A DNA stretch of 64,000 nt from Nitrospirota bacterium (lineage in GTDB: Bacteria; Nitrospirota; UBA9217), in assembly GCA_963790205.1 (NCBI GenBank), contig CAWBNQ010000001.1, positions 64,001-128,000 of the forward strand, read 5' to 3'. A program made the translations under genes and the position numbers. Shown in pieces: positions 1 to 64,000 of the stretch. A model generated the notes under the pieces. It ran no database searches. It had not been told where the DNA came from and was given only the letters and a program-made list of their open reading frames with translations. The number at the start of each line of letters is the position of its first letter. Within the stretch, counting starts at the first letter, position 1.

Positions 1-532
1 ACAGCGCCACGCGCCGCTTTTCGCCGCCCGAGAGGGTCGAGATCTTTGCTTCGCCAGCCGGACAGCGCAGCGCGTCCATGGCCATATCCAGCCTGCTGTC
101 CAGTTCCCAGGCATTCAGGTGGTCGAGCTTCTCCTGCACCTCGCCCTGGCGCGCGATGAGCTTGTTCATTTCGTCATCGGACATGGGATTGGCGAAGCTT
201 TCGTTGATCTTGTTGTACTCGTGCAAAAGGTCGACGATCTGCTGCACGCCCTCTTCCACGCACTGACGCACGGTCTTTGCAGGATCGAGCTTCGGCTCCT
301 GCTCGAGAATGCCGACGGTGTAGCCCGATGAGACCACGACCTCGCCCGCGAACTCCTTGTCAATGCCGGCCATGATCCTGAGCAGCGAGCTCTTGCCCGA
401 GCCGTTCAGGCCCAGCACGCCGATCTTCGCGCCGTAGAAGTACGAAAGGTAAATGTCCTTCAGGACCGGCTTCTTATCGTAAAATTTGCCCACCCCTACC
501 ATGGAGTAGATTATCTTGTTCGGTTCAGCCAT
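1..532 (-). CDS. ettA: Energy-dependent translational throttle ABC-F ATPase (5' part; runs off window start)
   Basis: Manual translation from ATG at 532: MAEPNKIIYSMVGVGKFYDKKPVLKDIYLSYFYGAKIGVLGLNGSGKSSLLRIMAG; Walker A plus the EttA-type N-terminus. Not in the ORF track. Confidence 0.93.
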   Translation of the reverse strand, partial: MAEPNKIIYSMVGVGKFYDKKPVLKDIYLSYFYGAKIGVLGLNGSGKSSLLRIMAGIDKEFAGEVVVSSGYTVGILEQEPKLDPAKTVRQCVEEGVQQIVDLLHEYNKINESFANPMSDDEMNKLIARQGEVQEKLDHLNAWELDSRLDMAMDALRCPAGEAKISTLSGGEKRRVAL

Positions 533-716
533 ATGCGGTATTCACAACCTCCTGGAAAATAGTAGGCTCATTTGTACACTTAATCGTGGCGGCGTGTCAA
601 TAATAAAAAAGAGCTGCATGCCGGCAGGAAGGCGTGGAAGGACCGCAGGAATAGTGACTAGGCAGCTGAGGACTACGTTTGCTGATACAGCTTGTACATC
701 TCAGATTATTGAACTA

Positions 717-752
717 AAAGAGCGGGAGGGCCTTTCGACCATCCCGCTCTTT
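717..752 (-). terminator. Intrinsic terminator downstream of 778..1101
   Basis: AAAGAGCGGGA...TCCCGCTCTTT inverted repeat. Confidence 0.65.
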
Positions 753-777
753 CATGAGAATCCGACCATGCGATAAA

Positions 778-1101
778 CTACTGCCCCTGTGGACCGCCCA
801 TTCCGCCCTGCGGATTGCCCATCATTCCGCGTTCGCGCCTCATCTCACCGCGCTTTCCTTTCATCTCGGACACGTGCTTTTCCCTGCAGGCCTTGAGGTC
901 ATTGTCGTTCTTTGCCGCCTGTACGCACGCCTTTCCCTCTTGAAGACCGGCCATCCGCTCGTCTATCATCTTCAGAATCTGGGTCTGCCTCTGCTCAAAC
1001 GTTTTGCCTGGTGCAGTTGGCGGCTGATTGCCTTCAACTGCGAACGCCGGCACAGCAAATGCCAATGCTAGTAGAGCTGCTGCGATTACTGTCTTTTTCA
1101 T
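778..1101 (-). CDS. Small exported helical protein, unknown function
   Basis: Signal peptide MKKTVIAAALLALAFAVPAFA, two Cys, Gly/Met-rich tail, AGGAGG RBS. Confidence 0.8.
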   Translation of the reverse strand: MKKTVIAAALLALAFAVPAFAVEGNQPPTAPGKTFEQRQTQILKMIDERMAGLQEGKACVQAAKNDNDLKACREKHVSEMKGKRGEMRRERGMMGNPQGGMGGPQGQ

Positions 1102-1257
1102 AGTTCCTCCTTTTTGTCATTGGCGCCAAATAAGATTCTCTCTCTACGTGGAATTCTGTTTTGTTATTGCTTAATCGGCCTCCGGGACTCAAGCGGGACC
1201 CCTTGCAGGGCTCAACCTCCCGGGCGATCTTCTGCGAAAGTATCGTAACACGAAAAG

Positions 1258-1273
1258 TGAGACACGATTGAGA
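1258..1273 (-). promoter_or_regulatory. Possible OmpR/PhoB-family tandem binding site
   Basis: Minus strand TCTCA-N6-TCTCA (11-nt period), then 10 nt, then -10-like TACGAT. Confidence 0.35.
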
Positions 1274-1381
1274 ATAATAAGTTTAGTGGTGCTCTGTTTT
1301 TTGATATTAAACCTTTAGCAAATGGCTGTGTCTCATATACTAGTGATCACAAAGACGGAAACAGAAAGGGGGTGAATACTT

Positions 1382-1603
1382 ATGAAGAAGATCGTCGCTC
1401 TTTTCACGGCAATGGCGTTTGCCCTGACCCTCGGCGTTGCATTCGCAGAGGAACAGGCGCCGGCGGCAGCAGGAAAGGCCCCGGCAACGACGGAGAAGAC
1501 TCCGGCAAAGGCCAGGAAAGCCAAGAAGGCCAGGAAGGCAAAACATATCAAGAAGCACAAGAAAGCAGCAGCTCCTGTTGCAGCAACTCCCGCAACAAAG
1601 TAA
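1382..1603 (+). CDS. Small exported Lys/Ala-rich basic protein (Asr-like composition)
   Basis: Signal peptide ending AFA; KARKAKKARKAKHIKKHKK; GGGGTG RBS; followed by terminator. Confidence 0.75.
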   Translation: MKKIVALFTAMAFALTLGVAFAEEQAPAAAGKAPATTEKTPAKARKAKKARKAKHIKKHKKAAAPVAATPATK

Positions 1604-1662
1604 TGTGAACTATACCGCCATTTCATAATACCAGGCGGAAAAAGTCATACATTCTGTAACAC

Positions 1663-1692
1663 AAAAGGCCTGTCATCAATGACAGGCCTTTT
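1663..1692. terminator. Bidirectional intrinsic terminator
   Basis: AAAAGGCCTGTCAT-CA-ATGACAGGCCTTTT between convergent genes. Confidence 0.85.
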
Positions 1693-1780
1693 GCTTTGAC
1701 GAAAGAAGCTCGCACTCCATGTGATCAAATTGGGAGCGTAACTTTTATTCTCTGAACGCCGCTCCGCAAGAAACGCTTCC

Positions 1781-2701
1781 CTACTCCTTCAGCATCTCTT
1801 CAAGCGTGATCCGCACCGAGTCGCAGAGCGACGGAAGATCGTATCCGCCTTCGAGCACGAACACGGTAGGACAGGATGCGCAGGAATACAGGATGCTCCG
1901 GACGATCCCGCTTATTCCCTCATGCGAGACGCGGATGTTCGCGTGGGGGTCGTTCACGTGAATGTCGTAACCGGCGGACACGAGAATGATGTCCGGCATG
2001 AACCGGTGGATAATGTCGGGAAGGATGTTTTGATATACATAGAGGTAATCTTTGTTGCCCGAGCCTGCCTGGACCGGGAGATTATAGGTGAAGCCCAGCC
2101 CTTTGCCCTTGCCGCGCTCCATGTCCTTCCCCGTGTCGGGATAGTAGGGATGCTGGTGGGTGCTGAAGTAGAAGACCCTGTCGTCCTCTTCGAAGATGTG
2201 CTGGGTGCCGTTGCCGTGGTGGGCGTCGAAATCGATGATGAACACGCGTTCGTACCCGAGGGTCCGGGCATACCGGGCGCCGACGGCAATGTTGTTGAAG
2301 AGGCAGAATCCCATACCCCGGTCGGCCTCGGCATGATGTCCCGGGGGACGGACAGCGCAGAACGCCCGGCTGATCTCGTTCTTTTTGCATTGCTCCACGG
2401 CTTCCATGACCGCTCCCGCTGCGTGGAGCGCCGCGTCGAAGCTGCCCTCGGAAAGATAGGTGTCCGGGTCGAGTTCGCCCGCGCCGAAGGTCTTGATCTT
2501 TTCGATGTACTCGCGCGTGTGAACGCGCCCGATGTCATCGAGGCTCGCGCGACGGGGATGGAGAAGCACCAGCCTGGGCCATATTCCCGATGCCTTGAGC
2601 GTGGCGATGATGTTGATGAGCCGGTCCGGGGAGTCGGGGTGCCACGCCGGCGGCTTGTGGTGCAGGAGGACTTCATCGTAGACGAACCCGACTCTGTTCA
2701 T
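1781..2701 (-). CDS. Histone deacetylase-family (AcuC/AphA-like) protein
   Basis: HPDSPDRL, RPPGHHA, GFCLFNN, DFDAHHGNGTQ, SAGYD, LEGGY. Start taken at MNRVGF (2701). Confidence 0.92.
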   Translation of the reverse strand: MNRVGFVYDEVLLHHKPPAWHPDSPDRLINIIATLKASGIWPRLVLLHPRRASLDDIGRVHTREYIEKIKTFGAGELDPDTYLSEGSFDAALHAAGAVMEAVEQCKKNEISRAFCAVRPPGHHAEADRGMGFCLFNNIAVGARYARTLGYERVFIIDFDAHHGNGTQHIFEEDDRVFYFSTHQHPYYPDTGKDMERGKGKGLGFTYNLPVQAGSGNKDYLYVYQNILPDIIHRFMPDIILVSAGYDIHVNDPHANIRVSHEGISGIVRSILYSCASCPTVFVLEGGYDLPSLCDSVRITLEEMLKE

Positions 2702-2740
2702 AAAGGGGTTTTCCTTGACCTTGAGAAGTTCTCTTTCAGT

Positions 2741-2806
2741 CACAGCGGCACGGGCCTTCATCGGTCGAATGCCTTAAGCCGTTCAAGCTGCTCTTCGTCC
2801 CGCACG
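2741..2806 (-). pseudogene. Decayed duplicate of the Ap4A phosphorylase 3' end
   Basis: 2772-2806 matches 3741-3775 at 30/35 nt; translates VRDEEQLERLKAF then (frameshift) PMKARAAV versus VRDEGQLERLKGYGPLKALASV. Confidence 0.75.
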
Positions 2807-2864
2807 CTGCAGGAAGGGCGTCGCCGCCGTTGACAAACCGCATCAGGACTGCTACGCTCAAGTC

Positions 2865-3647
2865 ATGGCCCCGGACCCTGAACGTGTTCACGCCTGTCCC
2901 AATTGCGGCAAACCCATTGAAGAAGACCGATACGTGAGAAGACGGGACGGCACGTACCGTTGCGAGCATTGCTACTTCGCCGACACCTATCTCGAAGGCG
3001 TCGTCGAGCGCATGGAAACAGGATATCTCGTGACCCTCGAGGCCTTTGTGAACGCCATCGACGCCCGGGAGCACGAAGTGGGAAACCATTCGCTGCGGGT
3101 CACCGAATTCTCCCTCGTCATCGGGAACGCCTGCGGCATCCAGGGAAGGGACCTCGTGGGCCTCTACTGCGGCTCGCTTCTCCACGATATCGGCAAGATC
3201 GGCGTGCCCGACGATGTGCTCCACAAGGCCGGGCCATTGAACGCCGCGGAGCAGGCGATCATGCGCAGGCACCCCGAGATCGGCTATGGCATCATCGGCC
3301 ACATCGGTTACTTCGCCGCCGCAGCGGAGATCATCCGCAGCCATCACGAGCACTACGACGGGTCCGGCTACCCGCGTGGGCTCAAGGGGGAAGAGATCCC
3401 CCGCGGGGCCCGCGTCTTTGCCGTGGCCGACGCCCTTGACGCCCTCACGGTAACCCGGCCGTACCGTCAGGCCGTTTCCTTCGATGCGGCCATCGAGGAA
3501 ATCCTCAGGGCCTCCGGCACATCCTTCGATCCGGCGGTGGTCGAAGGCTTTCTCAAGGCCCTGGATGAGCTCAAGGATATGGTAGGCAGGGTCATCTTCG
3601 ACAGCAGGGACATGGAGCACGGCGGCCTCTTCAGCCCGGGAGGATAG
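2865..3647 (+). CDS. HD-GYP cyclic-dinucleotide phosphodiesterase with N-terminal Cys motif
   Basis: HDIGKIG and HHEHYDGSGYP motifs; N-terminal CPNC...CEHC. Confidence 0.9.
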   Translation: MAPDPERVHACPNCGKPIEEDRYVRRRDGTYRCEHCYFADTYLEGVVERMETGYLVTLEAFVNAIDAREHEVGNHSLRVTEFSLVIGNACGIQGRDLVGLYCGSLLHDIGKIGVPDDVLHKAGPLNAAEQAIMRRHPEIGYGIIGHIGYFAAAAEIIRSHHEHYDGSGYPRGLKGEEIPRGARVFAVADALDALTVTRPYRQAVSFDAAIEEILRASGTSFDPAVVEGFLKALDELKDMVGRVIFDSRDMEHGGLFSPGG

Positions 3648-4599
3648 TCCCCGCAGGCTCTCCGCCTCTTTCCCTGTTTTTTTCTTCCGGATTGACCCTC
3701 TGCACAGCCACGCTCGCCAGGGCCTTCAGGGGCCCGTATCCTTTCAGCCGTTCCAGCTGCCCTTCATCCCGCACGAAAAGAGATCCGGCAAAAGCAAGAG
3801 CATTCAGCGAAATGCCGTCAAAAAACTCCCGGGACCGCGGCACGAGGAGCATCCACGCGCGCGTCACGAGAAAGCAATAGGGCATGGACTGCTGCCTGGG
3901 CCCGGCTGCTGAAGCGGCCTCCATGCCCACGCATTGAAGCATGCCGGAGTAGAGTTCGAAGGTCTTCTTCGCGGCATCGAGGGGAGTATTGACCAGGTCC
4001 CCGTCCAGCCGCACGAAGGAATGGAGAAAGGGGAACGCCGGTAGAGTGAATAAGTCACCCGGCGCGCCCGTCCCTGCGATGATCAGGGGTTCGATCGGGA
4101 CCGCAGGCCCTTCCGGCGCCAGGGGGAGCGGCACCAGCTGGAGGTGTTTGTGACGCTGACTTGCGCCGGCTTCTTGGCCCCCGTTATAGAAGCCGAGGCT
4201 GTTGTATTCCGCCATGCAGAGCCAAAGCGCCTCGAAATCCTTCCGCGTAAGCAGGGTATCCTGGTCCTCGAACGACCGGGTGACGATGAGCAGGTGGCGC
4301 TCCACGACATTGAACTTGTTCAGAATGGCGATGTGTGTGTCGGTGATGTCAGCGAGCGTGAGGTCTTTTTCGGGCGGGAGAAAGGGGTTTACGATCTTCC
4401 CGCCTTTCGAGCCGGCATCCTGTTTTTTTCTCGCCTCGTCCTTGCGACTCAGGCTTGACAGGACCCTTACAAAGAACCGCATGCCGTTGTCCTCGATAAA
4501 GGCATGGTTTGTCGGTATCGGCAGCAGGGAACCGCTGCGAAGCGCGTGGTCGGTCGTCGCGACGAGCCTCCCCCACAATGTTCCCCTTTGCAGCATCAT
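3631..4599 (-). CDS. ATP adenylyltransferase / Ap4A phosphorylase II
   Basis: NPFLP, LNKFNV, FYNGGQEAGASQRHKHLQ (HxHxQ), NALAFAGSL. Confidence 0.9.
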   Translation of the reverse strand: MMLQRGTLWGRLVATTDHALRSGSLLPIPTNHAFIEDNGMRFFVRVLSSLSRKDEARKKQDAGSKGGKIVNPFLPPEKDLTLADITDTHIAILNKFNVVERHLLIVTRSFEDQDTLLTRKDFEALWLCMAEYNSLGFYNGGQEAGASQRHKHLQLVPLPLAPEGPAVPIEPLIIAGTGAPGDLFTLPAFPFLHSFVRLDGDLVNTPLDAAKKTFELYSGMLQCVGMEAASAAGPRQQSMPYCFLVTRAWMLLVPRSREFFDGISLNALAFAGSLFVRDEGQLERLKGYGPLKALASVAVQRVNPEEKNRERGGEPAGTILPG

Positions 4600-4870
4600 T
4601 CCTCGGCTTTCCTCAGTAGTGAGCACGGAAGCGGATATTCAGGCCGTCAAGTGCCTTCTTTTGACGCCGACATTGGTGAAATAACCACCTCGTTCAGCGA
4701 TTTCACCATATTTTGCATGAACTGAAGCTGGCTTGGCCTGGGGAATCCGTCCGAAATGTCTGAATTGCCCGGTATTCGTGGTCAAATTTGAACTTTAGCA
4801 TCTAAGTATGAAAATTGCAGCTTAATTTTAATCCGCAACCGATCACAATGATCAGAATGCTCAACTATTG

Positions 4871-5260
4871 ATGGCGATGGCGAAAATCTTACTGGTTGAC
4901 GACGAAAATCTTATTTTGTACTCCCTTTCCGCAACGCTCAGGCACGACGGTTCCGAGGTAACGGCCGTTGCGAACGGGAAAGATGCGCTCGGCGAAATAC
5001 GTCGGTCCCCGTACGATATCTGCTTTCTCGACGTCAACCTCCCAGACGCAAACGGCTTTGATCTCATGAAAACCGTCCAGGAAATCTCCCCGGCAACCAG
5101 GATCATTATTATGACCGCGGTAGACCTCAATGACGGGCAGATGAGATATCTGCATAATAACGCATGTCATTTCCTGCCGAAACCGTTCAACCTCGAGGAG
5201 GTACGGTCGCTCGTAGCTGATCTTTCCAGAACGGAAAAGGCAGCGGTGAACGAAGCATAG
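4871..5260 (+). CDS. Single-domain response regulator
   Basis: ILLVDDE, FLDVNLPDANG, MTA, LPKPF. Confidence 0.9.
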   Translation: MAMAKILLVDDENLILYSLSATLRHDGSEVTAVANGKDALGEIRRSPYDICFLDVNLPDANGFDLMKTVQEISPATRIIIMTAVDLNDGQMRYLHNNACHFLPKPFNLEEVRSLVADLSRTEKAAVNEA

Positions 5261-5382
5261 CCCCTTGCCCCCAAAACCCCGGCGCGGAGAGGCGGAAAAG
5301 CTTCTCAAGAGCACCGGGATTTCCTCGTTAATCACTTCCCCAGACGGCCCTCTTCAATCGGAAATATCCTCCCCTTGTCCCA

Positions 5383-7221
5383 TCATGCCGATTGCGTTCT
5401 TTTCCCGCTATCGCTGGGGAGGCTTATTCTAAATGCGGCCCCTCCGCCCTTGCTGCTCTCGATGCGGATTGTGCCCCCGTGCTCCTCGATCAACCGCTTT
5501 GAAATCGCCAGCCCCAGCCCGGTCCCCTTTGCCTTGGTCGTAAAAAACGGCTGAAATATTTTGTCCAGGACTGAGGCATCTATACCCTTGCCGGTATCGG
5601 ATATAGCCACCGTTATGGCGCGCGCCGTCTCGTTGAACGAAGTTTTCAAGACCAGAGTGCCTCCCTCCGGCATCGCATCGACGGCATTCAGGAGCAGATT
5701 CATGAACACCTGCTTCAATTGCATCGGATCGCCAACGATTTCCGGGAGAGCGGGGTCAAATTCTTTCACCAGGGTTATGGCGCCGGGTTCGCCGGGAGCG
5801 TGAAAGCCGTTTTTCAGCACGAGCTGCGCGGCGGTTTCGAGGACGGTATTTACGCCGGTATTGGTAAATTGCGGCATGGGCGGCCGGGCAAAATTGAGCA
5901 GTCCCTGCATTAAGCCTTCAATGCGCTTGATTTCGTCTATAACTTTGAAGAGGACGCTCCGGTCCTCTTCCGACAGGTAGCGTTCCTCGGAGAGGACCTG
6001 CATCGTCACCTTAATGCCCGCGAGGGGGTTCTTTATTTCATGCGCCAGCCCCGTGGCCAGTTCTCCCGCTGTTCTGATCTGCTGCGCCCGTTGCAGGGCC
6101 TCTTCCGCCTGTTTTCTCTCGGTGACGTCACGATCGATCGCGAGGATGTATTTATGGCCGCCGACCTCGAATACCCCGGCGCTGATCTCGACGGGGAACA
6201 CCGCGCCTTCCTTGGTGCGGTGGGTGACCACGGTCTGAATCCGCTCCCCCGCCAGCAAACGTTCAATGCGTATCGGAATTCCCAGGGCTGCATCCGGCGT
6301 ATCGAGCTCCTTAATGTTCATCGTCAGGAGCTCTTCGGCGGAATAGCCGTGCATCTTCGCCGCGGCCTGATTGGTTTTCAGGATTTTACCGACCTGCTCG
6401 CCTTCGGCGGCCAGAATGAAGATAGCATCGGCGGCGCTCTCGAACAGAAGACGATAGCGCTTTTCACTTTCCTCGATCTCCCTCATGTTCCCCCTGAGAG
6501 ACCCCGCCATGTCATCGAAGGCGAGCGCCAGCTCCGCAAACTCATCTTTAAGCCCTGCGATGCGATGGTCCAGGTCGCCGGCCTTCAAGCGTTTCGTTGC
6601 ATTGAGGAGAACATTGATCGGTTTCGTAAAGCCGCGTATCAGCGTGAAAGCCAGGCCGATACTCAGCAGCGGCCCGAGCGCAATGAGCGCCGATAGAAGC
6701 GTCCGCGTCCGCCTGGCATCCAGCAAGGCAGCCTGCGTTCTTTCGTTGAGTTTGCGGTTGGTGAAAGCGATCATGGTATTCACTCGTTGAATGAGCTCGT
6801 TCCCGAGTGCATAGGTGTTATCCTTCTCGGCCCGAAGCCGGGCAGCGCCCGCCCCCCTCGTCAGCACTCTGTCTACCGCGTGAGCATATTGATCGATCCG
6901 GACACTCAAGTCCTGGATCCGCTCCCGTACGCTTTCGGCATGGTGGCAACCGGAACAGATGTCGATCGTGCTCCTCATGGTACGCACATGGTTCGCGACC
7001 GTCTCGTCGCTCTGCGCGTATCGCGTGTCATGCAAGTACAGATCTGCCTGGACAGCGCGGATATTCAGCAACAGGTGCTCCCGAAGGATCTCAACCTGGT
7101 GGAGCAGGATCAATCTATCGAACCGTGACGTGTTGGCGCCGATCGCCTCGATAAGATAGATTCCGCCGAGAAGTAAAAGCAGGGAAAAGACGCTCAGCAC
7201 TATGACGATTTTCTTCTTCAT
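5383..7221 (-). CDS. Membrane HAMP-PAS histidine kinase with periplasmic CxxCH
   Basis: Two TM segments, CSGCH, HAMP, PAS, H-box LAHEIKNPL, N/G boxes. Confidence 0.93.
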   Translation of the reverse strand: MKKKIVIVLSVFSLLLLLGGIYLIEAIGANTSRFDRLILLHQVEILREHLLLNIRAVQADLYLHDTRYAQSDETVANHVRTMRSTIDICSGCHHAESVRERIQDLSVRIDQYAHAVDRVLTRGAGAARLRAEKDNTYALGNELIQRVNTMIAFTNRKLNERTQAALLDARRTRTLLSALIALGPLLSIGLAFTLIRGFTKPINVLLNATKRLKAGDLDHRIAGLKDEFAELALAFDDMAGSLRGNMREIEESEKRYRLLFESAADAIFILAAEGEQVGKILKTNQAAAKMHGYSAEELLTMNIKELDTPDAALGIPIRIERLLAGERIQTVVTHRTKEGAVFPVEISAGVFEVGGHKYILAIDRDVTERKQAEEALQRAQQIRTAGELATGLAHEIKNPLAGIKVTMQVLSEERYLSEEDRSVLFKVIDEIKRIEGLMQGLLNFARPPMPQFTNTGVNTVLETAAQLVLKNGFHAPGEPGAITLVKEFDPALPEIVGDPMQLKQVFMNLLLNAVDAMPEGGTLVLKTSFNETARAITVAISDTGKGIDASVLDKIFQPFFTTKAKGTGLGLAISKRLIEEHGGTIRIESSKGGGAAFRISLPSDSGKRTQSA

Positions 7222-7434
7222 CTTGAAGGGGCGCTATGCCGGCTTTCTAAGACCGGGGTCGCGCTCGTGCTCGCAAGCGGGCCTGAAGCCGATGGTTGTT
7301 GTAACGATTTAACGCCGAAAAGTCTTTGATATTCTGACTATTTAATAAGGACCCTGGAAACCCAGCTCATGATAACCCAGATGCCGGATGCTGTCAATAT
7401 CTCGATTTCATAAGGAGCAACGCAGAGAAAGACG

Positions 7435-8605
7435 TTACGCATACTGTCCAGCCGCATGGCCCGAGGCCCACGCCCAGTGAAGATTGTACCCGCCCAGGTG
7501 CCCCGTAACATCCTGTACCTCACCGATAAAATACAGTCCCTTCACCTTTTTCGACTCCATGGTCTTGGATGAAAGCTCGACGGTGTCGACCCCTCCGGCC
7601 GTTACCTCGGCGCTCTTGTATCCTTCGGTGGCGCCCGGCCTGATCATCCATGAATGCAGCTGGTTTGCGATAAGCAGCAGCTCCCGGTCGGAATACTGAG
7701 CGATCGGTTTTGACGTCACGTAAAGATCACACCAGGTCTGTACAAACCGTTTGGGGAAAAATTGATTGAGCAGCGTACGCATCTCCATGGCGCTCCGCCG
7801 TTTTTCGTTGAATGCCGAGGGGATGTCTGATTTCCGGAAGGAGGTCGATCAGGATCGGGATGCCGGGCTTCCAGTACAATGAGGCCTGCAGGATTGCGGG
7901 ACCGCTGACACCCCGGTGCGTAAAAAGAATGTTCCCGCGAAAGCGACTGCCTTCACACTCGACAACGGAGTCAAGCGAAATGCCTGCCAGTTCCCGGAAT
8001 ATCCTCTGGTCGCGCCCGGAGAAGACGAGGGGTACGAGAGCGGGTCTGACCTCCGTGACCCGGAGGCCGAATTGCCTGGCGATGCTGTGTCCGAAGCCGC
8101 TCGCCCCGAGGCCCGGGTAGGAAAGCCCTCCCGTGGCCATGACCAGGGAATCTGACTGGAATGCGCCCTGGTCCGTCGCGACCCTGAAGGCCCCGGTCTT
8201 TTGGATTTCCGTTACCCGGCGCGCAAGGAGCAGCTCAACGCCGGCGCGGTCGCACTCGTGCCGGAGCATGGCGAGGATGTCGCGTGAACTTTTTACGCAA
8301 AAAAGCTGGCCCGCTTCTTTTTCGTAATACGGGATCCCCTCTTTGCGCACGAGGGAGATAATGTCCTGGGGCGTGAACCGCGCGAGCGCGGACTTGCAGA
8401 AATGCGGATTTTCAGAAAGATAGTGCCCGGCCGTCACCCGCAGGTTCGTGAAGTTGCATCTCCCCCCGCCGGAGACGAGTATTTTGGAGCCCATGCGCTC
8501 TGCGTGGTCGAGCACGAGCACGGAACGGCCGCGTTTTCCGCACTCCGCGGCGCACATCAGTCCCGACGCGCCCGCTCCGACGACGATGACGTCTTTCTTG
8601 ACCAT
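7435..8605 (-). pseudogene. HI0933/BaiN-family flavoprotein, split by a frameshift near 7830
   Basis: N-part GAGASGL, SGGGRCNFTN, LFTHRGVSGP; C-part AEVTAGGV, GGYNLHWAWASG in another frame. Confidence 0.8.
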
Positions 8606-8730
8606 ATTTGGATTTGGATTTTTTTGAACCGGGGACATAGAGAGCACTATACCGAAGGAAGTGGGAAAAACCAAGAAGATTTACGGGAAAAACAAGAAGT
8701 GAAAATAAGCAAATTGCAAAAGAGCAACCA

Positions 8731-8792
8731 TTTTGACAAGATTCACAGGAAGGGCACGATCTCTCCGGGCATATCCTGTAATCCTGTCAAAA
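8731..8792. repeat. Imperfect inverted repeat built from ACAGGAT-like units
   Basis: TTTTGACAAGATTCACAGGA / TCCTGTAATCCTGTCAAAA. Confidence 0.7.
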
Positions 8793-8859
8793 GAGTGGTT
8801 TTGATTTTCCCGCGCCAAGAGCCGTGAAAAAACGGCGCGCCGCGGTGCGGCATCCAACC

Positions 8860-9408
8860 CTATACCGCAACCTGCCGCTTGCTGACCGACACGCGCGCGG
8901 CCTGCGGGCCGTCCGTTCCTTGCTCCTCAACAAAGGCCACCTCGGCCCCGACTTTCAACCGGCCAAAGTCCCCGTTCAGAACGCTGTTGCCATGGAAATA
9001 GATCTCCCGCTCGTCCGGTGTCTGGATGAACCCGTACAACTCGCCCGGAAAGAGCCTGATGATGCGCCCGCTCCGCGGCCCCTCGTGGCTCTTGATATCG
9101 CCGCGCTCGCGCCGCGCATGCTCCTCGAGACGCCTGCTCGCCGCGTCAAAAGCATCGCGGATCGCGATGTAGACGTCTTCGTTCTCTTCGCGGGTCACTG
9201 CCAGCTCCTTGCGGGGCACGGTAATATCGATCCGCACGCCGAAAAGCTTGCCCTGACGCTGGCGCCGCTGCGTGCTCTCCACCACGACCCTGCAACCCAT
9301 GATCCGGTCGTAAAATCTGTCGAGCTTGGCGGCTTTTTCCTGAATGTGCGTTTCGATTGCTTCGGAAGGCGGGAAGTTGCGGAAGGTAACCTGTAAGGGA
9401 AGTCTCAT
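8860..9408 (-). CDS. HPF/RaiA ribosome-associated domain fused to a cold-shock domain
   Basis: LQVTFRNFPPSEAIE...AIRDAFDAA; C-terminal YGFI...EIYFH...VAFVEE.G..GPQA. Confidence 0.88.
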   Translation of the reverse strand: MRLPLQVTFRNFPPSEAIETHIQEKAAKLDRFYDRIMGCRVVVESTQRRQRQGKLFGVRIDITVPRKELAVTREENEDVYIAIRDAFDAASRRLEEHARRERGDIKSHEGPRSGRIIRLFPGELYGFIQTPDEREIYFHGNSVLNGDFGRLKVGAEVAFVEEQGTDGPQAARVSVSKRQVAV

Positions 9409-9531
9409 AGCTGCGCCTCCAATCCGTAAAAGCTGCTGCGTGCTCTCTGATTAAAACGTAGCACAAAACAATACGCCTGTCAAACAACGCAAACGCGCGT
9501 CAGATGCCGCTGCCGCGTTCGCTATCCTGCT

Positions 9532-10386
9532 CTATCCTTTCAGCTTCACCCTCGCCTTTTTCAATAAAGCGTCGGGCACGTATGATGATTTAAAGACCCT
9601 CAGGTTCTCCTTGTCCAGGTCCTGCTCGAGGTTCAGGTATTTATAGGATGGCGGAAGGATCTTTGCGAAGTTGTTGAACAGGTACTGATAAATGCCCTTG
9701 AACTTCGTTCGCGCCTTGGCAAAGTGAAGCACGAAGGTCTCCGGGTTCAGCTCTTCTCCCAGCACGAAACCGGCAGGCTCGTCATTCGCATAGTAGATGC
9801 CGCCGCAGAGCACGAGCTCTTCGTAACGCTCGAGGGCCTCAAGACACGGCCCGTAATCCGTTTCTTCGGCCTTCATGTTCGACGTCTTCAACCAGTCGTT
9901 CAGGATGGAACGCGCCTCGTCCAGGCGGTCATTCGTAAGCGGCCGGGCGTCATGCGTGTAGTTTTCGAGGAACTGTTTGAGCAGGTTTCTCTTCTTATGG
10001 AGATGTCGTCCCTTGTAGGTGCTCATTTTTTCAACCGTGTACACATAGTCCGCATCGCCGTCCAGAAAGGCAACATCGAATTCATCCCGGTTAAACACCG
10101 CAAGCCATTCTTCCGGTATCGGGAAGAGGAAGTCGACGTCCCTCATCAGGTCCTTGAGATAGGCAGTGTCGATCCGACGCACGTCCGAGGTCGGCATGAG
10201 GTAGGTACGGCCGTCATACGATTTTCCCCTGATGAAGATTTCCTTATCAATCATCACTTCATAGTCATGGTTCGCCCGGAAGAGGTAGAGGTTGGGAAAC
10301 GTGTATTCCGACAGCGAGATCCGCACGGCCTTGAGCCGCGGTACGAGGAGGTCTTTATGCCGGAAGGAAAGCTTTTCGGATTTCAT
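9532..10386 (-). CDS. DUF2156 / phosphatidylglycerol lysyltransferase-like GNAT protein
   Basis: SEYTFPNLY, DYVY, KKRN, HFAKA..FKGIY, NLEQDL. Confidence 0.8.
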   Translation of the reverse strand: MKSEKLSFRHKDLLVPRLKAVRISLSEYTFPNLYLFRANHDYEVMIDKEIFIRGKSYDGRTYLMPTSDVRRIDTAYLKDLMRDVDFLFPIPEEWLAVFNRDEFDVAFLDGDADYVYTVEKMSTYKGRHLHKKRNLLKQFLENYTHDARPLTNDRLDEARSILNDWLKTSNMKAEETDYGPCLEALERYEELVLCGGIYYANDEPAGFVLGEELNPETFVLHFAKARTKFKGIYQYLFNNFAKILPPSYKYLNLEQDLDKENLRVFKSSYVPDALLKKARVKLKG

Positions 10387-10572
10387 ACGGGTGCGCCTGG
10401 ACAAGCGGAAACTTTCGTTTCGCCCCCCTGTGAGTTTCGGGCGTCGTTGCGGCGAATGACGTTACGCCGCCGGACCCCGGAGATTATGAGAACGTTGCCG
10501 GGACGTGCCGCGTACGCAACTCGTGCCCGCGCGGGAATGCCGCGAGGCCCGTTGCGGGGCGCGGAGAATGTT

Positions 10573-11301
10573 TCAGGCTCGCTCCTTCTCAACGATGCCG
10601 CCCCGGACCGCTTCGAGAATATAGGACTTGATAAGCGCCTGGTCCTCGGGGTTGATCTTCACGAACTTCATACCCATGCCCGGTTCTTTAAACGGGCTCG
10701 CCTCCAACGAATAACTGTACAGGACGACCGCCTCGAGTTCCATCGTCCTGCCTTTGAGTTCTACGCGGATCGGGACCCGCTCATTTACGTCCTGCGGTTC
10801 TTTTGTCCGGACGAACATGCCGAACTCGGACAGCACCGTAACGCAACCCTTGATCCCATCCGCCACAATGCCGATGGTCGCCTCCAAGCTGGTGCCGATC
10901 CTGATGTTCTTACGCGGGGTCTTTTCTATCACCGCCTGGATAGTTTGATAAAACAGTTCCACGTCCAGGGGCTTGGCCAGACAGGCGGCGATCTCTCCCC
11001 TGCGCGCCTTGAGTTCCAGGTCCAGGTCGCGCGCCTTTGCCAGGAAAATGACCTGGGTGTCGGAAAAACGGGGGTCTTTCTTCAAGCTGGAGACGAGGCC
11101 CGCGCCGATCCCGGCATCGGCAATGATCGCGGCAGGCGGCGCCACGTGCATGAACTCGACGGCGTCCGACGCCGTGCTCGCGGTGCAGATGTTGTAGCCG
11201 AACCTCTGCAGCACCATGCTGATCAGGAAACGGTCATCCACGTCATTGTCCACCACCAGAAAATACCAGTTCTTTCTCCCCGAGACGGCTGTCCCCTCCA
11301 T
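10573..11301 (-). CDS. Receiver domain plus PilZ domain protein
   Basis: N-terminal REC-like fold; RKNIR, LSEFGMF, PGMGMKF. Confidence 0.8.
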   Translation of the reverse strand: MEGTAVSGRKNWYFLVVDNDVDDRFLISMVLQRFGYNICTASTASDAVEFMHVAPPAAIIADAGIGAGLVSSLKKDPRFSDTQVIFLAKARDLDLELKARRGEIAACLAKPLDVELFYQTIQAVIEKTPRKNIRIGTSLEATIGIVADGIKGCVTVLSEFGMFVRTKEPQDVNERVPIRVELKGRTMELEAVVLYSYSLEASPFKEPGMGMKFVKINPEDQALIKSYILEAVRGGIVEKERA

Positions 11302-11642
11302 GCTCTCCTCCTTATCAGCTCACGACTGCGACACGCATTTTCTCCGACGCCGGCAAGGACGCCATCAATGATTGCTGTAGGAAAGTATAGCAGAAAATAT
11401 TCGCGGGGTCATTTCTGCCCGCCTATCTTTATGATTCACCTTGTCCCGCGATTTCGTTATGTTGAAGCTCTCGTCCATATTTTGTGCCATGCGGACGAAC
11501 TTGTTTCAGGCGAAACGGGGCCGAATGCATCCGCCATGATAACCGTAGTGACAAGCCGGGAGACCGCTGGCTGCTGAACGGTTATGCTATACTAAGAGGT
11601 AAGAAGACTTTTTTCGTATACTGTATCACACGGGGAGGACGT

Positions 11643-12425
11643 ATGCTCGTCATCGCGGACAATCTCAGCGTCAGAAATGCGAAGTATATGGAGGCGGTAA
11701 AAAAGAAGGACAAAAAGGCCATCGAGGCCATGGCAAAGGAGCTGGCGTCTCTCGGCGCGGAGATGATCAACGTCCAGGTCTCGCTCGACGGTGTCGGGGA
11801 TGAAGACGTACTGCCCATGGCCACGGAAGCCGTGCAGAACGGCGCCTCACTGCCCTTGTGCCTGGATTCGAGGAACGTGAAGGCGCTCAGGAAGGCGGTG
11901 CTGCTCTGCAAGGAGCCGCCTATCATCAACTACCTGTCCGCGGACGAGAAAAATCCCGAGGAAATGCTCTCCCTGGTACGGGATACGAAATCGAACCTCG
12001 TCATCCGGGCGCTCAAGGGGACCGTGCCCATGACGCTCGAGGCCAAGCTCATGATCATCGAGGACCTCATCGAGAAGGCGAATGCCGCTGACGTCCCGAA
12101 TGAACGGCTTTTCGCCGATCCCTCGGTCGTGCATATCAGCAAGGGCATGGGCCAGGAGCACCTCTTAAACGCCCACGAGAGTATTGTGGTGCTGAACGAG
12201 ATGGTCGACCCGCCCATTAATACCGCGGTCTGGATCTCGAACGTAACGACCGGGCTCCCGAAGCAGCTGAAATCCACCGTTGCCTCATCCTACCTGAGCT
12301 ACCTCGCGGGCGCCGGGCTCAATGCCGCGATGGTAAATGTAAAGGATGCGGAGATCATGAAAGCGGTGTATCTGATCAAGACCTTCCGAGACGAGATCAC
12401 CTTCGCGGCGGGGGATTTGGGGTAG
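11643..12425 (+). CDS. acsE: Pterin-binding methyltetrahydrofolate:corrinoid methyltransferase (AcsE-like)
   Basis: MLVIADNL, PLCLDS, IINY, LFADP, ISNVTTG, AGLNAAM; GGAGG RBS. Confidence 0.7.
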   Translation: MLVIADNLSVRNAKYMEAVKKKDKKAIEAMAKELASLGAEMINVQVSLDGVGDEDVLPMATEAVQNGASLPLCLDSRNVKALRKAVLLCKEPPIINYLSADEKNPEEMLSLVRDTKSNLVIRALKGTVPMTLEAKLMIIEDLIEKANAADVPNERLFADPSVVHISKGMGQEHLLNAHESIVVLNEMVDPPINTAVWISNVTTGLPKQLKSTVASSYLSYLAGAGLNAAMVNVKDAEIMKAVYLIKTFRDEITFAAGDLG

Positions 12426-12437
12426 GACGGCTCCTTT

Positions 12438-13115
12438 TCAGCTTTTCCTTTTAGCGCTCCTGACCCGGTACAGCCTCTCGGTGAAACCGCCTTCGGTTTC
12501 AAAGGCCTTTGCCTGGGCCGCAAGCTGCCGGTCGAGCAAGTAGCAACACAAGTTCAAAAGCGAAAGCGCGGCATTGGCCACCAGCGTAGAATCTGACACG
12601 GACCTGCACGGACTATCAGTGACAAGCACGGACTGCCGGTTTTTGTTACTGCTTTCCGTGTAAGTCCGTGCCCGTCCTTGTTTGTCCGTGTGCTTTTGTT
12701 TGTCCGTATGCTCTTTCCCCCGCTCCTCCTCCACCCAAACCCGCACATCCTCCAAAGACGCGCACCGCTTCGCCTTGAAGCGCTTGAGACTCGGATGGTC
12801 CGGCTCCCACAGGGGCAGCTCACGCTGCCGCAGAAAATCCTCGTAATCGAGCCGCAGTTCCTCCAGGCTCGCCCGGGCCACGTTGGTCAGCTTGAGTTCG
12901 GTTTTTTTGGAGGTAGCCGACGCCTGGCTGCCCTCGGCGATATTCTGCACGCCGCTCCTGGCCGCCTGCACCATCTGATCGTGCGTGCGGCTGCGCCTGC
13001 TGATATAAAGATCGCAAAACCGGACCGTCACGTCATAGACAAGCTGAGCAAGCTGGAAGCTCTTCAGATTGCGGTAACCGCCGTGTTTGGGAATAAGGGA
13101 TTCCTTCTCTATCAT
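12438..13115 (-). CDS. Four-helix-bundle protein with suffix domain (TIGR02436/TIGR04258-like)
   Basis: GGYRNLKSF, DQMVQAARSGVQNIAEG, NVARASLEELRLDYEDFL, FETEGGFTERLY. Confidence 0.88.
   Translation of the reverse strand: MIEKESLIPKHGGYRNLKSFQLAQLVYDVTVRFCDLYISRRSRTHDQMVQAARSGVQNIAEGSQASATSKKTELKLTNVARASLEELRLDYEDFLRQRELPLWEPDHPSLKRFKAKRCASLEDVRVWVEEERGKEHTDKQKHTDKQGRARTYTESSNKNRQSVLVTDSPCRSVSDSTLVANAALSLLNLCCYLLDRQLAAQAKAFETEGGFTERLYRVRSAKRKS
12597..12708. repeat. In-frame inverted repeat array, CACGGAC / GTCCGTG, 10-nt period
   Basis: CACGGAC-like at 12597, 12607, 12617, 12627; GTCCGTG-like at 12654, 12664, 12674, 12684, 12702. Confidence 0.85.
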
Positions 13116-13142
13116 GGCGACCTACCTGTTTTTGTTCCTTCT

Positions 13143-13180
13143 GTCCATGCCCATCCGTGAACCGTCCTTGTTCGTCCGTG
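13143..13180. repeat. Third arm of the same repeat, upstream of the four-helix gene
   Basis: GTCCATG, ATCCGTG, GTCCTTG, GTCCGTG at 13143, 13153, 13164, 13174. Confidence 0.8.
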
Positions 13181-13202
13181 CGCCCGGCAAAGCAGGCATG
13201 GC

Positions 13203-16046
13203 TTATTTACTCCTTTTTTTCTTTTTCGTCTTCATTGTCTCTGGTGCAGGCAGCAGGCTCGTATACTTGTGATACAGCTCAAACAGGAACGCCACGCGTT
13301 CGGCATCGGAGGTGAAGGTCTTCTTTCCATAAGCGGCATCAACGGCCTTATCAAGCGCTTGATGCGCCTTTCGTAAGTCCGGCGGCATGGCAACCGGGTC
13401 GTAGAGGTCAGCAAGTGACGCGTCGGGATGCGCGGCACGAGCATCGAGTACGGCCTGTGCTGCTTTCTCAATTGCTGATTTCTGTTTGTCGGTTGGATTG
13501 CTCGGCCAAGGGAAGTTGTTGTAGACCGATGGTGCATAGCTATAGCGACTTTCTAGGCGGCCAGCAACAGCACGAACCCATGCCATGTGCATTGTTGAGG
13601 ACAAGACGCCGAGATGGTAGAGCGTTGCACCGACAACGATCTGAAGTTTGTTACTGGCAATAATCGATGCGGGCAAGAATGCCATCGGAATGTATTGTCG
13701 ATTCTCGGATGAGACTTCAGGCACGGCTAAATACGCTCTACTTGGTTGGCGATCCTGTGTAAACAGTGTTGGGTATTCTGCGAACTCGCGTACGCTCTTT
13801 GTCGGGCTCTTCAAGCGGGCATTCCTTACTCCGGAAACCCGCTCATGGATATGAGGAAGTGCTTTTAATTCTGCCGGGCTGATATTTTTTAACCAAAGAC
13901 ACCATCGATTCATGCCTTGAAGCAATTCATCACCACCCATATATGGGCGCAGCCACTTCTTGGCGTCAGGCTCAGTCTTAAGCAGAGCCTTTTTATCATC
14001 CTCGTCAAGAATAAGAAATCCACCATCAGTTGGCTGACTACCCTTTTTCATTTGTGGTATATCAGGCAGTGGATCTGTTCGTGAAGGTAGCAGCATATCG
14101 GGTGCATCTACGAGATAAGGATTGATATTATAAGCTTTGCGTGCGTGAGGTACGCCGTTTATATCGGGATAGTCATAGATGGTTTTACAATCAGTATCGT
14201 GCAATGCAAAGCCTATGATGACACAATGAACCGCTGCTTCTCCACGAGCTTCATTGCTCCATCGAAACGTGCGATGAGCAAAATGGATCTTCGCACCTAG
14301 TCGTAGCAGCTCACTCCACAAAATGCCAACCTGCTCCCCTTGTGAAATCGAATTTGTTGAAACAAAGGCCATTTTTACACGGTTGCATGGCGATTTAATC
14401 ATCCCGGAAAGTTTATCCGTCAAACTCGCTATCCGGTCATCGCCCTTCACATACTTTACTGCCTTCAAATACCAGGCAGTAACATAGTCCAGGCGTCCAA
14501 AACGACCCTCGCTACCCCACACCGCTGTCATATCGGCAACTTGTTGCGCGTTGCGCCACTGATGACCCACAAACGGCGGATTACCAAAAACGTAGTCAAC
14601 CTGCTCGGCAGAGATTACTTTGTTCCAGTCCATTTGCAAAGCGTTCCCGCAATGGATCGACGCCGAGTGAATCAGCGGCAGGCGGCGGAAGTACTGACCG
14701 AATTCTTCGGACACCTTCATGTTCATCTGGTGGTCCGTGAGCCAGAGGGCGACCTGCGCGATCTGTGCCGGGAATTCCTCGATCTCGATGCCGTAGAATT
14801 GGTTAACGTCCACCTGGATCAAACGAAAGATATCCGTATACTGCTGTCCCTTTTCCGTCTTAAGCGCCGCTCTCAATATTTCAAGCTCCAACTTTCTCAG
14901 TTCCCGATAAGCAATGACAAGGAAGTTTCCACATCCGCAAGCCGGATCGAAAAATTTCAGCCGGGCAAGTTTTTTATGCAGCTCGAAGAGCTTGTTCGTG
15001 CTCCGCTTCGAGGCCTCGAACTCGGCCCAGAGATCGTCGAGGAACAGCGGCTTGATGAGCTTCAGGATATTCTGTTCGCTCGTGTAGTGCGCGCCGAGAT
15101 TGCGCCGCCGGGCGGACCCTTCTTCGTCCATAACACACTGAAAGAGCGCTCCGAAGATTGCGGGAGATATGCGGCCCCAGTCAAGCGCGCAACAGTCGAG
15201 AAGCAGCGTCCGCATCGCGCTGTCGCATGCGGATATGGGCAGCGTCTCCTCGAACAGCCGCCCATTCACATAGGGGAAAGCGGCGAATACTTCGTCAAGG
15301 CCCTTTTGACGTTTACTTTCGGGAGTGTTAAGGACCTGAAACAGCATTGACAGTTGCGGCCCGAGATCGGAGCCGTCTTCGACTGTATTGTTCTCGATAA
15401 AATCACGGAATGAACCACGTGGTTCAAAGAGCGTGGTGTCCTCGGCAAAGAGGCAGAAGAGCAGGCGAACGAGCATCACTTCAAGGACGTGTCCCTCGTA
15501 ACCCGCCGATCGCAAGCGGTCATGGAGCTTTCCCATGCTCTCGGCCGCCTTGATGTTTACAGGGTCCTGCTCGGTTATCTTCTGCGTCGTATAGCCGGCG
15601 ATGAAGCCGAACAATTTTATGTTCTTGTAAAGGTCCTTGAGGGGAAATTCATTCTGCGTCTTTGAATCAAGATTGTAGAGACGAATGCGGGCGAAGTCGG
15701 AGACGATGACGTAGCGGGGTAGGTCGCGTTCGGCCAGGCCTTCAAAGTAATCCAAAGCCTGCCGATATGCCGAATCGAGGTCCTTGCCGAGAGACTTGTG
15801 CTCGGCGATGAGCATTCCCTTCCAGAGAAGATCGATGAATCCGCCCTTGCCGCCTTTTTCCTCGTATCGTTTGCGGGCAAGCTTAACCGGCTCTTCAAAG
15901 CTCGCAAGACGCCTGCGAGACATGCCGAAGACATTGAAGAACTCATTCCAAAACGTCTGTGCCTCGGCACGCTCGGCCTTCGCTCCTTCCCACTCACGGG
16001 AGAAAGCGAGGGCGCGGTCTTTGATTTCGTTCAGGGAAAGGGGCAT
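13203..16046 (-). CDS. MmeI-like type IIL/IIG restriction-modification enzyme (nuclease, N6A methyltransferase, TRD)
   Basis: EAQTFWNEFF, FIDLLW..LIAEHKS, GAHYT, FFDPACGCGNFL, GNPPF, YNNFPWP. Confidence 0.92.
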   Translation of the reverse strand: MPLSLNEIKDRALAFSREWEGAKAERAEAQTFWNEFFNVFGMSRRRLASFEEPVKLARKRYEEKGGKGGFIDLLWKGMLIAEHKSLGKDLDSAYRQALDYFEGLAERDLPRYVIVSDFARIRLYNLDSKTQNEFPLKDLYKNIKLFGFIAGYTTQKITEQDPVNIKAAESMGKLHDRLRSAGYEGHVLEVMLVRLLFCLFAEDTTLFEPRGSFRDFIENNTVEDGSDLGPQLSMLFQVLNTPESKRQKGLDEVFAAFPYVNGRLFEETLPISACDSAMRTLLLDCCALDWGRISPAIFGALFQCVMDEEGSARRRNLGAHYTSEQNILKLIKPLFLDDLWAEFEASKRSTNKLFELHKKLARLKFFDPACGCGNFLVIAYRELRKLELEILRAALKTEKGQQYTDIFRLIQVDVNQFYGIEIEEFPAQIAQVALWLTDHQMNMKVSEEFGQYFRRLPLIHSASIHCGNALQMDWNKVISAEQVDYVFGNPPFVGHQWRNAQQVADMTAVWGSEGRFGRLDYVTAWYLKAVKYVKGDDRIASLTDKLSGMIKSPCNRVKMAFVSTNSISQGEQVGILWSELLRLGAKIHFAHRTFRWSNEARGEAAVHCVIIGFALHDTDCKTIYDYPDINGVPHARKAYNINPYLVDAPDMLLPSRTDPLPDIPQMKKGSQPTDGGFLILDEDDKKALLKTEPDAKKWLRPYMGGDELLQGMNRWCLWLKNISPAELKALPHIHERVSGVRNARLKSPTKSVREFAEYPTLFTQDRQPSRAYLAVPEVSSENRQYIPMAFLPASIIASNKLQIVVGATLYHLGVLSSTMHMAWVRAVAGRLESRYSYAPSVYNNFPWPSNPTDKQKSAIEKAAQAVLDARAAHPDASLADLYDPVAMPPDLRKAHQALDKAVDAAYGKKTFTSDAERVAFLFELYHKYTSLLPAPETMKTKKKKRSK

Positions 16047-16149
16047 CGCAAATTGAGAATATTACAGATTTCCTCAAAATGCAATGGTAAATCATCAGAT
16101 TAATTAATTGAGAGAGGGTGACTGGATTAGAAAAAAGAATGGCCTGCGG

Positions 16150-17157
16150 CTACCGCTGCGAATATTCCTTCTGCACGTCCGGGATAAGCCGCTGGTACTC
16201 TTCGTAGGGTATCTTCGAATTCCAGTTGTTCGTGGCCATGCCGACGCCGATCACAAGATAAAAGAGAACGAGCAGAATAACGGGAAAGAGCCAGGGCGTT
16301 ATCGTCCTGACCTTTTTGCCGGTGCGCAGCGAAAGGTCGAGCGCTCCCTCGGCAGGGCAGCGGGATACGCAGGTGAGGCAGCCGAAACATTCCTCGGATT
16401 TCACGACCTCTTTGCTCTCCACGTCGATCAAGGTCGGGCAGTGCTTCGTGCAGGCATGGCAGTGGACGCACTTTTCTTCGTTTCGTCTGATCTTGAAGGG
16501 ACTCAGGCGGCTTACGAGGCCGAGGAGCGCGCCGTAGGGGCAAAGATAGCGGCACCAGAAGTTCTTATACAGGACTGACAAGGCAACGAGTGCGATCAGG
16601 ATCCACATCGTGAGCGTCGACATATCGGTAAAGAACTTCAGCATCCGCACGTCCACTGTCTTGTAATAGTCACCAATAATAAATATTACCGTCGACCACA
16701 GAGGCATGACGCCGATAAATAAGATAAAGAACCCGAGCAATACGTACTTGAGTGACCGGAGCGAGATGTCCGTGAATCTGCCGATCCGGAAGTTCCTGCC
16801 GAAGATCTTTTCCCCCGCCATCCAGACATACTGCGACAGCGTGCCGATCGGGCAGATCCAGCCGCAGAAGCCCTTTTTCATGATCAGGGAAACACCGAGG
16901 ATGGCGACGAACAGGATGAAGCCCGAGGGGTGCACCGGATCGACAATGCCCGTAAAGAGAAAGTACTTGAAGGCCATGAGCCCGCCGATCGGCAAAAAAG
17001 CGTCTACCGACGCGGGCCGCCGCACAAAGGGGCTGGCCGGTACCTCGAACTGCTGGACGAACTGATAGAACCGGTAACCGATGAAGAGCGTGAGGAGGAC
17101 AAAACCGAACTGTACCGCATACCGCAGGAAGCGAAGATATGTTCTCTCTTTGTACAT
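16150..17157 (-). CDS. Membrane polyferredoxin (NapH/YccM-like 4Fe-4S protein)
   Basis: FCGWICPIG, WCRYLCPYG, two CxxCxxCxxxCP, TM helices. Confidence 0.88.
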   Translation of the reverse strand: MYKERTYLRFLRYAVQFGFVLLTLFIGYRFYQFVQQFEVPASPFVRRPASVDAFLPIGGLMAFKYFLFTGIVDPVHPSGFILFVAILGVSLIMKKGFCGWICPIGTLSQYVWMAGEKIFGRNFRIGRFTDISLRSLKYVLLGFFILFIGVMPLWSTVIFIIGDYYKTVDVRMLKFFTDMSTLTMWILIALVALSVLYKNFWCRYLCPYGALLGLVSRLSPFKIRRNEEKCVHCHACTKHCPTLIDVESKEVVKSEECFGCLTCVSRCPAEGALDLSLRTGKKVRTITPWLFPVILLVLFYLVIGVGMATNNWNSKIPYEEYQRLIPDVQKEYSQR

Positions 17158-17201
17158 GTTCGGATGATATATGTTTTACACCTCGGCCGCTATGATCCGG
17201 A

Positions 17202-17549
17202 TCATAGCGCTCCGTTTTTTTGGCGCTCGATGACCCTCTCGATCCCCAGCCGGGTCGCTGAAAATCCGGGGACCGTAGGCTCTTCCTCTTTTTTAACGGT
17301 GACAAAAAAATCGCAGCGCCAGCAGTTGTTCAGCTTCTGCGCGTAGGTGCCCTGGATCTTGCCACCGCAAAGCGAGCCGGCGATGGCCCAGCACGCCCTG
17401 CCTGCGTTGATGCCGCCGTGCGCCCCATGCAATTCCTCGTGCGTGGTTACGGGACAGACGCCGAGATCATGCGTTCTCGGTCCGCCGGGCTGCCGTCCGC
17501 AGTCCTTGAACTCCCAGCAGTTCTTTTTTGCACTATCAACAAGCTTCAT
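17202..17549 (-). CDS. Stand-alone two-CW domain protein
   Basis: NCWEFKDCGR...CPV...GRACWAIAGSLC...CWRCDFF. Confidence 0.8.
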   Translation of the reverse strand: MKLVDSAKKNCWEFKDCGRQPGGPRTHDLGVCPVTTHEELHGAHGGINAGRACWAIAGSLCGGKIQGTYAQKLNNCWRCDFFVTVKKEEEPTVPGFSATRLGIERVIERQKNGAL

Positions 17550-17792
17550 ACCGAACGCTCCTCTTGTTCATTCCATACGGAAAAGTCAAAAACCCGGCGC
17601 TGCACAGCAAGGGTTTTTGTGGAAGAATAATATACAGCGTCGCCAATGGGAAAGTCAACTTTTTTTCAACAATGCTCATGATTAATTTTTATATACTTTT
17701 CGGGCTGCGCACAAGCGCTTCCCCCATCTTTCTGTTTTTCTGAGCAATGCAATAAGCTTTGCAATCAACGCGGGACTGTGCTATTTTTTACC

Positions 17793-19181
17793 ATGCCGGG
17801 AATACTCGACGAATTTTTCTACCCCAGGACCGTCGCCCTCATCGGCGCCACGGACAAGCCCAACAAGCCCGGACGGGCCATCCTTGAGAACCTCGCCCAT
17901 TTTAACGGCGCGGTTTATCCCGTGAATCCCAAACATGGAACGTTGCTCGGCCACCGGTGCTATGCTTCGATCGCAGAGGTCCCGGAAAAAATCGATCTTG
18001 CCATCGTTGCCCTGCCGGCGGCGCTCGTGGGACATGAGGTCGATGCGCTCAGGGCAAAAGGCGTCCAAAGGCTCATTATCATCAGCTCCGGGTTCTCCGA
18101 GGCTGGCGAGGCGGGCGTGCAGATGCAGAAACGCATCGCCGGGAAAATACATGAATACGGAATGCGGCTGATCGGACCGAATGCCCTGGGCGTCTACAAC
18201 ACGGAGAACGGCCTCGACAGCTTCTTCGTCTCCCGGGAGCGGGTCTCGAGGCCCGCCGCGGGACGGCTCTCGATCATCTCCCAGAGCGGGGCCATCACCG
18301 TGATCCTGATGGAAGCGCTCGCCCGCGACGGGATAGGCCTTGCGAAGGCCGTTAACTACGGCAACCGGCTGGATGTTGACGATGCCGACTGCCTCGACTA
18401 CTTCGCCGACGATCCGCGGACGGGCGCTGTAGCCATGTATATGGAATCCGTCGCCGACGGGAAAAAATTCCTGCAAGCTGCTAAGAATTTCACGGCCAGG
18501 AAACCGCTCGTGGTCTGGAAGGCCGGGAAATTCGAGACCGGCGCGGCGGCAGTCACCTCCCACACCGCAACGCTCGCCGGACGGTATGGCCTCTATCAGG
18601 CGGCCATTCGCCAGTCCGGCGCAATCGAGGCCTATGGCTTCGAACACATGGTCGACGCGGCAAAGGCCGTGGCCATCATGGACTATCCCTGTATGGGCGG
18701 CAGGCTCCTGATCGTGACGAACGGCGGCGGCATGGCCGTCGCAGCGGCGGACCAGGCAGGCATGGAAGGGTTCACCATGCCGCGCGTGCCGGAAGGAGTA
18801 CGGGAAAGGCTGAGACTGGCTTTCCCGCCCTATTTCGTGCTGAACAACCCCATCGACATTACCGGCAGCGGTAAAGACGAGGATTACCGCACGGCGCTCA
18901 CGGAAGCGCTTCCCCATTATGATGCCGCCATCGTCATCGTGCTCATGGGCGCCACGACGGTAACTGAATCGGTAACGGAATTGATCGCCCGCGCCTGTCA
19001 TGAGGCGAAAAAACCGGTCGCCTGCTGCATACTCCAGGGGCTGGGGTACACGCGGGAGGCCATGTCCGTGCTCTTGAAACTCGGCATTCCCGTCTACCCC
19101 TCGCCGGAGCGGGCGGTGCGAGCGCTCGCGGCGCTCAGGAAGGTCGCGTGCAGAGGTACTCAGGAAGAAGCCCGCAGCTGA
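17793..19181 (+). CDS. acdA: ADP-forming acyl-CoA synthetase, alpha (CoA-binding) subunit
   Basis: VALIGAT, YPVNP, IGPNALG, SQSGA, SHTATLAG, NNPIDITG. Confidence 0.85.
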   Translation: MPGILDEFFYPRTVALIGATDKPNKPGRAILENLAHFNGAVYPVNPKHGTLLGHRCYASIAEVPEKIDLAIVALPAALVGHEVDALRAKGVQRLIIISSGFSEAGEAGVQMQKRIAGKIHEYGMRLIGPNALGVYNTENGLDSFFVSRERVSRPAAGRLSIISQSGAITVILMEALARDGIGLAKAVNYGNRLDVDDADCLDYFADDPRTGAVAMYMESVADGKKFLQAAKNFTARKPLVVWKAGKFETGAAAVTSHTATLAGRYGLYQAAIRQSGAIEAYGFEHMVDAAKAVAIMDYPCMGGRLLIVTNGGGMAVAAADQAGMEGFTMPRVPEGVRERLRLAFPPYFVLNNPIDITGSGKDEDYRTALTEALPHYDAAIVIVLMGATTVTESVTELIARACHEAKKPVACCILQGLGYTREAMSVLLKLGIPVYPSPERAVRALAALRKVACRGTQEEARS

Positions 19182-19261
19182 TAGCCCATGGCTGGCATCG
19201 TTTGCTATGAACTACGGGCCATACGCGAAAAGCCGCGGTAATCCGCGTCTCACCATACAGT

Positions 19262-19966
19262 ATGAAAACTCTTGACGGGGTCATACAAACCGCTCTGAAG
19301 GAAGGCCGCAAGGCTCTCCTCGAACACGAGGCCAGGGAACTTGCGCGCTCCGTCGGGATTATTGTGCCTAAATTCGAGGTTGTCGGTCCGAACGACGAGG
19401 AGGCTCTTCTCCGTGCGGCGGAGAAGCTCGGCTATCCCATCGCTGTCAAGGCTGTGTCGCCTGACATTCTGCACAAGACCGAAGCCGGAGCGGTCATGCT
19501 CGATATCAAAAATAAAAGAGAGCTGGCATCGGCGGTCAAGCAGATCTTGAATACCATATCCCATCGATTGCCGAATGCGATGGTCCTCTATTTCTTACTC
19601 GAGAAGATGATGCCGCCCGGGCCTGAGCTTTTGATAGGCGGCCTGCGTGATGAGCAGTTCGGTCCGGCGATCGCGTTCGGCCTCGGCGGGATCTGGACCG
19701 AAACGCTGAAAGACGCTGTCTTCGGCATCCTGCCGCTGTCCCGGGACGAGATGATCGACATGATCGACGAGACCAGGGCCGGCCTGTTTTTCAAGGCATT
19801 CCGGGGGGCCGCGCCGCTCGACCGGGAGCCCGTGCTGTCGGTCATGCAGGCAGTCTCCCGGCTCTTGACGGAACATCAGGAGATCCGTGAAATAGACCTG
19901 AACCCCGTCCGCGTTTACGCACGAGGCGCTGCTGCGCTCGACGTGCGGATCCTGCTCACGGCGTAA
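19262..19966 (+). CDS. acdB: ADP-forming acyl-CoA synthetase, beta (ATP-grasp) subunit
   Basis: GYPIAVK..SPDILHKTEAGAV, DEQFGP, EIDLNP. Confidence 0.85.
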   Translation: MKTLDGVIQTALKEGRKALLEHEARELARSVGIIVPKFEVVGPNDEEALLRAAEKLGYPIAVKAVSPDILHKTEAGAVMLDIKNKRELASAVKQILNTISHRLPNAMVLYFLLEKMMPPGPELLIGGLRDEQFGPAIAFGLGGIWTETLKDAVFGILPLSRDEMIDMIDETRAGLFFKAFRGAAPLDREPVLSVMQAVSRLLTEHQEIREIDLNPVRVYARGAAALDVRILLTA

Positions 19967-20077
19967 CCCCGGCCGGCTTTATTTCGAGCTGATCGCACCT
20001 TTGATTCTCATATTTATCTTTTGTAGTAGCGCCGAATGACCATGAAGGCAAAACTCTGCCGGCACGAAAGGGATTTA

Positions 20078-21004
20078 TCAAGTTATTCCCAACTGCCGGC
20101 ATAAGGTTTCACCGGCAATCCGCAAGGCCTTCGTGCCCGTGATCTCCCGGGGGGAGCGCGGCAGGAACGCGACGGGCAGTCCCTCCGCCAGACTCCTGAG
20201 CTCCGGCAGGTGTTCCTGCTGGCTCCGGCACATGGCCCGAAGGGTGTCCGAATCGGCGTTCTCGATAACGCAGTTGACGACCATGCCGTGGACCGGGAGG
20301 TCATAGTCCGCGAGCGTCTTCATGAGCCGTCTTACGTGCTTGACCACGAGCGCTTCGGCATTGGCGACGATGACGAAGGTCGTTTTGTCATGGATGAAAC
20401 GGGCGAGTTTGTCCGAAAGCATGATCCATTCGTCCATGGTATCGGCGATGGACCTCCTCCCGATGAGCTGCTTGCCGATCTTGTCCAGCCCCTCGAAGAC
20501 TTTTGCGCCGGCCCTCAAGTGTTTCCGGATGGAGCGCGGCATGCCCAGAAGGTTCAGGGTCTCCCCCGCCGGCGCCGTGTCCCAGATGACCCGCTCGTAG
20601 TTCCCCTCTTCGACCATATCGACAATGAGGTCGAGCATGGTTTCCTCCCTGAGCGATGGCGCCGATCCTATATAGTCGAGCAGTTGGTGGCGCGACTCGC
20701 CGTCCAGGCCGTCTATATCGATGAGCTGGGAAAGGATATCATAGAAATCGCGGCTGAATTTCGCTTTCCACCGGGCAACGATCGCTTCCTGGCTGATCTC
20801 TACGGCTGCGAGGTTCTCATCGATCTGTTTTACCGCATCGCCGATGGTCTCTTCGAAGATGTCCGAGAGGGAGGGCGTCATGTCGGAGGTGAGCACGATC
20901 GTTCTTTCACCCCTGGCTGCGCAGCAGGTGGCGACCGCGGCTGAGCAGGTCGTCTTGCCCACGCCGCCCTTGCCGCCGAAGAGGATGACGGGTTTGTCAG
21001 TCAT
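20078..21004 (-). CDS. ArsA/Get3-family ATPase (single domain)
   Basis: GGKGGVGKTT, SLSDIF, WDTAPAGETL. Confidence 0.88.
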   Translation of the reverse strand: MTDKPVILFGGKGGVGKTTCSAAVATCCAARGERTIVLTSDMTPSLSDIFEETIGDAVKQIDENLAAVEISQEAIVARWKAKFSRDFYDILSQLIDIDGLDGESRHQLLDYIGSAPSLREETMLDLIVDMVEEGNYERVIWDTAPAGETLNLLGMPRSIRKHLRAGAKVFEGLDKIGKQLIGRRSIADTMDEWIMLSDKLARFIHDKTTFVIVANAEALVVKHVRRLMKTLADYDLPVHGMVVNCVIENADSDTLRAMCRSQQEHLPELRSLAEGLPVAFLPRSPREITGTKALRIAGETLCRQLGIT

Positions 21005-21313
21005 AGTTTTTTGTTCTGCGTATCTCCCTGCCGATACTTTCAATATAGCAGAACAGCAGAAGGCACTACGGGCGGCCGGTTTTAATTCAAAAGTATTAAT
21101 TTACTTCACTGAACATGGTCCTCCGAGCGTCATTTCATGCTATGATAGGAGAAGCGGTTCTCCTGTATTGCGGGGTGACTGCAGGCCAGATTGCAAATGG
21201 CGGAACAATGTGCTTTAATTAAATCATGCATTGGAGCAATAGGGACCGGCTGCTGAGTGACGAGTTGCGCTGTGACAGCTGCCGGTCCCTGTCATGTGGA
21301 AAGGAGAGCATCC

Positions 21314-21796
21314 ATGAAAAAACTGAGCATCTCACTATTGACCGTTGTACTTATCGCGATGGTTCCTGCTGTCGGAATGGCCGCGAAAAAGGCGGGCGGT
21401 CATGCCTATAAGACGCATCTTTCCGGCGGCGCGGTCGTTCCGCCCGTGAAGACCACGGCCAAAGGCATGGCAATCTTCGAGCCGGAAATGGGAGGTAAGG
21501 AATTGAAGTACAAACTTACCGTGAAAGACATTGAGAATGTCACGGCCGCCCACATCCATATCGCCAAGAAAGGAAAGAACGGACCTCCGGTTGCCGGGCT
21601 CTTCGCCGGCCCCAAGAAGGAAGGAAAGTTCAGCGGCGCGCTTGGTGAAGGGACGATCACCGATAAGGATCTCGTAGGCCCGATGGGCGGGAAAACGGTC
21701 AAGGACCTTATCAAAGCGCTTCGTTCCGGCGAGCTCTATGTGAATGTCCACACGGACAAGTATCCCGACGGGGAACTTCGCGGTCAAATCAAGTAA
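21314..21796 (+). CDS. Exported CHRD-domain protein
   Basis: Signal peptide; VTAAHIH, LYVNVHT..YPDGELRGQI. Confidence 0.9.
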   Translation: MKKLSISLLTVVLIAMVPAVGMAAKKAGGHAYKTHLSGGAVVPPVKTTAKGMAIFEPEMGGKELKYKLTVKDIENVTAAHIHIAKKGKNGPPVAGLFAGPKKEGKFSGALGEGTITDKDLVGPMGGKTVKDLIKALRSGELYVNVHTDKYPDGELRGQIK

Positions 21797-21905
21797 CCGG
21801 CGAAATATTTATTCCGGACATACGCTCAGAGGAGCCGGGAAGCAGCCGCTCCTCTGAACGTGTCATCATGCCTCCCTGAAGTTGAAACGCCTCTGCCCGG
21901 CTCGG

Positions 21906-23042
21906 TCATTTTTTTCTAACAAGCTCAATCACGGTAACCTCCGGCGGTGCGAGAAAACGGATGGGGGGGCCCCAGGTGCCGGTGCCGCGACTCACGCGGA
22001 GTATCGATCCGGCCGGCAGATCGAACCTCCCGGCGTTCAGAGGGTAGGCGATTTCACTGACGTAGGTAAAGGGGTATATCTGGCCTTTGTGCGTATGCCC
22101 GGAGAGCTGGAGGTCGAACAACGTGGCCGCATCCCGGTCCACAACGGGCCGGTGTTTGAGCAGGAGCGTGAACCGGTCTTTCGGCAACGCGGAGAGAAGA
22201 GCCGTTTCCGATTCAGGTTTGTCGAGCTTCAACTGTACACCCGCGGGGTCGTCCACTCCCACGATGTTGATCGCGCCGTTCTTCGCCGCTTCGCCGCGAA
22301 GCAGGGTAAATCCGCACTCTCTGGTAAATGCGAGCGCCTGCTTGATACCGGCATAGTATTCGTGGTTCCCGGTGATCGCATAGCTGCCGTAGGGCGCATG
22401 CACGCTGCGAAGAAGGTCGGCCATTCCCTCCATGTTGTTGATCTGGGCGTCCACCAGGTCTCCGGTAGAGACGAAGATGTCGGGTTTCTCGGCCTTGACG
22501 ATATCGACGATCTTTTTCAGCCTCGAACAGCGCACAATGAGTCCCAGATGCACGTCCGATATCTGCACGATGATGAGCCGGCTGATGCTTTCGGGGAGCT
22601 TCGCGGTCTCGATCCGCAGCCGTTCGGTGCGGATGTTCAGGGCATCGAAATACCCGTACCCGCATATTGCCAGGGAAAGGCCCGCGCTAACGAGAAAGGA
22701 GGCTTTGGCGGGGACCAGCAATCCTGAAAAGCCGACATGCGGGATCCGGCCCGCGAGCCGGACGAGAGCGTTGGCGAGGTCGAGGACGATCGAACTGCAA
22801 AAAAACAGAAACAGGGCCGCCATCCAGAGATAGGCGACCCAGGAGAGCACCCGCGCAGCAAACTGATATTCATAGCGCTCGAGCAGGCGGATGAAAACGG
22901 GGGCAAAGGTCATCGCCAGCATGAACACCGCAAGCGCGGCTCCCGTTCCGGAACCGAAGCCCAGGACGCTCCGCGCGCGGAAAAACGTATAGACGTGCAT
23001 TCCGCCGTAAACCGAGAATATGGCAAGAAAGAAGAGGCTCAT
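21906..23042 (-). CDS. Membrane-anchored metallophosphoesterase (YkuE-like)
   Basis: SDVHLG, TGDLVD, GNHE, LSGHTHKGQ. Confidence 0.9.
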   Translation of the reverse strand: MSLFFLAIFSVYGGMHVYTFFRARSVLGFGSGTGAALAVFMLAMTFAPVFIRLLERYEYQFAARVLSWVAYLWMAALFLFFCSSIVLDLANALVRLAGRIPHVGFSGLLVPAKASFLVSAGLSLAICGYGYFDALNIRTERLRIETAKLPESISRLIIVQISDVHLGLIVRCSRLKKIVDIVKAEKPDIFVSTGDLVDAQINNMEGMADLLRSVHAPYGSYAITGNHEYYAGIKQALAFTRECGFTLLRGEAAKNGAINIVGVDDPAGVQLKLDKPESETALLSALPKDRFTLLLKHRPVVDRDAATLFDLQLSGHTHKGQIYPFTYVSEIAYPLNAGRFDLPAGSILRVSRGTGTWGPPIRFLAPPEVTVIELVRKK

Positions 23043-24118
23043 CTGCCGAAGCTCACGCCCATGCCCTCGGCGATCTTCACAAGCTCGCCTTCGGGATCGA
23101 CGAGCTTGAGGCTGCTGATCGCCTTGTCGAGCGGGACCGAGGTGATGTTCGGAGGCTGGTAGGAGACCATCTCGCCGAACTTCTTTTGTGCGATCAGCTC
23201 CACGGCCGCCGCACCGTAGCGCGTTGCGAGGATACGGTCAAAGGAGCAGGGACTGCCGCCGCGCTGCAGGTGGCCGAGCACCGTCACCCGCGTTTCGATG
23301 CCGGTCCTCTTGCTGATCTCGTTCCCCACGATCTCGCCCATGCCGCCGAGCCGGAGCACGTACCCGTCGGCCGCCTTTTCGCGCACCGCCATCTCCCCGC
23401 CGGCGGGCTTGGCGCCCTCGGCGACCACGACGATGCTTGAATTGCTTCCCGACTTTTTCCGCTCGAGCAGTTTTTCCGCAACTTTTTCCAAACTGAAGGG
23501 GATTTCGGGAATAAGGATGACGTCGGCGCTGCCTGCGATGCCCGCCTCGAGCGCTATCCAGCCCGCGTAGCGTCCCATGACCTCGAGCACGATCACGCGC
23601 TGGTGACTTTCCGCCGTCGTGTGGAGTTTGTCGAGCGCGTCTGTTGCCGTGTCCACCGCCGTCTGGAACCCGAACGTAACGTGGGTGGCCATGAGGTCGT
23701 TATCGATGGTCTTGGGCACGCCGATCACGGGGACGCCGAGCTTCTGCAGCCCGTAGCCGATCTTGAGCGAACCATCGCCGCCGATGACCACGAGCGTTTC
23801 GAGACCAAGCTCCTTGACGTTGTTGACGACCAGGGCCGAATGGTCCTCTACGATCTCTCTGCCGCCGACGACGGTCCGGTGCGCAAAGGGATTGCCGCGG
23901 TTCGTGGTGCCGAGGATGGTCCCGCCGACGAAGAGGATCCCCCGCGTGTTCCACGAAGTGAGCTGGCGCGTCTTCGTGGGGGAGAGCAGCCCTTCGAACC
24001 CGTCGATAATGCCCGTAACCTCCCACCCGTATTTGAATATGGCGGTCTTCGTGACCGCGCGGATCACCGCATTGAGGCCGGGGGCATCGCCCCCGCCGGA
24101 AAGAACACCGATTCGCAT
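23039..24118 (-). CDS. pfkA: 6-phosphofructokinase
   Basis: GGDAPGLN, GGDGS, PKTIDND, EVMGR, LGHLQRGG. Confidence 0.95.
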   Translation of the reverse strand: MRIGVLSGGGDAPGLNAVIRAVTKTAIFKYGWEVTGIIDGFEGLLSPTKTRQLTSWNTRGILFVGGTILGTTNRGNPFAHRTVVGGREIVEDHSALVVNNVKELGLETLVVIGGDGSLKIGYGLQKLGVPVIGVPKTIDNDLMATHVTFGFQTAVDTATDALDKLHTTAESHQRVIVLEVMGRYAGWIALEAGIAGSADVILIPEIPFSLEKVAEKLLERKKSGSNSSIVVVAEGAKPAGGEMAVREKAADGYVLRLGGMGEIVGNEISKRTGIETRVTVLGHLQRGGSPCSFDRILATRYGAAAVELIAQKKFGEMVSYQPPNITSVPLDKAISSLKLVDPEGELVKIAEGMGVSFGR

Positions 24119-24323
24119 GATAGCCTCCGAATGATAATACCGTCATGAGTTCGTCGTTTGGAGTTTTGCGTAAATGCCTTATGGCATCGGGACCTTGCTC
24201 CGGACTCCGCACTCCACCTGCGCCCAGCGCTTATGAGGCCCTTGATTCCCGTCTCGCGATTTTCAGCGAGAGGGTACGACAATGAGTCTAAGAATTATGT
24301 CCGAATGCAGGCGAACTCCGAAC

Positions 24324-25166
24324 TTATATTCTGTTGTTTAATCCCAGCAGCCTGGCCCCGCCTTCGCAGGCAATGTGCAGAACGTCTTCTCGTGAAATCC
24401 CCGCGCGTTCAAAGTAGGATAGCTCCGCATCATAGATTTTTTTGTATTCCGGATCAGGCAGCACACAATCAGTGCCCACAGCCAGAGGGACCCCGAGCTC
24501 GCGCGCCCTGCCGATCATTTCAAGCTGACTTGCGATCAAGGCCGTAACAGATGCCTTCATCTCTTTCGATATCGCTGTGGAAGCAGCAGCCCGCGCAAGC
24601 GCTCCCACGGTCGGCGTCCAGTACGTCCCGTGCTTTGCCATCGCTTCAAGCGTGCGCTCGGTCATGAAAAATCCGTGCTCCACCGAGCGTACGCCCGATT
24701 CCGTTGCAGCCACGATCGCGGCCGCGCCGTTCGCGTGGGCCATGACGCCGAGACCTGCTGTCGCGGCCTCACCGACGATGAACCGGAGTTCCTCGGGATG
24801 AAAGCCGCCGTGGGTAATGGTCCCGGGCCTCTTGAGGCTTACCATACCCGAGGCCATGATTTTTATTATACCAGCTCCGGCGCGCTTGAGCTTGAGAATC
24901 TCACCCCGGATTTCTTCGCTCGTCTCGACGGGAACGCCAAAAAGGGAACCGTATTCGCCCTTTTTAAAAATCGCCCATCCGGCGCTCACGATGGTCAGTC
25001 CGCTTCTGAGGGCGGTCCCGGGCTTCAGTCCCGCCCCTTCTTTTGTTCCGGCATCGCGCACCGCCGCGATACCCGCAGCCCTGACTGCTTCAAGGCCGCG
25101 CGCATCCTCGATGTGTATGTGGGTGTCGACGAAGTCGCTATGGTGACCGATCTTCATTGCGGGCAT
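24324..25166 (-). CDS. Amidohydrolase-family protein
   Basis: VDTHIH, VRDAG, IKIMASG, MAHA, SVEHG, VGTD. Confidence 0.82.
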   Translation of the reverse strand: MPAMKIGHHSDFVDTHIHIEDARGLEAVRAAGIAAVRDAGTKEGAGLKPGTALRSGLTIVSAGWAIFKKGEYGSLFGVPVETSEEIRGEILKLKRAGAGIIKIMASGMVSLKRPGTITHGGFHPEELRFIVGEAATAGLGVMAHANGAAAIVAATESGVRSVEHGFFMTERTLEAMAKHGTYWTPTVGALARAAASTAISKEMKASVTALIASQLEMIGRARELGVPLAVGTDCVLPDPEYKKIYDAELSYFERAGISREDVLHIACEGGARLLGLNNRI

Positions 25167-25253
25167 GGCAAATAAGAGGCGAGTTAAGCTTTTTCCGCAG
25201 GTTGATAGTCGGCGACGAAAGCCGGGGGAGCAAGCCCTGCGCCCCAAACGGGT

Positions 25254-27311
25254 TCACCGCCTGCCCTGCCGTATTTCTCGCGGGCGGTATTGTTCGTATA
25301 AGCTGTCCGGGATCAGTTTTAATGCACGGGTGAAACGGTCGTTCAGTGCTTTGTATTGGTTAAATTCAGCGATCAACTGGTCCCTTTTCGCCTCGTCCTG
25401 TATCGGTTCCAGATCCATATACTTACCGATGGAAAACAATATATCCTGGTCAATAAAATACATTCCGGAAATGTAATCGATCAGATTGGTTTTTGTGTGC
25501 TTGAGAGGGTATTTATGCACATTCCTGAAGGAAGGATCCGTATCCAGTCCCGTGCCGACCCAGGAAACGGTGGAGGGAACATCTAAATTGTAATTCTTCT
25601 TCAGGAAGGCCAGCAGAGAAGGCGTGATATCCAATTGAGATGAGATCGACTGGATATACGCCGTGCGCTTAAGCAGGGGTGAGAAGATGATCAGCGGAAC
25701 ATGGAACCTGTCTATTTTGGTGGACATCGGTATTTCGGGCAATCGATGATCTCCGGTAATGATAAATATGGTATTACGATAGGCGGGAAGTTTTGCATAC
25801 TGCTCAAAAAAGAACCGCAAAGCGTCATCGGTATACATTATTGTGGAATATATTTTTCCGTACGTGCGATGGTTTTCCTTTTGTGCCTCGTCGAAACCCA
25901 GTTGGTTCATCCGCTTCTCGAAGAACCGAAGGTATTTATCCTGATCGGGGAAGGAATAGGGAGTATGCATGCTCATGGTTTGCACGAACGAAACATAGGG
26001 CTGCTTCGAATCCTGACTGTCCATTTTCAGCGATTTCCGCATCAGTTCCCTGTCGGGATAACCCCAGTATGTGTTCGGGCTTTTCGCATAATTTTTGCCG
26101 TAGTCATTTATGCCGATCATGACATCAACGCCCTGTCTCTGCAGAAATAACCGCTCATTGTCAAAATCCAAATCACTGCCATAGTAAAATTTTAGACGGT
26201 ACCCGTCATGTTTCAATATGCTCATTAAGGAAAGATGTTTGGGCATTCGTTGTCCCAGATCGCTGAAGCCTTTATCCGCGAATGGCAAGGAGGCTAAAAT
26301 GGACGGAAGCGCCGCAAAGGTACGTCCTTGGGAAGCAAGGAAATTCTCCCAGTATAAGCTTTTCCGGGACAGATCGTCGAGAAACGGCGTAAAGCTTCCC
26401 AGATACGCATTGGGTCCGCTGAAAGCTTTGCCCAAACCCTCCACCAGAATAAAAACAAGGTTGGGCGGCCTGTTGGAAACAACCTTGAAGAATTCACCCA
26501 GCACGTCACGCGGTTCGTCGGTCCTCAAAAATGGATAGTCAGAAATTTTATATTTGAACGCCGGCGCGTTATCCGGTCGCCTGTCATCCCGGGAAAGAGC
26601 ATGAGCATTGACGCTCTCTTTTGTTGAACGGGAATAATAGGCGTAGGATTCCTCGGCAAAATAAACCGCTTTGTTCAAAGCCATGTTATAGGAGAAGTCT
26701 GTTTCAAATGATGTTCTCGCGGGCAGGACTGATACCGTACAGGTCAACAAGACCCCCGCTCCTAAGAGAACAAATGCGTATACCGGTTTAAGCAAGTTAC
26801 GGGAGTATAAAAACGAAAAAGAAGCCCAGAATGCGACGAGCGGTATGACAAATAGAAAAAGTGAGATCGTGTCAAACGTGATGCCGCCTCTGACGGTTTC
26901 ATTAATTTCTTTCAGGGAGTATCCGAAAAGGTCCGCGCCGAGGGGGACCAGCGCCGTGGCAAAGTACTTAATGAGCGCCGCGTACAGGATTATAACGATC
27001 GATCCCCCTAGACAATATATCCAGTAACGGAATTTCATGGTTCCGGCGCTAAAATAAACCATAACAAATGGAATAAACAGGAATGAAAGTATTGCCGGAA
27101 AGGATAGTAAATCAAACATGAGCGCCCGCGTGATCACGTTCCACAAATCCTGGGGGGGATTATTGGTTTTGCAAATGTATATGAATTCCATAATACGCAA
27201 TGCCAAGAACGCGATCAGCAGCGCCTGTGAAAAATTACCGAACAGAGCAGCGCAGTCTTTCAGCTTGTCGAGAAAGGACCGTTGGGCTTCTTTCTGGACC
27301 GTATCGTTCAT
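25254..27311 (-). CDS. LTA synthase-family / sulfatase-fold membrane transferase
   Basis: N-terminal TM helices; PNLVFILVEG, TPFLD, RTF, TMSMHTPY, ITGDH. Confidence 0.85.
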   Translation of the reverse strand: MNDTVQKEAQRSFLDKLKDCAALFGNFSQALLIAFLALRIMEFIYICKTNNPPQDLWNVITRALMFDLLSFPAILSFLFIPFVMVYFSAGTMKFRYWIYCLGGSIVIILYAALIKYFATALVPLGADLFGYSLKEINETVRGGITFDTISLFLFVIPLVAFWASFSFLYSRNLLKPVYAFVLLGAGVLLTCTVSVLPARTSFETDFSYNMALNKAVYFAEESYAYYSRSTKESVNAHALSRDDRRPDNAPAFKYKISDYPFLRTDEPRDVLGEFFKVVSNRPPNLVFILVEGLGKAFSGPNAYLGSFTPFLDDLSRKSLYWENFLASQGRTFAALPSILASLPFADKGFSDLGQRMPKHLSLMSILKHDGYRLKFYYGSDLDFDNERLFLQRQGVDVMIGINDYGKNYAKSPNTYWGYPDRELMRKSLKMDSQDSKQPYVSFVQTMSMHTPYSFPDQDKYLRFFEKRMNQLGFDEAQKENHRTYGKIYSTIMYTDDALRFFFEQYAKLPAYRNTIFIITGDHRLPEIPMSTKIDRFHVPLIIFSPLLKRTAYIQSISSQLDITPSLLAFLKKNYNLDVPSTVSWVGTGLDTDPSFRNVHKYPLKHTKTNLIDYISGMYFIDQDILFSIGKYMDLEPIQDEAKRDQLIAEFNQYKALNDRFTRALKLIPDSLYEQYRPREIRQGRR

Positions 27312-27444
27312 GGCATGACTCCTTTTGTGCCGGGAAAAACCGGTTTCCGCATATTTTCACCAGTCATTCGTCGGAACCCTATCGGCCCTCATTCCGCAAT
27401 TGGATCGAATGCTTTCATCCGGCATAGCGCTTTCCAGCAGCTCA

Positions 27445-28743
27445 TCACCAGCGGGTTAAAACATTGGCCGAGACACTTCGCTCAATAAAGGGATAGGTAT
27501 TGTCGTCGCTGTAACCCGCAGAAATCTTGAAGCCCCATCGCGGATTAATATATTTCTGGAATACTGCTCCATACGATTTGCTCCTTGTTGTTTTAACGAT
27601 CATAGTCCCCGGAGGAAATTCACCGCCCCGGCCGAATCCGCCGTTCATTTCGAAGTAATCATCTCCATTTCCGGCAAAGTAATATCTGGCGAGAAGGTGA
27701 TGCGATATGCTCAGCGCGGCGCTTGATGGAATAAAGAGGGTCCGCCATCGGAAATACCAGTCGCCGGTGTATTTCCCGAGACCAAGGCCGTACATGTCGA
27801 CGGTGCTTGTGCCGAAATCCATGTGGTCATAGCTGCCGGAAAGCTCCCATCCCTTTCCTGCTCCCTGAAATATTTCCAGGCGATAGGAATCCTTGGGGTA
27901 GAGGATGGCATGCGGTGAATACTGATACCTGATGTTCGCATACGACCGCGGCCAGAGGTCCACATATCCATCGAGTGCCAGGGCGTAGTCGTCGGATCCG
28001 AACCGCAGGGAATCCAGATATTCAAAAGCGAGCGAACTGTGCTCCCAATAGTGACGAACGGACGCGCTGTAATAATGCCAATTGCTGTGGACCGGCGAAA
28101 ATTCGCTGTAGCCGTAGGACAGGTTCGCAAGCCATTTGTACGATTCAGGCGCTACCGATTCCGGCACCTCTCTGCGTTGAAGAGAAGTAAGATATCGATT
28201 GATCTCGGGGGCAGGAGCGCCGTGCGCCAGGGCTGCTTCAAAATCGGCGCGGGCCGCTTCAAGTTCGTTCGCCGACAGATAGGCTTTCCCACGCGCGAGG
28301 TACGGGCGGAAGTCTCCGGGGTCCGCCACGATCCATTTGCCGTATGCGCCTGCGGCGGCGGCGGGCCGATCGCTCCAGAGATATACATCCCCGAGAGCGG
28401 ACCAGGCGTCAGCGTAGTCCGGTAACCGCTTCGTTACCGCTGTTATGTCCGCCTCGGCTTCATTCCAGCGATCCTCCCACGCATAGGTCCTTCCTCGCGC
28501 GAGAAGCAGGTCGGAATTATTCGGTCTCGTTGCCAGTAATTCCGTATAGAGCCGAATCGCTTCATCACGGTGATTCGAAAAAGAGAGGGCTCGCGCAAGT
28601 TTGAACGTTGCTTCATACGATTCGGGATGAGTTTCTACCTCCGCACGATAGTACTGTACGGCGGCGTTATAATCGCCTTTTGTCATGGCTGTGTCGCCAT
28701 CAGCTATCGCGGTGACAAGAGCCAAAACATAAAAAGTCATCAT
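27445..28743 (-). CDS. TPR plus YaiO-family outer-membrane beta-barrel
   Basis: TPR repeats followed by aromatic-rich beta strands; C-terminal Trp. Confidence 0.78.
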   Translation of the reverse strand: MMTFYVLALVTAIADGDTAMTKGDYNAAVQYYRAEVETHPESYEATFKLARALSFSNHRDEAIRLYTELLATRPNNSDLLLARGRTYAWEDRWNEAEADITAVTKRLPDYADAWSALGDVYLWSDRPAAAAGAYGKWIVADPGDFRPYLARGKAYLSANELEAARADFEAALAHGAPAPEINRYLTSLQRREVPESVAPESYKWLANLSYGYSEFSPVHSNWHYYSASVRHYWEHSSLAFEYLDSLRFGSDDYALALDGYVDLWPRSYANIRYQYSPHAILYPKDSYRLEIFQGAGKGWELSGSYDHMDFGTSTVDMYGLGLGKYTGDWYFRWRTLFIPSSAALSISHHLLARYYFAGNGDDYFEMNGGFGRGGEFPPGTMIVKTTRSKSYGAVFQKYINPRWGFKISAGYSDDNTYPFIERSVSANVLTRW

Positions 28744-28863
28744 TCCATGAACCCTTTCTCTTTTAATGTGCCTTTCATTTTTTCCGCGCTCCTTCTGCCG
28801 GGGCGGCAAAGAATGGTCTAATAATCGCTCTTCTTGACGACGAGAAAACGGTTTTTGTAAAGT

Positions 28864-30297
28864 TCATCGTCCGCAGCCTTTCCGCTCGGGGCTCATCCCT
28901 TTGTGCTCAACGTATTCCCACTCTCTTTGTCCGACCAGATATTTGATCAAAGCCTGCAGCCTCCAGAACGCATTCATCTGACGGTATCCGAAATTTTCGA
29001 ACACGCCGTAGAGCAGGAGTCGGAACAGGTGCGCCCACGCGGGATACCGTTTGTAGGTCAGTTCTTCGAGAAAGATCCCGGCGGTCGAAAGAAAAACACC
29101 GTAGAAGACGGCCAGGGTGACGAAGAGCATGAGAAAGGTATAATTGAGTATCCCCAGGACATAGGAGAGCAGCACAACGGCATATCCTGTTATCTCGATG
29201 ACCGGACCGATGATCTCAAAGAACAGATAGTACGGCATCACAAGCATGCCGATCATGCCATAACGCGGATTGAAGAGCATCTCGCGGTTTTGGAACAGGC
29301 TCTGGATCAATCCGAGATGCCACCGCCGCCGCTGCCGCGCGATCATCTTCAGACTGTCCGGGACCTCGGTCCAGCAGATCGGGTCCGAAATGAACCGTAC
29401 CCGGTATGGCTTATGCTGCTTCAGCTTCACCTTGTGCAGCCGAACGATCATTTCCATGTCTTCCGACACGTTCCCGACCCTGAATCCTCCTGCCTCCTGG
29501 ACCGACGCCTTATGAAAGAGCGAGAAGGTCCCCGAGATGATGAGGAGAGCGTGCAGGGTGTCCCACCCGACCCGTCCGAAGAGAAATCCTCGGATATACT
29601 CGACGATCTGAAAGAGAACGAGCGGTTTTTTCGAGAGATCGATCTCCTCGATCTCGACGTCGCTCGCAAGCCGCACGCCGTTCAAGACGCGCACGACGCC
29701 TCCGCAGGCAACAATGGGGATGCTGCTTTCGAGGATCGTGGTCATGATCCTGATGAGGGCGTCCTTTTCAAGAAGAGAGTCCGCATCGATCGAGCAAACG
29801 TAGGGGCATCGCGACGCGTTGATGCCGCAATTCAGGGCATCAGCCTTGCCGCCCCGTTCCTTGTCGATGACGAGGAGGTTCGGCGTCTCCTCGTTGTAGT
29901 AGAATGCCTTCACGGCCTTGGTCTTCATGGTGTCCCGGTACACGCGGTCGATCTTTATCAGCTTGAAAGCGTCGATCACGGACTGCAGCGTATCATCGTC
30001 CGAACCGTCGTTGATGAGGATCACTTCGAACACGGGATAGTCGCAGGCAAGCGCGGACCGGATGCTCCGGAGGACGACCTTCTTCTCGTTATAGACCGGG
30101 ATCATGATGGAAACCGGCGAGGTGCCGGGAGCGGAGCGAAAATCCCTGATCGGGGAATACCTGATCCGCCGGATATGCCGGAGAACCGCAACCAGAGAGA
30201 TTGCCAGGAGGCCGGCGTATATCGTGTTGACGACGCCGAAGTAGGCCCCGACAAAATAATTGAACCCCACGGTGAAAAAGATGATCGCTTTTCTCAT
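28864..30297 (-). CDS. Processive GT2 glycosyltransferase
   Basis: PVYNE, NDGS, GGKADALN, DAD, SED, QRRRW, TM helices. Confidence 0.92.
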   Translation of the reverse strand: MRKAIIFFTVGFNYFVGAYFGVVNTIYAGLLAISLVAVLRHIRRIRYSPIRDFRSAPGTSPVSIMIPVYNEKKVVLRSIRSALACDYPVFEVILINDGSDDDTLQSVIDAFKLIKIDRVYRDTMKTKAVKAFYYNEETPNLLVIDKERGGKADALNCGINASRCPYVCSIDADSLLEKDALIRIMTTILESSIPIVACGGVVRVLNGVRLASDVEIEEIDLSKKPLVLFQIVEYIRGFLFGRVGWDTLHALLIISGTFSLFHKASVQEAGGFRVGNVSEDMEMIVRLHKVKLKQHKPYRVRFISDPICWTEVPDSLKMIARQRRRWHLGLIQSLFQNREMLFNPRYGMIGMLVMPYYLFFEIIGPVIEITGYAVVLLSYVLGILNYTFLMLFVTLAVFYGVFLSTAGIFLEELTYKRYPAWAHLFRLLLYGVFENFGYRQMNAFWRLQALIKYLVGQREWEYVEHKGMSPERKGCGR

Positions 30298-31604
30298 CGG
30301 GGAAGCGTCTCCCTCGTGAAGCTCCGTATTTTCCGCTTGATGCGCTCATCACCGCCGTTCGCCAGGTATTCGACAAGGGGAGTCGAAAAATGCAGCCCGT
30401 GCATGATCTTCAAAATTTTCTCCGACTGCATGCGGAGGTTTTCGTCGGAAGCAATGAGGTTCTCGATCAGGCGGCCGGAAAACACCGTCTTCTCGATTTC
30501 TTCGCAAACGCTCTCCTTTGCATAGCCATCGGTCGTCGTGAGCGCATCGAGGAAGACGCTGATTGCCCGGTCGCCGATCATGGTGAGCGCCAGGGCCGCC
30601 TCGTTCCGGACCTGCCAGCTTTCGTCGAAAAGTCTTTTCTCTATTTGCGCGGCGGCCTGTTCACCGCCCTGCGTCTTCACTGCCTTGACGGCCTGCAGCC
30701 TGACGAACCACACCGGATCGTCGAGCAGAGGAAAGATGAGTTCGGGTTTGTGCACACTTGGAAGGTCGTCCTCGGTGCGTCCCAGCACTTTCAGCGCCTT
30801 GCTCCTGACCTCGGCGTTCTGGCTCTGCAACTGCTCGGCAGCCAATGCCGCGGACCGCTCATCATCCGGGAGGTGGGAGAGCGTTTCCAGGATGCAGGAG
30901 ATGATCCAGGGGTCAGCATGCTCCCCCCGATATGCGGTTAAAAATGGTATCGCAGCAGGCCCGAAGTTCAGGAGCGCCGTTACCATCGCCTTCCGCGTCA
31001 CGAGCGATTTTCCGAGAAGAGAAGGCATCCGGTCGATGATTCCCCGGAGGCCCTCCTCAGTGCCTGTTTTGCTCAATGCCCGCACGACCACGGACAGGAT
31101 CTCGGGATCTCGTTCATCCAGGAGCGAAAGGAGCTTGCCCGCAGACTGCTCGCTCTGCATCCGTCCCAGCTTGTCGGCGGCAGATGCTCTTGTCAGGACA
31201 TTTCTGTTTGTCAGGCGTTTCTCATAGAAGCCTACATACCCGAGTTCGCAGAAGAGTCTTCGCATCTCTTGCCGGTATCGCTGCTCGTCCATGAGCTCAA
31301 ACAGCACGTCCTCAACAGCCTGCCACGCGGCGGATCCCGCAACGGCAGCAAACGCTCGCGCATCCGCACCGGCGCCGGCCGAGGCGAAGGCCTGGGTCAT
31401 TTTTTTCCGATACTCTGCCTGCAGGGCGTCCCGTTCCGCGTATTTTCTCTCATGGTACACTCTCCGGAGGATGCTCGCGGCAAGAAGGATCATGATGATC
31501 AGCAGAAGGGCGGCTATGGCAGCTACGATTACAATGATCATCAGATCGCCGTGCAGGGAAAGACGGCCGGCCATCATGTCGTAAGGATGTTTTATGTCGC
31601 GCAC
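30294..31604 (-). CDS. Membrane-anchored HEAT-repeat protein
   Basis: TM helix, then repeated LL.D....VR..A units; overlaps GT2 start; start codon uncertain. Confidence 0.85.
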   Translation of the reverse strand: MRDIKHPYDMMAGRLSLHGDLMIIVIVAAIAALLLIIMILLAASILRRVYHERKYAERDALQAEYRKKMTQAFASAGAGADARAFAAVAGSAAWQAVEDVLFELMDEQRYRQEMRRLFCELGYVGFYEKRLTNRNVLTRASAADKLGRMQSEQSAGKLLSLLDERDPEILSVVVRALSKTGTEEGLRGIIDRMPSLLGKSLVTRKAMVTALLNFGPAAIPFLTAYRGEHADPWIISCILETLSHLPDDERSAALAAEQLQSQNAEVRSKALKVLGRTEDDLPSVHKPELIFPLLDDPVWFVRLQAVKAVKTQGGEQAAAQIEKRLFDESWQVRNEAALALTMIGDRAISVFLDALTTTDGYAKESVCEEIEKTVFSGRLIENLIASDENLRMQSEKILKIMHGLHFSTPLVEYLANGGDERIKRKIRSFTRETLPR

Positions 31605-32302
31605 GATATCATTCCGTTGTCCCGAAAGCTGAAGTGGCCGCCGTCGCCGACGATAATATGATCGAGCACCTGGATGCCGAGCACCTCGCCGGCCTGGACC
31701 AGCCGCCGGGTGAGCAGGATGTCCTCCTGGCTCGGCTTCGTATCGCCGCTCGGATGATTGTGGATGAAGATGACCGCCGCGGCCGACTCTCGTATTGCGG
31801 CCTTGAACGTGTCGCGCGGATGGACAATGGAAGCGGTGAGGCTCCCGACCGAAACGACCTCGTCCCGGATGATTTTATGTTTCGCATCGAGCAGGGCGCA
31901 CCGGAACATCTCTTTTTTGAGGTCCTTCATCCTCGGCTGGTAATATGCGACGACGTCCCCGCTGGAGCAGAACGACGCTCCGGACAAGCTCGGCTTCTGG
32001 TGCCGCTTCCCCAGCTCGATCGCGGCCTTGATCTCCGCGATTTTGGCGGGGCCGATGCCCTTGACGCCATTCTTCCCGCGAATCTCGTTGATGCCTGCGC
32101 GAGCAATGCCTTCCAGACTGCCGAACTTTTCGAGCAGTTCAATGCCCAGGTCCACCGCAGAGCGGCCCCCCCGGCCGTTCCGGATGATGATCGCAAGAAG
32201 TTGCGCCTCGGAAAGGCCGTCGGCGCCGTACTTCAGCAGCCGTTCCCGCGGCCGCTCGTCCTCGGGCCAGTCCTTGACAGTCATCGTCTTGTTCTCAGAC
32301 AT
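31592..32302 (-). CDS. radC: RadC/JAB-domain protein
   Basis: ERPRERL, VHPRDTF, HNHPSGD..PSQED, LDHII. Confidence 0.95.
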   Translation of the reverse strand: MSENKTMTVKDWPEDERPRERLLKYGADGLSEAQLLAIIIRNGRGGRSAVDLGIELLEKFGSLEGIARAGINEIRGKNGVKGIGPAKIAEIKAAIELGKRHQKPSLSGASFCSSGDVVAYYQPRMKDLKKEMFRCALLDAKHKIIRDEVVSVGSLTASIVHPRDTFKAAIRESAAAVIFIHNHPSGDTKPSQEDILLTRRLVQAGEVLGIQVLDHIIVGDGGHFSFRDNGMISCAT

Positions 32303-32374
32303 CGCCCCTCCCGTCCCTTAGGCTTTCAGGAGACACCGGGAAAGTATAGATTGTTGTTATATCCCTGTCAAACG

Positions 32375-32404
32375 AAAAAGGCGGCCGAAAAATATCGGCC
32401 GCCT
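32375..32404 (-). terminator. Terminator of the perR-fprA-rubredoxin transcript
   Basis: AGGCGGCCGA...TCGGCCGCCT with U-tract on the minus strand. Confidence 0.75.
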
Positions 32405-32426
32405 GCATTACTCCTTGATAGCAGCG

Positions 32427-32555
32427 CTACATCCTCACGAACGCGTCTTTCGGAGCATTGCACACCGGACAGGCCCAATCATCGGGAAGGTCTTCGAACT
32501 TCGTTCCCTCCTTGGCCTCGTCGTACACATAACCGCATATCGTACATCGCCACAT
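32427..32555 (-). CDS. Rubredoxin (42 aa; below the ORF-track cut-off)
   Basis: [51 protein letters not shown]. Confidence 0.95.
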
Positions 32556-32574
32556 CAGCATCTCCTCTTCCGAG

Positions 32575-32670
32575 AAATCACAAATCTCAAATTAATTCCA
32601 ATCTAGAAATTCCAAACGTTTCGATCATGTCGCCCATTGAGATTTGGAGCTTGTTTGTGATTTGGTGCTT
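32575..32670. repeat. Periodic AT-rich inverted-repeat spacer
   Basis: AAATCACAAATCTCAAAT... / ...TTTGTGATTTGGTGCTT. Confidence 0.65.
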
Positions 32671-32673
32671 TGT

Positions 32674-33888
32674 TTAGAACTTCTTGTGGTACTCGATAAC
32701 CTTCTCGGCGAACTGTTTCCCATACTCAAAGCACTTCTTTTCGTCCTCCCGCCCGGGCCGGTACAGGACCTCCACACCCGGCTCCACGGCCTCGAGCCCC
32801 ATCTGTTTGAACACGGCGTAGGCCTCCTTCACCGCGCCGCCGCCCCAGCCAAAGCTGCCGAAGGCCCCCACCATCCGGTCCTTCGGCCGAAGTCCCCGCA
32901 AATACGTCAAAAACTCGGCGACCGTCGGAAACATGATGTTGTTCAGCGTGGGGGTGCCGAGGAGCATGGCCCGGGATTCCCAGAATCGCTTTGTCGCCGT
33001 GCTCATGGGGGTGGCCCGGAGCTTGATGACCTCCACGTCGACCCCCGCGGCCCTGATCCCTTCCATGAGGGGAATGGTCATATACTCCGTGCTGTGCCAC
33101 ATGGTATCGTAAATGATCACCACCCGGAGATCCGCCTTGCTGTTCGCCATGTCCAGATACATCTGGATGATCCTGGCTGGGTCCTTCCTCCAGATGACGC
33201 CGTGGTCCGGCGCTATCATGTCGATCTCCAGTCGCAACTTTTGGATCTCGGCGATCTTGGCCTTGATGAGCTGGCCAAAAGGCATCAGAATATTGGCGTA
33301 ATAATCCCGTATCGCATGGTCGAGCTCGACCGTCGAACATTGGTCGCAATACTCGTCGTCGAACCGGGCGGATGAGGCAAGGTGTTGGCCGAAGCCGTCC
33401 TGGCTGATGAGGAGCTTGTCCTCCTTCACGTAGCTCATCATGGAATCCGGCCAATGGAGCATCGGCGTTTCCAGGAACGTGATCGTTTTGGTACCCGTGC
33501 TGAGCGTATCGCCCGTTTTCACGATCCTGAATTTCCAGCGCGAGGTATCGAAGAAGCGGTCCAGGCCCTTCTTGCCGCGCTCGGTGATGTGGATGAGCGC
33601 ATGGGGCGTCAGTTCCATGACCTCCCCGAGGCTTGTGGCATGATCGTTCTCGATGTGATTGATGACGATGTTTTCTATCTTCGCGGGGTCCACGAGGCCC
33701 CTGATATTGTCGATGGTGTAATGGCAGAACTCATGCTTCACCGTGTCCACCAGCGTGACATGCCGGTCCAGGATGAGATAGTTATTGTACGTGGTCCCGT
33801 TCGGCGTGACGTATCCGTGAAAATCCCGGATCGCCCAGTCGATTGCCCCTACCCAGTAGATGTCGGGTTTGATCTCTACAGCCCCCAT
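32674..33888 (-). CDS. fprA: Flavodiiron protein (O2/NO reductase)
   Basis: GTTYNNY, NHIENDH, PMLHWPDSM, IAPDHG, C-terminal flavodoxin domain. Confidence 0.93.
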   Translation of the reverse strand: MGAVEIKPDIYWVGAIDWAIRDFHGYVTPNGTTYNNYLILDRHVTLVDTVKHEFCHYTIDNIRGLVDPAKIENIVINHIENDHATSLGEVMELTPHALIHITERGKKGLDRFFDTSRWKFRIVKTGDTLSTGTKTITFLETPMLHWPDSMMSYVKEDKLLISQDGFGQHLASSARFDDEYCDQCSTVELDHAIRDYYANILMPFGQLIKAKIAEIQKLRLEIDMIAPDHGVIWRKDPARIIQMYLDMANSKADLRVVIIYDTMWHSTEYMTIPLMEGIRAAGVDVEVIKLRATPMSTATKRFWESRAMLLGTPTLNNIMFPTVAEFLTYLRGLRPKDRMVGAFGSFGWGGGAVKEAYAVFKQMGLEAVEPGVEVLYRPGREDEKKCFEYGKQFAEKVIEYHKKF

Positions 33889-33965
33889 AGCAGCCTCCTG
33901 TCCCTGAAAGCACGGTGCCTTGCCGATACTGATTGCAGATCATATGATCATATGGAGGAAGGGTT

Positions 33966-34391
33966 TCAGGGCGTTTTCCGCTTCTTCCTGCATGCGGGAC
34001 AGTGCCCGTAAAACTCCACGTGACTTCCGATGACCGTAAAGTCCCGGGCAACGCCTCTCGGCACGTCGACGGCGATCTCCCCGGGCATGTCCGCAATTTT
34101 CCTGCACGTAAGACAGATGAGATGATGGTGAAGGGTGGTATCGGGATCGTAGCGTTTCCTGTCGGGATCGATGGTCAGTTCCCGGACGGTCCCTGAGCGC
34201 GTCAGGGTCTTCAGCGTATTATATACGGTCGCGAACGACATAGAGCGATACTTTTTAGACACAGCCCGGTAGATTTCTTCCGCCGAGGGGTGTGCGGTAT
34301 TGCCGTCGAGATAGTCGAGGATCGCGAGGCGCTGCGGGGTCCGCTTGATTCCGATGCCGAGACTCTTTTTCTGAGAATTCTTTGCACGCAT
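33966..34391 (-). CDS. perR: Fur-family regulator, PerR-like
   Basis: TPQRLAIL, HPSAEEIY, ATVYNTL, HHHLICLTC, CPAC; oxidative-stress gene context. Confidence 0.8.
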   Translation of the reverse strand: MRAKNSQKKSLGIGIKRTPQRLAILDYLDGNTAHPSAEEIYRAVSKKYRSMSFATVYNTLKTLTRSGTVRELTIDPDRKRYDPDTTLHHHLICLTCRKIADMPGEIAVDVPRGVARDFTVIGSHVEFYGHCPACRKKRKTP

Positions 34392-34394
34392 ATA

Positions 34395-34409
34395 TTAGAA
34401 TTAATATAA
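34395..34409. promoter_or_regulatory. PerR/Fur box overlapping the -10 of perR
   Basis: TTAGAATTAATATAA versus TTATAATnATTATAA (2 mismatches); minus-strand TTGACA-N17-TATATT promoter. Confidence 0.65.
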
Positions 34410-34479
34410 GGTAAGAACACCACCCTGTCAAGGGATTTCCCTGCGCCCGGCCTGAACACGGCGTTCCTGCCCCGCAGCT

Positions 34480-34514
34480 AAAAAAAAGAGACAGGACCAG
34501 TCGGCCTGCCTCTT
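34480..34514 (-). terminator. atp operon terminator
   Basis: AAGAGGCAGG...CCTGTCTCTTTTTTTT on the minus strand. Confidence 0.75.
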
Positions 34515-34618
34515 GTGAATTCCGGAATGAGCGCATTCCCCGCGGATGCCGGTACGAACCTTCATTTGCTGCAGGGGCTTCAATATCGCTGCAAGGGAAT
34601 GGTGCGAGAACTGCGGTA

Positions 34619-35044
34619 TTATTTTTGCCCGTGTTGCTCCGCCACCTGGATCCGGATCATGGCCCTGAGCAGATCGATGCGCGCCTTCTCGTAGTCCTTC
34701 TGCTCAAGCTTCTCGCTCAGCGCCTTTTCAGCGCGCTCTTTGATGATCCGCTCTTCAGCGAGGTCGATATCGGACGCGCGGTCCGCGCCCTCCGCGAGTA
34801 TGGTGACATGGTCTGCGGCGACTTCCGCATACCCCCATTCAACGGCAAGGTAGTGCCACTGCGTGCCCTCGCGATAAGAGAGCAAGCCGACTTTAAGTGT
34901 GGTCAGGAAGGAAGTGTGGCCCGGCAGCACGCCGAACTCACCCTCGCTTCCCGGAGCAATCACCTCGTCCACGCGCTCCGAGCGGACGACCTGGCGGCTC
35001 GGCGCAACGATCTCGAGGAGCATTTTTCCTTTTTCAGCAACCAT
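34619..35044 (-). CDS. atpC: ATP synthase F1 epsilon
   Basis: LEIVAP, PGSEGEFGVLPGH. Confidence 0.95.
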   Translation of the reverse strand: MVAEKGKMLLEIVAPSRQVVRSERVDEVIAPGSEGEFGVLPGHTSFLTTLKVGLLSYREGTQWHYLAVEWGYAEVAADHVTILAEGADRASDIDLAEERIIKERAEKALSEKLEQKDYEKARIDLLRAMIRIQVAEQHGQK

Positions 35045-35065
35045 TGTTTTTTTCCAATCCTCAGC

Positions 35066-35130
35066 GCTCATAGCTCTTTGCTCATGACTCGTAGCTCTTT
35101 GCTATCAACTATGAGCTGCCAGCTACAAGC
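35066..35130. repeat. Periodic spacer (GCTCATA/AGCTCTT units) between atpD and atpC
   Basis: gctcatagctctttgctcatgactcgtagctctttgctatcaactatgagct. Confidence 0.65.
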
Positions 35131-35132
35131 GA

Positions 35133-36697
<1,565 letters not shown>

Positions 36698-36703
36698 TTT
36701 TCT

Positions 36704-37570
36704 TTATTTCTGCGCTTCCGCCCCGCCCACGATCTCGGAGATTTCCTTGGTGATCGCAGCCTGGCGCTGTTTGTTGAACTTCAGCGTGAGCCGCTCGATC
36801 ATGTCCTTGGCATTCCGTGTGGCAGAATCCATAGCCGTCATCCGCGACCCCATCTCGCTCGCCTGGCTCTCGAGCATCGAGCGGTAGACTTGCACTTCGA
36901 TGTGCTTTGGCAGGATCGAACTCAGGATCGCCTCCGCTGACGGCTCGTAGAGATAATCGACAGCAGCCATGAACGGATCTGTCTCGGTGGGCGGCTCCAC
37001 GGGCAGGAGCTTCTCGAGAGTCACTTTCTGCTGCATCACGCTCTTGAACTCGTTGTAAAGCAGGTAGACCTCATCGGTCTCGCCCGCGGCAAAACGTTCA
37101 ACAATATTCTTGCCCACATCGGCGGCCTTCTCGTAGTCGATCATGCCGAGTTCCGACCACACTTTGCCTAAGGTATACCCGGGGCGTTTGCGGAAAAAAT
37201 CGCGGCCTTTTCGTCCCACGACATTCACCTTCACATCCTTGCCCTCGGCCTTGAACTGCTTGACGGCCTCGACGGCCTTGCGCAGGATATTGGTATTGTA
37301 CGCGCCGCATAGTCCGCGGTCCGAGGTCAGTACGAGAAGTTTCACCTTCCTGGGCTCTCGCTTGGCCAGAAGCGGATGCTGCGCCCGCTCCACGCGGCCC
37401 GCGAGGTTCGCAATCACCGCGAGCATCTTCCGAGAGTACGGCCGCGCCGCGATCACGCGTTCCTGGGCGCGCCGAAGCTTTGCCGCCGCCACCATCTTCA
37501 TGGCCTTGGTGATCTGCTGGGTCTTCTTGACGCTCGTGATCTTTCTTTTAATGTCTCTTAAGCTGGGCAT
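36704..37570 (-). CDS. atpG: ATP synthase F1 gamma
   Basis: ITKAMKMVAAAK, DRGLCG, RQAAITKEISEIV. Confidence 0.98.
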   Translation of the reverse strand: MPSLRDIKRKITSVKKTQQITKAMKMVAAAKLRRAQERVIAARPYSRKMLAVIANLAGRVERAQHPLLAKREPRKVKLLVLTSDRGLCGAYNTNILRKAVEAVKQFKAEGKDVKVNVVGRKGRDFFRKRPGYTLGKVWSELGMIDYEKAADVGKNIVERFAAGETDEVYLLYNEFKSVMQQKVTLEKLLPVEPPTETDPFMAAVDYLYEPSAEAILSSILPKHIEVQVYRSMLESQASEMGSRMTAMDSATRNAKDMIERLTLKFNKQRQAAITKEISEIVGGAEAQK

Positions 37571-37640
37571 TCTTCTGTCCTTCGTTCAGCGATCTTCAGA
37601 CTTGCCCCATGCATCTGCGGCAAGCGGGCGGAACCTGTTT

Positions 37641-37703
37641 CATTCCGCATTCCGTTTATACCCGCGCTTTCGCAAGAGCAGGGTACATTCCGCGTTCCGC
37701 ATT
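37641..37703. repeat. CATTCCG heptamer array interrupted by a hairpin, between atpA and atpG
   Basis: cattccgcattccg-tt-TATACCC...GGGTA-cattccgcgttccgcatt. Confidence 0.7.
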
Positions 37704-37707
37704 GGTT

Positions 37708-39228
<1,521 letters not shown>

Positions 39229-39308
39229 TCACCCGTGAAACGTTATTTCAAAGATTGAAAATGGCATAGCAATGGCCGGAGGGCCGGCGTTCCCGTCCCT
39301 GTTAATTT

Positions 39309-39848
39309 TCAGCTCTCAGCCAGTTTATCGCGCATCTTTGCGAGCTGGTTTTTGATTGTTCCGTCATAGATGACGCTTCCGATCCGCGCCTTCGCCCCGC
39401 CGATCATCGCGGCGTCCACCTTCGAGTCGATGTCCACCTGCTTGCCGGTAAGCGTCTCGAGCTTTTTCTTGATGTCCGCCAGCTCGCCCGCATTGATGGC
39501 GGCCGCCGTGGTCAATTGGACCGTGGCCCTGTTCTGGCGCTCGGACAGGAGGGCCAGGAAAGCCTCATATACGTCGTTGAGGTATCTGATCCTGCCCGTC
39601 TCCGCCAGGTGCTCCACGAACCGCTGCGTCGCCGCTTGCAGGTTCAGCTTCCCGGACAGCTCCCTGATAACCGCTATCTTGTTCTCGGGCGTAAAGACCG
39701 GGCTGGCAAAGAGCTTCTGCATGGCCGGCTGGGAATCCACGGCCCCGACAAATGCGGCGAGGTCCGCCTTGGTCTTCTCAACGCTCTTCTTCTCCTCGCT
39801 CAGTTCAACGAGGGCCTTTGCGTATCTCTTTGCGATGATCCTGATCAA
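39309..39848 (-). CDS. atpH: ATP synthase delta
   Basis: AKRYAKAL, IGG...YDGTIKNQL; operon position. Confidence 0.93.
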   Translation of the reverse strand: MIRIIAKRYAKALVELSEEKKSVEKTKADLAAFVGAVDSQPAMQKLFASPVFTPENKIAVIRELSGKLNLQAATQRFVEHLAETGRIRYLNDVYEAFLALLSERQNRATVQLTTAAAINAGELADIKKKLETLTGKQVDIDSKVDAAMIGGAKARIGSVIYDGTIKNQLAKMRDKLAES

Positions 39849-40417
39849 CCCTTGCCTCCCACCTTGGCGATATATTCCTTGACAATGCGTTCATGGTCCT
39901 GACTGTTGATCTTGTCTTTGATTTTGCCTTCGGCCAGGTCAACGGAAAGGATTGCCGCCTCAACTGCCAGCACCGTTTTTGCCTTTTGCAGTTCGACGTC
40001 GATCCCCTGTTTCACCTGGGTAGCGACGTCCGCCACCACTTTTTTGGCATCTGCGATCAGGGCCTGACGGTCCTTCTCGCCGCGGGACCGGGCCTCATCA
40101 ACCATTTTACCTGCTTCTGCCTCGAGGTCCTTGATCTTCCGTTCCATCTCCGCAAGAGCCGCCACGGCCCGCTCGCGGGCTTCTTTGGATTCCTGGATGG
40201 CCTTCGCAATATCCGCGGAGCGGTTCTTGAAAAAATCGCGGACCGGCTTTCGCATGAAATAAATAATGACCCCCGCTATGATGGCGAAATTGACCAGCCG
40301 CGGCAGCCAGTCTCCCATAAAGGTCATCGGCTCCGCATGGCCTGCCTCTTCCGCCAGGGCCGCCGTGCTTGCCAATATCATCGCCAGTGAATAAATACCG
40401 GGCATGATTCTTTTCAT
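39845..40417 (-). CDS. atpF: ATP synthase F0 b subunit
   Basis: RLVNFAII TM helix plus coiled coil; operon position. Confidence 0.9.
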   Translation of the reverse strand: MKRIMPGIYSLAMILASTAALAEEAGHAEPMTFMGDWLPRLVNFAIIAGVIIYFMRKPVRDFFKNRSADIAKAIQESKEARERAVAALAEMERKIKDLEAEAGKMVDEARSRGEKDRQALIADAKKVVADVATQVKQGIDVELQKAKTVLAVEAAILSVDLAEGKIKDKINSQDHERIVKEYIAKVGGKG

Positions 40418-40433
40418 CACCGTGCTCCCCACC

Positions 40434-40859
40434 CTACACCGCCCTTCCGAGCAGTTTGGAGGTAATATCCTGCGATAGCCGCTCTGCTTCTTTCTTAAGA
40501 TCGGCCCTGGCCGAGTTCGCCGCCGCCGCGATCTCCATCCGCGCCTTGTCCAGCATCTCGCCGGCCTTGGTACGCTCGGCGGAGATCATGTCCCGCTGGG
40601 CATCGAGGCCCTGCTGGTAAATCGCGTTATAAGCGGAAGCAGCCTTCTGTTTGGATTCGGCGAGCGAGGTATTGTAGTGTTCCAGCAGGCTCTGCATGCG
40701 ATTCTGCGCGGCCTTGGCATCTTCAAGCGCGGAGCTGATACCCTGCTCGCGCTCCCGCATGATTTGCAGGATAGGCTTGAAGAGAATGAAATTGAGCGCA
40801 ATAAGCAATACGATGAAGTTGATGAGCTGGTAAAGAAGTGAGATGTTAATGTCTATCAT
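40434..40859 (-). CDS. atpF2: ATP synthase F0 b' subunit
   Basis: QLINFIVL...LFKPIL..M.ER; ends KLLGR. Confidence 0.88.
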   Translation of the reverse strand: MIDINISLLYQLINFIVLLIALNFILFKPILQIMREREQGISSALEDAKAAQNRMQSLLEHYNTSLAESKQKAASAYNAIYQQGLDAQRDMISAERTKAGEMLDKARMEIAAAANSARADLKKEAERLSQDITSKLLGRAV

Positions 40860-41054
40860 TGTGAATCGCCTCTTTTGCGGTCGAAGAGAAACCTCTGTTT
40901 GCTGTTCGAGAGTTTAAAAAAACTATCACAACGTAAAAACATTGTCAAGATTTTTACCTATAAATAATATAAATGGCCGCAAAGTTTTTGATTATAGAAA
41001 AATGAGGCGAAAAATCAGGCTGCGGGAACGGGCCGGCGGGCGGGCCGCAGCCTG

Positions 41055-42473
41055 TTACTTCTGCTTGTTCCGGGTCAGGTATCCATGCATGGCCTTCGCC
41101 GCTTTTCTACCGGCGCCCATGGCGGAGATGACCGTGGCCGATCCGGTCACGATGTCGCCGCCGGCATAGACCCCGTCCCTGCTCGTGCGGCCTGTTGCCT
41201 CGTCGGCGACGATATATTTCTTTTTATTGACCGACAGGTCCCTGGTGCTCTGGGGAATGAGCGGATTGGCGCCGGTGCCGACGGCCATGATCACGATATC
41301 AACGGGGACACGGAATTCCGAACCGGAGACCGGCTTCGGCGATTTCCTGCCCGAGGCGTCGAGTTCGCAGAGGTCCATCCGTACGCACTCGATGGCGGTC
41401 ACCGCTCCCTGTTCTCCCATGATCCGCACGGGATTGGCGCAAAGCTCGAAACGGATCCCCTCTTCCTGGGCGTGGTGCACCTCTTCCTTCCGGGCCGGCA
41501 GTTCCGCGAGGGAGCGGCGGTAGATCATGACCACGTCTTTTGCGCCGAGCCTGAGCGCGGTCCGCGCCGAATCCATGGCCACGTTGCCGCCGCCCACCAC
41601 GGCCACGCGGTCTCCCCGCTTGACCGGCGTATCGTATTCAGGGAACCGGTAGGCCCGCATGAGGTTGATCCTGGTCAGAAATTCGTTCGACGAGTAGACG
41701 CCGTTCAGGTTCTCGCCCTCGATGCCCATGAACCGCGGAAGTCCCGCCCCGCTCCCGATGTAGCAGGCGTCGAACTCGTCCATGAGTTCATCGATACTGA
41801 CGAGCTTGCCCACCACGGCATTGGTGCGGATCCGGACGCCCATGCGGTCCAGGGCCTCGATCTCGCGGGCAACGACTGCCTTGGGAAGGCGAAATTCAGG
41901 AATGCCGTAAATGAGCACGCCGCCCGGCTCGTGGAGCGCCTCGAAGATGGTGACGGCATGGCCCTGCCGCGCAAGATCGTAGGCGCAGGTGAGGCCCGAA
42001 GGGCCGCTCCCCACGACAGCGACCTTCCTGCCCGTCGACGGCGCCATGACCGGCGTCTTTGTCCCGTTGTTCTTCATCTCCTGGTCCGCGACGAACCGTT
42101 CGAGCCTGCCGATGCCCACGGGGTCCATTTTCTTCGCAAGGGTGCAGAACTTTTCGCACTGGTTTTCCTGCGGACAGACCCTGCCGCAGACCGCGGGCAT
42201 GAGGTTCGCCTCTTTGACGATCTCGATGGCGCCGGCAAGGTCGCCTTCCCGGACAGCCTTTATGAAACGCGGGATAGGAACGCTCACCGGGCAGCCGGTG
42301 ACGCATTTCGGGTCTTTGCACTGGAGGCACCGCGCAGCCTCCTGCTGCGCCAGCTCCGGCGTGTAGCCCAAGGCGACCTCCCCGAAGTTGGTCTTTCTGA
42401 CGAGGGGGTCCTGCTCGGGAATCGGCGTTTTCTTGGGCGAGAGTTTCTTTGGTTTTTTGTTTTCAGGTTCCAT
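41055..42473 (-). CDS. nfnB: NfnB/SudA (GltD-like large subunit of electron-bifurcating transhydrogenase)
   Basis: RCLQCKDPKCVTGCPV, CGRVCPQE.QCE, GSGPSG, GGGNVAMD; paired with nfnA. Confidence 0.85.
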   Translation of the reverse strand: MEPENKKPKKLSPKKTPIPEQDPLVRKTNFGEVALGYTPELAQQEAARCLQCKDPKCVTGCPVSVPIPRFIKAVREGDLAGAIEIVKEANLMPAVCGRVCPQENQCEKFCTLAKKMDPVGIGRLERFVADQEMKNNGTKTPVMAPSTGRKVAVVGSGPSGLTCAYDLARQGHAVTIFEALHEPGGVLIYGIPEFRLPKAVVAREIEALDRMGVRIRTNAVVGKLVSIDELMDEFDACYIGSGAGLPRFMGIEGENLNGVYSSNEFLTRINLMRAYRFPEYDTPVKRGDRVAVVGGGNVAMDSARTALRLGAKDVVMIYRRSLAELPARKEEVHHAQEEGIRFELCANPVRIMGEQGAVTAIECVRMDLCELDASGRKSPKPVSGSEFRVPVDIVIMAVGTGANPLIPQSTRDLSVNKKKYIVADEATGRTSRDGVYAGGDIVTGSATVISAMGAGRKAAKAMHGYLTRNKQK

Positions 42474-42486
42474 CTTTAATCGTCTT

Positions 42487-42590
42487 AAATTCGAAATCCG
42501 AATCTCGAAATCCTGAATAATAGCGAATCAACAAAAAGATAAATTTGGATTTTCAATTTTGATATTATTCCGGGTTTAGGATTTTTTTTC
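42487..42590. repeat. Periodic inverted-repeat spacer between nfnA and nfnB
   Basis: AAATTCGAAATCCGAATCTCGAAATCCTGAATAAT / ATTATTCCGGGTTTAGGATTT. Confidence 0.7.
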
Positions 42591-42632
42591 CAGCGATGTC
42601 TTCGGGTCTCCGTGTCGATTCCGCCGGCACTG

Positions 42633-43481
42633 CTACTCCCTTATCACCCCTGCATGACGCTTGCGCCAGGACTCGAATGATTCCTTCTGCTCAGGGACAT
42701 ATTTTTTCTGGCGGTTCATAAGCAGGTCCCAGTCCACCCGGTGGCCGTCGAACTCCGGCCCGTCAATGCAGGCGAACAGGGTCTCGCCGCCCACGGTCAC
42801 GCGGCAGCCTCCGCACATCCCTGTGCCGTCTACCATGATCGGGTTAAGGCTCACGATGGTTTTGACCCCGAAGGGTCTTGTCGTCTCGGACACGCCCTTC
42901 ATCATGATCGCGGGCCCCACGGTCAGGACGAGACCGGCCCCCCCGTTCTGCTCAAGCTCGCCCCGGAGGGCGGAAGTCACCAGGCCTTTCATCCCCCTGC
43001 TTCCGTCGTCGGTCGTTACGATGACGCGATCGCAGAGCTCTTCCATTTCCCGCTCATAGATCAAAAGGTCCCTGGATCGCGCGCCCATGATGCAGACCGT
43101 CTCGCAGCCCGCAGCCTTGAACGCGCGCGCGATCGGATAGAGGGGCGCAACGCCAAAGCCACCGCCTACGAGAACGACCTTGCCCGCCTCTTCCACGTGC
43201 GTGGGGTTCCCGAGGGGACCACAGAGATCGAGCACCTTGTCTCCGGTCTTGAGAAGCGACATCTCGGTCGTGGTCTTGCCCACCGCCATGACGATCAGGC
43301 TGATGGTCCCTTCTCCGGGATCGATGTCGGCAAGCGAGAGGGGAATCCGCTCACCGTTCTCATGGAGCCTGATGATGACGAACTGGCCCGGCGCCGCTTT
43401 TTTAGAGATGAGCGGCGCGGCGAGCTTATAATAAAACACATCGGGCTGCCGGAGCAATTTTTTTTCGAGTATCGTGGCCAT
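42633..43481 (-). CDS. nfnA: NfnA/SudB FAD and 2Fe-2S subunit
   Basis: PGQFVI, GERIPL, GPLG, MVDGTGMCGGCRV...CIDGPEF. Confidence 0.88.
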   Translation of the reverse strand: MATILEKKLLRQPDVFYYKLAAPLISKKAAPGQFVIIRLHENGERIPLSLADIDPGEGTISLIVMAVGKTTTEMSLLKTGDKVLDLCGPLGNPTHVEEAGKVVLVGGGFGVAPLYPIARAFKAAGCETVCIMGARSRDLLIYEREMEELCDRVIVTTDDGSRGMKGLVTSALRGELEQNGGAGLVLTVGPAIMMKGVSETTRPFGVKTIVSLNPIMVDGTGMCGGCRVTVGGETLFACIDGPEFDGHRVDWDLLMNRQKKYVPEQKESFESWRKRHAGVIRE

Positions 43482-43879
43482 TGTTATGAATGAGGGCAGG
43501 AACCCTGCCGAACGCATCCCCAGGATCTGACCGCATAGTGTATCATTTTTAGGAATTCTTCTCCACTATTTTTTATCGGTTGTGCGATATCATTTTTTGC
43601 TCTGCAATAGCAAAATTATCGACCGGAAATGAAGAGTTCGCCGCCCGCAAACATGCGGCGGCAGGGCGGAATCATGAAGGCAGGAGATTTGTGCGGAGCA
43701 ATTAGTTTCAGCAACGAAACAATTCGAGACGCGCTTGACGTGGCATGCAGCGATTTCATCCCATCGCTATGGTTGTCAACCGCTTTGCACTAAATGCATC
43801 AGCGATATGGACAAAAAAGTGGACACCCGGTTAAGTTTCATTCTTGCGCTTCATAATCCTTTCGTTTGATCGGACTACA

Positions 43880-43895
43880 TGTGACTTAAATCACA
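43880..43895. promoter_or_regulatory. CRP-family binding site
   Basis: Perfect TGTGA-N6-TCACA (TGTGACTTAAATCACA). Confidence 0.6.
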
Positions 43896-43952
43896 TAAAA
43901 TATCTACGCTTTATTATATATTATATTAAGAGATTTCTGGGGGGGGGGGTCC

Positions 43953-44339
43953 GTGGTGTTATTCAAGGGTCTTAGAAAATATCTAACAGCGTTTTTTCTC
44001 GTCATGTTCTACGCTTCTGTTTCTCTCGCTACAACGAGTAACCTGAGCTTGTGGTCTGATACTATTGATCAGACGATACATCCAACAATAAAAACATCTG
44101 GCAACAGCGAGTGTTTCACCGGGAATTTCACAAACTTCAGGAACGTGGCCATCGTTCTAGAAGGCAAGGATATGTCTGTCGGCTCGATGAACGAATGCTT
44201 TGAAGAGGCTCCTGCAATTACACTGCAAAAAGATGGTGATAAGACTATATGGAGTCTTGTTCCATCGCTTAGCAGGTTCAGTCTCAATCCGATAGACGAT
44301 ATCAAGAATCTCCAAGTAATGTTGCAGTACAGGTTCTAG
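43953..44339 (+). CDS. AT-rich exported hypothetical protein
   Basis: Signal-peptide-like N-terminus; ends VMLQYRF. Confidence 0.6.
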   Translation: MVLFKGLRKYLTAFFLVMFYASVSLATTSNLSLWSDTIDQTIHPTIKTSGNSECFTGNFTNFRNVAIVLEGKDMSVGSMNECFEEAPAITLQKDGDKTIWSLVPSLSRFSLNPIDDIKNLQVMLQYRF

Positions 44340-44508
44340 TCAGATAAGCATCTCATCAATTTCTCTTTTTCGAATTACGCGCGACCTACAAGACGTTGTT
44401 GGAGACCCATATATAACGTTGATGCATTTAGAGCCCATAAAGTCATCTCGACCTTAACCCTTCCGCCCTCTCAACTGCACGATTTGTCCATTACGTACCT
44501 TTGAAGAA

Positions 44509-44973
44509 CTAGGCACGCTCCCTGTGCTTAATCTTGCCTGGCATTACCCAATTGAAAAGCAGGAATTCAATTACCATCCGAATCTTGTCAAACAACGAAT
44601 ATTTTTTTAAAGGTTCTTCGATTTGCTCATGCGTCTTCTCAAGATAATCCGTCAGAAGCTCTTTAGCTTTTTCATATTCGTCATCTCGTACTTCTACCAT
44701 CTTTGCATTATAGAGACCTATATGGGGACCCACTTCTAAAGATCCGAAATTGTCGTTTCTGACAAAATAACTGATACCTTCCGAATCGAGGATACTTTTT
44801 AGTAAGCTCAATTCAATTTCATTTTGCGGGGAATATAAATTGATGTATTTTACGTATTCTGGGACCGGTGGCGGTGGCGGCTCTGGTGGTAAATCAGGGA
44901 CTAAAGAGATGTTGCAGCCCGCACAAGTGCTAAATCCTTTTCTATATTCAGTTCTGCATTTAGGGCAGTACAT
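44509..44973 (-). CDS. DUF2007 (putative signal-transducing) protein with N-terminal zinc ribbon
   Basis: MYCPKC.TEYR.GF..C..C; KSILDSEGI; AT-rich. Confidence 0.8.
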   Translation of the reverse strand: MYCPKCRTEYRKGFSTCAGCNISLVPDLPPEPPPPPVPEYVKYINLYSPQNEIELSLLKSILDSEGISYFVRNDNFGSLEVGPHIGLYNAKMVEVRDDEYEKAKELLTDYLEKTHEQIEEPLKKYSLFDKIRMVIEFLLFNWVMPGKIKHRERA

Positions 44974-44980
44974 AGTATCC

Positions 44981-45032
44981 TTTTAACGCGCGGCTGACCC
45001 GCGGTTCGTCGGGTCGAGCCATCTGGTTTATT
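44981..45032 (-). mobile_element. Integron attC-like recombination site (solo)
   Basis: Minus strand AATAAAC-CAGATG-GCTCGACC...GGTCAGC-CGCGC-GTTAAAA, one extra C in the left arm; ATG follows 7 nt later. Confidence 0.6.
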
Positions 45033-45193
45033 CATAATTGATGTTCTGTGAAAATTCTTTTGGTTTTATTCTGAAACGCTAATAAAAGTAACCCGCTGTA
45101 CCGAACGCATATCGTGAATTACGGAGGCGCAATTATGATAGGATGGGACGTGAGTGGCGCTCCAGCCGCTGCTGGCACTGCACGGCAGGTCTT

Positions 45194-46141
45194 CTACTTC
45201 TCGCCGGTAAAGGTATGCCGTGCGCCGCGGACGAGCTGGTCCGAAAAGGTCATATTCATCTGCTGTGCGGTCTTGAGGTTCAGGGCATAATACACCTTGC
45301 GCGGCGAGGCCGCCGGGATCGTGCTCGGCGGCGCGCCCTTCAACACCTTCACCGCCATGTCCCCCGCCTGCGCCCCCATATCGGCATAGTCCCATTCGAG
45401 GGCGTAGAGCGCGCCGGCCTTGACCCAGGCGGGAGAGATGCCGACGAGCGGGATGTTGTTCCGGATCGAAAAGAGGAGTACGTTCTTCGCGGTCTGGGGC
45501 GTCATGGCGACGGTGTCGGCCAGGCCCCAGAGAATGTCTATCTTCTTCGCCATACCTTCGAGCGCGGCGGGCACGTCCTGCGCGGAGCGGACCTCCTGGG
45601 CCACGAGCTTCAGCCCCATGTTCTGCATAATGCGGCCGGCGGCTTCGATCCGTTTTTGGTTTTCCTCGGGGTTGTAAATGACCCCCACGTTCTTTGCCGT
45701 CGGGACGAGGACCTGAAGCCAGCTGGTCTGTACCTCGAGCGGGAATTCCAGCCCCACGCCGGTCACGTTCGGCGATTTTTTCAGGCCGTCGGACCTCAGC
45801 ACCATGCAGGCGATAATGGGAATATCGGGGATCTCTTTGACCGCGGCGTCGGTCGCGAGCGACCCGAGCGTCAGGACCAGTTTTACGCCGTCTTTCTTCA
45901 CTGCCTGCACTGCCTGGCCAGCCTTGGCAACGCTGCCGTCGAGCCGGTGGACCTCGTAGTCCGCCTGTACCGCCGCCTTTTCCAGATAGCCCTGAAATCC
46001 CTTAAGCGCTTCCTCAAAGGGCGCGTCCTTCGAGCTTACGAGCACGGCTATTTTCTCGGCTGCGGGTGCGCTTGTTGCCAGCGAGGAAAAGAGGAGGAAC
46101 GCGGCAGCTGCCGAGGTGGAAATAATCCTTCGTATTTTCAT
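45194..46141 (-). CDS. ABC-type substrate-binding protein (orphan)
   Basis: Signal peptide; TLGS.A, GVIYNP, VKAGAL, LNLKTA. Confidence 0.85.
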   Translation of the reverse strand: MKIRRIISTSAAAAFLLFSSLATSAPAAEKIAVLVSSKDAPFEEALKGFQGYLEKAAVQADYEVHRLDGSVAKAGQAVQAVKKDGVKLVLTLGSLATDAAVKEIPDIPIIACMVLRSDGLKKSPNVTGVGLEFPLEVQTSWLQVLVPTAKNVGVIYNPEENQKRIEAAGRIMQNMGLKLVAQEVRSAQDVPAALEGMAKKIDILWGLADTVAMTPQTAKNVLLFSIRNNIPLVGISPAWVKAGALYALEWDYADMGAQAGDMAVKVLKGAPPSTIPAASPRKVYYALNLKTAQQMNMTFSDQLVRGARHTFTGEK

Positions 46142-46157
46142 GCCACCTTCCGAATAG

Positions 46158-48185
46158 TTAGAATGCGTACGTCAGTTTCAGCCGGTACGTGCGGCCGTCC
46201 TGCTGGACCGTATCGAGCGGATTGAGGTCCGCGAAGGATACCGGGTCGCTGTATTTCTTGTTCATGAGATTGTAGATGCTTGCTGATACCTCGAGACGGT
46301 TGAGCAGGTTTCGCGTATAGAGTGTAAAATTGCTGACGTAAGTGCCTGGCGCGTAGTTTCCCCCCTCAGTCCTTCTCCTGCTCGTGTACTGTTCTTCGAG
46401 ACCCGCGAAGATCTTGTCTTTCACCAGCGGCATGGAAAAATTCAGTTTCGCGAGCTGCGAGGGAGAATTCGAAAGCGGTTCCCCGGTCAGACTGCTTTCT
46501 GCCCGCTGGATCGTGTAGCTGGCCCTGCCTTCGCTGCCGTTGGACCATTTGTTGTCAAGCTCCAGTTCGGCCCCTTTTGCCCTGATTTCATCGGTATTGT
46601 CGTACATCACCTCCCCCGCACCCGTGAGCGTCTGGTCGATCAGGTTTTTGATCCGGTAATAATAGCCCGAAACGCTTGTGCGGAAGCCTTCGCCGAAATA
46701 ATGCTCGTACACCAGTTCATAGGTCTTGATCTTCTCGGGCTTGAGCTCCGGATTGGGCACATTCAACCCCGGGATGGAATAAAAAAGCTCGTAGTCATTC
46801 GGGATGCGGAAGGCACTCCCGTAAAGGAGCTTGATCGCACTCTTTTCCGTGGGGCTGTATATAAATGCCAGCCTGGGGTTGGTCGTCCCGCCGAACTCGG
46901 AATAATGGTCGTACCGCACGCCCGCATTCAATACCATTTTTTTCGACAGGGTGATCTCATCCTGCACATAGGAGGCCCAGTCCCTGGACCGCCGCTGGTC
47001 TTCGAGGTAAAGCGCATAGGGATCGAGGTCGTAATTTCTCTGGTCCTGCCGGCTATTGCCCGTATACTCCGCTCCGACAATAATACGATGGACGTCAAAA
47101 AGGCGCGTAGAAAGTTTGACTTCGCCTCCCGACCAGTCCCCGTAGCCGAAGTCTTTGTTCAGCGTCCCACCGGTCGTATAATAATTGTAGTCGCCGTAAT
47201 ACCAATAATAATCGGTAAAAGCCCTTACCTCAATGTCCGTTTGTGTGCCGAGGCTGTGCTCGTATTTCAGGTCAGCAAACCAATGTCCGTCCGTTGTCTT
47301 GTTGTCCGCGCTGTTGAAGTCCGTGCCGAAGGACCCCGTGGGAATGCCTTTCGTCCGATCTATATAAGCGCCTTCAAAGGTGAAATCCTTGTATGACGCT
47401 TTCGTAAAGAAGCTCTTGGCCCGGTCGTAGTCCGTATGCGTATTGCCGTCGTTCGCGGCGCGGGGATCTGCATTCGGGTTGGCGGGATCGAACTCATTGA
47501 AGTGAAGCTGCTGTCCGTTGCTCTTGTAGCCCGTGCCCGAAATGATCGCTTCAAGGCCGTTTCCGTATTTGTCCCCGTAACTGAGCCGTTCCTGGTCGGT
47601 CGCGTAGCTCGAGACAGCGCCCGACACCTCGGCGCCTTTCAGGTCTTTGCCGCTTTTGGTAATAACGTTTATGACGGCGAAGAACGCGTTGCTCCCGTAC
47701 AGGGACGAGCCCGGCCCGCGGATCACCTCGACACGGTCGATGAGATCCACGTCGATGATTCCCTCAGTGCCGACAAGGGCCTGGTCGTAGATATTGTCGT
47801 TTATGCGGTGCCCGTCGATGAGGAGCAGGATGCGGCTGTTGTAGTCGCCGGGACGGCCGAACCCGCGCACGCCCACGTAGCTGTAATTGCGGTCATAGGT
47901 GATATAGAAGCCCCGGACGCTCTTGAGGACATCCGCGAGGGTGCGGTAGCCGTACTTCTTGATGTCCGTTGAGGTGATGATGCTCACGGAGGACGGGGCC
48001 TCGGTCACCTTCTGCTCGTATTTCGATGCGCCGTACACCGAGGGAATTTCCTCGAAGAGCATAGACTCTTCCCCGTACCCTGGTGCGGCAACGGCCAGGT
48101 CTCCCTCGGCATGAGCGGAGAGGGGCTGGACGAGCATGAGAACAGCGGCGAAAACCTGGAGAACTCCGTATGGTGCGTTTCGCAT
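46158..48185 (-). CDS. TonB-dependent receptor
   Basis: Plug EAPSSVSII...LLLIDG...IDRVEVIRGPGSSLYG; C-terminal GRTYRLKLTYAF; start MRNAPYG. Confidence 0.92.
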   Translation of the reverse strand: MRNAPYGVLQVFAAVLMLVQPLSAHAEGDLAVAAPGYGEESMLFEEIPSVYGASKYEQKVTEAPSSVSIITSTDIKKYGYRTLADVLKSVRGFYITYDRNYSYVGVRGFGRPGDYNSRILLLIDGHRINDNIYDQALVGTEGIIDVDLIDRVEVIRGPGSSLYGSNAFFAVINVITKSGKDLKGAEVSGAVSSYATDQERLSYGDKYGNGLEAIISGTGYKSNGQQLHFNEFDPANPNADPRAANDGNTHTDYDRAKSFFTKASYKDFTFEGAYIDRTKGIPTGSFGTDFNSADNKTTDGHWFADLKYEHSLGTQTDIEVRAFTDYYWYYGDYNYYTTGGTLNKDFGYGDWSGGEVKLSTRLFDVHRIIVGAEYTGNSRQDQRNYDLDPYALYLEDQRRSRDWASYVQDEITLSKKMVLNAGVRYDHYSEFGGTTNPRLAFIYSPTEKSAIKLLYGSAFRIPNDYELFYSIPGLNVPNPELKPEKIKTYELVYEHYFGEGFRTSVSGYYYRIKNLIDQTLTGAGEVMYDNTDEIRAKGAELELDNKWSNGSEGRASYTIQRAESSLTGEPLSNSPSQLAKLNFSMPLVKDKIFAGLEEQYTSRRRTEGGNYAPGTYVSNFTLYTRNLLNRLEVSASIYNLMNKKYSDPVSFADLNPLDTVQQDGRTYRLKLTYAF

Positions 48186-48392
48186 GCGTGCTTCCTCCTG
48201 TCGTGATGGCAAAAGGTGATTTTTCGGGAAAAACGAGGCGAAAGAACCTTGCCCCTCGGGGACTTCCGCGCTACGCTTCCTCATGATAATGGGGCCTAGT
48301 GTATCAGAAAATGCCCGCGCTTGTACAGAAAAATTATAAAGCGCTTTACTCCCCGCGGCCGGGGTGGTACAATGGCGTTTTACCGAATTGTT

Positions 48393-51197
48393 ATGGACAA
48401 GATCGTCATAAAAGGCTGCCGCCAGCACAACCTCAAGAACATCGACCTCGAGATCCCGCGGGACAGGCTCGTGGTCATCACGGGCCTGTCCGGCTCGGGA
48501 AAATCTTCCCTCGCCTTCGATACTATCTACGCCGAAGGACAGCGCCGCTACGTCGAGAGCCTCTCGGCCTATGCCCGCCAGTTCCTGGGCCAGATGGACA
48601 AGCCCGACGTCGATTCCATCGACGGCCTCTCGCCCGCCATCGCCATCGAGCAGAAGACCACGAGCAAGAACCCCCGTTCGACCGTGGGCACCGTGACCGA
48701 GGTCTACGACTACCTGCGCCTGCTCTTTGCGCGCATCGGCAGGCCCTACTGTTACAAGTGCGGCAGGGAGATCGCGGCCCAGACCGTGCAGCAGATAACC
48801 GACGCGGTCATGGCCCTGCCCAAAGACACGCGCATCCAGGTCCTCGCCCCCATCGTCCGCGGCAGGAAGGGTGAATACCGGAAAGAGCTCATGGCCGCGG
48901 CCGCGGCAGGATACGTGCGGGCGCGGATCGACGGCGCGATCAAGGAGCTTTCCGAAGCCATTTCGATGGACAAGAAAAAGAAGCACGACATCGAGATCGT
49001 GATCGACCGGCTCGTGGTAAAATCCGGCACGGAGCGGAGGCTCGCCGAGTCGATCGAGACCGCGCTCCGGCAGGCCGACGGCCTCGTACTGGTGAACCTC
49101 GTGGACAAGAAGCAGGACCTCCTCTACAGCGAAAAGCTCGCCTGCATCGTGGACGGCATCAGCTATCCCGAACTCGCTCCCAACAGTTTTTCCTTCAACA
49201 GCCCCCAGGGCGCCTGCCCCACCTGCGACGGCCTCGGCGGGCTTTTGGAATTCGATCCCGAACTCATCGTGCCGAACCCCAACCTCTCGCTCCGCGAAGG
49301 CGCGGTCAAACCGTGGGCGAAACGCACCTCCTACCAGTATTTCCAGATGCTCGATTCGCTCGCGCTGGGCTGCGGCTTCAACGTGAATACGCCGTTCAAG
49401 GAACTGAAGCCCGTCCAGCAGAAAATGCTTTTGTTCGGCATTGGCGAGAACGGGCCGAAGTCGTCACCGGCCCGCGGCGGCAAGGGCGCTTCGTGCAAGC
49501 CCTTCGAAGGCATTCTCTCCGTCCTGAAACAGCGTTATGACGAGACCGACTCCTTCGCGACCCAGTGGGAGCTCGAACAGTACATGAGCTACCAGACCTG
49601 CCCGGACTGCGGCGGGAGCCGTTTGCGCAAAGAATCGCTGGCCGTCAAGGTGGCGGGGCTGAACATTCATGAAGTGACGCGCATGAGCATCAAGCAGTCC
49701 CTCGCCTTTTTCAACGAGCTCAGGCTCACGGAAAAGGAAACCGCCATTGCCCAGCGGATCTTAAAAGAGATCCGGGAGCGCCTCGGGTTCATGGTGCAGG
49801 TGGGTCTCGACTACCTCAGCCTCGACCGCGGGTCCGCCACGCTCTCCGGAGGCGAGGGCCAGCGCATCCGGCTCGCCACCCAGATCGGCTCATCCCTCGT
49901 GGGCGTGCTCTATATTCTGGACGAACCCAGCATCGGGCTGCACCAGCGCGACAACCGGAGGCTGCTCGATACCCTGTTCCGGCTCCGCGACCTCGGCAAT
50001 ACCGTGCTTGTCGTGGAACACGATGAAGAGACGATCCGCTCTGCGGACCAGGTGATCGACATGGGGCCCGGCGCCGGCGTGCACGGCGGCGAAATCGTGG
50101 CCCAGGGTACGCCGGAAGAGATCACAAAAGTTGAAACGTCGCTTACCGGCCAGTACCTCTCGGGCAAAGCCTTTATTCAAGTGCCGCAAAGCCGCAGGTC
50201 CTTCCAAAAGTCCATCAGCGTCGTGAGCGCGTCCGAAAACAATTTAAAGAGCATCACCGTGCAGTTCCCCCTCGGGGTGCTCACCTGCGTGACCGGCGTC
50301 TCGGGCTCGGGCAAGAGCACCCTCGTCGTGGACATCCTGTACCGCGCGCTCGCCCAGCGGCTCTACCGCTCCACGGAGCGCGCGGGCAAGCACAGGGACA
50401 TCAAGGGCCTGGAGCACATCGACAAGGTGATCGACATCGACCAGTCTCCCATCGGCAGGACGCCGCGCTCGAACCCCGCCACCTATACGGGCGTGTTCGG
50501 CCCCGTGCGCGATCTTTTCGCCCAGCTTCCCGAGTCGCGCATGCGCGGGTACAAGCCCGGCCGCTACAGCTTCAACGTCAAGGGCGGCCGGTGCGAGGCC
50601 TGCGAAGGAGACGGGCTCATCAAGATCGAGATGCACTTCCTCCCCGACGTGTACGTGACCTGCGACGTCTGCCACGGCAGCCGCTATAACCGCGAGACCC
50701 TCGACATCCGGTATAAAGGCAAGAACATCGCCGACGTGCTCGCCATGACCGTGGAACAGGCGCTCGACTTTTTCCAGGCCATTCCGCCGGTCAAGTCCAA
50801 GCTGCAGACGCTCATGGAGGTGGGCCTGGGCTACATCACCCTGGGCCAGTCGGCAACCACGCTTTCGGGCGGAGAGTCCCAGCGCGTGAAGCTTTCGAAG
50901 GAGCTGTCGCGCCGCGCAACGGGCCGCACCCTTTACATCCTTGATGAGCCTACCACGGGCCTCCATTTCGCGGACACACAAAAGCTCCTGGACATGCTGA
51001 ACCAGCTCGTGGATGCCGGCAATACCGTGGTCGTGATCGAGCACAACCTCGACGTGATCAAGACCGCGGACTGGATCATCGACCTCGGACCCGAAGGAGG
51101 CGACCGCGGCGGCGAGATCGTGGTACAGGGAACGCCCGAGGTCATAGCGCAGGCGAAGAAATCCTACACGGGACAGTTTTTAAAGAAAATACTTTAA
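48393..51197 (+). CDS. uvrA: Excinuclease ABC subunit A
   Basis: [29 protein letters not shown], two ABC domains. Confidence 0.98.
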
Positions 51198-51199
51198 GA

Positions 51200-51322
51200 G
51201 ATGCATGACACGGGATACCTGATCCATGAAAATTCCTCTTGTGCCATCGACTCGTATCTTGTATCCTTCTATCGTGCATCGTGGATCCTGCATCGGCAAT
51301 CCTGCATCATGCATCTTGTATC
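51200..51322. repeat. TGCATC-rich heptamer spacer downstream of uvrA
   Basis: gatgcatgacacgggatac ... tgcatcgtggatcctgcatcggcaatcctgcatcatgcatcttgtatc. Confidence 0.75.
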
Positions 51323-51343
51323 AATTTCACCCCGGGAGGTCTT

Positions 51344-51814
51344 ATGAACCGTATCGCGTCCCTTCTCGCCATAACGCTGCTCTTGTTCACAACCGCCGCC
51401 TGCAGCGAGAAAAAACTGCCGACGCAGGTAGCCGTCAAAAGCGGCGGCGTCATCAATACCCTGCGCGACCTCAGCCACATGTTCGAAAAGAAGAACTTGC
51501 CGGGATTCATGAACTCCGTCTCGGACAGCTATAAGGACCGGCAGGCCTTTTCAGCTGCGCTCGAACCCGTCTTTGCGAAATACGAAAGCGTTCGGTTCAC
51601 GGTCCAGTACACGAAGATGCTCATCATGATCGATGAAAAGGGGGTGGCCAAGGCCGCGTTCAACTGGGACAGCGAGTGGCAGACCTCGGGCGGGAGCGTC
51701 CAGAAGAACGGCGGCAGGGTCACCTTCGTCTTCGACCCGAAGGACAGCAAGCTCGTCTCCATCGACGGCAAGAATCCCTTCATTCCGCAGGCGGTGGAGA
51801 CGCCGGGGAAATAA
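51344..51814 (+). CDS. Hypothetical lipoprotein (possibly NTF2-like)
   Basis: Lipobox-like TAAC; GGAGG RBS. Confidence 0.7.
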   Translation: MNRIASLLAITLLLFTTAACSEKKLPTQVAVKSGGVINTLRDLSHMFEKKNLPGFMNSVSDSYKDRQAFSAALEPVFAKYESVRFTVQYTKMLIMIDEKGVAKAAFNWDSEWQTSGGSVQKNGGRVTFVFDPKDSKLVSIDGKNPFIPQAVETPGK

Positions 51815-51816
51815 CA

Positions 51817-51890
51817 ATTTCGGATCGCGAATTTAAAAGCCCGCTGTTTTCTTTTTACATTTCGCAATCCACAATCCGGAATCTGCAATT
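51817..51890. repeat. CAATCCG-type heptamer spacer upstream of nadB
   Basis: aatttcggatcgcgaattt / atttcgcaatccacaatccggaatctgcaatt. Confidence 0.7.
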
Positions 51891-51894
51891 CACC

Positions 51895-53472
51895 ATGGAC
51901 TACACTCAGGAACACATAAGGACCGACTTCCTCATCATCGGCGGGGGCGTGGCAGGGCTGCGCGCGGCCGTTGAACTCGCGCGGAACGGCGAGGTCCTCG
52001 TCGTGACCAAGGATGCGCCCTCGGAAAGCAGCAGCGAATACGCCCAGGGAGGCGTGGCAGTGGTCCTCTCCGACGAGGACGAGATCTCGATCCATTTCGA
52101 CGACACGATCAAGGCCGGCGACGGGCTCTGTTTGCGCAAGGCCGTGGGCACCCTGGTCGAGGAGGGGCCCACGCGAATACGGGAGCTCATCCTCTGGGGC
52201 GCGGAATTCGACAAGGAAGGCACGAAGCTCGCCTTCACGCAGGAGGCGGCCCACTCCAAGCGGAGGATCCTCCATGCCCAGGGCGACTCCACGGGCAAGG
52301 AGATCATGCGCGTGCTCATTGACAAGGTCCGCTCCGCGGGCACGGTATCGAAGATCGACTTCGCCTTCACCAGGGACCTCATCATGGAAAACGGGCGATG
52401 CGTCGGGGCCGTGGTCTGCCAGCAGAAACTCCGAAAGGTCCTCATCATCTCTGCGCGGGCCGTGCTCCTCGCCACCGGCGGCGCGGGCCAGCTTTTCGAG
52501 CGCACGACCAATCCCGCCGTTGCAACGGGCGACGGCATGGCCATGGCCTTTCGGGCCGGCGCAACGCTCGTGGACATGGAGTTCATTCAATTTCACCCCA
52601 CCGCCCTCTATCGCGAGGACGCGCCGCAGTTCCTGCTTTCCGAGGCCATGCGCGGCGAAGGCGGCATGCTCAAGAACATCCATAATGAGCGTTTCATGGA
52701 CCATTACCATCCCGCGCGCGAGCTCGCCCCGCGCGACGTGGTCACCCGGGCCATCCATTCCGAGATGGCGGCCACGAACGCGCAAAACGTGTTTCTCGAC
52801 ATGACGCACCTGAACGCGGATTATGTGACCCGGCGCTTCCCCCGCATTTTCCGGACCTGCAAAGACCTCGGCATCGATATCACGCGGGAGCCGATCCCGG
52901 TCTCTCCCGCGGCCCACTATATCATGGGCGGGGTGAAGACGGACCTCTGGGGCGCCACGAACATCCCCGGTCTCTTCGCTGCCGGCGAAACGGCCTGCAC
53001 CGGCGTGCACGGCGCGAACCGCCTCGCGAGCAATTCATTGCTGGAAGGCCTCGTCTACGGAGAGCGCGCGGGCCTTGCCGCGGCCCGGTATGCGCGCAAA
53101 CACTTTACCAGGAACACGACCCTGCCGCGCGTCGTATCTCAGGGAAAGAAGAGGGGCCGAGCTTCTTCGAGCGCGTTGTCGGATTTAGCGGAGGTTCGCG
53201 ATTCGCTCAAAAAGCTCATGTGGGAGAAGGTGGGGATCGTGCGGAACAGGAAGGATTTAACTGTTGCGCTCAAACAGCTCAGGGAATGGGACCGGATGAT
53301 GAAAGGCCATGAGCCCGACCGGGGCCTCTTCGAGCTTGAGAACATGATAACGTCCTCCATGCTCATCACCCGCTCGGCGCTTGCACGCGAGGGCAGTGTG
53401 GGCGCGCACTTCAGGTGCGATTTTCCTTCCCGGGGGAAGAACTGGAGAAGGAGGACAATACTGATGAAGTAG
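51895..53472 (+). CDS. nadB: L-aspartate oxidase
   Basis: AQGGVA, EAAHS.RRILH, QFHPT, LAPRDVV, GVHGANRLASNSLLEG. Confidence 0.95.
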   Translation: MDYTQEHIRTDFLIIGGGVAGLRAAVELARNGEVLVVTKDAPSESSSEYAQGGVAVVLSDEDEISIHFDDTIKAGDGLCLRKAVGTLVEEGPTRIRELILWGAEFDKEGTKLAFTQEAAHSKRRILHAQGDSTGKEIMRVLIDKVRSAGTVSKIDFAFTRDLIMENGRCVGAVVCQQKLRKVLIISARAVLLATGGAGQLFERTTNPAVATGDGMAMAFRAGATLVDMEFIQFHPTALYREDAPQFLLSEAMRGEGGMLKNIHNERFMDHYHPARELAPRDVVTRAIHSEMAATNAQNVFLDMTHLNADYVTRRFPRIFRTCKDLGIDITREPIPVSPAAHYIMGGVKTDLWGATNIPGLFAAGETACTGVHGANRLASNSLLEGLVYGERAGLAAARYARKHFTRNTTLPRVVSQGKKRGRASSSALSDLAEVRDSLKKLMWEKVGIVRNRKDLTVALKQLREWDRMMKGHEPDRGLFELENMITSSMLITRSALAREGSVGAHFRCDFPSRGKNWRRRTILMK

Positions 53473-53600
53473 ACGGCTACGGCATGAAAATGGGTTCTCT
53501 TAGTGTTGCAAACGACCTCCTCATCTGCTTCAAGCAACGCTTTCTCAATGCGGGACGCATTAGCTTCCGGGTCCCGAACAACGTTCCTGTTGACGCGGCC

Positions 53601-55964
53601 CTACAACCCCGTTTTTGCAGCTCCCTCGTCCAGGGTCTCTCTCACCAGCCTCAGGAGATCGGCGGGTGAAACCGGCTTTGAAATAAAGCTGAAGCCCTCC
53701 TCGATGAACCGCTTCTTATAAAGGATGTCCGCCGTATAGCCGCTCGAAAAAATGACCTTTATATCAGGGCGGTCCTTTCGGATTTCTTCATAAACTTCTT
53801 TCCCGTTCTTTTTCGGCATGATGACGTCGAGAATGAGGAGCCGGACCCGGTCCCGGCTCCTCGCAAATACGCCGACGGCGTCCTCGCCGTCCGCCGCCTC
53901 GATCACCGTGTATCCGGACTGTTCGAGCGTCTCTTTCACGAGCGCCCGAACAACGGCGTCGTCCTCCGCGATGAGGACCGTTTCCGTTCCTCCCGAGGCC
54001 GGGAGAAGAACCTTGTCGGTTTCCGTCCTGGAGACCTCATCTCCGGTAGCCGGCAGGTATATCCTGAACGCAGTTCCCTTGCCCGGCTCGCTGGAACAGG
54101 TTATGTACCCCTTATGCTGTTTCACGATTCCATATACGATCGAAAGACCGAGTCCCGTTCCCTTGCCCACTTCCTTCGTCGTAAAGAACGGCTCGAATAT
54201 CCTCTCTTTCGTTTTTCCATCCATGCCTGCGCCCGTGTCGGTGACGGAGATGAGGGCATACTGTCCGGGCTTTCCGTACCCGTGCACCTTTACGAACTCG
54301 TGGTCCAATATGGCCTTCCCGGTACGTATGGTCAGGCTTCCCCCTTCGGACATTGCGTCCCTCGCATTGGTTGCCAGGTTCACGAGGACCTGTTCAAGCT
54401 GGCCGCTGTCCGCCAGTACGGTCAAATGGTCGTCCGCGAGAATGACCTTCATTTCAACGTCCTCGCCGATAAGCCGGCGGAGGAGCTTCTCAACCTTCTC
54501 AATGATCTTGTTCACGTGCACCGATTTGGGACTGATCACCTGCTTCCTGCTGAAGGCGAGAAGACCCTGTGTGAGGTTGGCCGCCCTCTGCGCGGAATCG
54601 AGTATCTGCAGCAGATACCTTCTCAAGGGATCGTCATCGACCATCTTCATTTTCATGAGACTTCCATAGCCGATGATCGCCGTAAGAATATTATTAAAAT
54701 CATGGGCAATGCCTCCCGCAAGCTGGCCCACGGCCTCCATCTTCTGTGCATGTCGGAGTTGATCCTCGAGCTTCTTTTTCTCCGTGGTATTATTAACGAT
54801 CTCTATGGCGGAAATCGTCTGCCCCGACGGGTCTTTTAACGGATACGACTTCGTCTCCACATAAATGGGGCTCTTCTCCTTGTCCTGGTGAATATGGAGC
54901 GCTGTATGGGGTTCTCCCGTATCGAACGCGCGTTTCACCGAACAGTGCTCGCCCATCTCATAGCAGGGTTTATCGTTTCGATGCGAGATCTCATAGCAAT
55001 GCCTGCCGGTAACTTCATCCAACGGCATTTTGACCTGATTGAGATAGGCCTTGTTGGCGGCTATGATCCGGTAGTCGCGGTCGATGACCACGAACCCCTC
55101 GTCCACGGTTTCAAGGATGTCCCGTATGAATCGCTCGCTCTTCAGCAGCGCCTCTTCCATCTGCTTGCGCCCGGTAATGTCGCGGCTGACCGCCACCAGC
55201 CCGATGAGCTTGCCCCGGGCGTCACGGATGGGCGCCTTAATCGTATCGAGAAACATCTTCTTGCCGTCACTGCCGGCGGCCTGTTCTTCAACCTGGGTTG
55301 GCTTGGGGCTCCAGAGCGCCTTTTCATCGCTCTTTCTGCAAAAATCGGCCAGATCGGGAGAAAGTACTTCTTCATTGGTCTTGCCCACCAATGCCTCGCG
55401 CTTCAAGCCCGTATATGCCTCTACCGCTTTATTCACCACCAGATGCCTGCCCTGAAGGTCCTTGAATACAACCAGGTCCGGCATTGCGTTGATCAGGGCC
55501 TGCAGGTTGGCGTTCATTTCCATGAGCGCTCGCTCGGTCCGTTTGCGCTCGGTGATATCACGCCATATCGTGTGAAACGCCGGGCGCCCGGATAGGGTCA
55601 TCAACTGTGTAATCACATGCACATCCCGTATGTCCCCGGTTTTTGTTTTATGCCTGACCTCGAATTCGTCGCTTCCGTGTTCAATGACTTTTTTGATGCT
55701 GGCTTGTATTTCCTCAATACTCTGATAGGGATCGATGTCGGAGAGATGAAGACCCTTGAATTCCTCACGCGAGTAACCCAGTTGACGGTGGGCCGTTTCA
55801 TTGAACTCGACGATATGCCCGTTGAGATCGATGATCAATATGCCGTCAGGGGATTGATTGAAGAGAGTATGATAGAGCAGCTCCGCTTCGCGGAGCTTTT
55901 CCTCCGCTGTTTGTTTTCCGGCTGCGGCCGGTTTTTTTATCTCTACTTCATCGTCTTGTTTCAT
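53601..55964 (-). CDS. Cytoplasmic PAS(x3) hybrid histidine kinase with receiver
   Basis: PAS repeats, [11 protein letters not shown], HATPase, C-terminal REC. Confidence 0.93.
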
Positions 55965-56086
55965 GAATCGGGCCTCTGACGCCGGAATATTTTAGCAATT
56001 ATATTACACTTGTTTGTTGGCTTTTAAAACGGAAAAAGCGGCGGATCCGGCTGGCCGCGGCCTGAGGTTGAAAAAACAAGAGTCAC

Positions 56087-56118
56087 AAAAAAGGCCCTTC
56101 TGGTTTCAGAAGGGCCTT
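56087..56118 (-). terminator. Intrinsic terminator
   Basis: AAGGCCCTTCTG...CAGAAGGGCCTT plus U-tract on the minus strand. Confidence 0.8.
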
Positions 56119-56132
56119 CGCTGTTTCTCTCT

Positions 56133-56684
56133 CTACCACCATCCCGGCGGGGGCGGCCAGGGCCCCCAGTAGGGATTATACCAGTACGGATAAGGGTAGT
56201 AGGGATAATAATAGGGGTATGGATACATATTGTAGTACTGCTGCTCTTCGAAGAGATGGATCTGTTTGATCTCGAAAACCGGGTAGTCATACTCCATTTC
56301 GTCTATCTTGCCCTTTCGTATCTCTCGAAACTCGCCTGCGAGCGTGACCTCTCTCCCCTTCTTGTACACGAGGGGATCTAAAAGCGCCTTGCCCTTGGGG
56401 TACACGGCCAGGAACCTTCCATTCGAACGGTCATTCTCCATAAGGTACCCGGAGGAATCGACCGGCACCGCGAGCACCTCGAGCTGCGAGCCCTGCTCCG
56501 TAAAGCGCGTCTCGACGATCAGTCCTCCGAGGATATAGAGTCTTCCCTTATAGGCGTCAGGGTTCGCCCGGAGCTCATCGAACGATACATTTCGCTGCCC
56601 CTCCCTCATGAGCTGCCGGTCCAGCACCGGGGCGCAGGAAGCAAGGAGAAGGGAAACAATTCCTATGGCAATAAATCTTTTCAT
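56133..56684 (-). CDS. Slp-family outer-membrane lipoprotein
   Basis: Lipobox LASC; GG.IV, GRFLA, LDP.VY.KGREVT; Tyr/Pro-rich tail. Confidence 0.85.
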   Translation of the reverse strand: MKRFIAIGIVSLLLASCAPVLDRQLMREGQRNVSFDELRANPDAYKGRLYILGGLIVETRFTEQGSQLEVLAVPVDSSGYLMENDRSNGRFLAVYPKGKALLDPLVYKKGREVTLAGEFREIRKGKIDEMEYDYPVFEIKQIHLFEEQQYYNMYPYPYYYPYYPYPYWYNPYWGPWPPPPGWW

Positions 56685-56715
56685 AATATTATTATGAAAT
56701 CGAATAGGCGCCGTG

Positions 56716-58050
56716 TCAAGTTTTATCGTTATAGTACTTAGGATAGATTTTTTGCGCGCATTCCGGGCAGATGCCGTGGCTGAATTCGGCTTCCGAATGC
56801 TGCTCAACGTAGGATTCAATCTGGTTCCAATAGCCCTTATCGTCGCGGATCCGTTTGCAGGAGGCGCAGATGGGCAGCATTCCGCTTAATGTTTTGATTT
56901 TAGACAACGCATCCATGTGATCGATAATGAGCTGCTCCCGTTCCTGTTCCAGCTCTTTCCGCTCGGTGATGTCGCGAAAAGAGGTAGCCGAGGCGGTAAC
57001 AGTGCCGTTTTCTAAAATCGGGCTGCTGACGACGGAGATCGGGAATATTGTACCGTCTTTCCGCACGAACACTTCATCGGTGGACATAAAAGTTACCCCA
57101 GTGGTTATCACATTATGTATTTCACATTCTTCTAGCGGCAGGGCAGTTCCGTCCGCCCTATGGGAATGGACAAGGTTGTGGGCGCCTTTTTTATTAAGCT
57201 CGTCCATCGTCCATCCCAGAAGACGCTCCGCCTCGGGGTTCATGAACGTGATCGTCCCCTGCCTGTCCATGACATAAAGGCCTTCAGCCAGATGCGACGT
57301 GATGTCCCGTAGTTTTTTTTCACTTGCCCGCAGACCGAGTTCCGCTTCTTTGCGCTTTTCGATCATCACATTAAAGGCATCGCCGAGTTGCCCTATCTCG
57401 TCCGACCCGCGGCTATGGATCATATAATCCAGATTGCCTCTACCAACGGCCGTTGCCGCATGCACAAGTTCCTTTACCGGCTTCGTGATCGCAGCGGCAA
57501 GGAATACGGCAAGGCCGCTCCCGGCAAGCAGGACCATGAGGATGATTCCCAGCAGCAGCCCGATGATCGCGTCGACGTCTTGTTTGATGGGATATTCAGC
57601 CATGCCCACATGCACGAAACCGGCCTGCCCCCTCATGAGCGGCACGCCGAAGTCGAGGATGGCCCCCTTTTCTGTTTCGAGACGCTCGATGCGATACCCT
57701 CGCCCGTTCACCGCGTTGTGTATCGTTTTAAGGTCCGCGGGAAAGCCCTGCTCAAACGTGTGCGCCACGACCTCGTTGCGCCCGTTAAGAATGAAGACGT
57801 ATTCCACGTCCTTCTCCGAATTTTTCAAGTCCCTCACCATCATGTTGAGCTCAAAAAACTTCTCGGTCAGGAGCGGATTGATGCTGTCGCCGGCGACAGT
57901 CTTGGCTATGAAAACGCCTCTTTTCTCGAGAGTGGCCGCAAGCTTATCATACACGACGGTCCTAACGAAGATCACCACCGCCAGGCCGAGCAGAGCCACG
58001 AGCCCTATGGTTCCAACGAGAATCTTGGTCTGTAAGCGCTTGATTCGCAT
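56716..58050 (-). CDS. Membrane HAMP-PAS sensor with C-terminal Cys/His domain; no kinase domain
   Basis: Two TM, HAMP, PAS, LPICASCKRIRDD.GYW...SHGICPEC. Confidence 0.85.
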   Translation of the reverse strand: MRIKRLQTKILVGTIGLVALLGLAVVIFVRTVVYDKLAATLEKRGVFIAKTVAGDSINPLLTEKFFELNMMVRDLKNSEKDVEYVFILNGRNEVVAHTFEQGFPADLKTIHNAVNGRGYRIERLETEKGAILDFGVPLMRGQAGFVHVGMAEYPIKQDVDAIIGLLLGIILMVLLAGSGLAVFLAAAITKPVKELVHAATAVGRGNLDYMIHSRGSDEIGQLGDAFNVMIEKRKEAELGLRASEKKLRDITSHLAEGLYVMDRQGTITFMNPEAERLLGWTMDELNKKGAHNLVHSHRADGTALPLEECEIHNVITTGVTFMSTDEVFVRKDGTIFPISVVSSPILENGTVTASATSFRDITERKELEQEREQLIIDHMDALSKIKTLSGMLPICASCKRIRDDKGYWNQIESYVEQHSEAEFSHGICPECAQKIYPKYYNDKT

Positions 58051-58056
58051 GTTCGT

Positions 58057-59001
58057 CTACCGCGTGTTTTCGCGCTCCTTGTGCCTGGATATCCAGGACT
58101 TCATTTCCCGCACGGAGTCATATGCGCTGTCTTCAATAACAACGAACTTATCGATCATCATTTTGTCGAGCAGCTCTTTGCCGCGCTCATCGCGGCGGGC
58201 GTTCAGGAAGACGGCGCGCAACTCCTTTTTCAATGCGGGGCCCAGGCCCTTGCGGACCACGACGGGGGGGACGGCATAGGGAGGAGATTTTTCAATGATC
58301 TTCGTCTTCGCGGTCAATTCAGGATTGGTCCGATTAACGTATTCCCAGATGAGACTGTCCACGGACGCGCCGTCCGCCACTCCCTGGGCCACGGCCTTGA
58401 TCGACTTGTCATGGGCATAGGTATAGATGGTCTTTTTAAAGAAGGTCTCCGGCGTTTCATTCATTTTCGCCAGCATGTACTCGGGGACGATCTTGCCGGT
58501 ATTGGAAAGCGGGTCCGCAAAGGCGAACGTCTTTCCGCGCAGGCCCTTAAAGCCTTTTATCGGACTATCTTTTGCAACGATAATGTAGGCATAATAAACG
58601 GTTTTTCGATACGCCTGGGGCGCTGCCAGAAGCTCCATGCCGAACTCATCATGGCCGTCCACATAGGGCCCGCTGCAAACAAAGGCGACGTCTATTTGGC
58701 CCGACTTCATAAGCATGTTGATATCGTCGTATTTTTCCCGGTCGATAAACTCCACGGGCCTCTTCAGTTTTTCCCCGACATAGTCGATAAATGCGCGGTA
58801 ATACACAAAGCCTTCTCTCGGCGTGATCATGCCGCCCACGGCAATGCGCAGCGGTTTTTCCTTCCGCCCTTCCGAGCGTTGTTGCGTTACCTCTCTTTTT
58901 TCGAGGCTTATTTTTTTTGAGGTCCCGTTATTATTGCAGCCGAGGAGTACCGCGACTGAAGCGCATACAAGTCCGAGCCAGACCGTTTTCTTCAACAACA
59001 T
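58057..59001 (-). CDS. PhnD-family substrate-binding lipoprotein
   Basis: Lipobox LLGC; AFVCSGPY, FADPLSNTG, HDKSIKAV. Confidence 0.85.
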   Translation of the reverse strand: MLLKKTVWLGLVCASVAVLLGCNNNGTSKKISLEKREVTQQRSEGRKEKPLRIAVGGMITPREGFVYYRAFIDYVGEKLKRPVEFIDREKYDDINMLMKSGQIDVAFVCSGPYVDGHDEFGMELLAAPQAYRKTVYYAYIIVAKDSPIKGFKGLRGKTFAFADPLSNTGKIVPEYMLAKMNETPETFFKKTIYTYAHDKSIKAVAQGVADGASVDSLIWEYVNRTNPELTAKTKIIEKSPPYAVPPVVVRKGLGPALKKELRAVFLNARRDERGKELLDKMMIDKFVVIEDSAYDSVREMKSWISRHKERENTR

Positions 59002-59369
59002 ACCTCCCCCCGGGTAAGCGTATTGACCAACTTCATTCGAAAGCAAAGTTCTCTTAACGATCGAACGTATGACATTATACCACCCTTTACAAGGCATGAT
59101 ATATTCAGCCGGCAGAACCGGCGGATTTCTTTATTGACACTAAGCACGAGAAAGCGGGCACAGATTATAAAACTATAACTTTAGACTTAATTATAATTAT
59201 ACCCTATTTTAGGCACCGTTTGAGCGGAAGAGGTGCGGTGCGTCATAACTGCAAGACACAGCGGAGTGGGAATAACGGAAGATGGTTGCAAGAGGTACCA
59301 TAACCCTTTGATTTATGAATAACAATGCTCACGTTTAAATCATCGGCCTGGGGCGAGCGCCAGGAGGTA

Positions 59370-59714
59370 TTACCCCGGCGACTGCCCTGCTTCGAGAAGA
59401 CTGATGATCGGCTCCGCAGGATGCGGGAGTCCTGCTATCTTCCATGCGATAAGCGGGTTAATGAACTTTTCCTTGACGCAGTCTTTCGCCTCATGGACCC
59501 TTTTACAGATCTGGTTCACGATAGGGAAAAAATCATAGGTCTGGTAGTACCACCGGATGAATTTCAGCATGTTCATCCTGTCGGGGCCCAGTTCCTCGAT
59601 CCCCTCCCTCGCCGCAATGGACTGCGCCACCTCCTCATCCCAATCGTCAAAATGCAGAAGACAACCGTCTTCATCCACCTCGACCTTTTTCTTTTCATAT
59701 TGCAAGAGCGGCAT
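59370..59714 (-). CDS. TusE/DsrC-family protein lacking the C-terminal cysteines
   Basis: VDEDG.L...DW.EEVA..IA..EGI, FIR.YY, KIAGLP.P. Confidence 0.82.
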   Translation of the reverse strand: MPLLQYEKKKVEVDEDGCLLHFDDWDEEVAQSIAAREGIEELGPDRMNMLKFIRWYYQTYDFFPIVNQICKRVHEAKDCVKEKFINPLIAWKIAGLPHPAEPIISLLEAGQSPG

Positions 59715-59937
59715 AATGGGCCTCCTTCTCCCGTGATTCAGGACATTTAATGTCCCCTCTTCTTTAATTGTAGAGCCGGTTCATGAGGTCTGTCAAGGCG
59801 GTTTCCGGCTCGGAAACCGCTCCGGCCTCCCCGGCGGCCGGCCCACATCCGGTCTTTCGGCCGGATAAAAGTCTAATTTATTTGCATACGCCCATCCGCC
59901 ATGTTATACTTGGAAAAATCACAAGCAGGAGGCCCCC

Positions 59938-60201
59938 ATGGGACCCGCCAGGCCGAAAATAAAACTCTATACACTCAGCACCTGCTCACATTGCAGCCGC
60001 GCAAAACGGTTTTTCAAGGACTGCGGCATCGATGTGGAATTTACGGATGTCGATCTTCTGAGCGAAGGCGAACGGGCGGCCATCCTCGATGTAGTGCGAA
60101 AGCTCAACCCCGATTGCAGCTTCCCGACGATCTGCATCGGCGATATCATTATTGTGGGCTTCAACGAAGAAAAACTTCGAAAGGCACTGGATCTCTCATG
60201 A
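59938..60201 (+). CDS. Glutaredoxin-like protein
   Basis: LYTLSTCSHC, SFPTI, VGF. Confidence 0.9.
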   Translation: MGPARPKIKLYTLSTCSHCSRAKRFFKDCGIDVEFTDVDLLSEGERAAILDVVRKLNPDCSFPTICIGDIIIVGFNEEKLRKALDLS

Positions 60202-60530
60202 CGCCCGACAAGCTGTATGACATCCTGTCCCGGTACGCTGAATCGCAGGGCATACGCCTGAACAAGGACAGGCCCTTTGTCGTGGATATCCTCCAGGGCC
60301 TGCTCACGAACGAGGACCGGTACGGCTATCGCTCCTGCCCGTGCCGCCTTGCATGGGGCGTGAAGGAAAAGGACGCGGACGTCGTCTGCCCCTGCGTGTA
60401 CCGCGATCCGGACATTAGGGAATATGGGAGCTGCTTTTGCGGATTATACGTGTCCGTGGAATGGAACGAGGGGAAAATCCCTCTTCAGCAGGTTCCTGAG
60501 CGAAGACCGAAAGAAAAAAGGATGATGTAA
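60198..60530 (+). CDS. Ferredoxin:thioredoxin/disulfide reductase catalytic subunit
   Basis: YG..SCPCR, CPC, GSCFCGLY; ATGA overlap with glutaredoxin. Confidence 0.9.
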   Translation: MTPDKLYDILSRYAESQGIRLNKDRPFVVDILQGLLTNEDRYGYRSCPCRLAWGVKEKDADVVCPCVYRDPDIREYGSCFCGLYVSVEWNEGKIPLQQVPERRPKEKRMM

Positions 60531-60533
60531 AAA

Positions 60534-60606
60534 CGATACAGGATGCAGGCTTTCGGATGTGAAGCAAGTCGGTCATCATGCATCGTGTATCATGGATCAC
60601 GCATCG
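60534..60606. repeat. GATGCA/TGCATC heptamer inverted spacer
   Basis: cgatacaggatgcagg / catcatgcatcgtgtatcatggatcacgcatc; same family as 51200. Confidence 0.7.
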
Positions 60607-60642
60607 GGGAGCAATGATGCTAATTGTGCAAAGGAACGGACG

Positions 60643-61032
60643 ATGAAAAAAAAGGATAAGACGAAGAAACAGGATATGCCCGAATTTGCTTTTAAGGAGT
60701 TCACTCCCGAGGAGAGCAGCATCTACGAGGAAGCAGTGAACAAGTTCCGCGAGGCCGTTTCTGGAGGGAAGACGCTCAAGCAAGCGTACGAAAGCTACGC
60801 CGTCGCGGACCAGGAGTTGCGGTCCCTCATTCAGGCAGATTTCTTAAAGATCCTGATCGCCGAGCGGCACTTCGCGCAGCAACAGCCCCTGGAGAAGGTC
60901 GCCAAGGACCTTGATGTCTCGCTGGAGCTCCTCATGGACACCCATGCCCGGATGCTCCAGGAGGTCGGCGTGGCCGCGGCCGACCAGTTCAGCCGGGAGC
61001 ATGGCCCGCTGGGGCCCAAAGCGAACGATTAA
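60643..61032 (+). CDS. Hypothetical protein
   Basis: Coherent codon usage, AAGGA RBS; no motif recognised. Confidence 0.7.
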   Translation: MKKKDKTKKQDMPEFAFKEFTPEESSIYEEAVNKFREAVSGGKTLKQAYESYAVADQELRSLIQADFLKILIAERHFAQQQPLEKVAKDLDVSLELLMDTHARMLQEVGVAAADQFSREHGPLGPKAND

Positions 61033-61167
61033 GAAAAGCCGATTCGGTGACACAAAATTTCTAAAAATATGCTTATTCTCGCGTCTCCGCGTCCGTTTTG
61101 TGCCCCTGCGGCCCTTCCTACCATTATATCCATAGTTACGACCCCTTCGTTGACGTTGCACGAGCTG

Positions 61168-61869
61168 TTATACCTCACCCCCGTGGCATCCACGGCGGCC
61201 GCTGCATAACCGCTTCACCAAAAAAAACCCCACGCTGAACCCGCCGATATGCGCCCACCAGGCAATGCCGCCGCCCGTGTTTGTGACCGTGAGCGCTACC
61301 GCACCCGAAAGGAGTTGCATAAAGAACCAGAACCCCATGAACAGGAATGCCGGCACTTCGAAGAAGAGCGGAAAGAACAGGACCGGCACGAGCGTTACGA
61401 TCCTCGCGCGGGGAAAGAGCCGCAGATAGGCGGCCATCACGCCGGCGATGGCGCCGGACGCGCCGATGACCGGCATCGTTGAGTCCTGGTTCACCCAGAA
61501 GTAGACCAGGTTCGCTGCCACACCGGCCAGGAGATAAAAGAACAGGAACCGGCAATGCCCCAGCCGGTCCTCCACGTTGTCGCCGAAGAGGTAAAGAAAC
61601 CACATGTTGCCGATGATGTGCAGCCATCCTCCGTGCAGGAACAGGTTAGTGACGAAGGGCCAGTACGCGTCCAACTGTACGCCAAGGAGGTGCGCCCAGC
61701 GGTGGTGCGAATACCGCGCCGGCACCAGGCCGAAGAGATAGATGAAATCGTTCCGGGTGCGAGCCGGCAGGGATAGTTCAAAGGCGAACACCAGCAGGTT
61801 CATGATGATGATCAATAGGGTAGCGAAGGGATAGGTCCTGCGCGGGACGGTGTCCTTGATCGGGATCAT
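61168..61869 (-). CDS. Rhomboid intramembrane serine protease
   Basis: FLHGGWLHIIGNM, GASGAIAG, AHIGGF. Confidence 0.93.
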   Translation of the reverse strand: MIPIKDTVPRRTYPFATLLIIIMNLLVFAFELSLPARTRNDFIYLFGLVPARYSHHRWAHLLGVQLDAYWPFVTNLFLHGGWLHIIGNMWFLYLFGDNVEDRLGHCRFLFFYLLAGVAANLVYFWVNQDSTMPVIGASGAIAGVMAAYLRLFPRARIVTLVPVLFFPLFFEVPAFLFMGFWFFMQLLSGAVALTVTNTGGGIAWWAHIGGFSVGFFLVKRLCSGRRGCHGGEV

Positions 61870-62017
61870 ACATTAATTATAGTGTAAAAAAAGTCTAGAG
61901 GTGCCGGCCGGGGCCAGGTTAGGAAATGCGGGGACAACAAGTTCGCACCACACGACTGCATGGCAAAATAAAAAGGCCGCCCGAAGGCTGCCTGAACGTG
62001 TCCCCCTTTGCTGCTCG

Positions 62018-62698
62018 CTAGAAAGCGAACATCAGGCCGAGCGTCAGTCCGGAAAAGGTGTCCTTGACGTTTGAATCATTTCCTTCATTCGTTTCATATT
62101 TGTATCCGAACGTGCCGGCGGCTTCCCTGGTGAAACCGAACTTGACCCCTACCTCGAATATCCATCCCGGGCTGTCCTCCTCAAAGACTGAGCCCGGGCC
62201 GGCCCCGCCCGTCTCTTTGAATCTCGTGAAGAGATAGTCGAGTTTGCCGAAAAATGAGAGGTTATAGTCCATCCGCGCGACTGCTTTGACGCCGATGAGA
62301 GGTCCGTACACAGTATCTTTCACTCCCGCTTCCCGATCTTCGAATGATGAGTTTTTGTACCCGGCCAGCACGCCGAACTCGGGAACGATCATATAGCCGA
62401 TTGCCAGTTCCAGGTCCTGACGGTCGAAATTTGTGCCATCGCTAAAACCATAACTCGACGTAGAAACAAGGTACGACCCTTCCACAAACACCTGACTCGG
62501 AAACTGCGCCTCTATCGTGGGGCCGAAGAGTGTCGCAGTGTCCGAGGTAATGCTCGCAAACCCCGGAACGTCGTGCGTCCAGTCGTTGAACCAGAACTTG
62601 GCCCCTACTTCGATTCCCGAGCCTTCTTCGGCGCGCGCCGCTCCGTTCCCCGCGATCAACAGCAGCGCTGCCACAGCTCCAATAAGAATACGTTTCAT
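62018..62698 (-). CDS. Outer-membrane beta-barrel protein
   Basis: Signal peptide, amphipathic strands, C-terminal Phe. Confidence 0.75.
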   Translation of the reverse strand: MKRILIGAVAALLLIAGNGAARAEEGSGIEVGAKFWFNDWTHDVPGFASITSDTATLFGPTIEAQFPSQVFVEGSYLVSTSSYGFSDGTNFDRQDLELAIGYMIVPEFGVLAGYKNSSFEDREAGVKDTVYGPLIGVKAVARMDYNLSFFGKLDYLFTRFKETGGAGPGSVFEEDSPGWIFEVGVKFGFTREAAGTFGYKYETNEGNDSNVKDTFSGLTLGLMFAF

Positions 62699-63078
62699 AA
62701 CATTCCTTCCTTGAAAATTAGGACATTAAGATACCGGCCACTCTGTTCCGAAATACCGTCAGGGACGAAGACGGAATAATTAAGTATGAGAAACTGATTT
62801 TTCGCTGATTGATCTTATTATTTCTTAAGTATAGTGCAGTTTATGCGAACTGGGGGATTATTTTTTGACAGGACATCGGACGAAATAACGTTGAATACGG
62901 ATGGAGGACTCGGATTGCTGGTCCTTTACAGTACAGTCGAGCATACTACGTCTCATGATTTACGTTCATACTCTTCACCACAACAAAGGGCAGCCGCTCA
63001 GGGCTGCCCCTACGATTCATACTTCTTTGCGCTTTCGCAGACCAATCCTTTTATTCCGCAATCCGAAATCAGAAATTG

Positions 63079-64000
63079 CTATTCCCACTCAATCGTACTC
63101 GGCGGTTTGGACGAGATATCGAAAACCACGCGGTTCACGCCCTTTACTTCGTTGATTATCCGGTTGGACATGACTCCCAGAAGGTCATAGGGGATCTTCG
63201 CCCAGTCCGCGGTCATGCCGTCTTGGCTCGTGACCGCCCGAATAGCGACCACATTCTCGTAGGTCCGCTCGTCTCCCATCACACCCACCGTCTTGATCGG
63301 AAGGAGCACGGCAAAGGACTGCCATATCTCCTTATACAGCCCTGCCTTCTTGATCTCCTCGATCACGATGGCGTCCGCTTCGCGCAATATCTTCAGCCTC
63401 GGCTCGGTCACTTCTCCCAGAATACGGATGGCAAGCCCGGGCCCGGGGAAGGGCTGGCGGTCGATGATGTCGTCAGGCATCTTCATCTCGCGGCCAATGG
63501 CGCGCACTTCGTCCTTGAACAGCTCCCTGAGCGGCTCTACCAGCTTGAGCTTCATCTTCTCGGGGAGCCCGCCGACATTGTGGTGGGACTTGATTATTGC
63601 CGAAGGTCCTTTGAACGAGACGCTCTCGATCACGTCGGGATAGAGCGTTCCCTGGACCAGGAACTCGGCCCCGCCCACGGTATGGGCTTCCCGCTCGAAG
63701 ACCTCGATAAAAGTGTTGCCGATGATTTTTCGCTTTTTCTCCGGGTCTTCCACCCCTTTGAGCTTGGAGAGGAATTCCGATGAAGCATCGACGTACTTAA
63801 GATTAAGCCCCATATCTTTAAAGGAAAGCTGCACTTTCACGGCCTCGTCTTTTCTCAGCACGCCGTTGTTGACGAAGATACAGGTGAGCTGTTTGCCAAT
63901 GGCCTTGTGCACAAGCACCGCTGCAACCGACGAATCCACTCCGCCCGAGAGGCCGCACACTGCCTGCTTGTTCCCTACGGTCTTCCTTATCTCTCCCACG
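63079..64000 (-). CDS. guaA: GMP synthase (3' part; runs off window end)
   Basis: [36 protein letters not shown]. Confidence 0.97.

Follow-up and report, generated by a model that had tools for sequence, protein, structure and literature searches.

A four-helix-bundle gene in the window, the 64,000-nt stretch of Nitrospirota DNA that was analysed, was found to carry opposed rows of a short phased word (CACGGAC, period 10). The two rows encode the predicted loop between helices 3 and 4 of the protein, and a third matching row lies in the 5' leader. Comparison with homologous loci indicated that such arrays are very probably a real, nucleotide-constrained element of the four-helix suffix gene family. 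The pattern is constrained as nucleic acid because the words lie in all three reading frames, synonymous codons are biased, and word variants are matched between arms. To our knowledge, no function has been assigned to the very large PF05635/TIGR02436 family since its discovery in rRNA intervening sequences (IVSs), and the RNA-gripping pentamer Avd is its sole studied relative.

The gene is a member of the TIGR02436/TIGR04258 'four helix bundle suffix' family. The 225-aa protein scored above the curated cut-off with the TIGR02436 profile (34.5 bits, cut-off 24; aa 18-88). The TIGR04258 suffix profile gave 73.6 bits against a cut-off of 40 and matched at model positions 2-49 of 49. Pfam PF05635 gave 33.3 bits, slightly below its cut-off of 33.8. 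The protein has at least 8000 homologues, with the source annotation 'four helix bundle suffix protein', and its net charge is +10. An AlphaFold2 model (pLDDT 79.4) was obtained, and a four-helix-bundle fold of the S23p/Avd type was predicted. The model matched 2gsc_A with Z 16.8 and rmsd 1.7 (111 of 113 residues aligned over model residues 12-204). In this comparison of a predicted model, the next family member scored about 2 Z lower than this top match, and the first unrelated bundle 3.5 lower. The other matches were 2rld (Z 14.6) and two structures of Avd, 8ub7_B (Z 13.5) and 4dwl (Z 12.9). The family identity and the resemblance to Avd, both stated in an earlier note on this DNA, were thus supported, the latter on the predicted model. 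That note had placed the in-frame arms after the four-helix domain. They lie instead between TIGR02436 and TIGR04258, and the repeat-encoded segment is predicted to form the loop between helix 3 and helix 4 within a single bundle. The features of the locus are given in Table 1.

Table 1. Features of the four-helix locus; positions are those of the window, and arm words are given in mRNA orientation
Feature	Position	Strand	Details
MmeI-family type IIL restriction-modification gene, 947 aa	13203..16046	(-)	five MmeI Pfam domains, E 1.9e-91 to 3e-23; upstream of the four-helix gene
Leader direct arm (A1), 4 phased units	13143..13180	(-)	CACGGAC 13180-13174; CAAGGAC 13170-13164; CACGGAT 13159-13153; CATGGAC 13149-13143
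Four-helix-bundle 'suffix' protein gene	12438..13115	(-)	from the ORF list; 225 aa; coordinates include the stop codon
Predicted helices 1-3 of the bundle	12825..13064	(-)	aa 18-97; AlphaFold2 model
In-frame direct arm (A2), 5 units	12654..12708	(-)	TACGGAC 12708-12702; CACGGAC 12690-12684; CAAGGAC 12680-12674; CACGGAC 12670-12664; CACGGAA 12660-12654; peptide HTDKQKHTDKQGRARTYTE
Predicted disordered loop, encoded by the repeat arms	12606..12701	(-)	aa 139-170; pLDDT <50
In-frame inverted arm (A3), 3 exact GTCCGTG and 1 degenerate unit	12597..12633	(-)	GTCCGTG 12633-12627; GTCACTG 12623-12617 (degenerate); GTCCGTG 12613-12607; GTCCGTG 12603-12597; peptide SVLVTDSPCRSV; inverted repeats I1, I2, I4
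TIGR04258 suffix	12444..12587	(-)	aa 177-224; in the model, bundle helix 4 and a terminal helix

The arms were identified by sequence reading and an exact-word search. All three arms that had been described earlier, in the leader, in frame and inverted, were recovered in this way, and they exist far beyond chance. The leader arm holds one exact CACGGAC and three one-mismatch units at spacings of 10, 11 and 10; it lies between the MmeI-family gene and the ATG, beginning 22 nt past the stop codon of the former and ending 27 nt upstream of the latter. Exact CACGGAC words in the window, both strands counted, numbered 17, whereas shuffles gave 7.78 ± 2.62. Six of the 17 fell within 584 nt, where 0.07 were expected (Poisson P(≥6) = 1.7e-10). 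In the whole 4.34-Mb genome, three or more exact words per 80 nt occurred at only two places, both within paralogues of the four-helix gene. The in-frame hairpin of A2 and A3 folded at -51.2 kcal/mol (z = -5.0), which none of 200 shuffles equalled, and it had a 14-bp perfect core. The duplex energy of the leader arm with the inverted arm was -45.9 kcal/mol, compared with -49.3 kcal/mol for the local pairing and a median of -26.7 for other mRNA windows. The leader arm is an energetically near-equal partner for the inverted arm. The earlier proposal that the inverted arm can pair either locally or with the leader was supported by these energies; in the predicted ensemble, however, the local hairpin was favoured over leader pairing. 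Pairing of the leader arm with the inverted arm would enclose only bundle helices 1-3. The two direct arms of one word are 489 nt apart (repeat families D1 and D2).

All eight family members in the genome carry locus-specific arrays. The long paralogues differ in the word (CACGGAC here, ATAGGAC and GATCGGAC in the two other intact ones), and they do so in leader and linker alike. The four short paralogues use yet other words at an array period of roughly 7-8 nt, and in these the gene has a direct arm on its 5' side and a complementary one on its 3' side. When the duplex energies of their flanks were compared, the cognate pair was best in three of four rows, which is a weak test. Paralogue L002 is frame-shifted, and its arms are still kept. 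Genome-wide, every suffix match adjoins the bundle part that belongs to it. No gene-less cluster or hairpin of CACGGAC was found in the 4.34 Mb, and gene-less opposed arrays of another word, GTTYAAACN, are present elsewhere in the genome. A chain scan of the genome gave 17 arrays. A strict autocorrelation scan (29/36 matches) missed arrays because the spacers differ. Since paralogues in one genome have different words, the reader should be locus-specific, and the encoded protein is the sole locus-specific protein.

The comparison was extended over 153 homologous loci, in two collections from many phyla. Among the carriers is a cultivable one, Geotalea toluenoxydans JCM 15764 (locus L053). In most of them, GGAC-core words at 9- or 10-nt spacing marked the homologous position (9 nt in 129 cases, 10 nt in 71), and in all period-9 and period-10 homologues the arrays stood at the identical alignment position. 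Linkers contained 45.8 GGAC/GTCC words per kb, whereas the bundle core had 6.0 and far flanks 7.6. Phased triplets were present in 40/77 linkers, 0/77 cores and 2/411 far windows of the first set. The second, independent set gave a similar result, with 55/76 linkers, 0/76 cores and 0/163 far windows. In a search that was not anchored on these letters, GGAC/GTCC was the commonest 4-mer in 68 of 133 linkers. The arms of homologues seldom exceeded 4-5 exact units, and copy number differed between close homologues. Arrays were kept over more than 10 phyla and always with the gene, at a variable location in the leader, linker or tail. Six loci (L061, L063, L066, L069, L070 and L072) had no linker array; their linkers were short, and four of the six carried arrays outside the gene. 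In the homologue alignment, no empty site was recognised in relatives of the same gene. The reading frame through the repeat segment stayed open in the examined homologues. In one metagenome relative, 94 other letters replaced 110 nt of the linker and the flanks still aligned.

Leader arrays were less general. By a strict criterion they were found in 31 of 148 loci, and in about a quarter overall. They were direct in 36 loci and inverted in three, they ended a median of 47 nt upstream of the HGGY codon, and in 14 of 36 the entire array preceded an in-frame stop. No leader array was present in an orthologue of 78% identity from a related genome, and the copy in genome G007 had no array outside the linker. 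This meant that a three-arm switch is not a requirement of the family, because leader arrays met the strict criterion in so few loci.

The earlier note had held that the nucleic-acid pattern appears to drive the peptide, and this was supported by the codon data. GGAC words were found in all three codon phases (107/41/44), and more than one frame was used in 26 of 47 loci. Free synonymous change in the linker, which would have spoken against this view, was not seen. In period-9 loci, GGA encoded 69% of linker glycines and 14% of bundle-core glycines (p = 2e-20), and TCC encoded 61% and 12% of the serines, respectively (p = 1e-22). In period-10 loci, GAC was used for 77% of aspartates in linkers against 49% in the core. 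The expected covariation of leader and linker units was also observed where a leader array exists. Among the 32 loci with at least three phased units in both leader and linker, sharing of the variable prefix was 0.293 within loci and 0.091 between loci (0/5000 permutations). The prefixes of direct and inverted arms matched at 0.296 within loci against 0.089 between loci, and for period-9 loci the values were 0.24 and 0.10 (0/5000 permutations). At the single variable word position, Watson-Crick combinations reached 0.654 within loci and 0.43 between loci. At the three spacer positions, complementarity within loci was no higher than between loci. Since the words covary and the spacers are not complementary, these results indicated that selection keeps the words and their phasing, not a continuous RNA duplex.

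Folding was also compared between the strands. Of 49 homologous linkers, 34 folded at z < -2. The sense strand was the more stable in 24 and the antisense strand in 25 (Wilcoxon p = 0.23). G·U pairs numbered 146/1921 in the sense strand and 241/1995 in the antisense strand, which gave no sense-strand (G·U) signature. At the covarying word position, G·T was depleted more than A·C, and the array element could therefore act as DNA. These strand tests lent no support to the RNA-specific reading put forward earlier. RNAalifold on 27 period-10 linkers gave 11 pairs that were almost invariant, and both sides changed in one pair of one sequence; these pairs speak neither in favour of a structure nor against it. 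Only six state changes of word variants were counted on a tree of 70 proteins, 57 of which had a scored state, and this number is too small to relate protein residues to the word.

The surroundings of the gene were examined as well. It is flanked by the MmeI-family gene and a pterin-binding methyltransferase gene. A promoter and terminator scan found no promoter-like or terminator-like site between the MmeI-family and four-helix genes on the (-) strand, so the two genes are likely to be co-transcribed. A tblastn search with the MmeI C-terminus against 170 loci (L009-L178) matched only the window's own stretch. The gene is not located in rRNA, as no rRNA match was found at 11000-14500, and an Rfam E-value search of the same interval gave a single chance snoRNA match. 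ORFs were listed for 10500-15500, and none of the neighbouring genes gave a reverse transcriptase domain; template or variable repeats were likewise absent beside the four-helix gene. The gene contexts in relatives were unrelated; the G007 copy lies between alpha-2-macroglobulin and pbpC, and neighbouring genes varied widely over 73 scanned loci. In a search of sequencing runs for the stretch, the 20 matches listed were all DNA contigs, each with at most 0.19 of the sampled words, and no RNA run was among them.

Based on the above results, we tentatively prefer a mechanism in which the rows, conserved as nucleic acid, form a ladder-like hairpin that is bound by the gene's own ring protein; it is plausible, and we hold it with less than even confidence. 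The arms would pair word to word, in the transcript or in single-stranded DNA, and would give helices of 6-7 bp with 3x3 internal loops between them. This periodic structure would be read by an oligomer of the encoded, putatively ring-forming protein, with the hairpin as the likely docking site and the Avd pentamer as the model. Selection on words and phasing is what would be expected for a periodic reader. Through such binding the gene might regulate its own messenger, for instance its translation or stability. At this locus, the inverted arm may alternatively pair with the leader arm, which lies beside the ribosome-binding site.

The model draws on the available part of a report on Avd (10.1101/2023.10.23.563531). 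There, the Avd pentamer touches an 11-bp stem-loop with all five protomers via flipped-out bases, and these bases flip into crevices between the protomers. The DGR RNA that is bound is a single stem-loop, and the required RNA includes 20 nt of the coding end of avd itself. The predicted fold of the 225-aa protein is the same as that of Avd (PDB 8ub7 and 4dwl, with the Z values given above). In contrast to DGR Avd, the four-helix gene has neither a reverse transcriptase nor a template/variable repeat beside it, and the partner here would be a repeat ladder, not a single stem-loop, to which we infer binding. Also in favour of docking, S23p of Xanthomonas is described as a homopentamer (PMC4990558), arms seldom have more than 4-5 exact units, and the net charge of the protein is +10. 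Some points speak against protein docking. The Avd/S23p fold is not known to recognise repeated words in a sequence-specific way. The frozen GGAC core could come from multi-copy arms under pairing selection alone, and the strand tests gave no sign of sense RNA as the folded species. Leader arrays are absent from most loci, and the frame-shifted L002 retains its arms.

One alternative is an RNA stem of the IVS type, in which the arms pair in the transcript, RNase III cuts or binds the imperfect duplex, and the protein is no reader. We consider it unlikely. The S23p family was named from rRNA IVSs with complementary borders cut by RNase III; in the available sections of PMC4990558, this cutting is experimental for Coxiella and cited for Leptospira and Salmonella. 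In the same sections, the stem of the Coxiella rRNA IVS works via RNase III and its S23p ORF is probably untranslated and decaying; there is thus at least one setting in which the protein is not needed for the arms to function, and this also speaks against protein docking. The element resembles the ORF-bearing 23S rRNA IVSs described there (Coxiella burnetii helix 45, Leptospira) as a horizontally spread element that carries an S23p-family ORF. The short paralogues, each flanked by its direct and complementary arms, share the gene-between-arms layout. The strong local hairpin and the 34 of 49 linkers with low z also agree with a stem. However, the four-helix gene lies outside rRNA, and its arms are made up of short words in phased rows, between which the spacers are not complementary. 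The resulting stem would consist of 6-7-bp helices joined through 3x3 loops, and selection for an uninterrupted duplex was not detected. Nor was there a sense-strand advantage or tolerance of G·U. An RNase III site needs no GGAC core that is invariant across phyla, and the messenger would be lost if it were cut inside its coding part. The 3' arm of this gene is inside the coding sequence, and the arms enclose only helices 1-3, or a local hairpin, unlike those of ORF-bearing IVSs. A continuous RNase III duplex was rejected because the spacers are not complementary.

A selfish palindrome at the DNA level, a foldback or MITE-like insert in a permissive loop with no role in gene expression, is likewise improbable. 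It would persist by hitch-hiking, slippage and strand-symmetric homogenisation, and it may help the cassette move. It agrees with the strand-symmetric signals, with the variable copy number among close homologues, with the exchanged linker of the metagenome relative and with the unrelated gene contexts of G007 and the 73 loci. In-frame palindromic inserts have a precedent in the Rickettsia palindromic elements (RPEs); in the available sections of PMC10969869, these are translated in frame at a site tolerated by the fold, as the predicted disordered loop would be here. The RPEs described there are about 150 bp, occur scattered through numerous unrelated genes of a single genome and encode a conserved peptide. 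In contrast, the array element is restricted to one gene family and to one homologous site across phyla, with 9-10-nt periods. Unlike RPEs and MITEs, it has no dispersed copies, gene-less ones of CACGGAC included; the only two word clusters of the genome are both in paralogues. The words are conserved and the spacers randomised, which argues for purifying selection on words and not for conversion of whole arms. Arrays are retained in more than 10 phyla at variable positions and always with the gene. Moreover, the inserted segment does not need arrays at its ends, as the G007 copy shows.

The arrays might also be operators or iterons in duplex DNA. Their opposed words, one helical turn apart, would be bound by the gene's own protein or by a host factor, and the arrays would control transcription or the local structure of the DNA. 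This reading is quite unlikely. The 9- or 10-bp spacing, the strand-symmetric covariation and the free spacers are consistent with it, and in the available text of PMC2700814 (Aklujkar et al. 2009) similar paired tandem-repeat sites of Geobacter metallireducens are read as sites bound by global regulators. However, the arrays lie mostly within coding sequence and remote from promoters, and no promoter-like site was found in the leader on the (-) strand. A host-wide factor cannot account for different words at paralogous loci of one genome, and the orientation of leader arrays with respect to the gene is strongly biased, with 36 direct and 3 inverted. The Geobacter repeats and the inverted heptamer-repeat pairs of Xanthomonas (PMC4692102), for which about four units are preferred, resemble the present arrays in that short words of 7-9 nt stand in tandem, with 3-5 units, and form two arrays of opposed orientation. 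In the available text of both reports, they lie between genes, their function is not known, and they are read as regulator sites or G-quadruplexes. Unlike the present arrays, they occur without a gene and in multiple copies, and each genome class has a single word. A link to four-helix bundles or S23 was absent from the main text and 13 of 19 supplementary files of PMC2700814 and from the main text of PMC4692102. Heptamer tandem repeats of the STRR/GGGNATC type have a 7-nt unit and no spacer, whereas the period is 10 here and 9 or 10 in homologues.

The earlier suggestion that recombination of the two direct arms deletes helices 1-3 and leaves a solo hairpin, as a mobile or switchable DNA module, now seems very unlikely. 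The direct arms do share one word at a distance of 489 nt, and gene-less opposed GTTYAAACN arrays occur elsewhere in the genome. However, there is no gene-less CACGGAC hairpin in the genome, and no contig from four sequencing runs, which gave contigs of relatives, joins the leader arm to the linker arm, although contigs cannot reveal rare forms; the suggestion is therefore without support here. Each suffix match in the genome is next to part of a bundle, and the leader arm is missing in most homologues. That the segment is an ordinary low-complexity linker selected for a flexible, hydrophilic peptide is hardly credible: aa 139-170 are predicted to be disordered and the frame is open in the examined homologues, but this reading is contradicted by one word giving different peptides in three frames, by synonymous codons fixed to the word, by its recurrence in untranslated leaders and by an inverted arm complementary to the direct arm.

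In our literature searches, no description was found of nucleotide-constrained loop arrays or matching leader arrays in this family, the names 'four helix bundle suffix' and 'TIGR04258' did not occur in the literature searched, and 'TIGR02436' did not occur among the papers listed. The mirror arrays, of which we found no description, would thus be an addition to a family so far defined as a protein. A whole subfamily carries a nucleotide-constrained, word-based mirror array in its own bundle loop, often with a matching array before the start codon. This is a clear case in which a nucleic-acid signal dictates a coding segment in all three frames. Annotation and evolutionary-rate analyses are affected, since such 'low-complexity linkers' are open to misreading. 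An orphan protein and an orphan repeat class are brought together as one testable pair, whose words are known and differ among the paralogues of one genome.

To return to the docking of a ring protein on the hairpin, a stricter form of it can be drawn by analogy with Avd. The ring protein of each paralogue might recognise its own 6-7-nt word in leader and coding sequence, with one protomer per word or internal loop, much as a single RNA is shared by the five protomers of Avd. We regard this as possible but doubtful. If true, it would define a new class of self-recognising protein-nucleic-acid modules, and the three-arm layout would be a switch set by the protein beside the ribosome-binding site. 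It would also give a function to an orphan family of at least 8000 homologues and to unexplained short tandem repeats between bacterial genes.

Three arms of a CACGGAC-like repeat were present in the four-helix gene beyond chance, in agreement with the earlier note. The window held 17 exact words compared with 7.78 ± 2.62 in shuffles, and a 584-nt span held six of the 17 (expected 0.07; P ~1.7e-10). Across all 4.34 Mb of the genome, at least three exact words were clustered only in the subject gene and one paralogue.

Features of the locus and short-form family members of the same genome (G000)
Feature	Position	Strand	Remarks
MmeI-family type IIL restriction-modification gene, complete	13203-16046	-	five MmeI domains; upstream of four-helix gene
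Four-helix gene, ORF of 225 aa	12438-13115	-	sequence reading, ORF list
Leader arm	13180-13143	-	mRNA orientation, 4 units: CACGGAC, CAAGGAC, CACGGAT, CATGGAC
Coding direct arm	12708-12654	-	5 units: TACGGAC, CACGGAC, CAAGGAC, CACGGAC, CACGGAA
Inverted arm	12633-12597	-	4 complementary units, 3' of coding direct arm: GTCCGTG (three), GTCACTG (one)
Short-form TIGR02436 gene	G000:C14:70630-70950	-	flanking arrays, locus-specific word CAGGGT/ACCCTG
Short-form TIGR02436 gene	G000:C11:84493-84813	+	flanking arrays, locus-specific word GACGAGG/CCTCGTC-like
Short-form TIGR02436 gene	G000:C1:495877-496197	+	flanking arrays, locus-specific word AAGAAGTA/TTCTTA
Short-form TIGR02436 gene	G000:C3:880136-880466	+	flanking arrays, locus-specific word AGTCAGGAGTC/GACTCCTGACT; in-frame TAA

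The protein has at least 8000 homologues, many of them named 'four helix bundle suffix protein'. It scored 34.5 bits with TIGR02436 over aa 18-88 (cut-off 24) and 73.6 bits with TIGR04258 'four helix bundle suffix' over aa 177-224 (cut-off 40), and its PF05635 score was slightly under the cut-off. An AlphaFold2 model was built with 32 homologues as input (pLDDT 79.4). Helices were modelled at residues 18-37, 43-65, 70-97, 108-116, 121-141, 175-208, and 211-224, and pLDDT was below 50 at residues 139-170. The S23p-family structure 2gsc_A was aligned over 111 of its 113 residues with model residues 12-204 (Z 16.8, rmsd 1.7), and further matches were 2rld (Z 14.6) and Avd (8ub7_B, Z 13.5; 4dwl, Z 12.9). 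In these alignments the 'suffix' was predicted to supply helix 4 of one single bundle. The earlier note had placed the in-frame arms after the domain; in the model, the repeat-encoded segment was instead inserted into the loop that joins helices 3 and 4, where disorder was predicted.

The hairpin of the linker arms reached -51.2 kcal/mol (z = -5.0), and none of 200 shuffles was as good. Across the whole messenger, the inverted arm paired best with the linker direct arm, at -49.3 kcal/mol, followed by the leader arm at -45.9 kcal/mol; the median for other messenger windows was -26.7 kcal/mol. When the whole 776-nt messenger was folded, the local hairpin was present in the minimum-energy and centroid structures, and the leader arm paired elsewhere in the minimum-energy structure only. 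The proposed pairing of the inverted arm with the leader was feasible, but it was not predicted to be dominant. In a metagenome contig (run X3, 1440 nt) that matched both sides of window 12613-12724 at ~95%, 94 unrelated letters replaced 110 nt of that segment. The segment with the repeats turned over faster than its flanks.

Homologues were mapped in two independent sets. Set 1 comprised 80 loci, taken from genomes that represent species in many phyla. Seven loci lacked the anchor motif and were left out; the other 73, one of them with two genes, yielded 74 usable gene records, and three own-genome copies brought the set to 77. Set 2 comprised 80 metagenome loci, of which 76 were usable. In both sets the main words were CACGGAC/GTCCGTG with period 10 and nnTGGAC/GTCCAnn with period 9, and further short period-9 words such as ATAGGAC were seen. 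GGAC/GTCC occurred 45.8 times per kb in linkers. The bundle core had 6.0 per kb, leaders 12.7, tails 7.8, and far flanks 7.6. Phased triplets of the core were counted in the same segments.

Records with phased GGAC-core triplets (the second set 1 count and set 2 allow one extra base of spacing; leader denominators there omit short leaders, hence 12 instead of 13 in set 1)
Segment	Set 1, strict	Set 1, +1 base	Set 2, +1 base
Linker	40/77	40/77	55/76
Bundle core	0/77	0/77	0/76
Leader	13/77	12/74	19/74
Tail	5/77	5/74	3/70
Far-flank windows	2/411		0/163

When no word was used as anchor, GGAC/GTCC ranked first among 4-mers in 68 of 133 linkers, followed by overlapping words of the same unit. The core-to-core distance was 9 nt in 129 cases and 10 nt in 71.

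Covariation was then compared within and between loci. The three bases before GGAC agreed between direct and inverted units at 0.296 within loci and 0.089 between. For period-9 loci alone the values were 0.24 and 0.10 (0/5000 permutations), and for period-10 loci, whose word is nearly invariant, 0.398 and 0.344 (134/5000). Covariation of leader and linker units, which the earlier note had suggested checking, was found in the 32 of 153 loci with at least three phased units in both (0.293 within vs 0.091 between, 0/5000), and 29 of these 32 used the same word kind. Word positions were complementary between arms at 0.79-0.99, and the single variable position covaried (0.62 vs 0.45, 0/1000 permutations). 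The 3-nt spacers showed no complementarity between arms beyond the between-locus level. Their Watson-Crick fractions were 0.21, 0.34, and 0.40 within loci vs 0.30, 0.33, and 0.40 between for period 10, and 0.22, 0.22, and 0.19 vs 0.22, 0.29, and 0.22 for period 9. Direct-arm spacers were rich in purines (0.83 for period 10, 0.73 for period 9), and period-10 leader spacers had the same letters. RNAalifold on 27 period-10 linkers found nearly invariant pairs and no others.

The sense strand was the more stable in 24 of 49 linkers and the antisense strand in 25 (p = 0.23), with G·U pairs at 146/1921 and 241/1995, respectively. At the covarying position, G·T, a good wobble pair in sense RNA, was depleted (0.058 within vs 0.163 between) more strongly than A·C (0.174 vs 0.295). 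From the non-complementary spacers, the equal strands, and the G·T depletion, we concluded that words, phasing, and opposed orientation are under selection, that a continuous duplex is not, and that the selection does not show itself specifically as pairing of the sense RNA. Coding constraints on the spacers may add to this pattern. A stem for RNase III, as in rRNA intervening sequences, would use the stable linker hairpin; weighed against these spacers and strands, it is unlikely. A selfish palindrome at the DNA level, with the equal strands on its side and the unpaired spacers on the other, is improbable to the same degree. Duplex-DNA operator arrays would share the phased words, which are densest in linkers rather than leaders, and are rather less probable still.

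The window's layout, a direct leader array with a linker hairpin, was found in 26 of 153 records, a linker-only hairpin in 49, and a direct leader array with the inverted linker arm alone in six. Many rarer architectures included leader and tail arms without linker arms (e.g. loci L045, L047, L062, and L063). Leader arrays were direct in 36 loci, inverted in three, and tied in one, and the median distance from their end to the conserved HGGY codon was 47 nt, which places the end ~17 nt upstream of the usual ATG. The pop-out module of the earlier note would fit paired direct arms, and with the hairpin so often confined to the linker it is very improbable.

GGAC started at codon positions 1, 2, and 3 in 107, 41, and 44 cases, and 26 of 47 loci with at least two units used more than one frame inside a single linker. 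Synonymous codons tracked the word. In period-9 loci, linkers and core used GGA for Gly at 69% vs 14% (p = 2e-20), TCC for Ser at 61% vs 12% (p = 1e-22), and GAT for Asp at 78% vs 43%; in period-10 loci, GAC for Asp was used at 77% vs 49% (p = 2e-4) and TCC for Ser at 39% vs 14%. In addition, 14 of 36 leader arrays lay wholly upstream of an in-frame stop and were untranslated. The suggestion that the nucleic-acid pattern drives the peptide was borne out, and the outcome that the earlier note named as refuting, conservation of the linker at the peptide level while synonymous sites vary freely, was not what we found. A plain peptide linker, consistent with the in-frame position, is extremely improbable on this codon usage. 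The mirror array within this four-helix-bundle gene, built of words and constrained at the nucleotide level, is real, and the leader carries an array that matches it.

The same genome carried four long-form copies. The paralogue L002 (C1:658748-659399; L002:1500-2160) had the CACGGAC word and showed 83% nucleotide identity. It was frame-shifted, lacked its 5' end and the leader array, and contained two internal TGA codons; the linker arms CACGGAC/GTCCGTG were still kept. L003 (C1:770434-770967) had ATAGGAC units of period 9, alike in leader and linker. L004 (C1:993021-993572; L004:1396-2253) lay between hsdS and hsdR and overlapped both (ATGA and ATGCATGATG junctions). Four arrays of GATCGGAC-type units with period 9 separated the N-terminal extension, the bundle, the suffix, and an added topoisomerase-type zinc ribbon of this copy; one array lay within the extension, one within the linker, one behind the suffix, and one behind the ribbon. 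Each of the four short-form genes had arrays on both sides, the 3' one complementary to the 5' one. Locus-specific arrays were thus present in 8/8 family members of this genome.

A 9-nt unit, GTTYAAACN, also formed opposed arrays without a gene in intergenic DNA (G000:C14:109822, C14:12201 and ~12390, C6:9927-10010, C1:844212). Two of these were bounded by the stop codon of a histidine-kinase gene on one side and the start codon of a response-regulator gene on the other. A four-helix gene with the GTTYAAACN word was not seen in this genome. The genome-wide chain scan also picked up a AAGGCCAGGAA-type repeat of 9-10-nt period at window ~1508-1550 (G000:C1:65508), coding a Lys/Ala-rich stretch of a small, apparently secreted protein; it is probably an ordinary peptide repeat.

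The leader array began 22 nt past the stop codon of the MmeI-family gene. The two genes are likely co-transcribed, since they share a strand and a scan of the gene strand between them found no promoter-like or terminator-like site. The convergent downstream neighbour was a pterin-binding methyltransferase gene, kept in many family relatives among the 41 genomes searched, this one included, with similarity ending at the gene end. The related genome G014 had the neighbouring DNA without the MmeI and four-helix genes. In G007, another relative, a 78%-identical four-helix copy lay between an alpha-2-macroglobulin gene and pbpC, with the linker hairpin and without the leader array. From these contexts, the four-helix gene occupies different places among close relatives.

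In an 85% identical homologue, P0011 (254 aa, 51.5-kb contig), the called N-terminus MAFLFELYYKYTSLLPAPEVKTRKKK... matched the C-terminus of the window's MmeI-family protein and passed into the four-helix protein after only ~9 residues. This relative has the same MmeI neighbour, with the leader array apparently missing or the two frames fused. Elsewhere, the suffix gene lay between cas7 and cas4 or cas1 in three loci (L071, L083, L084) and beside type I restriction-modification or DNA-methyltransferase genes in ~12 of 73; other neighbours were repair and housekeeping genes.

These results favour a reader that is periodic and sequence-specific over a plain stem, because words were conserved while spacers were free, because the GGAC core was invariant across phyla while prefix and period changed, and because paralogous loci of one genome differed in word. 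A host-wide factor would hardly differ between loci of one genome. The encoded protein is the sole locus-specific protein and is therefore the candidate reader.

Xanthomonas S23p, a structural relative of the subject protein, is reported to be a pentameric ring (PMC4990558), and so is Avd, whose five protomers all touch one RNA stem-loop, with bases flipped into crevices between protomers (preprint 10.1101/2023.10.23.563531). The RNA required with Avd takes in 20 nt from the coding end of avd itself (same preprint). Helices of 6-7 bp that alternate with unpaired 3-nt spacers, as in a ladder, would present such bases at regular intervals, the protein's own oligomer would dock on this hairpin, and docking would let the gene control its own messenger. 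We chose this docking-hairpin reading for the Avd-like grip on flipped bases and the regular unpaired bases of the ladder, and we hold it tentatively, at less than even probability. Beyond the conservation of the words as nucleic acid, we infer every step of it.

Neither 'four helix bundle suffix' nor 'TIGR04258' occurred in the literature searched, and repeats were not the subject of the available parts of the literature found on rRNA intervening sequence protein, TIGR02436, PF05635, or S23 ribosomal protein. Paired tandem-repeat sites in Geobacter (PMC2700814) and inverted heptamer pairs in Xanthomonas (PMC4692102) are catalogued, and the available portions of these papers contain no link to the four-helix-bundle family. 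Rickettsia is known to carry palindromic inserts in frame (PMC10969869), and it is established that rRNA intervening sequences can bear an ORF and have stems cut by RNase III (PMC4990558). Compared with this gene-in-arms layout, the mirror array of the window with its matching leader array is a new variant, and its mechanism is directly testable.
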